Notes: a model not told the origin generated them from the letters alone. DNA of 63,737 nucleotides, filler included, from Choristocarpus tenellus KU-1152 (GCA_964200185.2; 11 parts of 11 records of this genome joined end to end with filler, not necessarily neighbours in it), one strand, 5' to 3'; shown: positions 1-63,737, counted from the first letter of the whole stretch. Numbers and translations: made by a program.

Positions 1-100
1 AATGTCAGCAAAAAAAAGAGTTGTTTTACCGAAACGGACGCCCCCTCACAACCCCCCCCCCTGCCCAGATACTTTGACCCAACATATATTTTTGTTTAAT

Positions 101-1700
101 TTATTCAAAGGAGTTTTTTGTTGCCAGTTGATGGCCCACCCTGTCAACTAGGGACATGGAGGGTCTCTCATTGACAATGCCATGACTGATAACTTTTCTT
201 TGTGCAGGTGACATATCTGCCTTGACTCCCCCACTGCTATGTGCAATGTGTATCCTTCTTCCTGTCCTTAACCTTTTGTTACACCTTTTGCAATCACTCA
301 TCCATGACAATTCAATTCCATATAGTACCCCCGATAGTTTCCACATTCCATAACACACAACATCACAAATTTGAAGCTACTATACTATGCTAATGCTACC
401 TCATTGAAGGGGACAGTGTCGATTGTGGAGTACGTCCTAATTCCAGATTGGTGCAGACATTGGAAGAGTTGGCATAAAACTGATCAAAGAGCTGATACCC
501 AGGTCAGTCAAACAGAAACTCTTCCATTCCTACTGAGTAGTATCCAAATTTTTGTCCCTACTGAACCAAAAGAAAATTGATTCATTTCTAGGTACCATTG
601 CCACAGATCTTTGGACTGGTGCTGCTTTAAGAATTTGGAAAAGTTCAAGTGTGCCAGCAATTGTTGTTGGTAAGAGTGCTATCAACAGGATGAAGATACA
701 ATATTGTGGACAGAGAAGAGCTCATGCACTTCAATGTGTACTTTAAAGTGTAACATTCATGCTTAGAATGTTCAACTTATTGATAGGTCTTTTAGGTTTC
801 ATTTCCTTTGCATGAAACAATGGATCATGTGCATTCTGGAACCTCCCTTGTAAAGGATGTATTCTTATTGGTGCTGCGCAAGTGAACTAATGTTAATGTT
901 TGTGAGAGATAGCACTCAGTCTCTGGTGCTATGTGGCTTGAAAACTATGATATGTATACAGATACAGAATGGTTGGGAGTATGCAAATATCATGGGTTGG
1001 CTATTCACAACAATTCTTGCATCAAACTCAAGCAGTATCCTACAACCGCAAAATATCGAGTAGAAATGTGCTAGTGTGTACTGATACTAGGGCAGGAAGC
1101 AATCATGTGTATCAGACAGATCGTCCAGAATGCTTTCCAAGCTAAAAGCACTATCATGCAATCAGAACCTACAATTTCCCTACTACTGTAGTTCCTGAGG
1201 GTAGGTCTTGGTACATAGTAATCCGGAGCAGATGAGAAAGTGAGTTATCTCACTACCAATACCCCAAAAAGAAGAGTGTTTTGAATGTAGTCCCAGCACA
1301 ATTGTCGTGATGGGAATGAATACTATGTATGCTTCACCAAAACCTTCAAGCACTGATGAAAGTGATACTAGATACCTATCAGTTGAAATCTGCCTCCGGC
1401 ATTTGTGGGTTACAACAACAAAAAATATTTCACTCAAATCAATCTGCTTTAGCTTTCACCCATTTGAACACTCTCAAGTTGTCCACGAAAGTCAATCAAA
1501 TCTCGTCAAACAACTCTTGTGTTTCGCTCTCTACCATACAAAGGTTGACAAAGTGAAGCAATTGCCCAGTTGCCTTGTCTCCACATAGGATATATACAAA
1601 TGTTCGACAGCCATTGACATGTCCAAGAGGTGATACACTTCACAAGGAACCTGATGGTGACGACCCACCACTCTAATTCATCTTACTGAAGGATGCTGCA
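101..1700 (-). mobile_element. Highly degenerate Ty3/gypsy LTR-retrotransposon pol relic (RT-RNase H)
   Basis: Minus-strand fragments lie in pol order with many stops and frameshifts: 'ESILDDLS' (~1140-1115, cf. PRIDDILDxL); 'CICIHIIVFK' (~970-940, cf. CxVYIDDIIVFS); 'KAAPVQ' (~630); 'CYGMWKLSGVLYGIELSWMSDCK' (358-290, cf. RNase H WAIxKFRxYLYGxxFxxxTDCK). Boundaries are approximate. Confidence 0.6.
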
Positions 1701-1957
1701 TTGACCAACCGTGTGCCAGTAGTCAGGGTAAGTGTGTTTTTTAGGGAGTTATGGAAGCTGTCACTGTTGTTTTGAATGGGGTTAATAAAAGGATACACAT
1801 ACTTCCACCTACCTCTACGCGCGCAAACCGCGAGCGAATTGGAGGCTTTTCATCTTTACATAAAAAACGCAAGAACAATGTTTAGGAGGTGAGCGTTCCC
1901 TACCCTTATCCCATCAGAAAGGAAGGTAAAGTCTTGTTTGGAGTAGGATTAGAGACA

Positions 1958-3043
1958 ATGAGAAGCAGCAAAGGCGAGGAGCGGGAAAAAGTGTCGAGAG
2001 GTGGATCTTCAGGAGCAAAGAGGGCTCTGGCTTGTATTGTGCTTTCGACGCTGACAAGCTCGTACGGTTTACTGGTGTCGTTGGGGAAGAACTCCCAAGG
2101 AAAATTTGATTTCGATGTGACAACAATACCATTTGTGTCTGAGATTGTGAAGCTTGTGATATGTATCCTAGCAGTAATGTTTGGGGATGATGGTATGTCG
2201 ACGATAAGGGCTGAAGCGTTCGGGGCAGACCGTGGAAGAATCTTCACCTTCGCTGTTCCTGGATTTCTTTACCTGATGAAGAACTTCATGGATGCTACTT
2301 CGCTGAAGTACATCGATGCTCCCACGTTCCAGCTCCTGGGTAACCTCAAAATTGTAACCACCGCGCTATGTCTTCGCATACTTCTTCAGAAACGATTGAA
2401 TGATGGTAAGTGGGCTGCAGTCCTCCTGCTCTGCTGTAGCTGTTCCATTCAAGTGTCTGGTGACGTCGACTCGTTTGATGCCAGACAGCTCCCTGGTGTG
2501 GTTATGGTTATGCTGGCGTGCCTTTTGTCCAGTCTTGCAGGAGTGTACAACGAGAAGCTGCTTAAGCAGTTTAACACTGTGGGGAGCTCAATTTTCGTGA
2601 ACAACATTTTTCTGTACGGGTGGGGAATTGCATTTAATGCAACTATACGTATGGTTGTTGGTGGTTGGACTGGTGTTGCTGACGTGTTGCAAGGATATAA
2701 CACCTTTGCCTGGCTCGCTGTGGTAAACCATGCCCTAATGGGGCTAACTGTATCATACGTAATATTGCACCTTGACAATCTCGCAAAGCTTTTTGCGGGC
2801 AGTATGGCTATGTTTTCATCGACTTTGCTCTCTGGGTGGCTCATGCAAACAGATGTGACAGTGTTACGATGCCTCACCATACTCTCTGTCAGCATTGCCA
2901 CATATTTCTATGGGGGTAGTACAGGAGAAATGTACTGTGATGACTGTATCACCTCTGTTTTGACTTCATGCTGTACCAGCAGTAGATTGAGAGTTGGAGG
3001 AGGGGATAGAGGGCCAACTTCCAGGGCTAGTGACCATGTCTAG
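1958..3043 (+). CDS. Nucleotide-sugar transporter, SLC35A family (CMP-sialic acid/UDP-Gal transporter-like), apparently intronless
   Basis: Open frame 1889-3043, first in-frame ATG at 1958, about 10 hydrophobic segments. Canonical SLC35A motifs are present: FVSEIVKL, AVPGFLYLMKN, DAPTFQLLGNLKIVTTAL, LSSLAGVYNEKLLK, LDNLAKLFA. Confidence 0.92.
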   Translation: MRSSKGEEREKVSRGGSSGAKRALACIVLSTLTSSYGLLVSLGKNSQGKFDFDVTTIPFVSEIVKLVICILAVMFGDDGMSTIRAEAFGADRGRIFTFAVPGFLYLMKNFMDATSLKYIDAPTFQLLGNLKIVTTALCLRILLQKRLNDGKWAAVLLLCCSCSIQVSGDVDSFDARQLPGVVMVMLACLLSSLAGVYNEKLLKQFNTVGSSIFVNNIFLYGWGIAFNATIRMVVGGWTGVADVLQGYNTFAWLAVVNHALMGLTVSYVILHLDNLAKLFAGSMAMFSSTLLSGWLMQTDVTVLRCLTILSVSIATYFYGGSTGEMYCDDCITSVLTSCCTSSRLRVGGGDRGPTSRASDHV

Positions 3044-3417
3044 TAGGAATGTGAACAAAGTCAGGAAGTAGAGTGTGTTTGGATGTTGTGTTGCAGTTCT
3101 GAATGTTGTACTGTTGTGGGAGAAAGCTCACACCTGATGCAATGTGAGGGTTGGGCAGGATAGGTATAATGGACAAGAGTGGTATTAAGTTGCATACACC
3201 ATGAGCATTTGTGGTGACCGTGTTGTCATAGGATACTTGTGATTGCCAATTTATATTAAGCAATTTTATTATTTTTTGTTCACTTGATCAAGTTTTTGAT
3301 GCAATAGGTCTGACAGAAACTCCCTACATTTGAGATACCCACTACTCAAGAGAGAAGGGACTGTTGCACTTCTTGCTCACTATCTTACACACCTTATATC
3401 ATTCACATCCCTGCAAG

Positions 3418-5472
3418 TCATGATGGTGTTGCACCAACCTTATTATACAAGAGCTCCAGGTAATCCCCTTTCTCAAACACTTTGCAGTGACCACCAACAG
3501 TGGCATCAATGATTGACCTACCAGAATCTTCAAAGACCTTCCGAGCTATTCTGTAGGAGTGCTCACTTTGCTGCAACCCAGCCAGTTGCCAGGTTTCATT
3601 GGCGAAGTATGTTGGATCAAAGTGATTTGGATCTCGTCCATGCATCACCTGAGACTCCCCTGAAGCTCCTGTCTGCTCAAAATGGTGGTCCATTCCCACA
3701 ATCACCACAGTTGTACAGCCAACATAGTAGAGTACCTGCAGGCTAACATATGTAACTGTCCACCCAGTGTTGATTTCTTTTGCAACTTTCTCTGAAAACA
3801 AAGGACTTTCTTTACTGCCCAATGGCTTGAAGTACATCATATTGCGTTCCCGAAGTCCATGACAAGGAAAATTTACCCTCTTCTTTTCTGACACCCATTT
3901 CACTGTGCTGACTGGTAGCAGGTCCCAAATCTGCCCCAGGGATTGTGCTATCACCAATTCATTAACAACAGCATATAGGTCGAGACGAAGGCCATAACGT
4001 TGCAGAGCTAAAAATACCTTATTCATCCCCATTATAGGCCCATCAAACGAATCTTGCCAATCCCACCTCATTGCATTGAGTGAAGGCCCATTTGCCACAA
4101 GGACACATGTCTTGTTCGAGTATCGTCCTTTCAGTTCCCTAGCGAAAATCTGTTTTTCTCCATTGTTCTCTCGTCTCTTGCGCCCACAAGGTTTACGTGA
4201 ACCTCCCTTAGGGCGTCTCAATGTCCTTTGCTCTCGTTCTTGAAGCAAACCCTCACACTGCGAATTGAACCACCAGTCCTGGTCTTCATGTGCCACTGCT
4301 GCCCATGATCTCATCACTGAGGTTTCTTTCAGTTGCACACATCGTTGCACTTGTTGATCAGAGGCCAGACCATGGTGCACAATTGGTGCAAAGTCTGTCA
4401 CTGCTGAAGGAGAAAAACAGTCAGCCACTATCCACATTAACCCCACCAATGAAAAGGCTATACCACTCCATGCCACTGCCACAGTAGGCAGCTCAGAGGT
4501 AGTATTTTGCCCAACATTCTGCATCAAAGACGACGAGTGGGGACCGCTCACACCCTGTAGGTAGTCCACCCGTTCTTTCAGCAAAAGAAATATCCCAACA
4601 GCAGTGCATGCCGAGGCTAGAAATAGCCATGGTGTAGTATCTTCTAATGTCAGTCCTCCAGCCAGTACCAGAGAGAGCACCATCGCAAGGCCACTCGATA
4701 AAACTAGGCCTTGCACACGTTCCATCTGCATGGATGATTGGGAGAGCACCAACTCTGTCATTGCCAAGGTACAGACGGCCATTATCTCTGGAACATTGCA
4801 CCCCGCGGCTAGGTCGGCCAAGCCAGACAGCCCGTTAGTCATTACTCGCGCTACCACCCCCAAGGCAACAGACCATGCGTACATTGACGGGCATGCGCGG
4901 AATCTCCCCCAGCCTACAGTCAAATGAGGTGAGCTGGACCTAGCATCGCGAAGATGGCGCGCCCACGGTGCCAAAGCAGACAAAACGCTTCCAAGAACCA
5001 TTGCCAATGTGCCCCACAATTCGCCTGTCTGATGGTCTAATATCTGTCCCAGTACGATGCAAGAGCATCCGGCAAAGAGAAGACTAGCACCCCATAGGGA
5101 AGGCTTACTGCTATGGGCCACGAAAAGTGGTGCAACAAGAACAATCCTGGCGTGTCGAAGTACCTGGTAGGTTGTGGGAGACAGGTATAGCAGGGATCCC
5201 AAGTCCACAGTGCTAGCCATAAGAAAAATAAAGGCAGCCAATGCAATGGGAAGGCAATTTCCAGGTTTGCCTAGCGCATCTTTTGTATCCCATCGACGTC
5301 CTACAGCCCTTAGCGCACTGGTAACAACGAAGAGCAGGCAATCACGAGCAAGCGGAAGTGCAGTGACATCAAACGGTAGAGAACCTTCAGGTGTCCTTCT
5401 CAAGGACACCAAAATTGCATAAGAGCACATGAGCATTCCTACACTGCATTGTGCTAGCCAATGCGACCTCAT
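3418..5472 (-). CDS. Fusion protein: degenerate SLC35A-like transporter domain + extra TM/stem + C-terminal DUF115 (Maf/MptE-like, GT42-like) putative glycosyltransferase domain; intronless
   Basis: Uninterrupted ORF, open from 5562, first ATG at 5472. The N-terminal ~300 aa align by eye with the neighbouring transporter (SYAILVSL..GSLPFDVTALP vs SYGLLVSL..GKFDFDVTTIP). The C-terminal ~235 aa carry CVLVANGPSL, IMGMNKVF, YAVVNELVI, GWTVTYVSLQVLYYVGCTTVVIVGMDHHF, DPNHFDPTYF and IIDATVGG, typical of bacterial DUF115-type proteins. Confidence 0.85.
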   Translation of the reverse strand: MRSHWLAQCSVGMLMCSYAILVSLRRTPEGSLPFDVTALPLARDCLLFVVTSALRAVGRRWDTKDALGKPGNCLPIALAAFIFLMASTVDLGSLLYLSPTTYQVLRHARIVLVAPLFVAHSSKPSLWGASLLFAGCSCIVLGQILDHQTGELWGTLAMVLGSVLSALAPWARHLRDARSSSPHLTVGWGRFRACPSMYAWSVALGVVARVMTNGLSGLADLAAGCNVPEIMAVCTLAMTELVLSQSSMQMERVQGLVLSSGLAMVLSLVLAGGLTLEDTTPWLFLASACTAVGIFLLLKERVDYLQGVSGPHSSSLMQNVGQNTTSELPTVAVAWSGIAFSLVGLMWIVADCFSPSAVTDFAPIVHHGLASDQQVQRCVQLKETSVMRSWAAVAHEDQDWWFNSQCEGLLQEREQRTLRRPKGGSRKPCGRKRRENNGEKQIFARELKGRYSNKTCVLVANGPSLNAMRWDWQDSFDGPIMGMNKVFLALQRYGLRLDLYAVVNELVIAQSLGQIWDLLPVSTVKWVSEKKRVNFPCHGLRERNMMYFKPLGSKESPLFSEKVAKEINTGWTVTYVSLQVLYYVGCTTVVIVGMDHHFEQTGASGESQVMHGRDPNHFDPTYFANETWQLAGLQQSEHSYRIARKVFEDSGRSIIDATVGGHCKVFEKGDYLELLYNKVGATPS

Positions 5473-5754
5473 GCCCTCTTGGTGTGTAGATACCTTGCAA
5501 TTTCTATTCCTTCCCCTATAACAATAGAGGAAACATCCGATTTGATTTGTGTTTTCTGTCACATAATAAAATATCGTTCATGGAATGTTCGTAAATCATA
5601 TTGATTTTAAATACTAGTAGTATTAGAAGTACTTACTTCTCCACTAGTATTGTACTTGTTTTTGTCAATATTTGTCAATATCGTATTATTTTTGTCTTTT
5701 GTCTGTTAGCATCCTTCAAAACATGACACACTTCCTACCCTCTTGAATTGCAAC
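5473..5754. promoter_or_regulatory. Short divergent intergenic region with an AT-rich core, probable bidirectional promoter
   Basis: About 280 bp separate the ATG of the fusion gene (5472, -) from the ATG of the CreA-like gene (5755, +). The core is AT-rich with a local duplication (tttgtcaata x2). Confidence 0.5.
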
Positions 5755-8140
5755 ATGAAGAAATCTACCCATGTATTGGTGATGCTGTGTTTTGGATGGC
5801 GAGTTGCTTCTGGGTTCTTTCGCTATTCCCCTGTTAGACATAATGAGCCCGTTAATGTCGGCAAGAACACCGTGGTCATGGAGGGAGGGAGGCTTCCGAT
5901 GGCGAAACAACTGCAGAGAGTACTGTCGTCGGCCGCTGTTGGATTTGCCCTCATGGGGCCTATGGTGTTTGACCCTCTCATGGCTCAAGCTTCTCCTAAA
6001 AGAGTCGTTGGGAATATTCCGACGAGCGGTTTGATATTCAAAGTGAGATGCAAGAGAAGAGGTTTGTGAAGGCCGCTTGTTGGTCATTTGACCTTTGAAA
6101 TGGGCAACACACACCCAGCCCCTTCCATTGTGCTCGCTCAATCCAAGCCCCAGGATGCGGTAGTTCTTGAAGCTCCTCGAGCACATGTTAGAGATTACTA
6201 TTACTGTTGATCCCTTGACCTTCTAGGAATGAAGTAAACGAGTCCGTTGCATTGTACTCCATACTCGTTTCCACTGTACCTCAGGATACGCTTAATGTGG
6301 AAGCATTCTCCGATCCGAAGGTAGATGGTGTAACACTATACCTTAGTGACTTCACAAGGCCTGTCTCGGACAAGCTAATGAATGGTGACTTTTTCTCAGG
6401 TAAGTCTGGATTCCTCTAGGAGTGATGGACACGTAATTTCGACCGATGTAGAAAGACGACGCATCTGACAGTTATTGGTACGGACCTGAACTTGCCTTGA
6501 ATGTGTATTACCATCAAAGAGGCCAATTTATTGGAGGGCCGTGTTATGGCCCGGTCTTGGTGGGAAAACTGATGTTATCAGTGGAAGAAAAGGCATACTT
6601 TGACAATGTAGACAGACAGCAATGCCCTGTAGCGATCTCGAATTAGATAAGCTGGCATGTTTTTTAGTACGATGTAGTGTTAAATATCATAGCAGTCTAA
6701 GGCTAGTAAATCTCACAAAGGTGTGATATGCCTGAATGTTTTCTACGATGTTTGTCGGGTAGAAAACCCCAGGCTCACATAGGGACTGGCATCAACATTC
6801 TAGTCCTTGTAACACCTTCAGGACAACCCTGTATGCTTAGCATGAAATAGTCTAGTGTCAATTTGTCTTTGCTAAGTCCAAAAAGTGTAGTTTCATATTA
6901 TTGATTCAATAACCTCTGGAGAAATGCTTTTGGGATAGTGCAACCAATAGGTAAGCTTAGTCTCCACTTTAAAAAAAAACTGAAACAAAATTCAGTTATC
7001 TTTCATGATTGGCAAGCTCCCCTTCACACACACATTCACTCCCTCATGGGCACAGATCCATCGTCAGCTTCGATGACATGTGTGCGGTCAGGGCCAATGA
7101 AGGTTCAGGACGACACTACCACATCTAAAGAGGGGCAGGAGTTATTTAAGGAGGACAGAAGGTTAGCATTACCACCTCATTAGACCACTTCAATATATTC
7201 AGCTGACGTCACCCAATCATCCAATTCCCAACAGTATTGTATTGTTTGTGGATGTGTCACTAACCTCTTACATGTTTTACTCATCCTAAAACATGAAACA
7301 GTCTTGGGATCCTAAGTCATTTTGTGCCTCCGTTGACTTCCTGTACATGATGTGATATGCTGATAGTAAACCTCTACAATGATACTGGCAATGGTGTTTG
7401 TGTGCTGAAATGGATATAGACTTTCTTCATCTAGACCAACGACAGATATGAAACAAACTTGTGAGAAAGAAATTAGTTGGGGAAGTCAGGTATTCCAGAG
7501 GGGTAACAACATGGAAGGCAGAGAAGATTTTGTTGGAAGTGAACCCAGGTAAAAGTACTCATGGTTGCTTTTTCAAGACAATGAAACAACAGATACCTGC
7601 ACAAGGTGCTGTTTCATTGAACTGGAGAAATGTAACTGGTGATAATGAACAGAATTGGCATCGTTGCTATAGCTGGTCAATGAAAAATGCTTGTCTGTTG
7701 GGTATGTAGGCCCTCATTTGCACTCCCACCTCAATGGAGTAAAGACTCTTACTGGACTATTACCAAAAGTACAGAGTCAAAATGAAACTCACCAACCACA
7801 TAATTGAAAGGAAGTCCAGTGACCTCAAGGAAGTGCCAATATCTACACAATACTGAAACAAATATAAGGATGTGCTCTCAACACAATAATGACCCTAGAA
7901 TATAAGACCTTACAATTGCGCTCTCCACTTCAGCATTCTTACCAGCATGCCAACACTCCCATCCCTGCTGCTCCAAATCATTTCTTGTACAGCTTCTTCA
8001 AATCAATTGTAGTGCGCCGGTTGTATGACAAAGAAGAGGGAAACTTGGTTTATGTGGCTTATTCTTCAAAGATTGATCCTAACACAGACAGCAACAAGAG
8101 TCGCTTTAAGAGCTCCTTATGTGCACTGCACATTGAATGA
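5755..8140 (+). CDS. creA: CreA-family protein with bipartite plastid presequence; 4 exons (5755-6042, 6285-6399, 7056-7161, 7993-8140)
   Basis: GT-AG exons join in frame: SGLIFK|DTLNVEAFSDPKVDGVTLYLSDF..FFS|DPSSASMTCVRSGP..GQELFKEDR|SFFKSIVVRRLYDKEEGNLVYVAYSSK..RFKSSLCAL*. These match CreA motifs (DPxVxGVTxY, DPSxASxxC, FKxxxVxRxYD). The N-terminal signal peptide ends ASG|FFRY. Confidence 0.88.
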
Positions 8141-8749
8141 AGGTGGGAGCTCCACCACACTCCTTACGCGAAAAGGTTTGCTGGAGTTATATCCTAGAAC
8201 TGAACTTTCATAGTTCATACTATATAGGGCAATAGAACTGCACAGTGTAGAACACAGAAACAAGAAGGGGCAGCGTCAAGAATTTGAACCCAATGCAATG
8301 TTTGCTGAATATAGAATATTGTGTGATGTTTGAATCAAATGTGTTTTATGTGTGTTTGTGAAGAGAAGCAGGTCAAGTCAACCTTACAAGAATGTTTCAA
8401 ATGAAAATGTGTGGATTTTTTTTGTACCTGCTTCTTCCTTAGGGATTTGGGAAACACTGATGAAACATTTTAAGAGCTTCCAATCTCTACAGTACTTGAA
8501 AGTGAAGTTATATATGTCCAGTATAAACGCACCCTACTGGAACACACATGCTCTCTTAAATCTATCTTTATCAAATGGTGAATCTTGTGTGGTGACAGTA
8601 TGTGCACACTTTTCGATGCAGATAGTACAACTACTACAGCTAGTACAAACTCGTAAGAATCTTTGTATCTCTCATCATCATAGCAACACTTTTGAAGCAA
8701 TGGCCTGCATTATTCAGTACTCCAGCCACAATCTGGAAAATTGAACAAA

Positions 8750-11650
8750 TTACAGAAAAATGGATCTTCTACCAGTGGTGTCCGCTTGGTGATCAGTTTT
8801 GTCATCTGACGTGAATAAGCCTGAGTTCACCTTGAATGGATCCATTGTGTGTTTAAAAAATGTGTCAAGAAATTGTACTAAGAACACATTTTCCACCTTA
8901 ATCCTTGTTATTTTACATTGATTTATATCAATGGATGTATTGGTATGGTCAGCCTGATGGTATATATTGTAGTGCATGCTTAGACATTCAATATTGATGG
9001 AATCACCAAGCCATGACTAGGTTCAAAACTATCCCTGTGAAAAACATAGTGTAACATCCTACTTTTTAAGTCATTGTGATTAGCTTGTTCTGGTCCATTG
9101 TGGTTCCTTCAAGGAAATCAATGAGATGTACTAGGACAAGGTCATGAGGGCACCCTTTTCTGTTTTTGAGGTTCCTCTGAAAACTGTGCAGTGAGGTAGG
9201 TTGCCAGGTACCTCCTCTGATTAATCTGATAGTGGCTTTGTGTTACTTCAAGGTCTCTTCTTTCATGTCCATTTGGCGTATGGACAGTGGAAGTCGGAAT
9301 GCTTGTGTGCGGTCATATACATGATCATAGGCAGACCCTTCCAACCAGTAGTAACTAGTTCATCGTCAACTTGATGAAGCATGTACAACTGAAGGGTGAA
9401 TGTGGTTGCTCTCCCATACTCAGCTGGCCTTGCAATCTAAGGCACAGCATTTTGGAAGGCCAGATAGGAGTTCCTTTGAGATTTCTTGGGAAAACATGTG
9501 TGAAGGACCTTGATTCTAATTAGGATGATGACATTTCCTCCTGCCATATGCTGAGTGCATTGTGCAACATATTCTATATTAAGAGTAGAACTGTGGGTGA
9601 AGAGATAAAAATGTGGAAGATTTCCCAACAATATTGTGCATCTGAATTGAAGGAATCCTCAGAAATCCTCACAAGGATGGGACTTGTGAGTGTGAACCAT
9701 TTCAGTACCAGTCACAATAACATTTATGAAAGTGGGTACAAACAGATAACTAGACATTCTTCCTATCTCATGTGGCATTCATTAGTATCGGCGGGGAGAT
9801 GATGTCACTGTTCGTGTGATCGATATGGGTGTTGTGTGTGATGAGCAATGAATTGAGTTGCTGGACATATTCTTGTCTTATCATCACAACATATTGATGC
9901 TCTGTGTGTGATACCTTGAATCATGTAGAGGTGATTTGTACTGCCCAACTCATTGAGATGACCTCATGCAGACTGTACTCCTGAACCCTAACCCTAACCG
10001 AAGAGAACACATGTACTCCACTGGTCCCTAAAACCCTGTCTGATCCTTGCTGACAGGTACTGCTGTTATGCCCAAATAATGTGTCCTTGTCACTGTTTTG
10101 AGCTCTGATCAATCATTTTTGTACATGAATCCTCTCTTGCTCATTGAAGAATTTGAACCTAGCACTACCTGATAATGTACACTCACTCATGTGTAGCTCT
10201 GGATATGCTCTATAAACCCTATGTATGTAAATGCACTGTTTTGAGGGTCAGTACTAGCTAAATATTATTGTGGATATTTCACTCAGATACAAATTTATAG
10301 AAAGGTCAATGAATTCGAAAAGGGAGATGCAGTTGTTAAAAAAAAATGGAATGTGTTGAACTAGGATAGTGGATTGTTTACAGGTTGACAAAAAGGTATC
10401 TGCTTGGATTGACTCCCTCCTGTACCACTGTCATCCTTGGTTTTTATCTTCAGCACTACCTACAGCCTCAAGCTCCAACCGAACAAGTCGAACCTGTTCA
10501 CATTTTGAGCAAAAAGAAGTTGGATACAGAACGTAAGTTGAATATACCGATTCTAAAATGAGCACATGATATTGTTTTCATTCTCAATTCCATTCGATCA
10601 AAAATGCATTTTTGTGTATCAAGCTTACACAATAAATTTCCAAGAAGGATGCATTGGATCTCATTAGTATGATTGATTGCCTGCCATTAATCATAGCATT
10701 CCTTTAATAATATTGATTAAAGAACTAACCAATAGTTCAAGTGGGGGAATGGAGAGTGGTATTGAGATTCACACTGTAGTACCACTAACCTGCTCCTCAT
10801 AGATAAAATTCTCTCCATTGTCTAATTGCGCTTTCTTTATCTTGCTGAGCATTTCATCAGCAGTCTCCAGGTGTGTCCTGTGTATTGTGCAAAGGGAAGT
10901 TTAAAGAGATTTATTCAAAATATTCAGGACAAAATATCACGTCTTCCCTACCATGGAACTCAACACAACACAAAACACAATTACAAATTAAATCTTGAGC
11001 ATTTCTGTGAAGCACCCTACACCTCAGGCTTTGTACCCACCACAGTTAACATGGTAAAAAGAGTAATTTTTCAGTAAGGCACACCTTGAAGTAGAGTGTA
11101 CAACATCAAAGAGACCTGCTCTGCATAGGTTACTACTATGTAGTACATGACCAAATATGTTACATGCTTTCATCTGATAGTTTGATGAACAGAATCACTA
11201 ACACAATGTTATAGTTTTTGGCAGGTTCAAGGCATTGTTTTTCATGAAACACAAGGTAAGAGAAGCAAAATAATTTCAGCAGAATGGTGTGTTGGATGGT
11301 TTTGGGCAGTGACAAATCAACACCTATTGACTATACTGAAGTTGTTGCAAAATTAACCCTCCAACAAAGGCAGTCTCCAGTCCCTCCAATTCAGATTCTG
11401 CATGTGATATATCTTGGAATATCATGCTAGTATATTTGAAACAACTAAATAGTGATTGTACATGTTTATATTGCAAAGTAGAGTGCAACAGAGCAATAAA
11501 AAAAATAATAATGCAAGGAGCAACAACTCTTGAGGTGACATGAAGTGACATTTGCATTTTTTTGTAAGCTTTTTGTATACACACTATTGTATTGACCTGC
11601 ATATAATATCTCATCATGGGTACCTTACTGACTGACTGGGTTGGTAGCAT
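8750..11650 (-). mobile_element. Highly degenerate Ty3/gypsy pol relic (RT-RNase H-integrase order)
   Basis: Minus-strand remnants: 'MVGKT*YFVLNI' (~10955-10920, cf. GMVGYYRRFVPNF); 'LFGWSLRL*' followed by 'IQADTFLS' (~10485-10385, cf. LARWxLxL..NxxADxLS); 'AYDHVYDRTQAFRLPL' (~9335-9285, cf. integrase PFELVYGRxxRLP); 'PHDLVLVH' (~9150). Boundaries are approximate. Confidence 0.55.
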
Positions 11651-14326
11651 TGTTGGTATGATGTCAACTTCACAACAATGACTTGAATCTTTTCAAAACT
11701 TTGAAAGTAGAACCATTTTGACAAAAAGATATCTTCAAACTAGTACAAAGATAACAGGGAATCAGCACGGTATGACAATAGTTAAAGATATCAACCGATT
11801 TCTTGTCGTGTCTAATGGTAGGCACTACTCAAAAAATTCCAACGATCGTCTCTTTGGGGCAGTATGGAATAATATTAGTGTTACCTGCACGCACTCTACA
11901 GGTAAGTGACTATAGCAAACCCCAAACAAATGAGTGATTATCACCTGTCCAGGCAGATAGCATGGTTGTGATTTGGGTATGACTGCAGGCCGACTCTGTT
12001 AACATACAGTGGTACCACATTTTGATATCATGGAATGTTTGACAGTATTAGGTCAGGTCTTAAAGGGGATTGGTTTTAACCCTGACTATAGTAGTGATAT
12101 CATGAGATGATTTATGGCTCAATGTCTATAATAAGGCTTCTACTCATGGGTGCAACTTTATTCATGGAACATGATGAACACTAGCAATCAGCATTTTTTA
12201 AGTAGAGGAAATCACTCTTTCGTCATCATGAAAAAATGTCAGCAAATCAGCGACCTTTAATTCCATTCAGTGAATAATAAAACTTTATGAGAAATAAAAA
12301 TCATGCATGTATGAGATAGAAGAGATGGGTGTATCAGCCAATGACAAGCCACTAGGCAAGCCAAGGATTTGAATTTTCTTATTATTGGTGCCTGTATTCA
12401 AATCACTGACGGTAAAAGAAGTCACTTGGGCAGTTCTCTTCGAAAAACGTTTTGATTACATTTGATTACATTAGTGAAATGGTTCTGTTCTACCACTAAT
12501 TTGCATGAAAGAAGTGTGGTGAAAGGATAGATCAAGTGACGAGATTGTGCATGTGTGTGTCATGTCAAGTACAGTGCAAAAATAACAATACCCAGCCAAA
12601 AGCCAGCAGTAGGTGGGCGTATCTCATTATGGTATCCTATGCCCATGTTTTTTTTTTTAAGTTAAAACAAGTGTGAAAAAGCTCTTGTGGTCCATTCCTA
12701 CCCCAAAAGCTGTTCAACACAGATTTAAAATGCGCCACCTTGCTCTGCAGTAATTACTTTTAAAAAGTCAAGTCAGGTTTGTACCCCATAATTGGGTCCC
12801 AGTACAATATCTGAGTATAATATCTGACAGCCCTGTTGTGGATGTGTCATAAAATATTGAACCGGTCCAGCTCATAGACTGGTTAGATTGGATCTGCCCC
12901 ATACAGCAAAATAAACATAAAACCCACATAGGTATGATGGTTGTAGTCATGTGTTATCTCATCACACTCTTAATCACAGGACTGCAACATGTCTGTGATC
13001 TCATCAACATTCTTATCACAAAAAATCGATTGCCTACTTTTTATTTACATTACATAATAATAATAAATAAGAACAAGGGTAAGTGGGCGGCATGGTGGTG
13101 ATTACATGTATCCACATACCTAGCAATACCTACTAACATGTTAATATGTTTTTTGGGATTACGCACCTAGCAACCAATGCACCTTTATTATTATATCATT
13201 TTTTTAAATTTCATCATATGATCATACCACACATAGCATCCACACTGTATAGTCTTCTTTACGATCATAAAACTTTGAAATGAACAAGTACAATGCTTTG
13301 ACATGAACAAGTACACTGCTTTGACATGAACAAGTACAGTGCCTGTACTTAGACATAGCAACTGTATGTACCTATTCATTAAAATAACAACTATGGCTTT
13401 ACATCAGAATATATTTATACCTCCCAAGGATATGACTGAGGGCTTAAGGGGAACATAGATAACAATACAAATAGTACCTCTGTTTTATAATTATTGTCTG
13501 TTCACTGCACCAGCTTTAACAACTTCCCAGTAGAATCATAACATCACACCACAGATATTGTTATCAGTAACACCTTTACATTTGCAGCACAACCAAGATT
13601 GCCAAATAACTTGAAACTGCCATCTGGCAATGAAGGCTCAAAGTTAGGGTATTTGAGATACCAATCCCCTGAAAAGACCAACTGTTCAGTCACAAACAGT
13701 TCACGAAAACCTATCGTTGGTTAAAAAACACCGCTTGCAGTGAATTGCCTTGAATGGAATTTGAATGGAATTCATCAACAGTCTTTTCACAGTCAGACTC
13801 ACGATGCTTGTGAAGGGATTGGTGTTAAAAATCGGACAACTTACCAACAAATAGTCCAATTGGAATTTTTCAGTTACATTTAGTTTTCAACTCCTATCCA
13901 ATGATTCAATAATTGGTTATGGGGAATCACTGAGTGGTCATTGCACCTACCAACAGCCATGTGTGTCAAGGAAGACAGACAGCTTCAGATAACCAATTGT
14001 TACACTGCACACACAAGAGGTTGACCCAATATACAGCAAACCTTGGGAGCATAATCCCAACTAGAGGGCATGAAACCCAAGCTATGTCTAAAAAATGCTG
14101 CAAATGTCATTTTAGATCATGTGTCCATGTTGAGGTTAGACTTATTTGATGCAAAAGGTGGAATAACTGACACAAAAGAACCTGTCCTATCCACATGAAT
14201 GACACATGAATGACAAACATTATAAATCTGCTATTGCACTCTTCATCTGAGGCCTCCTTCAAAAGCTACAGAACAGACAATGTCTACAAAACAATGTCTA
14301 CAAAAAAGACATAGTAGGTCAAATCG

Positions 14327-14401
14327 CATAGAAAGTGTTTCATAGAAAGTGTTTCATAGAAAGTGTTTCATAGAAAGTGTTTCATAGAAAGTGTTTCATA
14401 G
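14327..14401. repeat. Perfect 14-bp tandem repeat (CATAGAAAGTGTTT) x5 plus a partial unit
   Basis: Read directly; no spacers between units. Confidence 0.95.
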
Positions 14402-14861
14402 TCGTGGGAAGGATGTCACCAATACAAAATATGCATACTGGTAAAAGTAAGGTACGTACTTGGCAGTTTTTCCGTTTCAAAAACCAAAGTTATAGTACAT
14501 GCCATCTTATATTTGCATGTGTAAGCTCTAGATGTGAAGTGGTTGTGTACATCTAGGGACTACATCTAGGGACTACAATTGATAACCGCTCCATGCAATG
14601 TACATGTCAGTATTTTGATCTGCTTTCTAGACCTCCAAGAGACCCTCCTCCACCTGGCCAGCATATCTAAAACAAAATCAGCCCAACTCCTTCTACAACA
14701 TAACCTTTTGAACTTTGAACTGCTATTCTTCATTTAACCCTAACCCTTAGCAACAAGTACAGCGCCAGAATCCTAAGTGTAACCATAACCAATTATTGCA
14801 TTGAAACTGTATCAAATACCAATTACACCACATGTAACACATGGAACACTTACAAACTTAC

Positions 14862-14974
14862 CTTGCACTTTTAAGATCTGGGGGCTCCATCCTCAGAAAT
14901 CCAACACCCAAAAGATACCAAATCTCCACATTTTCGTCATCTTCTTGCATGAGGTCCCACAGTAAATCAAGTCC
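14862..14974 (-). CDS. Internal exon of an ACL4-like (Rpl4 assembly chaperone) TPR protein; rest of gene not resolved
   Basis: 113-nt exon flanked by AG and GTAAGT, encoding GLDLLWDLMQEDDENVEIWYLLGVGFLRMEPPDLKSA. This resembles the Acl4 motif LLxEDDxxVExWYLLG. Confidence 0.6.
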
Positions 14975-16288
14975 CTGGTGAAGTGTGAAGTGTCATGGCA
15001 ATGCAGAGGCAAATGTTGTTATTCCTACTTGTTTATTGCTCAAGGGGCAAAAATACTACTAATACTTACCAGGACTTTTAAAATATACTTGGTTGCAGTA
15101 TTCGAGTTATACTTGTGGATAGTGACTGGCAACAATTCTAAAGACAAAAATGACTATGATATATGACTGATACAAACTTGTACCAATATATTACTGAACC
15201 TCTTTGTTTTTGATGTTCCCCACACTTGTATATCATACACAGTGTATTTATGAATGAAGACCATGTCCACTGCAATGATCATACTCTACTAGACAAAGGT
15301 TACAAAGACTCACGAGAATTAACATGTACTTTACACCTACAGGTAGATACACATCCCACCATCTCATCACACAAATATCCTACTATTTATTAACAATGAG
15401 TTTTGTGTTTTTCCTTTATTAGGGATAAATTGAGATCTCTGCGGCTGTTGAGAGCTTCACTCCAAGTGCCTTAAAATGAATGTCTGCAACAGTGGTACAT
15501 CCTTTTCCAACCGAATACTTGCTGCCTTCTGAAAAAAAAAGGATTGTCTGGTGTAGCATAAAAACTTCTAAATGTGGTCTTGAATGTCAATGAAAATGTA
15601 AGTAATAAAAACCCTTTCATTTTTACTTTTATTTATTTTATTGATGAGGGTTGGAACATCGTTCATTTACTTTTATTTACTTTGGTGTCACTGGACAACC
15701 ACACAAACCATCCTGCAAGTATGGTATACATATGGTATATATACATTTAAAATAAAAATTGAAGGAGGGGATGGGGTTGTGGAGGTGATATAGAAAGGCA
15801 ACGACAGTGCGCGAGACAGGCAGGGGCAAGGAACAAATATAAGTGGAGGGATTAACCCAGCTCTAGGAATAGATACACCGGTCTCAATTTCACAGAATGG
15901 AGAAGGATGGATAGAGAACAGAATGAGCCCACATGGGGATGAGGTGGAGGTGATCGAGGATGGGAATGGCGGCTCAAGAGATAGGCACGGGCAAGGGGGG
16001 AACATAAGCAGAGCACACCACTCCACTTTGGAAATAGGTAGACATAATTCGTCTCAGAAGAATGGCGAAGCCCAGACGGAAAATCGAACGAGTACCCAAG
16101 GGGAGGTGGTAGAGGTGGTAGAGGTGGTAGAGGCACACAGCAATGGTAGCAGGGAGAGATGGAGTCGGAGAGGTGGTAGAGGCACACAACAATGGTAGCA
16201 GGGAGAGGGACCCGCCCCTACACGGCTTTGAGGAGGAGGAGGCAGGAGAGGAGGTGATAAGAGATATTACGGGGCTTCGAAGGCCAGC

Positions 16289-16388
16289 NNNNNNNNNNNN
16301 NNNNNNNNNNNNNNNNNNNNNNNNNNNNNNNNTTAATTAATTAANNNNNNNNNNNNNNNNNNNNNNNNNNNNNNNNNNNNNNNNNNNN
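16289..16388. other. Artificial contig-joining spacer (N44-TTAATTAATTAA-N44); identical spacers at 21384-21483, 24084-24183, 33213-33312, 36129-36228, 39725-39824, 45293-45392, 50920-51019, 55012-55111, 58675-58774
   Basis: Ten identical 100-nt linkers whose core has stop codons in all six frames. Confidence 0.98.
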
Positions 16389-16428
<40 letters not shown>

Positions 16429-16532
16429 AAAAAAAAAAAAAAAAAAAGGTTTGGGCAGGCAGGGGGGGGGGGGAGAGGTTGGGGGGTTAGGGTTAGGGTT
16501 AGGACAGGGAAAGACAAAGGGATCGAACTTGC

Positions 16533-19030
16533 CCCAGACCACTCCTCCAGGATGGGGCGGATGCCCTCAAAGATCTTAGACTTGAGGATACCATTCTCAG
16601 GGAGGGTAACCATGTAGCTGGGTGCCTCCACGCTGTTAGTGAACACATTGTGTTGTCCCCAGACCTCCTTCTTGGGTGAGTACCTTTTTGTGAGATCAGA
16701 AAATGACGAGAGCTATCGATGTTAGGGTTTATTCCGTTGGCAATGCCTGTGGATGCGCGAGCGTGTGAAGAACAACTCAAGTCGCAACGTCAAATTAAAC
16801 ATAGAGTGCCAAAACCTTTGAGAAAGATACATATACTATGGTCTCACAGCATGAGACGCGAATGAGCGCCTTTTTCCAAATCCCATCACTCCTGTCCTCA
16901 TTATAGGGGACACACCAAAAACTATTTCCGCAACTCCTTGGTGACTCTACTCTCCCAAAGATTGACACTCCGTAAACACAGGAGCATGGTTGGAGGGGAG
17001 CTGGTCACTAAATGTTTTCTACTTCTGAGGGTATTCTCTACACGGCTATCAAGGGGTAAGGGAGGAAAAATCTGATGTGTCTGTTGCTACGATGCAAATG
17101 ATACCTGGAATAGATGCCCCTTCCCTTATCCTCCCCCCAAACTCCCTTCAACCATCAACTTATTGCACTATTTTCATAGATCATGAAAAAAATATTATTT
17201 TCTTCAAGTAGCAGATGATCATCCACTAACCCCAAAAAGACTCTTGGGTTCCACAACAAGAGGCAAGTCGAGACTACCATCGATTTAACAGCACCACCAG
17301 TCCCCACCACTATACAAGTAACTTTCAAAAACAAAATTAAAAATATTGGGGAGGAATAAAAACATTCCATTCCCCAGTGCAAAAAAAAAAAAGGCACTAC
17401 TGTATGTATACCTTTTCTCTGTTCCGGTGATCGAAAAAGGGGCTGAAGGGCAAAAACAGATTCTTAATATAAATCAGCTGAAGGGAAACACGCATCGATC
17501 AGACCAAACAATCCCTGCAGTAAAGTAAACAGCAGAGAGACACCCCCCCTCCCTTTTCCTTAGAGCCTACAACTAACAAAATCCCATCAAGCCATTTTCA
17601 TTTTTTTTTAAACTCCAAATAAATGAAATATTCAAACGCCCTAAAATAAATAAGAATGTCAAGACAACAAAATGACCCACTTGTTCTCTTCGTAGTATGT
17701 CTTGACAGCATCCCACACATCATCAGGAACTCGCTCCCTCCTGAAACCCAGCTCTGTGAAGGTTGGGAGACCCCTGGGCTGAATAATGTTGTTGCTTTCC
17801 CTACCTCTGTCTGCTCGAAGCCGGGCCTCCCTCGATGCATTATCATTCTAAAAAATTCACACCACCCGAGGTATCAGGATCAAACGGGGAGGGGTGTGTG
17901 TGTGTGTGTGTGTGTGTGTGACTAATAGTCCACAAGTATTAAAAAGGCACTAGGCCTAGGTACAGTACAGTACCATGGTATTGCAGTTCAATTTTTTTTG
18001 TCATATTGAAGTATATTAGGACAGAAGAGACTGTGATTAATCCTATTCTTACACCAACTAAAAGTGAATAAATGCTTCACTGCATTCCTCAAGTGGAGTG
18101 CTTCACAATGAGCACACACTGCACCAATCCTGCCACAAAATCAAATACTCAAGGATAGAGATAGGCACTGTGTCTACCACAACATAAGCCTCTCAGCCAC
18201 GCGCTCTTGATCATGATGGCATTGTGGACGGCCAGACTCGTTGAGGGAAATAAATCCTACCACAAACCAGTTACTCGTATCATTCATTCTGTTCTCTCTA
18301 CACCTCAGAAACATTCATTCTGATATTAATCACCCTTACACTTCATTAAAATACCCCCACCCCACCCCCCCAACACACAAAAGCACAATTTCACAAGAAC
18401 GCGCACATCTCAAGCTTCATATCCTCTTGCACATACATCTACACATACAAAAGATATCCAAGGACAAAACTTTGCAAGCAAGCACACAAACGTAGACGGA
18501 TACATAGACTACGTAGTACTGAGTCAACACCTGTGTCTTATCACTTGAACTCCATAATAACAATAGGTGAGGATGGATAGAGAAATAGACAAGTCAGCCA
18601 ACAAGAATCAAGAATCTCATACCCTAAATCCCGCTCCTAACCCTCCACTGGTCCAGAGAGTGTTTGGGGCTACTTCAACCAAAAACGTACACCTCGAACA
18701 CCTTTACCCCCCCCCAAAACAATCTCATTATCACACCCCATAGGTACTGCAAGCAAAAACATCAAACATTCACCTGAACAAATACTCCACAAATACACCC
18801 TCTGCCCCCCCCCCCATTCCATCTGTCCAACTAAGCATAGCCTCCCACCTCCAGTTGTCTTCCTTCAGAGTTCCCACAGGTCTCCACATTGCAGGATCGA
18901 TCCGCCACCGTGAATAGACCATGCCCAAAGACCATGTATCTCTGTACCTCCTCTCCTGAGTCCCTATTTACTGCAATCAGAACCGTAGACTTGAAGGTGG
19001 ACATCCAGTTCTCCCTACCCGGTGCTAAGC
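16533..19030 (-). CDS. Partial multi-exon gene, stramenopile-type 2OG-Fe(II) oxygenase/prolyl-hydroxylase-like protein; 3' part lost at contig end
   Basis: Exon ~16683-16533 reads KEVWGQHNVFTNSVEAPSYMVTLPENGILKSKIFEGIRPILEEWSG. Exon ~17847-17775 reads REARLRADRGRESNNIIQP. These match the NxxQP..NxWxAPxxM..PxLExWxG pattern that precedes YGIRxY/HVD in this algal family. A possible upstream exon lies at ~19030-18934. The catalytic motif is not in the window. Confidence 0.5.
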
Positions 19031-21303
19031 TAAGCAGCAATAAACAATCAAAACAGTATCGTCACAGTGGTGTCAATGTCTAGGTGAGGGAACAGAGGAG
19101 GGGTGATTAAAGAGTGTTAAGTAATTTTCATGGTGAATGAGGCGGAAGAACACTGGATAGGGGTTCCACCCTTCAAGATGATGTTGGGGGTATTTTAGTG
19201 CGGCAATACTACTGAGTGGGAGAGAGAGAGAGAGAGAGATGGAGGCAGGAGGTAAAAACTCACACACATAGAAAATTAGTTTTTTTTATAATTGCTAGGT
19301 GAAAAAGACCCAGGCACAACTCAACTCCAACAAGTCAAGCGATTTTTTTACATCACACCTTAGGAATAGAATAGTCCCTCCCGAAATAAAACGTACTTTT
19401 ATTTTGCACTTTTTTTTTTAGAAAGAGATTTAAAGTAGAACTGCAATGGCGCGCCATTCCACCCACCTGAAAAAAATATATGAACAGTAATTTTTTTTTT
19501 CCAAGACCCATCACAAAATGAAGGAAAAATCTATTTCGTATCCTCGTGGGAAAAAATGCTCTCAAGGGTCAGAACACAATGCCTCTACACAGATCGTTAG
19601 CAAAATACGAGCTTGACATTCACCTCTAGGAACTGTACTCCTAGAAATAGTTCATGTACTCTTATGGTCATGTATCCCTTATCCACACATGGTTGTACCA
19701 TGCTGATTAAAGTCATGCTACATAGTAATAGCTTTAGAAAAAAATTGTGATAGTCGCCCAGGATTCAAGAGTCATCAACTCACTAAGCCCATGGGTGCAG
19801 GATTAATCCCCGCTATGAACTTGGTCTCCAACTACTGCTGCTACACAAGCAAACCTCAACCCATCCCACCCTCCCAATCCTCCTGTCCCCCCTCCCTTCT
19901 CTTCACAGGAGGAACTAGGTGTTAAAAGCACACAATAAAAAATGGAACCAGCGGGGATTCATGAGCTCACAGTAGCTAAAATAAAAAAGATAAATTGTAC
20001 AAAAGGTTACAGCGAATAGTAAAGTGTGATACAATATACAAAAAAATATTGTAGTAGAAGTACTATACTATACTATGTAGTGGTAGAGTAAATACTTGGA
20101 TTTAAAGTTCCAAAAAAAGGTGTAGGACATAATACTCTACAGCTGCTTGCAATGAAAACAAATGCTTCAAATTAAAAAATGTAATGCATACACCAATAAA
20201 ATAAAATAAAATAAGCGCTCAGTCACCAGGCCAGCATCAATCAGCACCCTGCAGTTAGTGTCTCAAGCACACACACACCCTTGACAGTCCCAGGCAAGGG
20301 TGTGAATAATAAAAAATAAATCAAAATCTTACGTTGATTCGAGGCAACAGACTTGCGCCTGCCATGGATAGAAATTCTACAGTTCTTTTTTTATTTTAAC
20401 CAAGACGGGTTGGATAGATTCAAGTCCATAGGGTTGAACTGACTACCATCACAACTCCTGAGAAATCAAGGCCCTAACCCTACAAAAATAAAAAATAAAA
20501 TGGGATACATCGATCAGCAATGTTCAAGGCACAAAAATCATGCTACATAGTACCACACAGCCCTCGAGATTCTGCTGCTCAATTCGATAACAAGCACGCA
20601 CAAAAAAACTGTAGCATCAAACAGAAAAAATCACTCCTCCATATCGGAGATTGAGTCACAAAGTGTCATTGAATAACAAAGCAAGGATGAATTCAAAGGA
20701 ATGAAACAAATAACCAACAAACATAATCCCAACCTTTCAAGCGCAGCACGCAGAAAATCCAACTAGACGTCACCTGCACAACACAACACAGTACACAATA
20801 ACATTTCCTCACTCTCACTTTTTCACATGTGTTGGTCTCATTGGCTCATCCCACCACACATACAAGATGTCAAGGGGGAAGTCCATCTCGTTGATAACCC
20901 CCACATTTACTAGCTGTGACCTCACAGCCGCTGTATAAAACATCCTGCTCACACATGGGTGAAGCGCGTTAAGAGAGGAAGTGTAGATGTGGGAGGTAGG
21001 GTCGGCAAAAGACAGGAGAAAACTTCGCTTTCTTTTTTACTAGATGGTAACCACATCTTCACTTATTTTGACTACTCAAAAGATTTTGGGAATAAAGACT
21101 CATCCATGATATGTGCGTCCACTGCAGTCCCGAAGGAGACCAGAGGGAAAAGCCTTAGACATCAAATCTGATACAGAGATGTACAACTTCAATTGCTTCC
21201 ACTTGCAGAGTGTCGACATCTATCAAACGACAGTTACAAAAACGAAATAAAAAGTCACCTGGCACAGAGGTTACGCTGGAAGAGATGCAATACATAAATC
21301 CCA

Positions 21304-21336
<33 letters not shown>

Positions 21337-21483
21337 CGTAGGAGGCTAGGGTGACGGGAAGGGAGGCCAACACCGCCTAAAAANNNNNNNNNNNNNNNNN
21401 NNNNNNNNNNNNNNNNNNNNNNNNNNNTTAATTAATTAANNNNNNNNNNNNNNNNNNNNNNNNNNNNNNNNNNNNNNNNNNNN

Positions 21484-23744
21484 AGATACTGCACACCGTC
21501 ATGGCACACGGGTGCTGGGCACCTTTATTACGGAGTGGGAAGAAGGTCATGCGGAGTGTAGCAAGCTCCTCTGCTCTGAGGTAAGTTGACCCGCTGGATC
21601 TTCCATGTTATTTTTTTGTGCAGCTTATTGTGCTGAAGTGCTAGAATGTGAATTGTTTATGGGGATCTCCACTGTGGGCATGAGAAACGACGTCATCTCT
21701 TCGTGCAATCAGAACTATGGTACAACAAGCGTATTGTGTCCTTGCTTGGGCTTCTCGAAGAGAGCCCAACATTGTGAACTTGGAACATGCGCATAACGAT
21801 GCATACACTCCATTTCAACTTGCTTTGCTGAGGGCGACACATTAGTGTCACAGTTACTTGCCTCATGGAAATATAGTAAGATGTTACAGATGACTTTCCA
21901 CGATCATCTGGTGCAGTACCTCATGGCTACGCCACCAGTGCATACTGCTGAGGTGATGCGCTGAGGCCACCTTCCCTCCTTCTGTAAGAACAACGCAACC
22001 GTTAGAATGGTAAGCAAAGTTGTGATCTTCCTCCTTCACTATCTCACCTGTATTTTTTTCGAGGCAGCTGGAGGGAGTTGTTGTCTATAAGTCAATCAGG
22101 ATATTTTAGCAGTGGTTAGAATGCCTGTCATGCTTTGTTTCTATCCTTGCCATATCTGAAACACACAAAAAGCACAACCCTGCTTCAATGCACTACTTGC
22201 CCTTCCTCAGGAAACTATTTTTGCTGGAGCTGAGAGGATGGCTTTGATTGCGATCGATTATGGCTTTGACGGATGGCTGGTGAACATTGAGAATCCACTG
22301 GATGTGCGGCAGGAACTGGCAGGAATGGTAACATTTCTCAAGGTGCGTCACACAAGATTATTGAAGTCTGATCCAATAGATACATCACAGCTATTGCAAC
22401 ATTGACACTATCTGTAAGGTCTGCAGGTATGTCATGATCCAAACCCAATGCTACAAGTGACATAGCTTTCAGGCTTGATATACAACCGTTGCGGTGGATG
22501 GATTTATTGAATTCCTCTTGGACATCCCTTGTGTTGCGGATCAAAGGACGGGTTGACCTCCTCTCTATACTTCCCATCCCCATTTTGCAAGAGTTTTATT
22601 ATTATTATTATTTTTATCATGAATGAGTAAATGATCGCCATTCACACTTAATAACATGCACACAATAGCACAGCATACATAAAACACACAACCTCATCCT
22701 CTCCATGCTTTGTCATCTTTTCCCCTCTTGCACCATCGCCTGGACTGGTGGACTCTTGGATCAGGTTCTGACAAGCTGTATGCACAAGAAACTCCCTGGG
22801 TCTGTTGTGATGTGGTACGACAGCGTGACCAGTGAGGGGGACCTGAAGTGGCAAAACTGCCTCAACTCACACAATCAAGTGTTTTTTGATGCATGTGATG
22901 GCATTTACACCAACTATGCATGGAAGGATGACACTCCGCAGAGGTTCGGTTTCACATTTTTTTTAGTGCAATGGTGGGACAGGAGGGGTAGCTAGTGAGG
23001 TATTGCTCCTCCGCTGCTTGAGGTTGGAGGATGTCCCTGATTTTCACTCCAATCGACAGGACTGTTTCCTTGAGAGTGCATGTGTTACATTGGTGAAGAG
23101 TTTATGGGTTGGCAGTTGCAATGTGAACAAGTGAATCCTGTTGGGGCGATGGAGACTCTGGGATGTTTTTCGATAACATGTTTTTTTTTTTGTACTATGA
23201 CCCCTCCCGTTCAATCCGTTTCTATCATTATCGTTGATATCACTCATCTTGGTATTACCCCTTGGTAGCACTGATCTTGTACGTCTCAACTTCTAATTCT
23301 TTGATGTGCCTTAGCTTCAATGATGTCTGGGAAAGGGCTTGCTATTCACATGTTTTTACATTAGTGTGTTTAGTTTCTTCCAGAGTCTTTTTTGATGATA
23401 TGTTGTCTTCTTCCCCTGTTCTCTTTTTATTTATTTATTTTGCCTCCTTTCAATGTGTGCAGCAATTTTTTTTAATGCTGGACTGATGCAGTTGGCTCTT
23501 CCACATTTTGGGACTCATGTGCTTGCTGCCCATTATTTCTTAATCTTAGCAAAGGGAGTTGTAGATTTGTCCTGTTTTACTATCATATGCCCTGGCTTGC
23601 TGTCTAAAATGCGGTGGCATCTGTTGCCCCTGATGCTACACAAGGTGTGCAATTGAGGCTAAGGATCGCCGCTTTGATGTGTACATGGGCATTGATGTCT
23701 TTGGTCGAGGCACATGGGGAGGGGGCGGTATGGACTCGAGCAAG
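21484..23744 (+). CDS. ENGASE: Cytosolic endo-beta-N-acetylglucosaminidase (GH85), internal exons ~21484-21580, 22211-22327, 22765-22943, ~23657-23744; truncated at both contig ends
   Basis: Motifs read from the exons: AHRHGTRVLGTFITEW; YGFDGWLVNIEN (catalytic N-x-E); VMWYDSVTSEGDLKWQNCLNSHNQVFFDACDGIYTNYAW; DVYMGIDVFGRGTWGGGG. Confidence 0.93.
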
Positions 23745-25539
23745 GTGTGTCAACCTCCCTAGTTGGAGTAGAATGGACTTTTACCAAGAGTGGTGGTAAA
23801 CTTGGAAGGTTAATTGGGTATACTGCAGGAGTATGGAGTAGTTGGCAAATAGTAATACAGCCCATATTCATCCTTAGTGTATGTATGGTAGCTTTGGATT
23901 TAGTGCTGTTTCATCAGTCTTTGGTACTCCTAGTATATCTTATGTATGTGTATACAGGAAGGGTCCATCATCTCGGATTGTCAAACTGTGGTAGTTGAAG
24001 CTTTGGTAGAGTAGTATAGTTGAGCTCACTCTGTGTTTTTTTTTTCCAATTTGATCTGGCTGCAGGGTTGATCAATCCTCGTGNNNNNNNNNNNNNNNNN
24101 NNNNNNNNNNNNNNNNNNNNNNNNNNNTTAATTAATTAANNNNNNNNNNNNNNNNNNNNNNNNNNNNNNNNNNNNNNNNNNNNCTACCGCCCGCTTCGCA
24201 CTACGGTAGATATCACGGGATTGGTGAGTACAGCAGGCACGTACACGCCAGCCGGAAGAAGGGCAAATATGTCGAGAGAGAGAGCAAACAAAAAAAAAAG
24301 TTTCGTTCACCGGCTCTTCTCAACTTCTGACATGGTCGTTTCTTGATGCACTCGGGAATGGACCGGAGAACGGTAGCGTGCAAGAAGAGCACCGCGACAC
24401 GCGTAAACATCTCAAAGAGGAAGGGGTACCTCGACAAGAGCGGTGAGGAGGGCAATGAAGTCTAGGGCCATGGACGCTACGATTGTAGTCGGGAGAGATG
24501 GACACCTCCTGCGCATGGGAACAATTTCAGTTAAAACACGACAGGAAATCAGGTCACTCACTGGTTATCCACGAGTTTCCAGTGACCTGGCTGGCGCATG
24601 GGTGCAGAGGGATCTTGGGGTTAGGTCTTGAGATCGGGAGCTGCACTTCTGTTATAATTGCAGGTCTTATGTTCTTAGATTGTGAATGCAATCCATTGTA
24701 CTCTCTTGGACTTGTAGACGTGAAGACACTAGGGATGCAGCAAGAGGAGAAGCTTCTCGCGCATATAGAGCATATAGAAGAAATTTAGACCAATGCAATG
24801 TAATCCACAAAAAAAAAAAAGAGCTTCAAAGTAGAGTATACGCTGCCATCTATGTCTTCTCAAACAATCAAGAACTCTGCTTGTATAGTCTCTTCTTGCG
24901 GGCGACCCAAAAGAAGACAGTCAGCTACATTTTCAAGGTCCTGGAAGATAAACTTGGGTTAGGGTTAGGTCCGCTTCAAATTATTACCTTTACAGTTGTG
25001 CATGATACAAAACCTATATTCTACAATCCATATATATATATGTATATGCTAGAAGACCTAGACATAGGGGCCCCACTGACTTGCTGCCCTGCTGTCATGT
25101 GTTTACTGCTGAGATGTGACTGATAGACAGTGTGTGAGGTAACAAGAGAATGGCACAATAAATTCCAACGACAGTCAGAGACCAAGGTCAAAAAAGACAA
25201 TGCATACGTATCGAATAAGTATGTGTAGCCTTTTCACTCTTTCCCAGTCTTATTTGCATCGACTAGTGCGTGTGCGCGCGCATGTGCGCGTGTATGTGCA
25301 CCCATACATGTTGCATTCCCTTCTTGCCTTCCCACTGTGCATCCACCATTGACAGAGACGTAGTACGAGAATGCAGTCAGACTGCTTCCCACACCCTGTG
25401 ACATGAGTTACACGTAAGCTCGTGTCTCTACACACTTTTGGTCAACCCCGGTCTAGACTTTTAGAGCGTCCCTCTGCCCTCACCCACTTACTGCAGAGAT
25501 ACCCTGCTGTCATAAGTTCTTCCAATAAACCCACTCACC

Positions 25540-26678
25540 TGGCAAATGTGGTCCGATGCAATGATGATGTCATACTGCTGCCCAGTCTCAATGCTAACAA
25601 TACTTTGCCCACAGTCCTCCTTAATCAGCTGTTCTCCTCCGTCTCTCCCTGCCCACTGCTGCGACGCATTTATGTTGGCTTCTGACGACTCCTGACCATC
25701 AATGATACCTCCTGGCAGTGCATCCCAGTCCAGGTGTCTCACTCGAACACCTTCGGAACGGTCAATAGCCGTCGAAGGAATCCGCTTTGTAGACCGGGAG
25801 TCCGAAACATTGTCCCCCAACCTTTCGCCTGACCTGGAATTGAGGGCAACATTCCCCTGGAGAGTGTGGAGGACAACAGGGTTGAAGTCGCTGAGTGTGA
25901 CCTCCCAGGCAGAAAATGCCGCTACGAGGCCACACAAGCCGAGCCCAGAGCCCAACTCAAGGACACATTGACCAGTGAAGATGGCAGGGTTCGCGTGTAT
26001 CCAGCGGGACAAGATTATTGCAGCCGGCCACATCTGGTAGCCCACGTCGAATTGGCTATGTTGGCGCTCTTTCACAGTCCGAATCAGAACAGTAATTGCT
26101 CCTTTGGATGGGTTGTCCTCTACGACATGCAACGCCTCCTCCTCTGCCCTACCTCTCTGCTCCTTCTCTGGAGAGTCAAACTCATATCGCAAGGGATATC
26201 GATTGGCAGAAATTTGTTGACCAAGCAAAGAGGGGCGCATCGGGAAGGTGCAGCCGGAGGATAACACATTGGTGGCAATCTCGCTTGCAATCTCCTGAAT
26301 GGCCTCGTCACCATCGGGGTCTCCTGAGTTCGCCACCGAGTTACCACTCATCAAGTGAAGGATGCTCTGATGTCCCCCAATGAACCCCAGCTCCTCCGCG
26401 CACTCGAGCTCCTTACATAGGAGTCCCAGAGTGTGCAGACAACGAATACACGCTGTAACTTCCCCTCTATCTAAGAGACGCATCGCGGCATCGTGGAGAG
26501 TCTGTATTACACCCAGCTCCCCCAACTGCAGACGATCATGCGAACCACTGCAGGCAGATCGTTCGATAACATCCAGAGTTCCCTCACCGAAAGTCCATCC
26601 CTCCTTTGCTCCAGTGTCAGCTCTTGCTATCAATGGTTTAGTAAGTGCTTCTTTGACCGCAGCTAGGGTGGGGCCCAT
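25540..26678 (-). CDS. Methyltransf_16 (METTL21/EEF2KMT-like) SAM-dependent protein methyltransferase with N-terminal helical (ARM-like) extension; large exon ending at a GTGAGT donor
   Basis: Motifs: DVGYQMWPAAIILSRW, VLELGSGLGLCGL, VTLSDFNPVVL, LDWD, YDIIIASDHIC. Splice donor CAG|GTGAGT at 25539. Downstream exon(s) not resolved. Confidence 0.88.
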
Positions 26679-28158
26679 TTAGAGCCGTCCAGAGGCGCTA
26701 TGACCCTGCGTGTGATGTGTTGAAAAGAAGGCTACCAGGTCAAGCCTAGGGCATCAACTCATTCCCCTATTCCCGTCCTCGTATCGACTAACCTTGCATT
26801 TGTGTGTATGTACTGAACCTTCAAATAGGAGTTGTTAAAACTTTCTGTCTGCGTAGATCATTGTTTGGTTTATGTTGATGAATCGAACAAGGTTCTAACA
26901 TTAACCCTAACCCTAAAAGTCACTTTTCAACTATACTTGACAATCTCCAAGGATGCTGTGTAGTTAATTGGACTAGATTTACATCTGTCGTCACCATCAA
27001 TCATAACCTTGAAAGCACCTAGCTGTGCACATGCTGCTTCCTCCATGTGCTACCTGATAGTGTATTCTATCACCCCACCATCAGCAGCTGATCCCTCTCC
27101 CCAAATTACAAGGGAAGCTCTTATGGACCCATTCTGCCTTGTGTGGGAGGATTCCTCCTGTTCAAGATGGTCAGTGTGTGGGCATGGGCTTGGTTCAACC
27201 ACAGGACCATTCTATGGTTCCTGTTCTCTGTGCTCCTTCTCCACAATGCCTAGAACTTCCAACCCTACCTGCCTCCAGATGCCTCTAGCTTGTTCTCTGG
27301 AATCCAGTAGAGGTTCTGGGGTCCAGACAAGTAGTAGCGAGAACCTGCTTCCACTATATTAAAACCTCTGGGCTGCCTGCCCTCACCTCAGAGTATGGGC
27401 AATGATATTCTTCCCTGTATCAGACCAGTTCACAAGATCAAATAGCATAGCGCTTGTGCACTCGCATCCAACTTTTCCCCTTTTTTCAAGTTAAAACCCT
27501 TGACACAGATAGATTCCTTGCTATTATCCTCCACAAAATGCAGGAGGGGGAGGAGGACATAATACCTGGCAGATGCGTCAACATCATACTCGCATAGGGA
27601 CCCAACCTCGCCAGTGTTCAGAGCAACTGGACAAAGTCATGGTTTTTATGCAGGACTACTTACTTGGTCCTAGAGGTGTTTATAGTACTTGCGCGATTGT
27701 CTGTATGATGAGTGTGTTCGGGGTTTCTCCTCCAAACATGTACGTTACAACTCCTACAAATCGTTGAACGTTTATCATGTTTCTACCGTACAAGATTATC
27801 GATTACTAACATTCACTACAACTACTTTGAAGTAGAATGTCATGCAAACACAATACTCTATTATGTGTTTGTAGTTGTCGTAAGCAGACCTCGAATATAC
27901 CTTATCTGTGGTGACTTTTGTTAGTGATGGACATCCTAAGTGATGGACATCCTAATGTCGTGTTATTATAATTAGAAAAACGCACGTTAAATATTCTGTG
28001 TCCCATGTCACAGTATCAAGACCACTGCATAGTAGGGAAAAGAGCAATTAACCAACCAAAGCTTCGGGTACCTACTGCTCGGCAAGGCACAATATATAGT
28101 TAGTTGTCGGTAAAACTATTTTAATCCAAACTACTTTCACCCCTCTATATATTTTTAT

Positions 28159-28605
28159 TATCATGCCCTCTGATATTTGCATATTATGTGTCAGGGGAAA
28201 AACCAATGAAAACTATTAATATGTCAGAAAAACCCTAAAAAAGTAACAATTGTCGTAATTGTGAAAGACATTGTTGATCTATTTACTATTTTACTACCAG
28301 CTAATCTGCGCCACTGTCTTCCTGTGGCTCCAACCTAGCTTAGTCCTGCACCTCAGCGTAAGGAGCTAGGGAAGTAATGTATATCATTATGCCCTCTGAC
28401 ATGTTGTAGATGTATCAGGGGAAAAGCCAATGAAAACCATTCCAATGTCAGAATTAACCCCAAAAAAGCAACAACCCTCAATATATATATTATATTTTAT
28501 TATTATGCTGTCTGGCATTTTGGAGATGTGTTTTATATATTATATATAAGTATATTGTTATCGTGCCTTGGACATTTTGGAGGTGTGTCATGGAAAATAG
28601 CCAAT
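28159..28605. repeat. Degenerate local repeat: two ~90-bp copies (28159-28250, 28382-28475) plus two shorter partial copies
   Basis: ATGCCCTCTGA..TCAGGGGAAAA.CCAATGAAAAC..ATGTCAGAA..AACCC.AAAAAAG.AACAA recurs; partial copies at ~28501 and ~28559. Confidence 0.75.
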
Positions 28606-29297
28606 AATGCAGTATGATAAAAACTTCTGTTCACCTCTTGTTATGTTTATTGTGAGAAGAAGAACGAGGTATAGTAGTAAATACTAACAGATCTTACTTA
28701 TCATTTTTTTGTTTTATTTCCCTCTTGGTGAGTTTTCGCTTTCCTCAACAACTATGGGGAACCCTAAACATTCATTCGCAGAGGGTTTCGATCAGAAACT
28801 CCTTTTGTGGGCTGGCTGCATGCGGTAGGATCGGCTCAGTAGGCCTTGGAAGCTGACTGGGAAGAAGAGCAACTGCGGTAAGGTGGAAGCTGTCTGAGCT
28901 CATAGAGTATTACACGTTAATGTATCGATGCCGTATCTCAATCTTCAATGAACATTTCTTTGCTAATAATGACTATTCGAACGTAGCACCTCCTGCAGGC
29001 CCTCATCCACCATGCAGTCCTTTTTGGTGCGAAGATATGCTACCCCCACCTCACATTGCATCGCACTTCGTACGTCGCCCAGTGGTTGTCGAGGCTAAGA
29101 GATACTATTTATACCAAAGTCACTCCCACAACAGTTGCCTAACCGGATCTCCACCTTCTTCTCCCTCTGAGCTTCGACGGGACTTACAAACTTTATACGC
29201 TCTACATTTTTTGTTGCTCTGCTCACTCTTCCCCCCCCCACCCTCGATGATGTTAGAATCACAACTTCTTCGTAACCAGGCAGAGTCGATCTCAAGA

Positions 29298-32200
29298 ATG
29301 GGGCGCACCAAGTCGAAAACTGTAGGGGCGATGGCCCAAATGGAGCGACAGGCGACAGAGCAGGTGATGCCTACGGCAAAATAAACCTCGGTTCAAGTTA
29401 ATCGTAGTGCCCTACTTCGATCCAAACAAATAATTATTTCTACTCATTCTCCTCGACCGTATCATTTTATCATTCCTGGTAACTATTGCAATGTTTGTTC
29501 CCCGATCATACCCAATATCTCAACACTACTACCAGCTCACAGCATGATCATTGACATGCAGATATTGATGGCGGATAGTTCGCTTAGTCATCTGAACATG
29601 ATGTACCCTTCAGTCCTTACTCGCGACATGCCACGTCGCTCTCAACTGCCCATCAAGTTCTCCCTTCACCATCACTTTTATTGTCGAATTACGTGGAGAG
29701 AGCTGTGTCATGATTTTTGTTGTGTGGTGAGACCTTTATGTGTTTGAGGTGTTATACAGTAACAAATCATTTTTCACCGAGTGGTCCACCCGCTATGCTC
29801 CCATGAACACAGATCACGAAGTCGCAGTCGCTGACGCTGGTCAAGAACCTTGTCCGAATCTCCATCAGCACCGTGTGCCACATCCGTAATATCTTTCCTG
29901 CTTACTGTTTCCAGGAACGGGCCTATGGTAAGAACACGAAGACTTTTCGTCGACCAGGGAATCGTGAACAAAGTTGTAGAACGACAGCCTTGGCAAAAGT
30001 CTGTAGGAGGAACCAGTCTCGCGGCCCACTTCTCGTTTCTACTTTTTTCGACTTTAAGACACCCCTTAAAAACCCTGCGTGAAATATCTCTTCCCCACAC
30101 ATCCCTCTTCCTGCACTTCAGATGTTGTGGTGTTACAATAATATTGATACCGACACATACCATCTGTTGTAAGATAGACTACATGAGCAGCAAAACAGAG
30201 ACTGTGTTCCGTATTTTATGGTCGACTTGGTGATGGATGCATTGACGACTATTCCACAATGAGCTCTCAACCAATCATCTTGTAAGTAATCCCTCCGCCT
30301 CACCCTCCTGATTCCACTAAATCACCCCAGCCGGCATGCGCATCTATCAGTTAGATTGCGCTAGCAGAGACCCGTCAACCAACAAGACGGTGGTGCGAGA
30401 TGAACAGGCGTACATGCTCACCCAGTGGCTAGAGTACGGAGTATTCCAGGCAGTCGAGCTCAGGCAAGGGGCTAAATCCCGACACAACTTCTTAATTTCA
30501 CCTCTCGTACCCAAATCTTATCACATGGTGTAAACCCTAACTCTCACACTCGGCCGATAAAGTGCAAGGTGTTGCTTCAGATAGCAAAATTAGGTCGGCG
30601 AACACATTGACGCTGGTTGTGAGTGTGAGGTGGATTCTGACCCCGACCATCACCCTCGCAAGTATTGAAAAAATAGTTCAGGAAGTACTGCGATAGTGTG
30701 TATAGTAACATGTACTCTACTTGTACTACTCACTTCCGTACTCACTTCAGTAACATAAACGCGGAGATAACTTTGCAAACTGCACTCTCCGCACCTACAG
30801 AGAATGTATGTCCCTTCGACGATATTTAACCCAACCGTAGCAGCACCATACTCCAAAATTGATCCATCCTATTAGCCAAACAAAATACAAACCCCACAAC
30901 ACAAAATTTGAAATGAAGCTCTAATAGATACTCTGGATTCCAATTGCAAACTTTGATGCCTTAACCCTTGACCCCTTGTCAATATGAAAGGTACCTTCGC
31001 CGCTTAGAGTTCATTGTGGTCTCTCCTAAGCTTGACTTGCCCAGGGAGTCCTACTCCTTCGACTTTGACTACCCTGGGGATGAGGACGTAACCTTCGGAG
31101 GAAAGAAAGTTACCATGGATAACACCAAGCAAGTCTTGGGTTGGACCGAGTCGAGGGCCCTGGGGGTTAGCAAAAAGAATGGAAGCAGAGCAGATCACAG
31201 ACGAAGGACTGTCGGTCTATTATGGGGATAGCAGATTGTTCAGGAGATAAGCAGTAATTCATGTCTGGTACTAGCGGGAAAGGGGGCGTGAATTTGCGCA
31301 CGCTATGAGGCAGCACTGGACGTAGAAGTTTTGTAAGAGGGGAGACAGAGTGAAGAGGGGTTTGAGGGCGTCTTGTTCCTTTTCGTTGTAGGAAACGGAA
31401 CTTTTGGGTTGGTATCCATATGCATGGATGCAAGTATATATGGACAGTCCTATAGTTCTTTACGCTGGCTCGGCTGAAACTCTTAGAATTTCTATAACCT
31501 CTCTTACTTTCTGGAATACTTACTTGTTCATCATATGCTTACATGCTCCGATGATTGCATGTTCAATTTCTCTATATATTCTTTGAAGTCTTCACAATAA
31601 TAGTTATAGATGGGCTCAGATGTGTGTAAATACTTGTCCATGCTATTTTCCACTTAAATTGTCGCTTTCAAGTACTGGTCCTCCAGGGCACAGGTGCTTG
31701 ATATCCTGTCCTAGGCCCTTGTTGATTATACCAATTATACGCTTTCTTTCCACAGTCTGACCCCTCTCCTTCTCCATCCTACCAAAGAATCGCTGATATT
31801 AGAATATATATCACCTCCTCATTCCCACACCCTTCCCTCAAATACTCTCAAGGGGGCAGCTGGTGACGTTAATTCGGTCTCTAATTCAGTTCTCAAACAC
31901 CCTGGATGAGATTCCAAATGAAAGATACATCAACATGAAGGTGCCTTCAACTCCTGTCTGCTCAATATATGATCACTGTATCAGGGTTAAGGAAGGATAG
32001 TTACTTCAGTGGGGGCAGAGATTGTTAAATGTATTCAACACTGATATCCATGAATAGCTTGTAGGACTATAGCATTTAACATATTGTCCTCTTTCAGCCC
32101 TGTTCAATTGACTCCTTCACATACCCTCATCCCCAAAGATTTGTGAATGTGCTTGTTCTCCAACAAAACGACAGGTTCTCAATGCGATCCAACGACTTTG

Positions 32201-32445
32201 TTGTCAATCCTGAAAGCATTAACTCTGCACAATCCACCTGTGATACCCCTGTTGACTCTCTACCCTGCTCGCTCCTACCGTCTGATACACAGCTATGGTA
32301 CTACGATGACCGCACTCCCCCAGATTGGCAGCCACAGTATTTCACCTCTGCGGATCCCTCTGCGCTCAGTTTTTCTAAGTATGGTGATCACGACCGACTT
32401 CGTATCAGGATTGGAGAACTGAAGACCCCACACCACACCCTCAAG
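29298..32445 (+). CDS. HOP1: Meiotic HORMA-domain protein HOP1/HORMAD/ASY1; exons 29298-29363, 29813-29927, 30331-30463, 30991-~31131, 31859-31940, 32293-32445; 3' end missing
   Basis: Spliced product reads ITKSQSLTLVKNLVRISISTVCHIRNIFPAYCFQERAY..WLEYGVFQAVELRYLRRLEF..ESYSFDFDYP..LIRSLIQFSNTLDEIPNERYINMKLWYYDDRTPPDWQPQYF..IGELKTPHH. This is the diagnostic Hop1-type HORMA domain. Confidence 0.92.
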
Positions 32446-33392
32446 GTGTTTATTTTTTCTTCTATTGAGACCCAAAGCATTTAAGAGGGCAAGGCCGTGT
32501 CCATTTGGAGGTCATAAATCCACTGTCGCGATGTTGATTAATCTTAGCTATCGTGTTTGTTAGCAAGTGTCAATATCCTTGCTCCGGACACACCATTCAT
32601 GATCGTATACATTTTATTTACTCCGAAATGTTTCGGAGTAGGTAACTGAGCTCGCACAGAAAACCGAAAAGGGCATAAAACAAACTTGAGAAGCCAAGCC
32701 TTGAACGGACAAACAGGGCAAAACTTACACTCTCTTAAATTATTTGGGTCTTAAGCTCTAGACTAATATGTGGTTTCTGTGGTGCAATTTCCATATGTAA
32801 TCTAAAGGACTGTGAGTAGTGTGTGTATGTTCAATAAGTACCCAGACCAGCAATGGTGTTATTCATCGTGTATGTGGTAATGCATACTGCATGTGTCACC
32901 TCAACTGTGTTATGGTCTTCCTTTGATTAGAAAAAAGAAGGGTATAACTGGAATTATTGCACCTGGATGTAAACATTAGAAACCTAAGTCAAGCCTGCCT
33001 CACCGATGCTTCCCTTGTTCATCCATTGCCAGAATATTGTATGACATGCCATATACCAGCTAAGCATGCATCTCTCGTGACAACCAACTTAAAGTATTTT
33101 TCCTATTAGCCAACTCACAACAACTCTTCATTTTGGACCTAAGTGCCTTGAACCAAAAACTGGCTTATTTTTAATATTTGTCGTGTTTATGATATGTGGC
33201 CGGGTGGGGGTGNNNNNNNNNNNNNNNNNNNNNNNNNNNNNNNNNNNNNNNNNNNNTTAATTAATTAANNNNNNNNNNNNNNNNNNNNNNNNNNNNNNNN
33301 NNNNNNNNNNNNTGATTCCTCATCGCTAGTAGTCTACGCATTTTACCTACATGTACGATGCATTCGATTCAGATTTCAGGACATCTTCTTTG

Positions 33393-33612
33393 AATATGCT
33401 GGTGATACCACTACTGACAGCTGGCGTGTACACAGTTAGAATGGTGATAAATACAGGGCATTTCCTTTGAAAATGTTGGTGATACCACTATTGATAGCTC
33501 GTTTGTGCATGGTTCTAATGGTGATAAATACAGGGCATCCAATTTAGAAATGTTGATGATATGACTGTGACAGATGGTGTGTGCACGATTCGAATGGTGA
33601 TAAATACAGGTG
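33393..33612. repeat. Three diverged tandem copies of a ~77-bp unit
   Basis: ATG.TG.TGATA...AATGGTGATAAATACAGG recurs three times, with units starting at ~33393, ~33471 and ~33548. Confidence 0.85.
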
Positions 33613-34004
33613 ATACAGGCGAATAGCGGAAGTATTTCTTCCCGCGCTTTAACCAGCGTGAGCAGTATACGCGCGTGGGGAACCCCAAAAGGGGAGACTC
33701 TGATTTGCCAAAAAGTTGCAGAATAAAGTATCTAACACGGGTAGTCGCAAAGGGTCCCAGATGGAAAGGTCGCAAAGGTTCTCAAATATATTCCAATATT
33801 TGTAAACCAGAAGAAGCCCCAACAATAAATGATGATAAGAGATCCTAAAAACGGCTCCAAACGGCTCAGTTCTTCTGACCTAGAGAGCCCCCACCTATTC
33901 AGGTTTCTCTCTCTCTCTGATATCGTTATACACACTTTTCCTTGTGCTACTTGATTCACGGAAGAGTACTACTGTTCTGCTGAGCTGAAGTGCGTTGGTC
34001 TGTG

Positions 34005-36065
34005 AATTGGATTTGAGTTGTACATCCTGTGGAGGTGAGTTCCGAGGGGTGCCTGTAACATGGAGGTCCTACTGCCTCTCTTCAAACCGGAGGGAATACT
34101 CATTTGTTCACCTCAACACTTAGGATTCTTTGTAGCTCCCACGCCCGCATGGAGTTTTTTCTTGTTCCACCTGGGTTTGTGGTCTTCATTTGTCGTCTAC
34201 GGGATTCCCTCCTTGGGCTCGTCGCCTTCATGGGTCTGAGGGCTTCTGTGGCTCTGAGGGAATCACCCCTCTCTAGCCGTAAAACGAGTGGTCTCTGATC
34301 GCCACATCACTCGCCATAGTAATAAAATGAGTGGTGTTTGACCAGGTATAGACGTTGCCCAGGTAGTTCTTCCTCGCCATTCATACACTCACATCCCCGA
34401 TCTGTTTTTCGTGTATCATACTGTCCTTTTATTCCACAGGTTCCGTCGGGAATCAGTGATTCGGAGATGTTCCTGTCTAAGGCCATACTTTGCGAGAACG
34501 TTTGCAGCAGTCGTGACGGCTCAACGTCTTTATGCATCGCGTGCACCCATCAGCAACCTCACCCCTTTCCACATCGAGCTCATCGAAAACTCTTGTCTTT
34601 CTTAGGGCACACAGCGGTCCTTTCAGGTGCTTCGTTTGCAATCGACGTCCCACGCATCAAAGGACAGCTCATACAGGTCTGTTGAGACGGCGTCACGGCA
34701 ACTGAGTGGTTCATATTTCGGTGAGAGAATACACCCTTTTTGCATGGCCAGCCGAAAATTATGGTAAAGGTTACCATGTGTTTTTTTTTTAAAGAGAAAG
34801 AGGTGTGACGCGGAAGGCTGCGGCCATAGCCTAGTTTTGTACTATCAAGCGTACACCATGGACTCGTGGATGCCTCATTTATATGAAATTGTTTTGGGGG
34901 GGGATACATAGGCGAAGATCTCATTGATTTGTACCAACTCCCCACTCTCCTCCCAAACGTCCTAACCAAATTGAAGGCTACAAAACAAATAGGATATTTA
35001 CCTTAGCAAGAAATTGAAGTCAAACGTACCCACTAGCAATTTCCTAGAGTATATCTTTGGGGACCGAAATGGTAAACCATCAAATTAAAGTAGAACGGAT
35101 TATTGATGACCCCACAAAAGAATTATCCGATACTCATTTTCCCAGCCAATCAAAATGCCCCAAAAAGTTGTATTGTATACAGAGAAGACTCAGCACTCCT
35201 TTGGGTTGATGATAGATCTGCTTGCTATGTTTACTAGCATGTCATACCCTTCCGCTGGCTCAGCCGAAACCCCGATAGTCAGGCAGAAACTGCGACTATA
35301 TCACCATAATAGGACGTCCATACACGAAGAGGTATCAAGTCAAACTTCAATGTTATACAGAGAGGTTGTCAACGGTGTACTGGCAGCCCTTGCAACGATT
35401 CTTCAACCTGTGTTAACCCAGAACTCCTAGCTGTCTGTACTGCCTAAAATACTGAACCTTCCTATATTCCCGGCAAAGACGGTACCTCGTTATCTCAAAT
35501 AAACAAAAAAAAAAAGAAATGCGATGCATCAAAACCCGTTCGACCAGTCACATCCATTCCCCAGCCGGTGCTTTGATCCCCACCCGCTTTAGCCACTGGG
35601 TGAACGATAGGAGTCGGCACGATTTGGGCATAGACTTACCTCGATCTTCTACCTCCACAAGACGAAGTCGACATATGGCTAAAGGCACACCGAGCTTGCT
35701 TTCATCATGCCTGTAGTCAAGACTGCTTCACGTCTGTAACTGACGAGTGCAGGTATACATAAGGCGACTTGTTAGCTCCCAGAGGAATCCTCTCATACCT
35801 TATTGGGAGCCCACCGAGGACCTCCTGGTACTCAATCTACTGCAGTGTCGAGTACGATGGTATCCTTAATAGATACACGTCTCCAGTACGTAGCAGTAAT
35901 GCAAGACTCGAAACTTACTCCACTATCCGCGAGAAGCCCAACCTTTTCGGATGCTGCAGAGCCGTCTTGAAGTTGCGCCATGAAGTTTGAACCCCCAGCG
36001 ATCCATGTCATTCCAACTATAGACATAAGACTTTCATTCCCACGTCGATAATATTCGCCATGATG
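34005..36065 (+). mobile_element. Interspersed repeat, probable 5' internal (gag-region) relic of an LTR retrotransposon; copy 1
   Basis: Colinear with the reverse complement of 52698-55005 (e.g. GTATAGACGTTGCC.AGGTA.TTCTTCCT.GCCATTC; TAACTGACGAGTGCAGGTATA; CGATAATATTCGCCATGA). In copy 2 it runs into a retroviral-type protease motif. Confidence 0.75.
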
Positions 36066-36481
36066 TTGAAACCTGAATCGAATGCATTGTATATGATACA
36101 TAGACTACGAAGGAAGAGGAATCATGGTNNNNNNNNNNNNNNNNNNNNNNNNNNNNNNNNNNNNNNNNNNNNTTAATTAATTAANNNNNNNNNNNNNNNN
36201 NNNNNNNNNNNNNNNNNNNNNNNNNNNNTGTATGATAGACTGCTTCCTGGTCGTCTACAACGGGCTGTGGGAGGGACAGGTCATGTAGCGGTCTTCCGGT
36301 CCCGTACGTACGTACTTCCTACCATCCCGATAATACTGTGTTTGTCGTGAACGCAGCAATAAAAAACATATCCAAAGACAAGCATTTATTGTTACCTACA
36401 CTCCATTTTTGTTACTAACCTGATACGTGTTAACAAGTGACCATTTTTTTACAACACTGAGCAGATTTATTTGATTTACAG

Positions 36482-39400
36482 ACATGATGTTGCTCTCCCC
36501 CATTCGCCAGATTATCCAAGTGGATCGGCTGGTCATCGCCAACAGCACCAACAGCGCCATGCGGGCCAAAGCCGACGGCAAACCTCTCGACTTCGTGTTC
36601 ATGTCCGTAGACGCCGCGAACCAGACATCACACGCCCTACCAGCACTTTACCCACCTACCCACGGCGGTGACAGGTTACCACACGCACGCATAGTCCATC
36701 TGACAACAAGTTTACGGCCGAACGCGGAACAGAATAGACGAACCTGTTTTATTCTACAAATGAGTGCAAAGTCCCAAGAAATAACCGCCAAAACAGACGC
36801 ATATAATTCTACTACCTATTCCGTTCATCTTGATGACGACGCACCATAGAACCTTTCTTACACGTTTCTTTGGTTCATGTCCTTCTTATCAGGGGCTACT
36901 CCGAGCGCCAGAAGATCATGGTCTAACACGTCGAAGGCCAGTTCGCGGAGGTGTTCTTCACTCCTATATATCTTGGAGGAGGTACGTATTGTGGGTCGTG
37001 GCAAACAATCACATGACTGAATAGATGCTGGTTGCGCACGCACCACTTGATTTGCCGTCGTGGCGAGTGGACCTGCCGTAGGTTACATACCTGAGGACGA
37101 GTACATCCTTATACGATGTGCCTACAGATACCGCAGGCCTAGTGAACAGTCGATTAACTGATGATGCGCTGTGCTCCCGTGCCCTCCTAGGCCTCAGCTT
37201 AGGGTTAGAGTGAGAGGAGCGTAAGAGCTAATCAACGAGGAGGAAAACCCACAGACATGTATATCAGCCATTCGGGTGTATGTGCTCTACATTGCAAAAA
37301 CAAATTCCATAACCCCTCTTTTTAGCTCCAAATAAACAATGTGTAAGTAAGCAGAGTACTATTTGCCAACTAACGACGGACATCATCGTTCGCGCAGGTT
37401 GTAACCTTGTCTGCACAGCCACCCACCTTGACCTCACAAGGCTTATCGACAAGTACCACAACAGCCTCGATCACGTGGGGAGTTGCATCATCTAGCACGC
37501 GCATTGGCAGGTAAGCAAGTTTCATCTTGACACGACCTACTCAACACATACTCGCTGAATACCGATCACCAAGTAACTAACTGCACGGTCTTTAGTTTTG
37601 GTTTGTGTGTTGCAACCTGATTGTTTGATGGCGGTGATGTAGAGCTTGCGCTCTAGCAGTACTGGAAACATACCCTGTTTCTCCTCGAAACACGGCGAAA
37701 TGGGCTGACATATCGGCCTGACGCCTATCTCTCCCTCGCTCCCAACTCCCCAAACTGGCCAGGTCGACAACTGCGTCTCAGAGAACAAGAACAATTTCTT
37801 TCTCGGATATGCGGGGCTGTTGGTCGCGGCGAGTGTCATTCGTGTGGTCGAGATACATTTTATGATGGTGGGGCACACGCACATCAAAATCGATCAGATC
37901 TTCTCCAGCTAATTAGGCAAGATATACAAGTGTGTTAGCCACATAGTGTTTTTATATGGACAGATACTGCCTCGAGGCTTGCAGCTCACGCTTGTTGCAT
38001 CCATGGGAGGTTTATGGTCATACACTGTAATTGATTGATTGGCTTTTGATTTCCCCACAACAAAATTGAACGATAAGAGCAGCTGCCAAAACTGCTTCGT
38101 AACCTACTCTCGAAACAAAACAATAAAAAAATGTACATATCACCCCTTTTTATATCTATACTTCCATATAGATGCATCGGAGCATGTGCCTGCATATATA
38201 TCTTGCTTCTCCACTTCGTTTCTTTCGCCCCCGCCTCAAAATTAACTTGCTTGCATTTCACCTTCAGGTTCTCACGTGGTATAAAAGGGAAGAACATATT
38301 CACAAGAACAAAACTGGGTGAAGAGCTGCAGGCCTCTTACACGGAGGTTCCAGTCTACTGCAAGACCCTACGGAACAAGGGAAACTTCAAGGGACTCCTT
38401 CGCGGTCGCGTCAACCGTGTCCCCAATATCACGAGCTACAGGGCTTTTCGTGTTGAAAAAGGCGGTGATGGGCGGGTTAAGGTTAGCGTAAAGCGATACA
38501 TGCACAGCACCGAATGGAGTGGGATAGGCGGAGACCTTGCTATCGACCACAACGCCCCTCCGCATGACCTCTTCATCGGCCACCCGCCTCGTATCCTAGA
38601 TGCACCACCCTACCAGCTCAAGAACGTTCCCGAAGACGTCATCCTGAAGGTGGAGCAGCAGTACCAGGCGTCGCATGAGCGCCTCGCAGCTGCGTACCCA
38701 CTGGGTAAGTCGATTTTTTCGTGAGGAGAGTTGATGCTAATTTTTGTATTCGATGGCAGCCAAAAACATCTCGTGCAACTTCTGTACGAGGCAGCCTTTA
38801 CAGCCTTTACAAAAACAATCTTGAAAAATATTCCATTCTCATGCGTAGTGATCGTCACGTGTTACAAAAAAAAGTACCATAGATTACCCCTGACAAATGT
38901 TTTGAGGGTACCGGTCTTGTACTCAACAGACACGAATCCGACGAAATATACACCCTCCCTCTCACTGCATGCTCCCCGAGCGCGTTCGTGAAACCTCACG
39001 CCTGGTAACAAAGTAACATTCATGCTTCCATACCATTGATGTTCTCGTGCTCATAGATTCCACCTTCGCAGACGATGAAGCCATTCAGAGAGCGAAACAC
39101 GAGCAAAGCGAGTCTGTGCTGCTTCTCAAAAAAGACAGGGGAACGAGACTTCGACCTCCCAGTTCATTGGCTTCCCACCGATGACAATGGTGCTGAAACT
39201 AGTACCAGCGACGTCAAAGACACGGACCAGGGCGAACGTTCGAGTGGAGGAGATAATATTGTCAGCGGTGACAATGATCTCCGCGGGCTCGAGGAAACAA
39301 ACTCTTCCTCATCGGACAGTGACAAGGAAGAAGCTGGCTCCCGTCGACGGCGTTGGCCTCGTGCTACCTTGACATCGGCGAACCATGGAAACCTCGTCTC

Positions 39401-39724
39401 TGTGTAGGAAGGCAGATTTTCCTTTTTTGTGGCAACGGAGGCGCTGCTCTTGGTCGGCAAGATCCTAGCGGAGCACATCGGCGAGGATGGGGAGCGTGGG
39501 GTGGATCTTCACTGGCTTCGGCCGACCAGTGACCACAAACGTGACAACGCCGCGTTTATGACCCTTGAGAAGTACGGGAAAAGTGGTTTTGTAGAAGGCT
39601 ACATACACGCTGGTCATAAATCCAGGCGAACTGGGAAACAGAAGCGGGTTAAAGACGTAAGCTGGGAACCGGTGGCGGGGATTGTTTCGACTTGCGAGAA
39701 ACTTGTTGGGAACGGCAAAAAGAT
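36482..39724 (+). pseudogene. Intron-containing DUF7869-type (Sola-like DDE) transposase, inactivated
   Basis: Exons encode FMSVDAANQTSHALP (~36600), FTPIYLGG|GCNLVCT, HWQ|VDNCVSENKNNFFLGYAGLLV..IHFMMVGHTHIKIDQIFS (37763-37908) and RFSRGIKGKNI.. (from 38268). In-frame stops occur (e.g. TAG 37493-37495, TAG 39405-39407), and the donor at 37909 reads CT instead of GT. Confidence 0.8.
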
Positions 39725-41908
39725 NNNNNNNNNNNNNNNNNNNNNNNNNNNNNNNNNNNNNNNNNNNNTTAATTAATTAANNNNNNNNNNNNNNNNNNNN
39801 NNNNNNNNNNNNNNNNNNNNNNNNCACATTACTGATCCATCCAACCTATGCAACCAAATCACCATGAAATCGAGACAAGAAAAAATTGTCTCCAAATGGA
39901 CAGCCGCCACCCCCTCCCAGATACTTTGACCCTCACAGATGTGAAAAATTTCTTCTACAAGCTTGTTCTGCAACCCTCCAGGGTTAGAGGATCCTTGAGT
40001 TGGCATGCATCATGGGCCGACAAAGATTGAATGCAGTGGACCGAAAATGCTCAGTTCCATTGATTAGGTGTCGCTTCAAATATGAGCTGGGTAAGGTTCA
40101 ACAGTACTACCGTCCATACCGTGACATTGGTGAGGTGTTTTTGTCGTTTTTTCTTAGCAGGGAGCTTCAGGAGAGAGTTGGCATCGATGTTCACAAGGGT
40201 TGGTCAGGGGGGGAATGGTGGAGTAGAGAATATTTCCTCTTTTTTTTTCTCAACAAGACAGCTCAGACAGAATGAGTAGCACTGACTACACAAAACCTCC
40301 TTGACATCTAAGATACTGATTGTGTGAGATGAACCTATTTACACATGGGCATTTACGGCGTATTGTTTTTTGGCTTACCTATGTGAAATTATATCCAGAC
40401 TTATGAGGAGCAGGCGTTTTCCGCGCTCACATCATAAATGCATGCACATGGCTTCAGTACAATGCGAAAGTACTACTGGGTGTTGAGAATAAAAAAAAGG
40501 GAGTTTTATAAAAAAACCTTGTTACCCTTCAGACAGACGTCCCCCACGACTTCCTCCCAGTTGGCTACTATCTCTTACCTCATGCTTGAGGGAATTCAGT
40601 ATCAGTAGTGAAGAAGAGTAGTTACTGAGGCCTTGTCGCAGTCAAATACTGTTGAGCACAGTACTTGTCATGATATATGTTGCCCACTGGAGTCTGAATG
40701 ATGACTATGATTCAAAAATATTGAGTGGTGGTGGAGTTGTAGGAGAAAGAGAGCAATAGCAGCAAGCACTGACCCACACAAAAAATCTGGAACAATTAGA
40801 TACATTAGTTCCGCATGCACTATGCCTTGAATTGATTGAGACTCACACCGAAGCAGTGTAGTACGTACGATTCTTTAACTCCAAACACAAAGGGTATTAG
40901 GTAGCATATTTTGTAGGCATTGCTGGAGATATCAATCATTTGAAGGACTTTTGTTGTAAGGACTTCCCAAGTCTACGACTAGCACATTCTGCCATGTATC
41001 AAAACGTTGATGGTATTCCAGAGCAAAAACAAAAAGTCTTCCATATTAGCCAGTACTACAACAGTATATTTATTGTATTACTCTTAAGTGGAAGTACTTG
41101 GTATATCAAGTAGTAGTAGTAACAAACTACTACTCTATACACAAATACATTTTTGCATATTACAAAAAAATAAATAAATATATATATATAAATGGTTGGG
41201 ATCTCTGAATATGGGAGTCAATGACAGTCACTGGATCGTGTGACAGCTTGTAAGAGGTGGGGGCCAACAGAGTCCCCAAATAGGTGCCTGCAACTTCATG
41301 AGCATGATGTGTGCGCCAAAGCCCCGACAGAATGACAGAACAGGTCAAATCCTGCTCAACTCTGACACATCAGATGGACCAAAAGACAAGGAGATCTGAC
41401 CGACCAAGGATCAACAGAGATCCAACATAGACATCCAACTGAGGACTAGAGAAGATGGGTGGCAGTAAGGGAGAACGGCAAGACCATGTACTAGATGTGT
41501 CCAACAGAACCTCCTCCCCGTAACAACAAACAAACCATCCTTCCTGCTTGTTTATATCGTGACTCCCTCCATGTTGATCTCTTAGTTTAGAAAACAGCAA
41601 AAGTCGTGAGCGGTATGGGTGCCACAGCATCAGGTTTGGTAGGAATGCAGTACATCCACTCACTCAGTACCCAACAATTACCAGCTTGAGGTTGAGAGAT
41701 GTACAACACACATCAGATGGAGCCTTTTCCTGCTAAGCAAACTGTCACTTCCTTCACTGATGACAGTGCCACCAAGTGCGACCCATGCAATATTCTACTT
41801 GGTACATAAGTGTGCCCATCAACATTCTCCTCTCCGTCTTGTTGAGCACCCAACCACACCCCTTGTGCCCCTATGCCCTGGAAAACCTTGCCACCATCAC
41901 AGAGCATC

Positions 41909-44244
41909 CTATGATCCCCCCTTTGACCCCCCACTTCCATTTCCTCCCCCATTCGACCTTGCTGTTGATTCTCCAGCCCCAGCCTCAGCCTTGTCATCCC
42001 TTTCCCCCCCCACAGTCCCTTTGTGGTCTAGAGGTGCTGCTATTTGGTCCTTGTCTACCAAGGAGAGCTCCAGCATCATGGGGGAGTGGTCAGATCCCAT
42101 GTAACCATTTCTTTCCACTCCTGATCCGAACACAGTTACCTTTTTCACCCTTGGAACCAATACTCTTGACGCAAGGGCAAGATCGATCCTCATTCCCTAA
42201 GGGATAGAGTTTGTTGTTGGTATATGTATAGGAGTGGAGGAACAGGGTAAGGCGACGAAATCCACAAGTGAGAAACAAAGTTTGTCTTAAGGTATACTAT
42301 ACTGCAATTGACATATTTCTTGATCCTGTAAAAAATGGATACATACAAGAATGAACGGACACTTTAACTGGAAGAGTGTACCCAACATCAGGTGAACTCA
42401 AATGTGAAGAGGGGATGGCTTCTGTCGGTTGTGTCCATCTCATTTGGGCAATGTGAGGATCCCATTTCACTTAGCCTAAGAACAGTGCAAGAACAGTCTA
42501 CACACCGATTCAGACCACATCTTATCCATAGGGTGGGCGGGGATGAGGAGGAGGCTACCTCTAAAGACAGAGCAGGAGCAGTTGATAGCAGTCAACATCA
42601 ATAGGACCAAAAATATACCTACAATAATGTACAAGTTGATAGCAGCGATTGCACGTATGGATTCTCTCAAGTCCGTAAGAAATGTGCACAGTAGTTTAAC
42701 ATAGGTCACAATGACTTCCAAGGGGTTGTGACTTCAAAGGGTTGTGACTTGAATCTATTTGTGATATTTTGCCAGACGTTCCAACTTCTGCAGGGGTGGA
42801 CAATTAGAGAGTTACATTTATGTAACCCACCCCATCACACACCACCAACTCCTGGCCCCCTCACCCCCTAGTGTCTCTGTCAGAGTTCGGTTACCTTCAA
42901 ACACAATGAAGAATAACCAACAGCCAACAACTTCCTTACCTTCCCAAAAAAAATCCCTGCTGCGTCAAAGGTTGTCCCTTTATTTCCCCTCCAAGTATAG
43001 TCCCTCCCCTCTGGGTAGAGGTAGCGATACGCATCAATCAGCCCTCCCGCACACAAGAGCTCAGCATGGCGTTGCTTTTCCCCAGGTGTGCAGCCAGGCT
43101 GACCACAATTAACAGGGTCGACAGATTGGCACCTTGCCTGCACAACATGGTATGAATCGGTGCAAGTACCACAATGAGGTGTAAGGAGGGGGGGGGGAGA
43201 GGTTGTGTGTTAGTCAACCAGGAGAGATGAGGGTAAGTGTAGACATTAGTTCCAAAACGAGATGGGGATCGTGGCTAGGGAATGAGTTGTAGGGAGTGCA
43301 GCAGAGTTTTGGCGTAGAACCTTGGTGTATTGTATTTGGTGCTTGTATGCGACAGGAACGGTGATCAGGCAACAAAATAAAATATAAATAATGTTACCTG
43401 TACAAATATACCATTGTGGGGTTGCATCATGGTGTTGGGGTGTACAGATGTCAAGATGAACAGTGCATGACCAACGATCGTGAGAAGAGGTCTTCATGTG
43501 TTTTGGTCTCGGAATGATACAGGGAATGATGATATTAAGGGACAGTGGCATTAGGATGTTACAAGATAGTTGAAAAGCCAAAGTTGGCAAGCGTCTTTGT
43601 TCTGTAAAATAATGTGGTGCTGAGGGAGAATCAACTACAAGAGGTACTTGGTTTTTGCCTCTTTGTATCTTCTGTCTTGAGGTTATTCTTCAACTTTCAT
43701 ACCAACGAACACAATAAAGAGGGCTAGGAGCTTTACAACAAGAGCAGGAGGGCAAACATACCACGATAGACCTCAGGGTAGCCTGGAATACACAAAAACA
43801 CCATGAAAATGGGGATGTCAAGATGGCACAACACAGGTGGTATCACCTATGGACAAAACTCCACCAGCACTGGAAAAATTTGGAGCTGTCTACTGGGAAT
43901 TAGTGTGAATAGCAACATACACACCAATAGGATAAACTCTACACGTCACTCTCACCCAATAGGATACATTTATACCGCAACATCCCCTCTCTTGCAAAAG
44001 TAGAACTACAGTATACTAAAAAAAAGATAGCATATAATTTAACCATTACTCATTGTAAAGATGGAGGAAGGTTTGCCTCGTTTTGATACATGGGGAGCAG
44101 GGGGGTAAGCAACACATGCATACCTTGAAGAATTCTGGGTGTGAAAGGTCCACATCCTCAGGTGCAACATTGAGATCCCCCACGATCACCAGAGGTCGAG
44201 GATAGCTCTCCACAAAGTCCCTGAGCTTGCGGTCCCATTCACGC
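41909..44244 (-). CDS. ExoIII/AP endonuclease family, APE1L-like; last three exons (44244-44124, 43137-42940, 42196-41909)
   Basis: Motifs: REWDRKLRDFV..LVIVGDLNVAPEDVDLSHPEFF; GQPGCTPGE..LIDAYRYLYP..YTWRG; GMRIDLAL..GYMGSDHSP. All C-terminal EEP catalytic motifs are present with in-phase GT-AG boundaries. Confidence 0.92.
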
Positions 44245-45208
44245 CTTCCCAATACATGTGGTTGAGGCAGGGTTATCGAAACGTGACAGGTGGAGGGTCA
44301 ACGTTGTGCACAAGTGAGATGGAAATGCAGATCCCTTTTTAATGGGATTGGGTACGTGGATATCTTTTTGTGAGTTAGTCGGTCAGTGGGAAGAGATCAG
44401 GTATGAACATACCCTGCAGTCCATCGCTACATAGAACTAGACAGGATTATGATTATACCCATGCCTGTATACACACATGCTGACACACACACAAAAGCAG
44501 TGCGGTGTTGGTGTGTGTTGAGGTGAACTGCCGCTTGTGGCCTCAAAATCATAAGTGGTAGTATCAGGCGAATTTTTCAGGGTAGGCTCTACATTAGAGT
44601 TATGTTCTTGCAGTGCCGAATAGATGTACCCGAGACTCTTGCTTCTTTCAGCATTACACTCGGTCAATCCTTGGCTTTGAAACCGCCAGCAGTTTCACAA
44701 CAGTAAGGTACCCAATTCATTCAGCTGTGTTTCACAACTGCCGCGAGTTGTAAGGCAACTCCAGCAATGAGTATGATTCAGCAACAGTGCAGAAGTCACA
44801 CACTTCTCCATGAAAAGGAATAAAGGTGACCTCTATTGAAATATTTGAACAGATCTTCATGAGAAGAGCATAAACTGCAGTACTGGAATTGGAGAATACC
44901 CATGCCCATCATGCGGCAAAGTTTATTCCCAGAGCAGCACCATGTCCTGGCAGAGCTCAACAGAGAAAAGTAACCCCTCATATCTATTTCTTGAGTGACT
45001 CGAATAGCACCATCCATCCATCCATCCATCCATCCATCCACCCACCCACCCACCCATCCACCTGCCAAAAGGTGTACTTTCAATGCAGGTGACTATTGAA
45101 TACAGACAACAATTTCCCAAAACCAAGCCAAGAGCACACGCACTAATCCTTGTTTAACTCGGCACTTCAATGCAATACCTTTTCAGGGTTAGGGAGAGAA
45201 GTGAAAGT

Positions 45209-45257
<49 letters not shown>

Positions 45258-46580
45258 CCCCAACCCCCCCCCAGACACACCCGCGATGCTCCNNNNNNNN
45301 NNNNNNNNNNNNNNNNNNNNNNNNNNNNNNNNNNNNTTAATTAATTAANNNNNNNNNNNNNNNNNNNNNNNNNNNNNNNNNNNNNNNNNNNNAAGAGATT
45401 TTCTAAAGCGCGTTTCCGCATGTGCTCATTGACCGGGGGGGGGGGGAGGGGGGGGGGGGGGGGGAGCGGGGCGGGCCACCCAGGTTCGAAGGTCGTAAAG
45501 AGATTTTTTAAAATAATACATTTTAAAAACGCGTCAGTCCAGACAAAGAAGTTTGAGCCTGTCATGGCTGGGCCAGGATCTTCAGAGATGTTGTATCAAT
45601 CGGGCCAGGCTGCACAGGCCAGTCCGGTGCAAGGGCTCTGAAAAACGAAACAAAAATAATGTACATTAAAAAAAATATATATATATATATATTTTTTTTT
45701 TTTAATGGAAATTTTCATTATTTTTTTTTATTAAGAATCCTTACATGCAGATTTTTTTTTTAGAACAATTGAGTGTAAGAAAAAAAAGAAAAGAGAACGA
45801 TACGCACATTATACAAAAAAATAGTAGAGAAAGTAAAAAAAAAGAAGTATCGACGTACCTAAAACTCGCTGCCGAAAAGAAACAAAACGTGAAATCGACG
45901 TACAAGACCATCCCGTGGCGCCTTGTATTTTTTTTCTTTTCTTTTCTCGACCGTCCCGTCACATTGTCATTCCGGGACCGAAACGCACGTATGACGGAGA
46001 GTCTTTCACGGCGCCTCTTCCGGTTCGGTCCTCCACACGCCACAATAATAATAATAATAATGATAACAATAACAATAACAATTTTCTTTTTTTAATTCTT
46101 TGCACAAAAAAAAAACTGATGCACATTTTTTATCTCTCTTTTTTAATGGGGGGTTTCATAAAAAAATTAATATACATACATATATATTTTTATTTATTTT
46201 TTTACTGCCGCTGATATCACGAGCCGCACCTGCCTCTCCCTAACCCTAAGTACACCATCGATGACAACCAATAACAACAGAGGAAAAGGAAAAAAACTAG
46301 AGGGGGGAAAAAAAATAATAATAAAAAAATTGCACTACTGTAAGAAAAAAAAAAAAATACCAGCGATGCAAAACCGGAACATTTTTTTCGACGATATGAT
46401 CATGATTAAATCAGCTGGCGAAAAAAAATCGATCGATCGGATCGGATCGAGATATCTGGGCGAGAGGTTCCGCGCGCGAAACGCACACCGGTTGTCGAGT
46501 GGCGCATGGGGCTGCTGCGGGGCAAGAACTCCAAAGCCTCCACAGGTCTCAGGGGGGAAGATTTGAAGCAATGAAGACTT

Positions 46581-46611
46581 ACCCTAACCCTAACTCTAAC
46601 CCTAACCCTAA
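46581..46611. repeat. Interstitial telomere-like (CCCTAA)n tract; others at ~9984, ~14736, ~16484, ~24956, ~26902, ~46238, ~56821, ~62575
   Basis: Tracts of 2-5 TTAGGG/CCCTAA units, read directly. Confidence 0.85.
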
Positions 46612-48654
46612 TTGTTCCGCGAGTTGTGGGTACTAATACATATCGACACTTTGTGATGACTTCTGTGCGGGTTTTGTGAATCCCAACACGTTCAGCAGAC
46701 CCCGATCTGCAATTATTATTATTATTGGTATCATGAATCTATTATTATTATTTTTTAAATAAATAAACAAATAAACAAACAAACAAACAAACTTTTGCGA
46801 TTGATTGAGTTCATCGGGTTGTGTTCTCTGATCAATCAATCGGGCTTTTTCGGGTTTCGATCTAACTGTTGCGATTCACAAGCACAAAAAAAATAATATA
46901 AATACTGTTGAAACAAAAAGAGGACATACGTTTCGACGAAGAGTAATAATGTTAGAAGAAAAAAAAAATCAACAAAGCGGCGCATGCAACAATGGCATCA
47001 TCAACACTACTACTACTGTAGAGGAGAGAAGAGACATACATCGACATAAAATAATAATAGTAATAATAATAATAAGGCGCAACAAAAAAAAAGGTAGCCA
47101 TCACCACGAACACCGTTCTCGACAAGGGTGAGATAGGATATCGCTCAGCAGTCATCACCAAAAAAAAAAAAAAGGCTGTCAAATATGAAATCATTGTGGG
47201 CTTGATTGACAAAGTGCTTCTTCAGCAAAGATAAACCAGACGACTAAATTCAGGTCCCTCCCGGAGAATGGGTTAGGCGGGTCCCTTCGCCGGCTGCATG
47301 CAATCCATCAACCGCAGGTTATATATGCATACGGTATCTCTCTCAAGAGGAATCACATATCCATACTGTGCCCACTGAGTACTCACCAACCCAAAGGCTT
47401 CTCAATGTATAGAAACCCCCGTGCACATCTTACAAGACAAGTATATATGCAGACTGTAAGCATGAGCAAACAATTCTTGCCATTCACAGTATTACTGAGA
47501 TGCAATTAAAAAAGTAAGTAACACCTCCAAAAGAAAAAAAAAAGTATCTCTGAATATTGTCAGATACTTGTTGGTTCACAAGTTCACTTGGTTTTAGACT
47601 GCCGCCGATGGATGTGGACGGTGCTTCAATGACCACGGTTGACAGGGTGAGAGGAGTTGAGGAACGGTGATACCCAGGAGCAAAGCTCGGTGGAGGAGTG
47701 TAACTGTCATCAGAAAGAAACGCCTGAAAAAAATTTAGTGCACAAACACGGTCGAGAAAGGCACCAGGTACTTACTCCCACCCAGTCAAAAGGTCTCACC
47801 AACAAAAGATGTAGGCACTATATTCCACTCACACGTGAAGATAGAGATCACAAAATATGTATATATATAGAGAGAGCGCTATGGTTCCCTATGTCAAACA
47901 GGGACTGATGTTACTGGAAGGAAGATAGGGAAATTCAAGAACTATGGTTCAAATTCAATGCAGGATGGTACCACGTATCACTGCAGGGTAGTATCTCAAC
48001 AATCACAACGCTGCTCGCACAAAACACAGTACCGAGAAGTCCTCTGTAATGTGCGAGGCTTGCTTTAGACTCGAGCTCTTGGGGCAAAAGTCTCCAAGGG
48101 GCTGGGCATGTCGACAATAGTATAGCAATAATTGGATAAGCATTTACAATGGGACATACAGGATGAGCTCATCCTAGATAATGAGTATGTGGTTTACCCT
48201 GATGCGGTCAAAGAAGTCGGATTGTTCCATTGGCGTGAGCTGAAAGGTGCACTCTCTCTGGCTTCCACCATCCCGCCTACGCCTCTTGCTGCGTGCTCCT
48301 ACCCCACCCGATCCCGGACCTCCAGTTTCCGCACACTCGCTGTCATGCCGCCGACGTCCTGGTCGCCTGTGGTGATCACAAGTTGAATAGAAAAAAATTG
48401 CGAGGCAAAGGTATGCTACAAGTTATGTTTAGTATAACGGGGGAGATCTTTTAGAAGTAATGTAAGAAGGATTACATTTAATGATATTTTCGAGACCCAC
48501 ACATCAATCGTAACTTCTCACCTGCTACTAAAACTCCTCACCTAAGCACCTCGAGGATAATGCTCCAATCGTCATCCCAACTTCCCTCTCTCCACTAGCC
48601 CTAAAACCGCCACAGTATCACACACACACATACCCGTCCCCCACATCAATCTTC

Positions 48655-49412
48655 ACTCACCAGCCAGTAGTTGTGGTTGCACTGCCTGCGCCAAAGGGGC
48701 TTCCACTCCCCTCTGGGGACCCCAACCCAACGCCCTCTCCTGCTGCATGACCTCCGCTAACGGACCCTCTTCCTCCCGGGGACTGCAACGCTTCTGGTGG
48801 CCTGAACTCTGACACCGAGTCCGAACCTGAGCCCGAGCCTGTGCCTGACCCAGAACCTGCCTCAGCCCCTGCGTCTATGCCACTGCCGGCTTCAGGGTCA
48901 CCAGATATGGAATCTGTTCAGTCGTAACAGAAGGATGTTTCAGTCAGGGTTTGATAGTATATGTGCGCGTGTGCGTTTGAATTGCTCAGGGGTTGAGGTA
49001 CATTCCCTCCCTTTCCTCTGAAGCAAACGCCCTACTGCATATGCCCATCTTCTGCATATCCAATCTCAGTGGTTGATTTAAAGCATAATTACGAGATCCG
49101 TGAATAATGCATACACAGAAGAGGGAGAAGGTGGGTGCAGCACCATGCCCAAGAAAATTTTCTTAACGAAAGAGGAGCAGCCAGATGCAGGACGACGTGA
49201 TAATGCACGGTATTCATCTACACCAAATCAGAACTTCAATGATTTCGCTTTGCGTGGAAGAAATAATCACCACTTTCGGTCTCCATAGACACCGTTTCCG
49301 CAGATTCCATCTTCGGTTCTTCAGGAGACATATGAGAACCTATGTTGCCTGAGTCTGAGGCAGACAGATTGTCCATGTTCTCCACTATCTCGTCCGAACC
49401 AGGTTCAGTCTC
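48655..49412 (-). CDS. Probable exons of an unidentified acidic/Gly-Ser low-complexity protein
   Basis: AG-flanked open segments at ~49412-49272 (ETEPGSDEIVENMDNLSASDSG..METES) and ~48915-48660 (SISGDPEAGSGIDAGAEAGSGSGTGSGSGSDS..) with raised GC content. No recognisable domain. Confidence 0.35.
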
Positions 49413-50849
49413 CTAGCCCAGCTGTGACTACTTCTACAGTTCCAAACGTACCGCAATGCAACGGGTAACAGATATTGTCACTGGTATCTGGGTATGGGGA
49501 TGAGGTGAGGAACCCTCAAGTATAGTATAGTGACCAATACCAACGTCAAATGTTATTTGGAACGTTGTGAACTAGCCTTTGTAATCAAAAAACAGTTTGA
49601 CCACCGCCTCCTTCAGAAGAGATTGGTAGGTTTGAAATCTGTAACTTTTTACAGCATATATAACGGTTGTATATAATATAATGTGTATTAAGGCAGACTC
49701 TCACCATCACAAAAAAAAAAAAGTGATATCGTTCCGCAAAACGAGTTAGAAAGGTGGTCACCATAATGTAAACCCTCTTCTACGCACCAACTACACTAAT
49801 CTGCCAATACGTACCACCCTACAAAGGGTGAAATCCAAGAGGCCTCTTCCACATCATCGTTGATACAATGTGACAGGATGCGACAGGCAAACACGACTTG
49901 GTACGATGTATGGCGAAACCTATATCTAAAACGAATTCATCCCTCCACAATTCTTATTTTCTTAGCAAATAATGATGTGAGTACACGTCACAGTTCCTGA
50001 TAACGCCACTAGAAACATGGTTTGATATTGTGAGTGTGTCTGTTATACTTGGTAAAATGGTGTTTTAGAGTGGATAGAATATTTGTTTCCAAGACTGACT
50101 TCTACTGACTAATTTCGTATTCTGAGTGGTGTTAAATTCTGAACTACGGCAGTTTAATCAGAACACCTTGTCTCAAACATTGCCCCACTAAAAAGATATC
50201 CTCTGTCTGACAGGAATAGATGTGTGGGGGGGGGGGGGGGGGGGGGGAGGGGAAGTCACCAATGAGTTCCTCGTGAAGATTAGGTAGCCCCTGTTGGGCA
50301 TATTATGACAATGCCAGTAATCCGACAAGCATAACCTTAACGCGGGTCAAACCGGAGAGGCCTTCCCTACGGTAGTTTATACAATGTAATAGGTGAGGAC
50401 CATTTATTTGATAGGATGTGTTGATACCTATTCTACGTTACAACTTCGTCCCTCCATTACACACTGCTTAGCCAACTTTTTTTCAGCAAGAGTACACATC
50501 ATTATCATTACAAATTACGCCTCTTCTACAAACATGCTCTTCTTGATATATTTTAGCGACTACCACACTCTCTAAAATTGTGTTTTAGATTACCTAGAAA
50601 ATTCGCGTCCGAGACAGATCCCAATGCTTTCGCATAGACCCTCAGCCTTGTAACAGGAACTTTTTTTTTAAAGACTGGGTCAGCCCTTAGCCCTTGTTAA
50701 TTCCGTGAAGCAACCCATTCAAACCCTTTATGCCCCCCTCATGTACGTACTGTGCAGAACCCAATGATTTACACCCATCCACCAGTCTGTCCTATTAATA
50801 CAACTATTATTGCTGACCCTGATCTATAAAATGAAAAACAAAACTGGAA

Positions 50850-50919
50850 ATAACAGCCGATTTCAGAAATTGAGGATGGAGCTTTTCATTGAGGATGGGC
50901 TTGACCCAAAATTGACTGG
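50850..50919 (+). mobile_element. MITE terminal arm, second copy, cut by contig end
   Basis: ATAACAGCCGATTTCAGAAATTGAGGATGGAGCTTTTCATTGAGGATGGGCTTGACCCAAAATTGACTGG matches the reverse complement of the right arm of the 59035-59252 element. Confidence 0.85.
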
Positions 50920-51749
50920 NNNNNNNNNNNNNNNNNNNNNNNNNNNNNNNNNNNNNNNNNNNNTTAATTAATTAANNNNNNNNNNNNNNNNNNNNNNNNN
51001 NNNNNNNNNNNNNNNNNNNACCTTCAAAAGTTACAAAATGCATAGCTCTGATTGGGCATACAATTTATGTGTCTTCCGTTCCAATCTTCCCGGTTATATA
51101 AATGCAAGTCCTATCGAGGATTAGACTTATATTATTCATGACCTACAAAGCATCTGATTATCGCCTGTCCTATGCCCCCCAAGCACAAAGCATACTTAAG
51201 TCTGGTAGTGCACAAAACAGGCAATGACAAAAATTAAGATGAGTAAATAAAGAAGGGCTAACGAGAGCAACAAATAGTACTGATAATGAATAAAGAGAAA
51301 CAAAAGAAATAAAAAAACTGAAAATGGATGGAAAATAAATAAAAACTGACAATAGATAAAAAAATAAAAAAAAGCAATATGTGAATGATGAGGGCAACAA
51401 AGTGGAAACTGAATAGAACATAAAATAAAACAAAGGAACAACAAAAAAGAAAAAAAAAAAAAAAAATCGGAAAATAAGGAGAGAAACAACTTATGAAAAA
51501 AAAGAAAAATGAAATAAAAATCAGGGGATGATGGGATGAGAACTAGAAATAAATAACATTAGAAAAACATAAGTGAGATATGGAAGATATGAAATATCAA
51601 GATTACAGAGAGTTGTTACAACATAGAAAAGAGGATAATAAATAAATAAATAAGTAGTGAGTTCAGTGTCTTTTCTAAGGACTTCAGCCTAAACAACCAA
51701 TGTAAATTAATGTGTGGTAAAATGTGGTCAGCTTCTTCATTTTAACTTC

Positions 51750-54700
51750 TGCTGTCTAATGTTCCTTTCGGCGACTATGATTATCATTGCTTTAATATCT
51801 TGTTCTAGCATGTACCGGCTGAACCTCACCTTGTCCTTCAGGCATACAGTTGCTACCTGCTGGGAGGTTTTCTGGAGGAGGCACTCATCTCTCTCCTGTT
51901 GAATTCCTCCTTACCTCCATCCTTCAACCATACCCTCCAGTGGGGTGACTTGAACTCAAAAACTGGACCCTGTCCTACCGGTCTCTTCAGCTTCCATCCT
52001 TCCACAATATTTGACACTAGTACCAATAGGGAAGAGACGTAACACATCCTCTCGGGGCAAGAGTTGTTCTTGGGTGGGAACATTAGTTGGGCATGGTCTT
52101 GTGTTAGGGTTGTGAAGGTCCTAGAAGGCATGATAAACATCCAACTGTAGTAAGGTAAAGCTGTTCATTTCTTCTGTTTAGTTACCCAGTCTAACAACTA
52201 TCCATCTTAGAACTTTAATTTGTACTACAATGCCATTTGCTAAGGTGTGACAAGGGTACATCGTTACTGCTGTATCTGAGTGTTGGAATGTTGACAAAAG
52301 GTACCCATGGTGACAGTGGTGATGGTTGGGAGCATTGACCTTCTCTAAACGGCAGTTCACTCTAGTGTTGTCTACAACATGTTGCTCCTAAAAATAATTT
52401 CGTATGGCAGCCCCATGATCCTAAAAGCCATATTACGCACTTTTTCCTCTGGGGAAAACGCTATTAGAAGTTTGCATGACCTCAGTACCAGCATTGGTAG
52501 AATATTGCACCCTCTGGGGTTTGCTGCATTTAAGGTACCTTTGCCTGCCATGTTGAGCTGTAGTAAGCAATTTTCACAAAAATAGATGAGACCTGCACCA
52601 GTGTCAAGGAGTACCTGGGCAAGCATTCTCGAGTGGACTCTGTGTGGGTGACATAGCAGGGCATATATCAATACTTGAGTAGTACTATAGGCCGGTGTCA
52701 TGGCGAATATTATCGAGGTGGAAAACGAAAGTCTAAATGTCTATAGTTGGACTCCATGGTGTAACTTCAAGACGACTCTGCAGCGTCCGTTGGACTTCTC
52801 GCGAATAGTGGAGGAAGTTTCGAGTCTTGCATCGCTGCTAGGTATCAGAGATTCGTTTCTATTAAGGCTACCATCTTACAAGATTCTACAGTGGATTGAG
52901 TACCCAGAGGTCTTCGGTGGGTTCCCGAAAGGTATGGGAGGATTCCCCTGGGAACTAACGAGTCGTTTTATATATACCTGCACTCGTCAGTTATGGACGT
53001 CTTGACTAAAGGCATGATGAAAGCATACTCGGTGTGCCTTTAGTCATGTATCGACTTCGTCGGCAGATGATGAAGGTAAGCCTTTGCCCGAATCGTGCCG
53101 ACTTCTATTGCTCGCCTAGTCTGTGGGTAGAGCAAGTGGGAATCAAAGCACCGGCTGGGGAACGGATGTGACTGGTTGAACGGGTTTTGATGCCTTGCTT
53201 TTGGGGAACGAACGAGGTACTGTGTTTGCTGGGAACGAAAGAATTTTCGGTATTTAAGGCTGCACAGACAGCGGGCGAGGAGTTCTGGGTTAAAACAGGT
53301 TGAAGCATCGGTGCAAGGGCTGCCAGTACACGGTTGACAACCTCTCTATATAAAAGTGGAGTTTGGCTTAGTACCCATTCGTGCATGGAAGTCCTGTTGT
53401 GGCGATATAGTCCCTATTTCTGACTGACGATCAGGGTTTCGACTGAGGCAGCGCAAGGGTGTGACATGCTAGCAAACAAGCGCATCTACCACTCACCCAA
53501 ATCGATGCAAGTCTCCTTTTTTTGTAATGCAGGTTTTGCAGCATTTTGATTGGCTGGGATAAATCGGTCGCTTCGATTGGATAACTCTTTTATGAGATCA
53601 TCCATAATCCGTAATGGTTTAATTCGACGGTTTACTATCTCGTTTCCCAAAGGAAAACTCTGCGAAAATCTTAGTGGGTGAATTTGGCTTCTAATCTGTA
53701 AAGAAAAAATATGTGTGAGGCAGAGTCCAATCAGTCGTGGGGGGTGTTCAGAATCACCAGTTGTGTGATGGTGAGGCCCTACCCAGCAAACCCAAAGCTC
53801 TCTCAGCCATCAAATCTTAGGAGAAGTTATAAGAGAATCCCAGTTCCACCAGATGACGTTACATCTTGGTGATCGTCACTGGTAAGAAGTCTGAGAATTC
53901 TCAAGAGTTCTCTGTGTTTGATGTTGTTAGGAACATCACCAATGACAAAGAAATGTGCGCGCAATGCACTTGTGTGTGCGCGCGGATGTGTATTTGGACT
54001 GAGATCAGCTCCCAAAGGGACCTGTCCGTGACAAATACAATATATAATATATTAGAGAACAGAGGATAATTTGATATGGGTAGGACTTTGGGTAGGAGAG
54101 TTGGGCTCGTCGGTACAAATCAGTGAGTTAATCTTCACTTATATATCCCCCCCCAAACGAGCTTTACATATATGAGGCATCCGCAAGTCTACCGTATACG
54201 CTCAATAGTGGAAAACTAGGCTATTGCCGCAGCCTTCCACGTCACACCTTTCTCTCTCTTTAAAAAAAAAGTAACACATGGCAACCTTTACCACGATTTT
54301 CGGCTGGCCATCCAAAAAGGGTGCATTCTCTCACCAAAATATGAACGACTCAGTTGCCATAAGGTCGTCTCAACAGACCTATAAGAGCTGTCCTTTGATG
54401 CGTGGGACGTTGATTGCGGACGAAGCACCTGAAAGGACCGCTGTGTGTCCTAAGAAAGTCAGACAAGAATTTTCGACAAGCTCGATGCGGAAAGGGGTGA
54501 AGTTATTGATTCTTGGACGCGATGCATAAACACGTTGAGCCGTCACGACTGCTGTAATAGTTCTCCCAAGTCTGACCTTGGGCAGGAACATCTCCGAAGC
54601 ACTGATTCCCAGCGGAACCTGTGAAATAAAAGAACAGTGTGATACACGAAAAACAGATCGGGAATGTGAGTGTACGAATGGCAAGGAAGAATTACCTAGG

Positions 54701-55005
54701 CAACGTCTATACCATGGCAGTCAAAAACCACTCATTTACGACTATAATTGGATGATGTGGCGGTCAGAGACCATTCATTGTATAACAATGAAGGATGATG
54801 GTTCCCTCGGAGCCATAGATGTCATCGCACCCACGGAGATGACAAAGCTAAGACGAAAACCCTGCAGACGCCACATGAAGATCACAAACCCAAGGGGGAA
54901 AAGAAAAGAATCCAGGCGGGCGTAGGAAGCTACAAAGAATGTTACAGGCGCCCCTCAATGCTCACCTTCCAGGATGTACAACTCAAATCCAACGACCTCA
55001 AAACG
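51750..55005 (-). mobile_element. Degenerate Ty3/gypsy element: gag-region repeat (copy 2, 55005-52698), aspartic protease motif and RT/RNase H traces
   Basis: QVLLDTGAG at ~52615-52590 lies downstream of the repeat shared with 34005-36065. Weak pol-like traces continue to ~51750. A ~370-bp segment (~53700-54070) is absent from copy 1. Confidence 0.7.
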
Positions 55006-55711
55006 ATGCTANNNNNNNNNNNNNNNNNNNNNNNNNNNNNNNNNNNNNNNNNNNNTTAATTAATTAANNNNNNNNNNNNNNNNNNNNNNNNNNNNNNNNN
55101 NNNNNNNNNNNTATACCAAGCTGTTCTTTGTCCTTCATTAAAGCACCATCTAAAAGCCGCGGGTCCAGTGTGGGATAGTTCAACATCATTTCACAGAGCT
55201 ACACATGTATTTAATTTTCTTTAGAAAGAGAGGAAAAAATTAAAATAAAGTTGATATATATATATATATCCATTGTAGTACTGCTTCCTAAGTCACTTCA
55301 GCATTAAAATATATATATACTTTTAAGAGTGTTCAAAGCAGTTCTTGGGAATAGTTACAATAACTACAGAAAAAAAGAAATATTAATCAAAATAATATTT
55401 TTGTTGATTTTGTGTGAGTTCTTGCCCAAATAAAAACACATTATGAGGCTACCACCCAGAAAATCTCAGTAAAGGTCGACCTAAGTCTCTACCTATTTCA
55501 TCCCCCGCCCATTACAAAGCCGCAATAACGCCTTCCCAATGCAATACAAAGAACTGACATGGCAAACTGGTTGAACCGATGCTCAAACAGAGGAAATATA
55601 TATATATTTTTTTTACCAGTGAAATTTAGGCATACGCACAACATCATTTTTATATTATATTGTTCTGCGTGCATACATATAAAAAATATGTGTACATATA
55701 AATTAATAAAT

Positions 55712-55975
55712 AATACATATATACATACATACATACATACGTACATACATCATATATACATACACACACTCACACATACATACATGCATACATACACAGA
55801 CATACATACATACATACACACACAGACATACATGCATACATTACCCACATACATACAAACATGCATACATACATACATACATACATACATACACAGACAT
55901 ACATACATACATACATACACACACAGACATACATACATACATTACACACATACATACAAACATGCAAACATACAG
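55712..55975. repeat. (CATA)n-type microsatellite; similar tract at ~57930-58103, (GGAT)n-type tracts at ~45011-45060 and ~56208-56330, (GT)n(GA)n at 56479-56544
   Basis: Read directly. These tracts explain the spurious MYVC/HTYI ORFs. Confidence 0.95.
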
Positions 55976-56022
55976 ACGTACAAATGTCATAAGTTTCTTT
56001 ATGAGGGGCATGACCAGCAGAC

Positions 56023-56476
56023 CTGGTCGTAAGGAAGGAGAAGATGAAACCGCCGATGAGTGCATCGGGCAGTGTCCATCCTCAATAAGCCCCCGTTGAT
56101 CACGTGGAGATCGGGGCGACTTCCCTCCAGAGGACATGGAACAGCAAACACCACTGGTGAGGCTCCATAAGGAATGTGTTTCCTGTGTGTGTTGTACAGT
56201 GAGAGAATGGATGGATGGACGGATGGATGGATGGGAGTGACTGGATGAATGGATGGATGGATGAGTGACTGGATGGATGGGTGAGTGGCTGGCTGGCTGG
56301 CTGGATGGATGGATGGAAGGATGGGTGGACAAACAATAAAACGGTGCATTGAAGAGGATCCTAGACAGAAAATATATATCATCACACAGGTATTATTAGA
56401 AGTCTCTTGTTCTCATCACAAGAGTGACCGTCACCAATGCCTACAGAAATTGGATAGGAGTATAGGGTAGTTGGAC

Positions 56477-56548
<72 letters not shown>

Positions 56549-57371
56549 TCTTGGAGGTTGTGTATCATTCTTTTTATATTATTCCTTTCAACATTTCTAT
56601 TCTATTCTATTTCTTAACATCAACATTATTTTTTTAAATCTCAAGTATCATCATCGTGATCACTACCACTAAATACTGTAAGGGAGCACAGCCTGTAGGT
56701 GCATCGTGTGCTGGTTAACAAAGCAGCAGACAATATCCTTCAACGCCTTACAACAAAACCTCTTTGATCTCAACATCAACCTTTACCCCAGAGAGGCCCC
56801 GAAGTAAGCAAACATCAATTCTAACCCTAACCCTAACCCCATTCCAAACTAAACTCTTGTCTTACTCTCTCAACTCCAAGCTAACTTCAACATCAATAAT
56901 AATCCCGACCCAAGACTGATTCTAGTAGTAGCCCTAACCCCATAACCCCCTGAGCTAATTCTAGCAACATTACATTACTACAAGAATATTCTACAATAAT
57001 TCTCTCAAAAATCTCAAAATTAAAAATCAGACAAATAATAATAAAAAATTCCAATCAAAGGTTTGCGCGGAAGAAACGGCTCTTGATATAGCACGGTAGT
57101 TCCCCTATAACTCAATTAAAATCAGTATCCCCCGTCACACATCGTCAAAAGAAGAAAAAAAGAAAAAAAAGGCAAAAAATGGCAAATAAATTTTAAAAAA
57201 AGATATAAAAAAAGAGCCAGGTAGACAGTGACCAATACTACACCTTATTTCTGAGAATGAGCATGTTGCTCTAATGATTAAAAAAAACTAAAAACACACA
57301 AGCGAAAACACAAAAAAAACATATCTTTTTGTTGTTTTTGTTGTCATAAAATAAGAAAAAATATGTTAAAA

Positions 57372-57404
<33 letters not shown>

Positions 57405-58642
57405 GGATCTATGGATGCACCGAGGACGACACATTTCGAATCAAAGTCAGTAGACGCGGTAGAACGTCCAGAAAAAAAAAAGAAGCTACGCACACGCGGT
57501 ACTTTAAACACGCCTCCCCCAAGGTGTGGAACCCTCGTTTGCTGTTTTTTTTTATTTCTGGTGTATTGAGGTCGAGTGTGTGGCATTGATAATGTGTGTG
57601 AGAAACAAAAAAGGTTGTTGCTCGTGCGTCTGGAATTATGTACGCATAGTGAGCATCATGAAAACTCGTGCGTCTGGAATTATGTACGCATAGTGAGTAT
57701 CATGAAAGCCCTATGATGCACTGTGTACACTACAAGAGATTTTGTTGGATGTATGTATCAAGGGCGACCTCGAGAAATTTACACCTTAGCAACCTTAGTA
57801 CGACACCAACCTTAGTACAACACCTACCAATTTTGAACAAACAAAATACACATGAACGCGCACAGGCATGCATGCACATGGCAACAGAAATAATAAATAT
57901 AAATATACAAATTATAGATACATAATTCATACATAATACATACATGCATGCATACATAAACACATACATACATGCATACATACATACACACATACATACA
58001 TACATACATACATACATACATACATACATGCATGCATACATACATACATACATACATACATACATACATACATGCATGCATACATACATACATACATACA
58101 TACGTATTGAGAACTTGAAGGGAGGAAAGGGGAAGTTAAGCGATGGAAAAGGGACGGTGACATCACAATAAAATAATAAACTACTGGATAGCAAATGAGG
58201 AAGAAAGAAAGAAAATAATAATACAATATAATCAATAACAAAAAATAATAACACTAATAATAACAATACAATAAATAATAATAACGCCTGATAATAATAA
58301 TATAATAAATAATAATAACAATAAAAAGTTCTTAAAAAAGTAAAGGAAAAAAAAAGCAAATAAAACCCAAACAAATAAACAAAACGAGTACCTCACTGAC
58401 GTGTCGTACTTTCCAACTACCCATCGTCGGTGGTGCACTCCTTGATACACGTGTTGTGCGCGAACAAGTCTCCCAGGCTGTGGTCGCCCCTCTTCTCCTC
58501 CTTCAGCATGGGGAAGCATAATGCACGCCTCCACCATATCATGCAACTCCCGTGTGAGTCTGTTGAACCGCTCCTCAGACGACGTGCAGCACACTACATC
58601 AAAGCCTTCCAAGGCGAGGCGGAGGGCCACTGCCCGCCCCAC
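56023..58642 (-). CDS. CER1/CER3 (WAX2/GL1)-like protein, two exons of the WAX2 C-terminal domain (58642-58392, 56182-56023); partial
   Basis: The in-phase splice gives VGRAVALRLALEGFDVVCCTSSEERFNRL..LVRAQHVY..RWVVGKYDTSV|RKHIPYGASPVVFAVPCPLEGSRPDL..GGLLRM. This parallels plant WAX2_C (KLGRAIALYL..ERF..WIVGKW..PxGTxFxQFxVP..RRDC..M). Confidence 0.75.
57621..57708. repeat. 44-bp direct tandem duplication within an intron
   Basis: CTCGTGCGTCTGGAATTATGTACGCATAGTGAG(C/T)ATCATGAAA occurs twice in tandem. Confidence 0.92.
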
Positions 58643-59034
58643 CTAATGTCGCCACAACAAAAAAACACACAACANNNNNNNNNNNNNNNNNNNNNNNNNN
58701 NNNNNNNNNNNNNNNNNNTTAATTAATTAANNNNNNNNNNNNNNNNNNNNNNNNNNNNNNNNNNNNNNNNNNNNCATAGTCCCGCGCCTTCCTCAATTTT
58801 GAGGATCCCCTGTTCCTTGCCTACCTCTCGCTACTTTGGCTCAAACTCAGGTCACCCTCTCACTCCATACTACCACCTAATCCTTCTGGTGTAGGTTGAG
58901 AAAGATTATGCCAACCCACCTCTGTTGTATGGTTTGAATCAGGTATACTGCCCTAGTAAGGATCGAAGCAATAACAAGATTCTATGTAGAGGGGCTTTCT
59001 TATGTGGAAGTCTCTCATTTTGTGATGTGCATAG

Positions 59035-59252
59035 ATATAACAGCCGATTTCAAAAATTGAGGATGGGCTTGACCGAAAATTGACTGGGATAAAGTGTCGG
59101 TATGTTTTTTTTTGTATTGTATTGTATTGTAATTAATATTGTATTGTAATTAAAAAACAAAAACATATCGACACTTTATCCCAGTCAAATTTGGGTCAAG
59201 CCCATCCTCAATGAAAAGCTCCATCCTCAATATTTGAAATCGGCTGTTATAT
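59035..59252. mobile_element. Palindromic MITE (~215 bp) with ~75-bp terminal inverted repeats in a TA context
   Basis: Left arm ATATAACAGCCGATTTCAAAAATTGAGGATGGGCTTGACCGAAAATTGACTGGGATAAAGTGTCG mirrors right arm CGACACTTTATCCCAGTCAAATTTGGGTCAAGCCCATCCTCAAT...TTTGAAATCGGCTGTTATAT. The centre is AT-rich (TATTG)n. A second copy starts at 50850. Confidence 0.88.
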
Positions 59253-62200
59253 GGGGATTTCTACCTCTGTTTCTAAATTATAGGTGGTTGACAAGGAGTA
59301 TTAATGGATCGAGAAAACGCGACAAAGTCAATTCGCAAGTGAATATTATGTCGTACATGTTTTAACAGGATTAGGTTATTATAGGAGGTAATGATAGTCG
59401 TCAGATATTCAACTAATACTAAAACTAATAATAGGGAGAGAGGGTGAGGGGAAAAGGAACTACGCCAGTAATTGTAATATACTATTGTATATTTTATTTG
59501 CGTCAGTTCAGGGTCGTAAGAGATTTAATTGGGGGCAAGTGACGGTTATTGTGGTACAATGAGCAGGTTATTGTTCTATAACAGTCACAGTGGTAGTGAA
59601 AAGGTGTACTGTTCAGTGTCCTCCATTCTGGTCGAATGAGAGGCAGAAAGAATCGGTGGGAAGCATATTTACAAGAAATTACCGATTTCTCCTAAATCTG
59701 ACATAATTGCCGATAAATCGGGAATGTTTTCTTGTAGAAATTCAACATGATAACCTTTGTAAGTAATGGGAATTTGATTGCAGGTTACAAGGGCTTAAGA
59801 ATTGAGAAGTGGGTAGGTCCAACTCAAGTCAAGTACTTAACATTTTCAGTTTGGAAGTAGCTCTGCGTCTTCGAGAGCACCAGTACATAGGATAATCCCA
59901 AGAGAATTTGTAGTACATCAGCAGCACTGTGGAGTATCGCTCCAGGTGGAGAGTTAACGAGCGAGATCAAAATGATGCCAGACGAGAACAACCGAGATGG
60001 CATTGCGTTGGTCATGGCAGAAGAGGGTCGACCTCAAACATACTCACCGAATGGATCGACGGAGTTACCGTATCGTGGCCATAATTTCGATCCTCTGATC
60101 CACCTGGCGGAAGTTTTGTCCTTTTCGCGACGGTGCGTTGTCGGTGGGATGGTATATATTATGGTATTGCTGAGCGCCCTCTCCCTGGTGAGTTCGAAGG
60201 AGGAATGTAGCATCTTGACGACTATAATATCCAGCAGTTTGCTTACGCAATGCTTTGGCAGACCCCCAAATCGTTTCCTCGGCGTTTTTCAGCTTTGTAA
60301 CCTTTCGTTCGCCCTCACTTTGATGTCAGGTGTTCGCAGGAGGGCTGAACCTGGTACTTCTAGGATGGGGTTTCGTCGGTGAGGGGCGTATTGTTTATCT
60401 TCTGATTGTTTCTTACGTAATAGAATGGTGGCCAAACCCGTAGACCCCACGACGTTGTGTTGTGGTCGTAACTCTCGCCCGCTAGTTCAAATCGGGATGC
60501 AATACATGCAGTATAAGCCGGGGAATTACGATCCTTGTTCTCTTTAACTGAAGGAGTTCTGCGCGTATACTCTAACTGTTCGTTTGTAATTGCTTCGCTC
60601 CTTGTCTTCCCCCACCTCCGGTGTCTCCGACTGGGGACCCTCCGACTTGCCTCTCCTTTTCTTTGCAGTAACGGTGATGGCGACCACGAGCATGTGGCTT
60701 ACACGTTTAGTGTATGTGAGTGATCGAACCTTCTTATTGTGAGGCTGAGGCGCACGCATACGCAACTGCTGGAGGTAGTCATTTTTACTTCATTGCCTGT
60801 ACGCCTGCAGCATCTTTAGTCTCGAAATTTGCAAATCGGGAATAACACTCGCTCCTCCCCCCCCTCACGCTGTTTCCGCACGTGGCATAGCAGACCAGAC
60901 TATTTTCCTTCTTAAGGGGGGCGCGTGAGGAAGGACGAAGGAGTAACGGTTTTGCACAAGGGGGAATAGCGGAGAGAATGCTACGTCGGTACCCCGGCTT
61001 AGATGTCGGTCGCCTGCGGCTCCTTCTGATGGATCGAGACTTTACTGGAGAAGGTACGGTGGGGTGGTCATGCAGTGGGGGAGCGCTGGGGGGTGATCTA
61101 GAGAGAATATAAGGGTAGACTGTATGTGATACTGCCCTTGAACTGAAAGGTACAGGTCGTTATTCATTGTGAGTTGTCAGCTATCAATGGGGGCGAATAA
61201 TCGGGGAGTCACAATGTCTGAGCGTTGGAGCGATGCCTTCTTTTTCTCAAATATCATTGTTTGAGTAGAGTGCGTAGTACTGGTCAGAGAAGTACACTGT
61301 TGAAGCATTAATTAGATTCTTTCTCCTCTCACTCTAGCATGCTATAGTGGTCGACGTTGTGCTTTTTTCTGACTGGGCATATTTTATAGGGGAGCTGAAC
61401 GAAGGCAAGTTAGTCGTAAGGGGGTCCTTTTGTAGAAGAAACAGCTTACTGTTGGACCTTTTGCAAATTCTGGCATGGTGTTAGTGTTCGCTCTCGCTTT
61501 TGAGCAATTTGTTTGAAAGAAGAGAGAGTTGAGAGCTTTTCTGTGTAGAAAACACTGCGCAACAACATTTCTTTTGGAAGTTGCAGAATGTTTTAGCGTG
61601 TGGGCTAAACATTTCCATCAAGCTCATACATACTTGTCTCAGGTGAAGGGACCCCTTCAACGCTATGTACCGTACGCGGACGAGAAAGGATCCAAAAATG
61701 AACTAACCTTTCATTTTCTGGTGATTGTAAGAATATTAATTCTCGACTTTTCAACCGTGGAAACAGTGAGAGAGTGATAGGTCTGAAGTTCAACTCGGGA
61801 AATATATGAACAATAATGGTTCTGAGCTCCACCCGTTGAAAAATAAATAGTAATTCTGACTTTCCAGTTGTGAAGACTTGACAAGCAAGTGATCCAACTT
61901 GGGAGATAACCATGAATGAGATAGTAGTTTATCTTTGGTACACTCTTTCTGAGCATAGGATTTAAGGAGTTATGGGCCTAGTAACACTTGCTATTTCTAC
62001 AGAGTAGTGTGAAAGGGAGACGTGCTTGTCCATCTCAAAAGCCTCTAAATCATGGCATGCATTGGAACTAATTCACGCATTCAGTTTGCGTGGTCGTGTA
62101 AGAAGTAGCACATGCTGTGAAATAACTGTTCACAACTTATGTAGTGATACTTTTTTTTTTGTTGTCTCACCTGTGTCTATCTGATGTAGGTACCACTAGC

Positions 62201-62866
62201 ATTCATACCTCACAAACAATAAAACTGGGAGGAGTTCCCAAACCTATGTGCTGCATTTTGGGTAAAGTGTTATTTCAAGTGTATATGCATGGATCTCATT
62301 TTTGAAAGTGAGATCCGTTCTCCTTAGGAGATATTACTTGCTTAGGCCATGCACGGGTGGTTACTAATGCACCTTTTAAAAATGAAATGAGGCTGAAACT
62401 GTAGATGGCATGTGGTGTCAATGGGTAGGCGATGGGTGGTCTCTTGTGCAGTTCCTGTGCAGTGCTGGTGTGTATCATCTTTCAAAGTGGTGGAAGCACT
62501 CGGGAGCAATTAGCAACTAATTGGTTCAGTGACGTTTGTCAGCATGAGAGCATCGCCGTCGGACCACTGGTGTGGGGTCAGGGTCAGGGTCAGGGTTAGG
62601 GTTGATTGGTTTCATGGCAAAAATCGGGCAAAGAGGAAGAAGTCATATTGTTGACACGTGCTTGCTCTAATACTTCTTTCTGTATAGCAAATCAGAAACC
62701 TTACCGCACCTATCGTATCAGACCAACATCCTCTCTCGTGGACTTTGTCACCATCCATGGAACTGATCTCTACTACCGTACTGTACAATTTTATTTTTAT
62801 TTTTATTTTTTATAACTGGCGTCCCGTACCGTTAGCAGGCGAAAGTCCTCTTGATGGTGCTACATA

Positions 62867-62904
<38 letters not shown>

Positions 62905-63737
62905 GCCGCTGCTAAGCCAATGGCCTCTTTCCCACCCACCCTCTCACCGTGGGGGAAAAAAAAAAATAATAATAATAAAAAATGTATGTATGTATGTATG
63001 TATGCATGCATGTATAAAAAAAATGTGTTGTGTCTGATGTGCAACAGACTATCAGGCACTGCTTGCTCTGGATGAACACAACGAGGTGCCGTCTACGGTG
63101 GGTGCTTCTGAGGCGGAGATAAGACGAAATCCTTCTTTCCTAGTCGGGTGAGAGAGGGAGGGGCTCTCCTACCTATCGCCGCGCGCGTGTTTGCATAACC
63201 TTTTTTCTTTTTTTCAATGCATTTTTTTTTTTCTTCCAAGAGTTAGGACGTCGTGTGCACGTCGCTTTTTTGTTGTTGTTGTAAAAAATATGAATTTGGA
63301 AGTGTGTGCGTGCGTGCGTGCGTGTCGATTCTTTCTCTTTTTGCTATAGAAATATGATTGTGGAAGTGGAAGTGCGCACGTCAATTATTTGATTTTTTTT
63401 TTCTAATGTAAAAGTATTGGGTAGTGGAAAGCGCAGCGGACAAATAACAGGTATATATTTTTTTTTCATTTTTGACCCAAGAACAAGTATGGCGGTAAAA
63501 CAAGCTGGATGGTTGGGCCCTCCGTCATGAGACCTGCTTTTTTTGATGGGCAATGTAGGGGTTTGGATACCTGGTTCAACTTGAGGCGTGCGCAATCTTG
63601 TCGTTTTCGCACCGTATGCAAGAGGCAGATTTCTAAAATGTCCGTTGGTCCTACTTTTTTGAATCTGTGAGGGTATGCTACTACTGTCTTGTTGAGGAAG
63701 GTTAAGGGTGTTGGTGTTTGGGGGAAAGGAGGAGGGG

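Follow-up and report, generated by a model that had tools for sequence, protein, structure and literature searches.

Two neighbouring genes of the alga Choristocarpus tenellus KU-1152 (GCA_964200185.2) are best explained together as the products of an old transporter-enzyme fusion that was later duplicated. In this joint reading, to which we assign a probability of about 60%, the free transporter (ORF1) would supply an activated sugar and the fused protein (ORF2) would transfer it, so that both would belong to one glycosylation locus. ORF1 and ORF2 are real, expressed genes of an ochrophyte alga. They lie in the window, the whole stretch of 63,737 nucleotides that was analysed, from whose first letter all positions are counted (Table 1).

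Locus layout and expression

Both ORFs were counted from the first ATG. They are convergent, with 374 bp between the stop codons, and the frame of ORF2 (5472-3418, minus strand) contains no internal stop. An earlier note had described two intronless convergent ORFs with stops about 375 bp apart; their positions are confirmed, and all the peptide strings that it quoted are present in ORF1 or ORF2. Each gene is represented in run X2 by one unspliced RNA-like contig, corresponding to 2005-3285 for ORF1 and to 3259-5418 for ORF2 (2160 nt), and the genes are designated intronless because these contigs are unspliced. The ORF2 contig includes both domains, thereby covering 4600-4100, where the earlier note had proposed to look for reads joining them, and ends 54 nt before the proposed ATG. 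According to these contigs, which prove neither a single transcript nor true transcript ends, the two transcripts abut or overlap by about 27 nt (3259-3285). Run X2 is regarded as RNA-like by its behaviour, with a GT..AG joint at 6042-6285 and depth absent between genes.

The assembly is fragmented (164-Mb genome, 27,310 contigs), which would suit a reading of ORF2 as an assembly chimera. However, the junction lies within the RNA-like contig, another run contains an identical DNA contig of 14.3 kb (possibly the source data itself), and the same order of parts recurs in Discosporangium and Triparma. The 684-codon open frame argues equally against a decaying pseudogene, as does a pN well below pS. 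Either explanation is almost certainly wrong, and the fusion that the earlier note took to be genuine stands.

Table 1. Features of the ORF1-ORF2 locus in window coordinates
Feature	Position	Strand	Remarks
ORF1 CDS, 361 aa + stop, intronless	1958..3043	+	Predicted CMP-sugar-type (SLC35A1/CST-like) nucleotide-sugar transporter, PF04142
ORF1 3' UTR, as far as the RNA-like contig extends	3044..3285	+	Run X2 record 3
ORF2 3' UTR	3259..3417	-	Run X2 record 4
ORF2 CDS, 684 aa + stop, single open frame	3418..5472	-	11-TM fusion protein
ORF2 residues 1-300, diverged 10-TM transporter-like domain	4573..5472	-	BLASTP paralogue of ORF1
ORF2 residues 301-330, linker after TM10, probably cytosolic	4483..4572	-	Poor conservation
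ORF2 residues 331-349, TM11, putative signal anchor of the enzyme domain	4426..4482	-	Hydropathy and model helix
ORF2 residues 350-440, stem	4153..4425	-	Conserved W...W...C motif, then a basic stretch
ORF2 residues 441-684, Maf/MptE-like (PF01973, DUF115) domain, sialyltransferase-type fold	3421..4152	-	Pfam and AF2 model

ORF1 is an intact transporter

By its sequence, ORF1 is an intact SLC35A/CST-type transporter and a predicted CMP-sugar carrier. It matches PF04142 in Pfam with 150.2 bits (cut-off 27, E 9.6e-44) and TIGR00803 with 72.6 bits (cut-off 55.85), and its best solved relative is the maize CMP-sialic acid transporter 6I1R (E 8.9e-39). The six residues that contact CMP in the mouse CMP-sialic acid transporter, K55, K124, N210, Y214, S261, and K272 (PMC6508934), are all identical in ORF1, in agreement with the earlier description of this copy as intact. 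Tyr214 and Ser261 distinguish CST from UDP-sugar carriers (PMC6508934), and the other SLC35A-like gene of the genome (C9079) bears the UDP-type Gly and Ala at these two positions. ORF1 shares 70% identity with its Discosporangium orthologue, with an omega of about 0.09.

The N-terminal domain of ORF2 is a diverged but constrained transporter paralogue

The membrane domains of the two proteins are paralogous, as the earlier note had recognized. BLASTP aligns ORF1 with residues 6-280 of ORF2 at 28% identity over 291 aa (E 1e-21), and the two are reciprocal best paralogues in the genome. The ORF2 domain yields no PF04142 match at E <= 1 in Pfam, and likewise none in NCBIfam, leaving PF01973 as the only Pfam domain of the protein. 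The expectation of PF04142 in both proteins and of PF01973 at the C-terminus of ORF2 thus holds for ORF1 and for the C-terminus, but fails for the ORF2 transporter-like domain. Hydropathy and model helices reveal the anticipated 10 + 1 TM segments. The model of the N-domain has low confidence (pLDDT 58), and its best 37 Foldseek matches are all DMT/NST proteins, with maize and mouse CST at the top. Of the six CMP contacts, four have changed (K55 to L, K124 to R, N210 to C, and K272 to G), while Y214 and S261 are retained. Loss of the signature residues with preservation of the frame and the TM pattern, as claimed for this copy, is therefore what is found. The domain shares 44% identity with its Discosporangium orthologue (pN 0.38 versus pS 0.67) and evolves approximately 2.5-3 times faster than its partners. 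The sequence comparison indicates that it is under purifying selection, though relaxed, and the non-neutral evolution predicted for it is borne out.

One possible role is that of an altered transporter, in which the fused domain, with a changed substrate or counter-substrate, feeds its own enzyme domain as in Triparma, and ORF1 serves other enzymes. The purifying selection and the modelled 10-helix fold are consistent with this role, as are the positive charge retained as Arg at the K124 position in both species and the new in-helix charges that both species conserve (Arg-Asp in TM2, His and Arg in TM4, and Glu in TM8). TM4 is moreover the best conserved helix between the species (13/20). However, the phosphate- or base-binding lysines K55 and K272 are lost together with N210, the Y214 position varies (Tyr in ORF2, Cys in Discosporangium), the Pfam family model does not recognize the domain at all, and its faster evolution is measured against ORF1 itself. 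Retained transport by this domain therefore appears rather unlikely.

Linker, eleventh helix, and stem

The linker has 1 of 19 aligned positions identical to Discosporangium and a pLDDT below 50. It is placed on the cytosolic side because the topology of CST is N-in/C-in (PMC6508934). TM11 shows a hydropathy of 2.07 across its 19 residues and a model helix at 328-352, and Triparma P0002 has a corresponding helix in this position (217-235). ORF2 would accordingly comprise ten helices, a short cytosolic linker, and TM11, and because TM11 would cross the membrane once more, the stem and the Maf/CstII-like domain would face the lumen. The stem is modelled with a pLDDT of 53-65, and its W...W...C motif is also present in Discosporangium, Picozoa (P0015), and Corallochytrium (P0018 and P0019).

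These regions bear on a second possible role, in which the diverged domain is a multi-span membrane anchor or a Golgi-retention leftover of the ancestral fusion, with neither transport nor specific contact with ORF1, and the adjacency of the genes is a relic of duplication. The lost substrate residues and the relaxed constraint fit this role, as does the nearly unconstrained variation of the linker and TM11 between species. In addition, at least one eukaryotic relative, Corallochytrium P0018, has its enzyme domain behind just one hydrophobic helix at the N-terminus, in a type-II-like arrangement. On the other hand, ten in-frame helices with 44% identity at saturated synonymous divergence exceed the need of a plain anchor, charged residues are conserved inside the helices, and the domain could have given way to a simple anchor, as in other lineages. 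An anchoring role is thus conceivable but doubtful.

The C-terminal domain of ORF2 resembles Maf glycosyltransferases

The PF01973 match spans residues 443-600 with 36.2 bits, a margin of 1.6 bits over the cut-off of 34.6; in the genome-wide PF01973 search the enzyme domain reaches 38.7 bits and is the sole match. Its AF2 model has a pLDDT of 86.6. Through this model, the best structural match is Magnetospirillum Maf 5MU5 (Z 14.7, 204 aligned residues, rmsd 3.5), followed by the MptE HPPK (Z 12.3), the sialyltransferases CstII and Cst-I (Z 12.1 and 11.7), GT29 enzymes (Z about 10), and thiamine pyrophosphokinases (Z 8-9), with a clear fall below Z 8 for unrelated folds. The likeness to CstII and Maf expected in the earlier note was thus recovered. 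Pfam detects neither PF06002 (GT42) at E <= 1 nor PF00777 (GT29) or its sialylmotifs in ORF2, and a PDB sequence search gives no match at E <= 10. By these searches, the domain is not a member of CAZy GT42 or GT29 in sequence, and the likeness is one of fold only. Hence, the proposed continuation through a TM segment and a stem into a DUF115/GT42-like domain stands as DUF115 with a Maf/CstII/GT29-like fold, but not as GT42 by sequence.

The domain belongs to a subfamily with 2,691 matches at E <= 0.001, and 144 homologues with the same Pfam domain are found at E <= 1e-30. Across 48 aligned homologues, ORF2 matches all 14 subfamily-invariant columns, including the NGPSL, GMDHHF, and DPNHFD motifs, and the ORF2 residue is included in all 24 near-invariant columns. 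Identity amounts to 74% with Discosporangium and 51% with Triparma. In bacteria, relatives occur in fusions with GT2, GT4, and FkbM methyltransferase domains and in polysaccharide-type clusters.

Based on the model and these relatives, the C-terminal domain is presumed to be a lumenal glycosyltransferase. The Pfam name MptE raises the alternative of a pyrophosphokinase-like enzyme, and the archaeal MptE HPPK and the thiamine pyrophosphokinases match nearly as well as CstII. Nevertheless, the top match is a Maf glycosyltransferase, the bacterial fusions and polysaccharide-type clusters speak against a kinase, eukaryotic members have the signal anchors and stems that are usual in Golgi enzymes, and three settings show the domain in fusion or linkage with nucleotide-sugar transporters. 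A pyrophosphokinase-like function is highly improbable.

The donor sugar

The donor could plausibly be a CMP-activated acidic sugar, as suggested by the enzyme family, the transporter residues, and two unrelated gene clusters. Maf enzymes of the PF01973 family use CMP-nonulosonates, CMP-Neu5Ac, and CMP-Kdo (bioRxiv 10.1101/2020.06.03.131540). A compact metagenomic cluster (L030) carries a cytidylyltransferase, a Tyr214-type transporter, and two subfamily enzymes (43-58% identical) side by side, and in a bacterial cluster PF01973 genes are paired with a cytidylyltransferase. An exon-by-exon search of the 27,310 contigs detected no CMP-sugar synthetase (PF02348, TIGR00466), NeuB, or KdsA; the sole trace is an exon on a 2.2-kb contig that resembles KdsB below threshold (21.2 bits, E 0.02). 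The absence of a synthetase is weak evidence, because the assembly is fragmented and the search proceeded exon by exon, but the proposed donor thereby gains no support from this genome.

Relatives and proposed history

The closest public relative of both proteins is in the brown alga Discosporangium, which has the same convergent pair, namely a transporter followed by a diverged transporter with TM11 and a stem. The pair is thereby conserved in a related ochrophyte, a check that the earlier note had proposed. Synonymous sites between the two species are saturated, and the fused gene of Discosporangium is interrupted before the PF01973 exon by an intron of about 190 nt (GT..AG, phase 1, in frame). 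In public protein sets, Triparma verrucosa TrVE_jg10508 combines PF04142 and PF01973, and T. laevis TL16_g12069 has the same construction. The T. verrucosa fusion is annotated as two models that an in-frame GT..AG intron joins; one exon encodes TM6-10, the tail, TM11, the stem, and the start of the enzyme, and the upstream exons are collinear with ORF1. Its transporter half keeps all six CMP contacts, and no separate adjacent transporter copy was seen on the contig. In the tree, ORF1, the ORF2 N-domain, and the Triparma transporter halves group together in a single clade with support of 100/100 and 97/96, and the order within the clade is not settled by the tree. The architecture of a transporter with PF01973 is therefore not new to public protein sets. 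No paper was found that describes such a natural transporter-enzyme fusion, in line with the earlier note, which knew of no description.

The intact Triparma half shifts the account from a pseudo-transporter plus helper to an old fusion that was later duplicated. The former underlies the proposal of the earlier note that the degenerate domain does not transport, but forms a heterodimer with ORF1 and keeps the lumenal enzyme at the exit of this active transporter, so that a CMP-ulosonate is channelled. If true, transporter and transferase would form a fixed machine in which a CMP-activated acidic sugar passes straight to the lumenal enzyme, and the fused domain would be a natural pseudo-transporter scaffold evolved from a self-sufficient fusion still present in Triparma. 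The reciprocal paralogues are still adjacent in two species with saturated synonymous sites, and the domain is constrained despite the loss of its substrate contacts. Furthermore, Triparma joins an intact transporter and an enzyme in a single chain, and proximity of the two therefore seems to be selected. Mammalian transporters are reported to assemble with each other and with glycosyltransferases (PMC6453868). Yet the best-kept helix, TM4, lines the substrate cavity, which would be expected of a retained cavity function more than of a docking surface. TM10 is an interface helix in crystal dimers of Vrg4; in this domain it ranks with the most variable helices between species (9/28 conserved) and is the one that resembles ORF1 least (2/28). 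Purified human CST is a monomer (PMC6508934). Docking of this kind appears unlikely.

We return to the fusion that was later duplicated. The fusion of transporter and enzyme probably predates the split between brown algae and Triparma, and Triparma would have retained it with its transporter half intact. In the brown-algal lineage, the transporter module would have been duplicated head-to-head. The free copy, ORF1, would have kept its transport function and remained strongly constrained, and the fused copy would have lost its four contacts and accelerated under persisting purifying selection. The most likely task of ORF1 is to bring in the activated sugar for transfer by the enzyme domain of ORF2, and the best guess for this sugar is a CMP-linked acidic one of the Kdo or nonulosonate type. 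Fusion first and duplication second is the most likely direction of evolution, although the Triparma and brown-algal fusions may represent two independent events.

Comparison with known systems

ORF1 resembles the CMP-sialic acid transporters (SLC35A1; maize CST 6I1R and mouse CST 6OH2-4) in PF04142 and the six contacts, its own substrate being predicted only. The ORF2 N-domain is alike in fold, but differs from them in its replaced contacts, its failure against the Pfam model, and the extra helix and C-terminal enzyme. Triparma TrVE_jg10508 and TL16_g12069 share the part order of ORF2 (transporter, tail, extra helix, stem, and PF01973), but their transporter half is intact, whereas that of ORF2 is diverged and accompanied by the free neighbour ORF1.

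With Maf (PF01973/DUF115; 5MU5), the enzyme domain shares the Pfam family, the fold, and the NGPSL-type nucleotide-binding start. The catalytic residues of Maf are Glu324 and Asp415. Maf is bacterial and cytoplasmic, with flanking flagellin-binding domains; the ORF2 domain, about 11% identical to it in sequence, is part of a large subfamily of its own and is eukaryotic, membrane-anchored, and likely to be lumenal. With CstII and Cst-I (GT42) and the GT29 sialyltransferases, it has the modified GT-A fold in common, but no sequence-level membership.

Mammalian Golgi assemblies of SLC35A3 with MGATs share with this locus the idea of a transporter beside the enzyme that uses its cargo. SLC35A2 is a further partner in mammalian transporter-glycosyltransferase assemblies. 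The partners there are separate proteins supported by FRET or BiFC evidence, whereas the link here is a gene fusion of the Rosetta-stone type together with a conserved neighbouring paralogue.

Organization and expression of the locus

The locus lies on contig C846, which makes up the first piece of the window (1-16288); the eukaryotic assembly spans 164 Mb in 27,310 contigs. The contig carries two convergent genes, the transporter gene ORF1 and the fusion gene ORF2, with 374 bp between their stop codons. All the peptide strings quoted in an earlier note on this DNA are present in the two translations. A 14.3-kb DNA contig from sequencing run X1 is identical to the locus and may be the data from which the assembly came. 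Run X2 looks like RNA: its depth is zero between the genes, and a contig of the neighbouring gene contains a GT..AG joint. One contig of this run covers ORF1 and its 3' UTR. The earlier note had taken ORF2 to be one fused protein; a single unspliced, RNA-like contig of 2160 nt bridges the transporter-like domain (residues 1-300, ORF2-N), the eleventh transmembrane helix (TM11), the stem and the enzyme domain, stopping 54 nt before the ATG, although the kind of run is without record and its contigs prove neither a single molecule nor its ends.

At their 3' ends, the RNA-like contigs of ORF1 and ORF2 either meet or share about 27 nt, and their k-mer depths are similar; the 3' UTRs may overlap. 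At the 5' end of ORF2 lies a gene with a 242-nt GT..AG intron, for which run X2 contains a spliced contig alongside a low-depth unspliced one. The ORFs of this gene matched no Pfam family; a Pfam search of six ORFs of the window other than ORF1 and ORF2 likewise gave no match.

Positions of the features described
Feature	Sequence	Position	Strand	Detail
ORF1	window	1958-3043	+	361 aa from first ATG
ORF2	window	5472-3418	-	684 aa from first ATG, frame without stop
ORF1 contig, run X2	window	2005-3285	+
ORF2 contig, run X2	window	3259-5418	-
Meeting of the two contigs	window	3259-3285
Gene at 5' end of ORF2	window	5716-6400	-	intron joint 6042-6285
Second SLC35A-like gene (L001)	C9079	1186-2253
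Discosporangium locus (L019)	CAXNAE020000479.1	9995-12273
Triparma verrucosa gene models (L011)	BRXX01000501.1	7092-9664		intron ~7765-7999
Metagenomic cluster (L030)	ERZ807291 NODE-13056	182-5642
Bacterial-looking locus	L020	6577-13165
KdsB-like exon (L025)	C15888	613-717	-	35 residues, 2.2-kb contig

An intact transporter and its diverged, fused paralogue

The nucleotide-sugar transporter family PF04142 covers the whole of ORF1 (E 9.6e-44), TIGR00803 is also matched, and the closest solved relative is the maize CMP-sialic acid transporter (CST; E 8.9e-39). Mouse CST contacts CMP through Lys55, Lys124, Asn210, Tyr214, Ser261, and Lys272, while UDP-sugar carriers have Gly and Ala in place of Tyr214 and Ser261 (PMC6508934). 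Since ORF1 retains all six contacts and a transporter of the same genome, on contig C9079, has the Gly and Ala that mark UDP carriers, the sequence predicts ORF1 to be specifically a CMP-type transporter. The C9079 gene is likewise intronless and gives the top PF04142 match in the genome (E 1.3e-87).

ORF2-N matches no model in Pfam or NCBIfam. The earlier note had expected PF04142 on both proteins and PF01973 at the C-terminus of ORF2; the family was found on ORF1 but not on ORF2, and PF01973 was located as anticipated. ORF2-N aligns with ORF1 from end to end (28% identity, E 1e-21), and the two are reciprocal best matches genome-wide, ahead of the C9079 gene. Ten transmembrane helices emerge from the hydropathy profile and the predicted helices, an eleventh spans residues 331-349, and the part beyond it is soluble, in agreement with the 10+1 pattern proposed before. 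An AlphaFold model of residues 1-384, built from a shallow alignment, is of low confidence (pLDDT 58, pTM 0.55); the best 37 Foldseek matches to this model are all drug/metabolite-transporter folds, with maize and mouse CST first. Four CMP contacts are replaced in ORF2-N (K55 to L, K124 to R, N210 to C, and K272 to G), while Tyr214 and Ser261 are kept. The reported loss of the transporter signature thus holds in substance, but the deciding Tyr lies in the NIFLY stretch and not in GVY.

The enzyme domain

PF01973 (MptE-like, formerly DUF115) is the sole Pfam match of ORF2 (residues 443-600, 36.2 bits, cut-off 34.6). A six-frame genome search found no other such domain and gave this one 38.7 bits. 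Word-indexed homologue searches returned very few relatives, as expected by design, and a full HMMER search of 1.84 billion representatives was used instead, in which the C-terminal domain had 2,691 relatives, including 144 with E <= 1e-30. Bacterial relatives combine the domain in one chain with GT2, GT4, FkbM methyltransferase, or TPR modules. The closest relatives are eukaryotic, including those of Picozoa and Corallochytrium. The Corallochytrium protein resembles a type II membrane protein in having a single hydrophobic helix at its N-terminus and a stem, and other close eukaryotic relatives have a W...W...C stem motif in common with ORF2.

An AlphaFold model of the enzyme domain, based on 48 aligned homologues, is confident (pLDDT 86.6, pTM 0.82). 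VIA-align places the Magnetospirillum Maf glycosyltransferase first (Z 14.7, 204 residues, rmsd 3.5), followed by archaeal MptE HPPK (Z 12.3), CstII (Z 12.1), Cst-I (Z 11.7), GT29 sialyltransferases (Z about 10), and thiamine pyrophosphokinases (Z 8-9), with unrelated folds at Z about 5. All subfamily-invariant columns are kept in ORF2. This ranking and the retained columns indicate that the C-terminus is a predicted Maf-type domain with a sialyltransferase fold. Membership of GT42 or GT29 by sequence was rejected, as Pfam gave no match to either family, a PDB search gave no sequence match, and the likeness is one of fold only.

The fusion in related algae

The ORF2 fusion is real, as observed in the sequencing runs, Discosporangium, and Triparma; in the latter two, the exons were searched one by one. 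Discosporangium mesarthrocarpum has the same locus, with a transporter (P0011) 70% identical to ORF1. A convergent ORF located 237 bp past this transporter encodes the PF01973 domain and is annotated alone (249 aa). The 435-codon ORF directly upstream of it comprises the degenerate transporter with its ten helices, TM11, and the stem, and a phase 1 GT..AG intron of about 190 nt would connect the two in frame. The public 249-aa gene model omits this upstream ORF.

In Triparma verrucosa (Bolidophyceae), both Pfam domains occur in one protein, P0002. A single exon encodes TM6-10, the tail, the extra helix, the stem, and the beginning of the enzyme domain; the exons upstream of it run collinear with ORF1, and an in-frame GT..AG intron connects two annotated gene models. 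These adjacent models, of 179 aa and 531 aa, resemble one gene: the 179-aa model reads past a GTGAGG donor to a stop, and the intron restores the frame to the 531-aa model. The fusion also occurs in T. laevis. Of the 150 best representatives of the enzyme domain, only the window and Triparma proteins have a transporter part, so that the fusion is rare; its phyletic spread seen so far is narrow.

Origin and constraint

In a maximum-likelihood tree, ORF1 and ORF2-N group with their Discosporangium orthologues and with the Triparma halves as a single clade (support 100/100, and 97/96 with an extra outgroup). The branches of ORF1 are very short, and ORF2-N sits on a long stem. With few rows, the tree resolves no order of ORF1, ORF2-N, and Triparma within the clade, and the Triparma and brown-algal fusions may have arisen independently. 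The fused Triparma transporter keeps all six CMP contacts, and the ORF1 tail past TM10 resembles the Triparma tail preceding TM11. The simplest history would be a single old fusion with a later duplication: an active transporter-enzyme fusion would predate the brown-algal/bolidophyte split, an inverted duplication of the transporter part would have followed, and the free copy would have kept transport while the fused copy diverged.

Divergence between the window and Discosporangium (synonymous sites are saturated, pS about 0.7; omegas are rough and probably overestimates)
Region	pN	Amino acid identity	Omega
ORF1	0.19	69%	about 0.09
Degenerate transporter domain	0.38	44%	about 0.3 at most
Linker and TM11	0.54	24%	not calculable
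Enzyme domain	0.16	74%	not calculable

Neutral drift of the degenerate domain, considered in the earlier note, was not found (pN 0.38 against a saturated pS of about 0.7), and these rates clearly point to relaxed yet non-neutral selection.

Role of the degenerate domain

The degenerate domain had been proposed to pair with active ORF1 and thereby hold the lumenal enzyme at the donor exit. A complex prediction of ORF1 (18-330) with ORF2 (1-300) scored 0.00, with controls not run, and speaks neither for nor against binding. TM10, an interface helix in Vrg4 crystals, is poorly conserved (9/28 between species and 2/28 against ORF1), and the helix best conserved between species, at 13/20, is TM4, which lines the cavity. 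New charged residues inside the helices are kept in both species, and purified human CST is a monomer (PMC6508934). These data on conservation and oligomeric state lean slightly and weakly towards a retained cavity function or a structural role over a conserved TM5/TM10-type interface; docking onto ORF1 we regard as improbable. An altered transporter is a somewhat less unlikely reading, and a plain anchor is the least doubtful of the three. The fusion architecture and its origin stand alike under each of them.

Orientation and candidate donor

Both termini of CST are cytosolic (PMC6508934); together with the eleventh helix, this would place the stem and enzyme domain of ORF2 in the lumen. The placement is consistent with the type-II-like Corallochytrium relative and with the conserved cysteines of the eukaryote-like subgroup, an alignment of 12 rows that includes several metagenomic sequences without assignment. 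The Triparma fusion and the conserved adjacency observed here argue that the transporter clade may supply the ORF2-type enzyme.

A metagenome scan with ORF2 alone as the query found no locus, and a second scan with the subfamily alignment found 19. A transporter adjoins the enzyme gene in only one of these, L030, a compact intronless cluster of about 40% G+C within 5.6 kb. One of its genes joins a cytidylyltransferase to a 2-hydroxyacid dehydrogenase. The cluster also has a PF01973 fragment that is split or frameshifted, a PF04142 transporter whose residue equivalent to position 214 is Tyr, an ORF of about 370 codons without assignment, and the complete PF01973 gene P0020, whose product is 43% identical to ORF2. 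Its host candidates are a giant virus or a small eukaryote. In the bacterial-looking loci L020 and L021, the trio of a PF01973 gene, a cytidylyltransferase, and a 2-hydroxyacid dehydrogenase recurs beside GT2 genes, the presence of the dehydrogenase pointing to an unusual acid sugar in CMP-activated form. Maf enzyme donors include CMP-Neu5Ac and CMP-Kdo (bioRxiv 10.1101/2020.06.03.131540). By analogy with these donors, L030, and the bacterial cluster, and from the CMP-type residues of ORF1 and Triparma, we hypothesize that the donor may be a CMP-activated acidic sugar.

Genome searches for donor synthesis with PF02348, PF03102, PF00793, TIGR00466, and the L030 cytidylyltransferase gave nothing above threshold, and neither NeuB nor KdsA was found; the searches ran exon by exon on a fragmented assembly, and these negatives fall short of true absence. 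The sole sign of such a gene is a KdsB-like exon on contig C15888, which begins with a nucleotide-binding motif of the KdsB type and reaches 21.2 bits to PF02348 (cut-off 22.6); a CMP-sugar synthetase gene cut off by the contig end may start with this exon. The locus hints at Kdo- or nonulosonate-type sugars in such algae, of which we know of no report.

Comparison with known transporter-enzyme systems

It is still debated, mostly on FRET and BiFC data from mammalian cells, whether Golgi nucleotide-sugar transporters are bound in fixed complexes to the enzymes that use their cargo. The locus offers both a genetic argument and a tractable object for this question: a natural fusion of a CST-type transporter with a lumenal transferase, in at least two ochrophyte lineages, would be independent genetic evidence for selected proximity and provides a single chain on which structural and transport-coupled assays could be run. 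A scaffold role of catalytically dead SLC35 paralogues has been proposed for orphan SLC35 members (PMC6709370), and the active and diverged fused copies of the brown alga are a matched pair with which to examine that idea. The locus also flags a widespread, uncharacterised eukaryotic Maf/DUF115 branch in stramenopiles, Picozoa, and Corallochytrium. The fusion architecture is well supported; the proposed donor and the roles suggested for the degenerate domain are hypotheses.

The open-access literature yielded no description of a covalent transporter-glycosyltransferase fusion or of a eukaryotic (algal) DUF115 branch, and the Triparma fusion proteins are already in public databases as hypothetical proteins. 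The parts are individually of known kinds, an SLC35A-type transporter and a Maf/DUF115 enzyme. Transporter-enzyme assemblies reported for mammals (PMC6453868) are non-covalent, whereas in algal ORF2 the link is covalent, by gene fusion.
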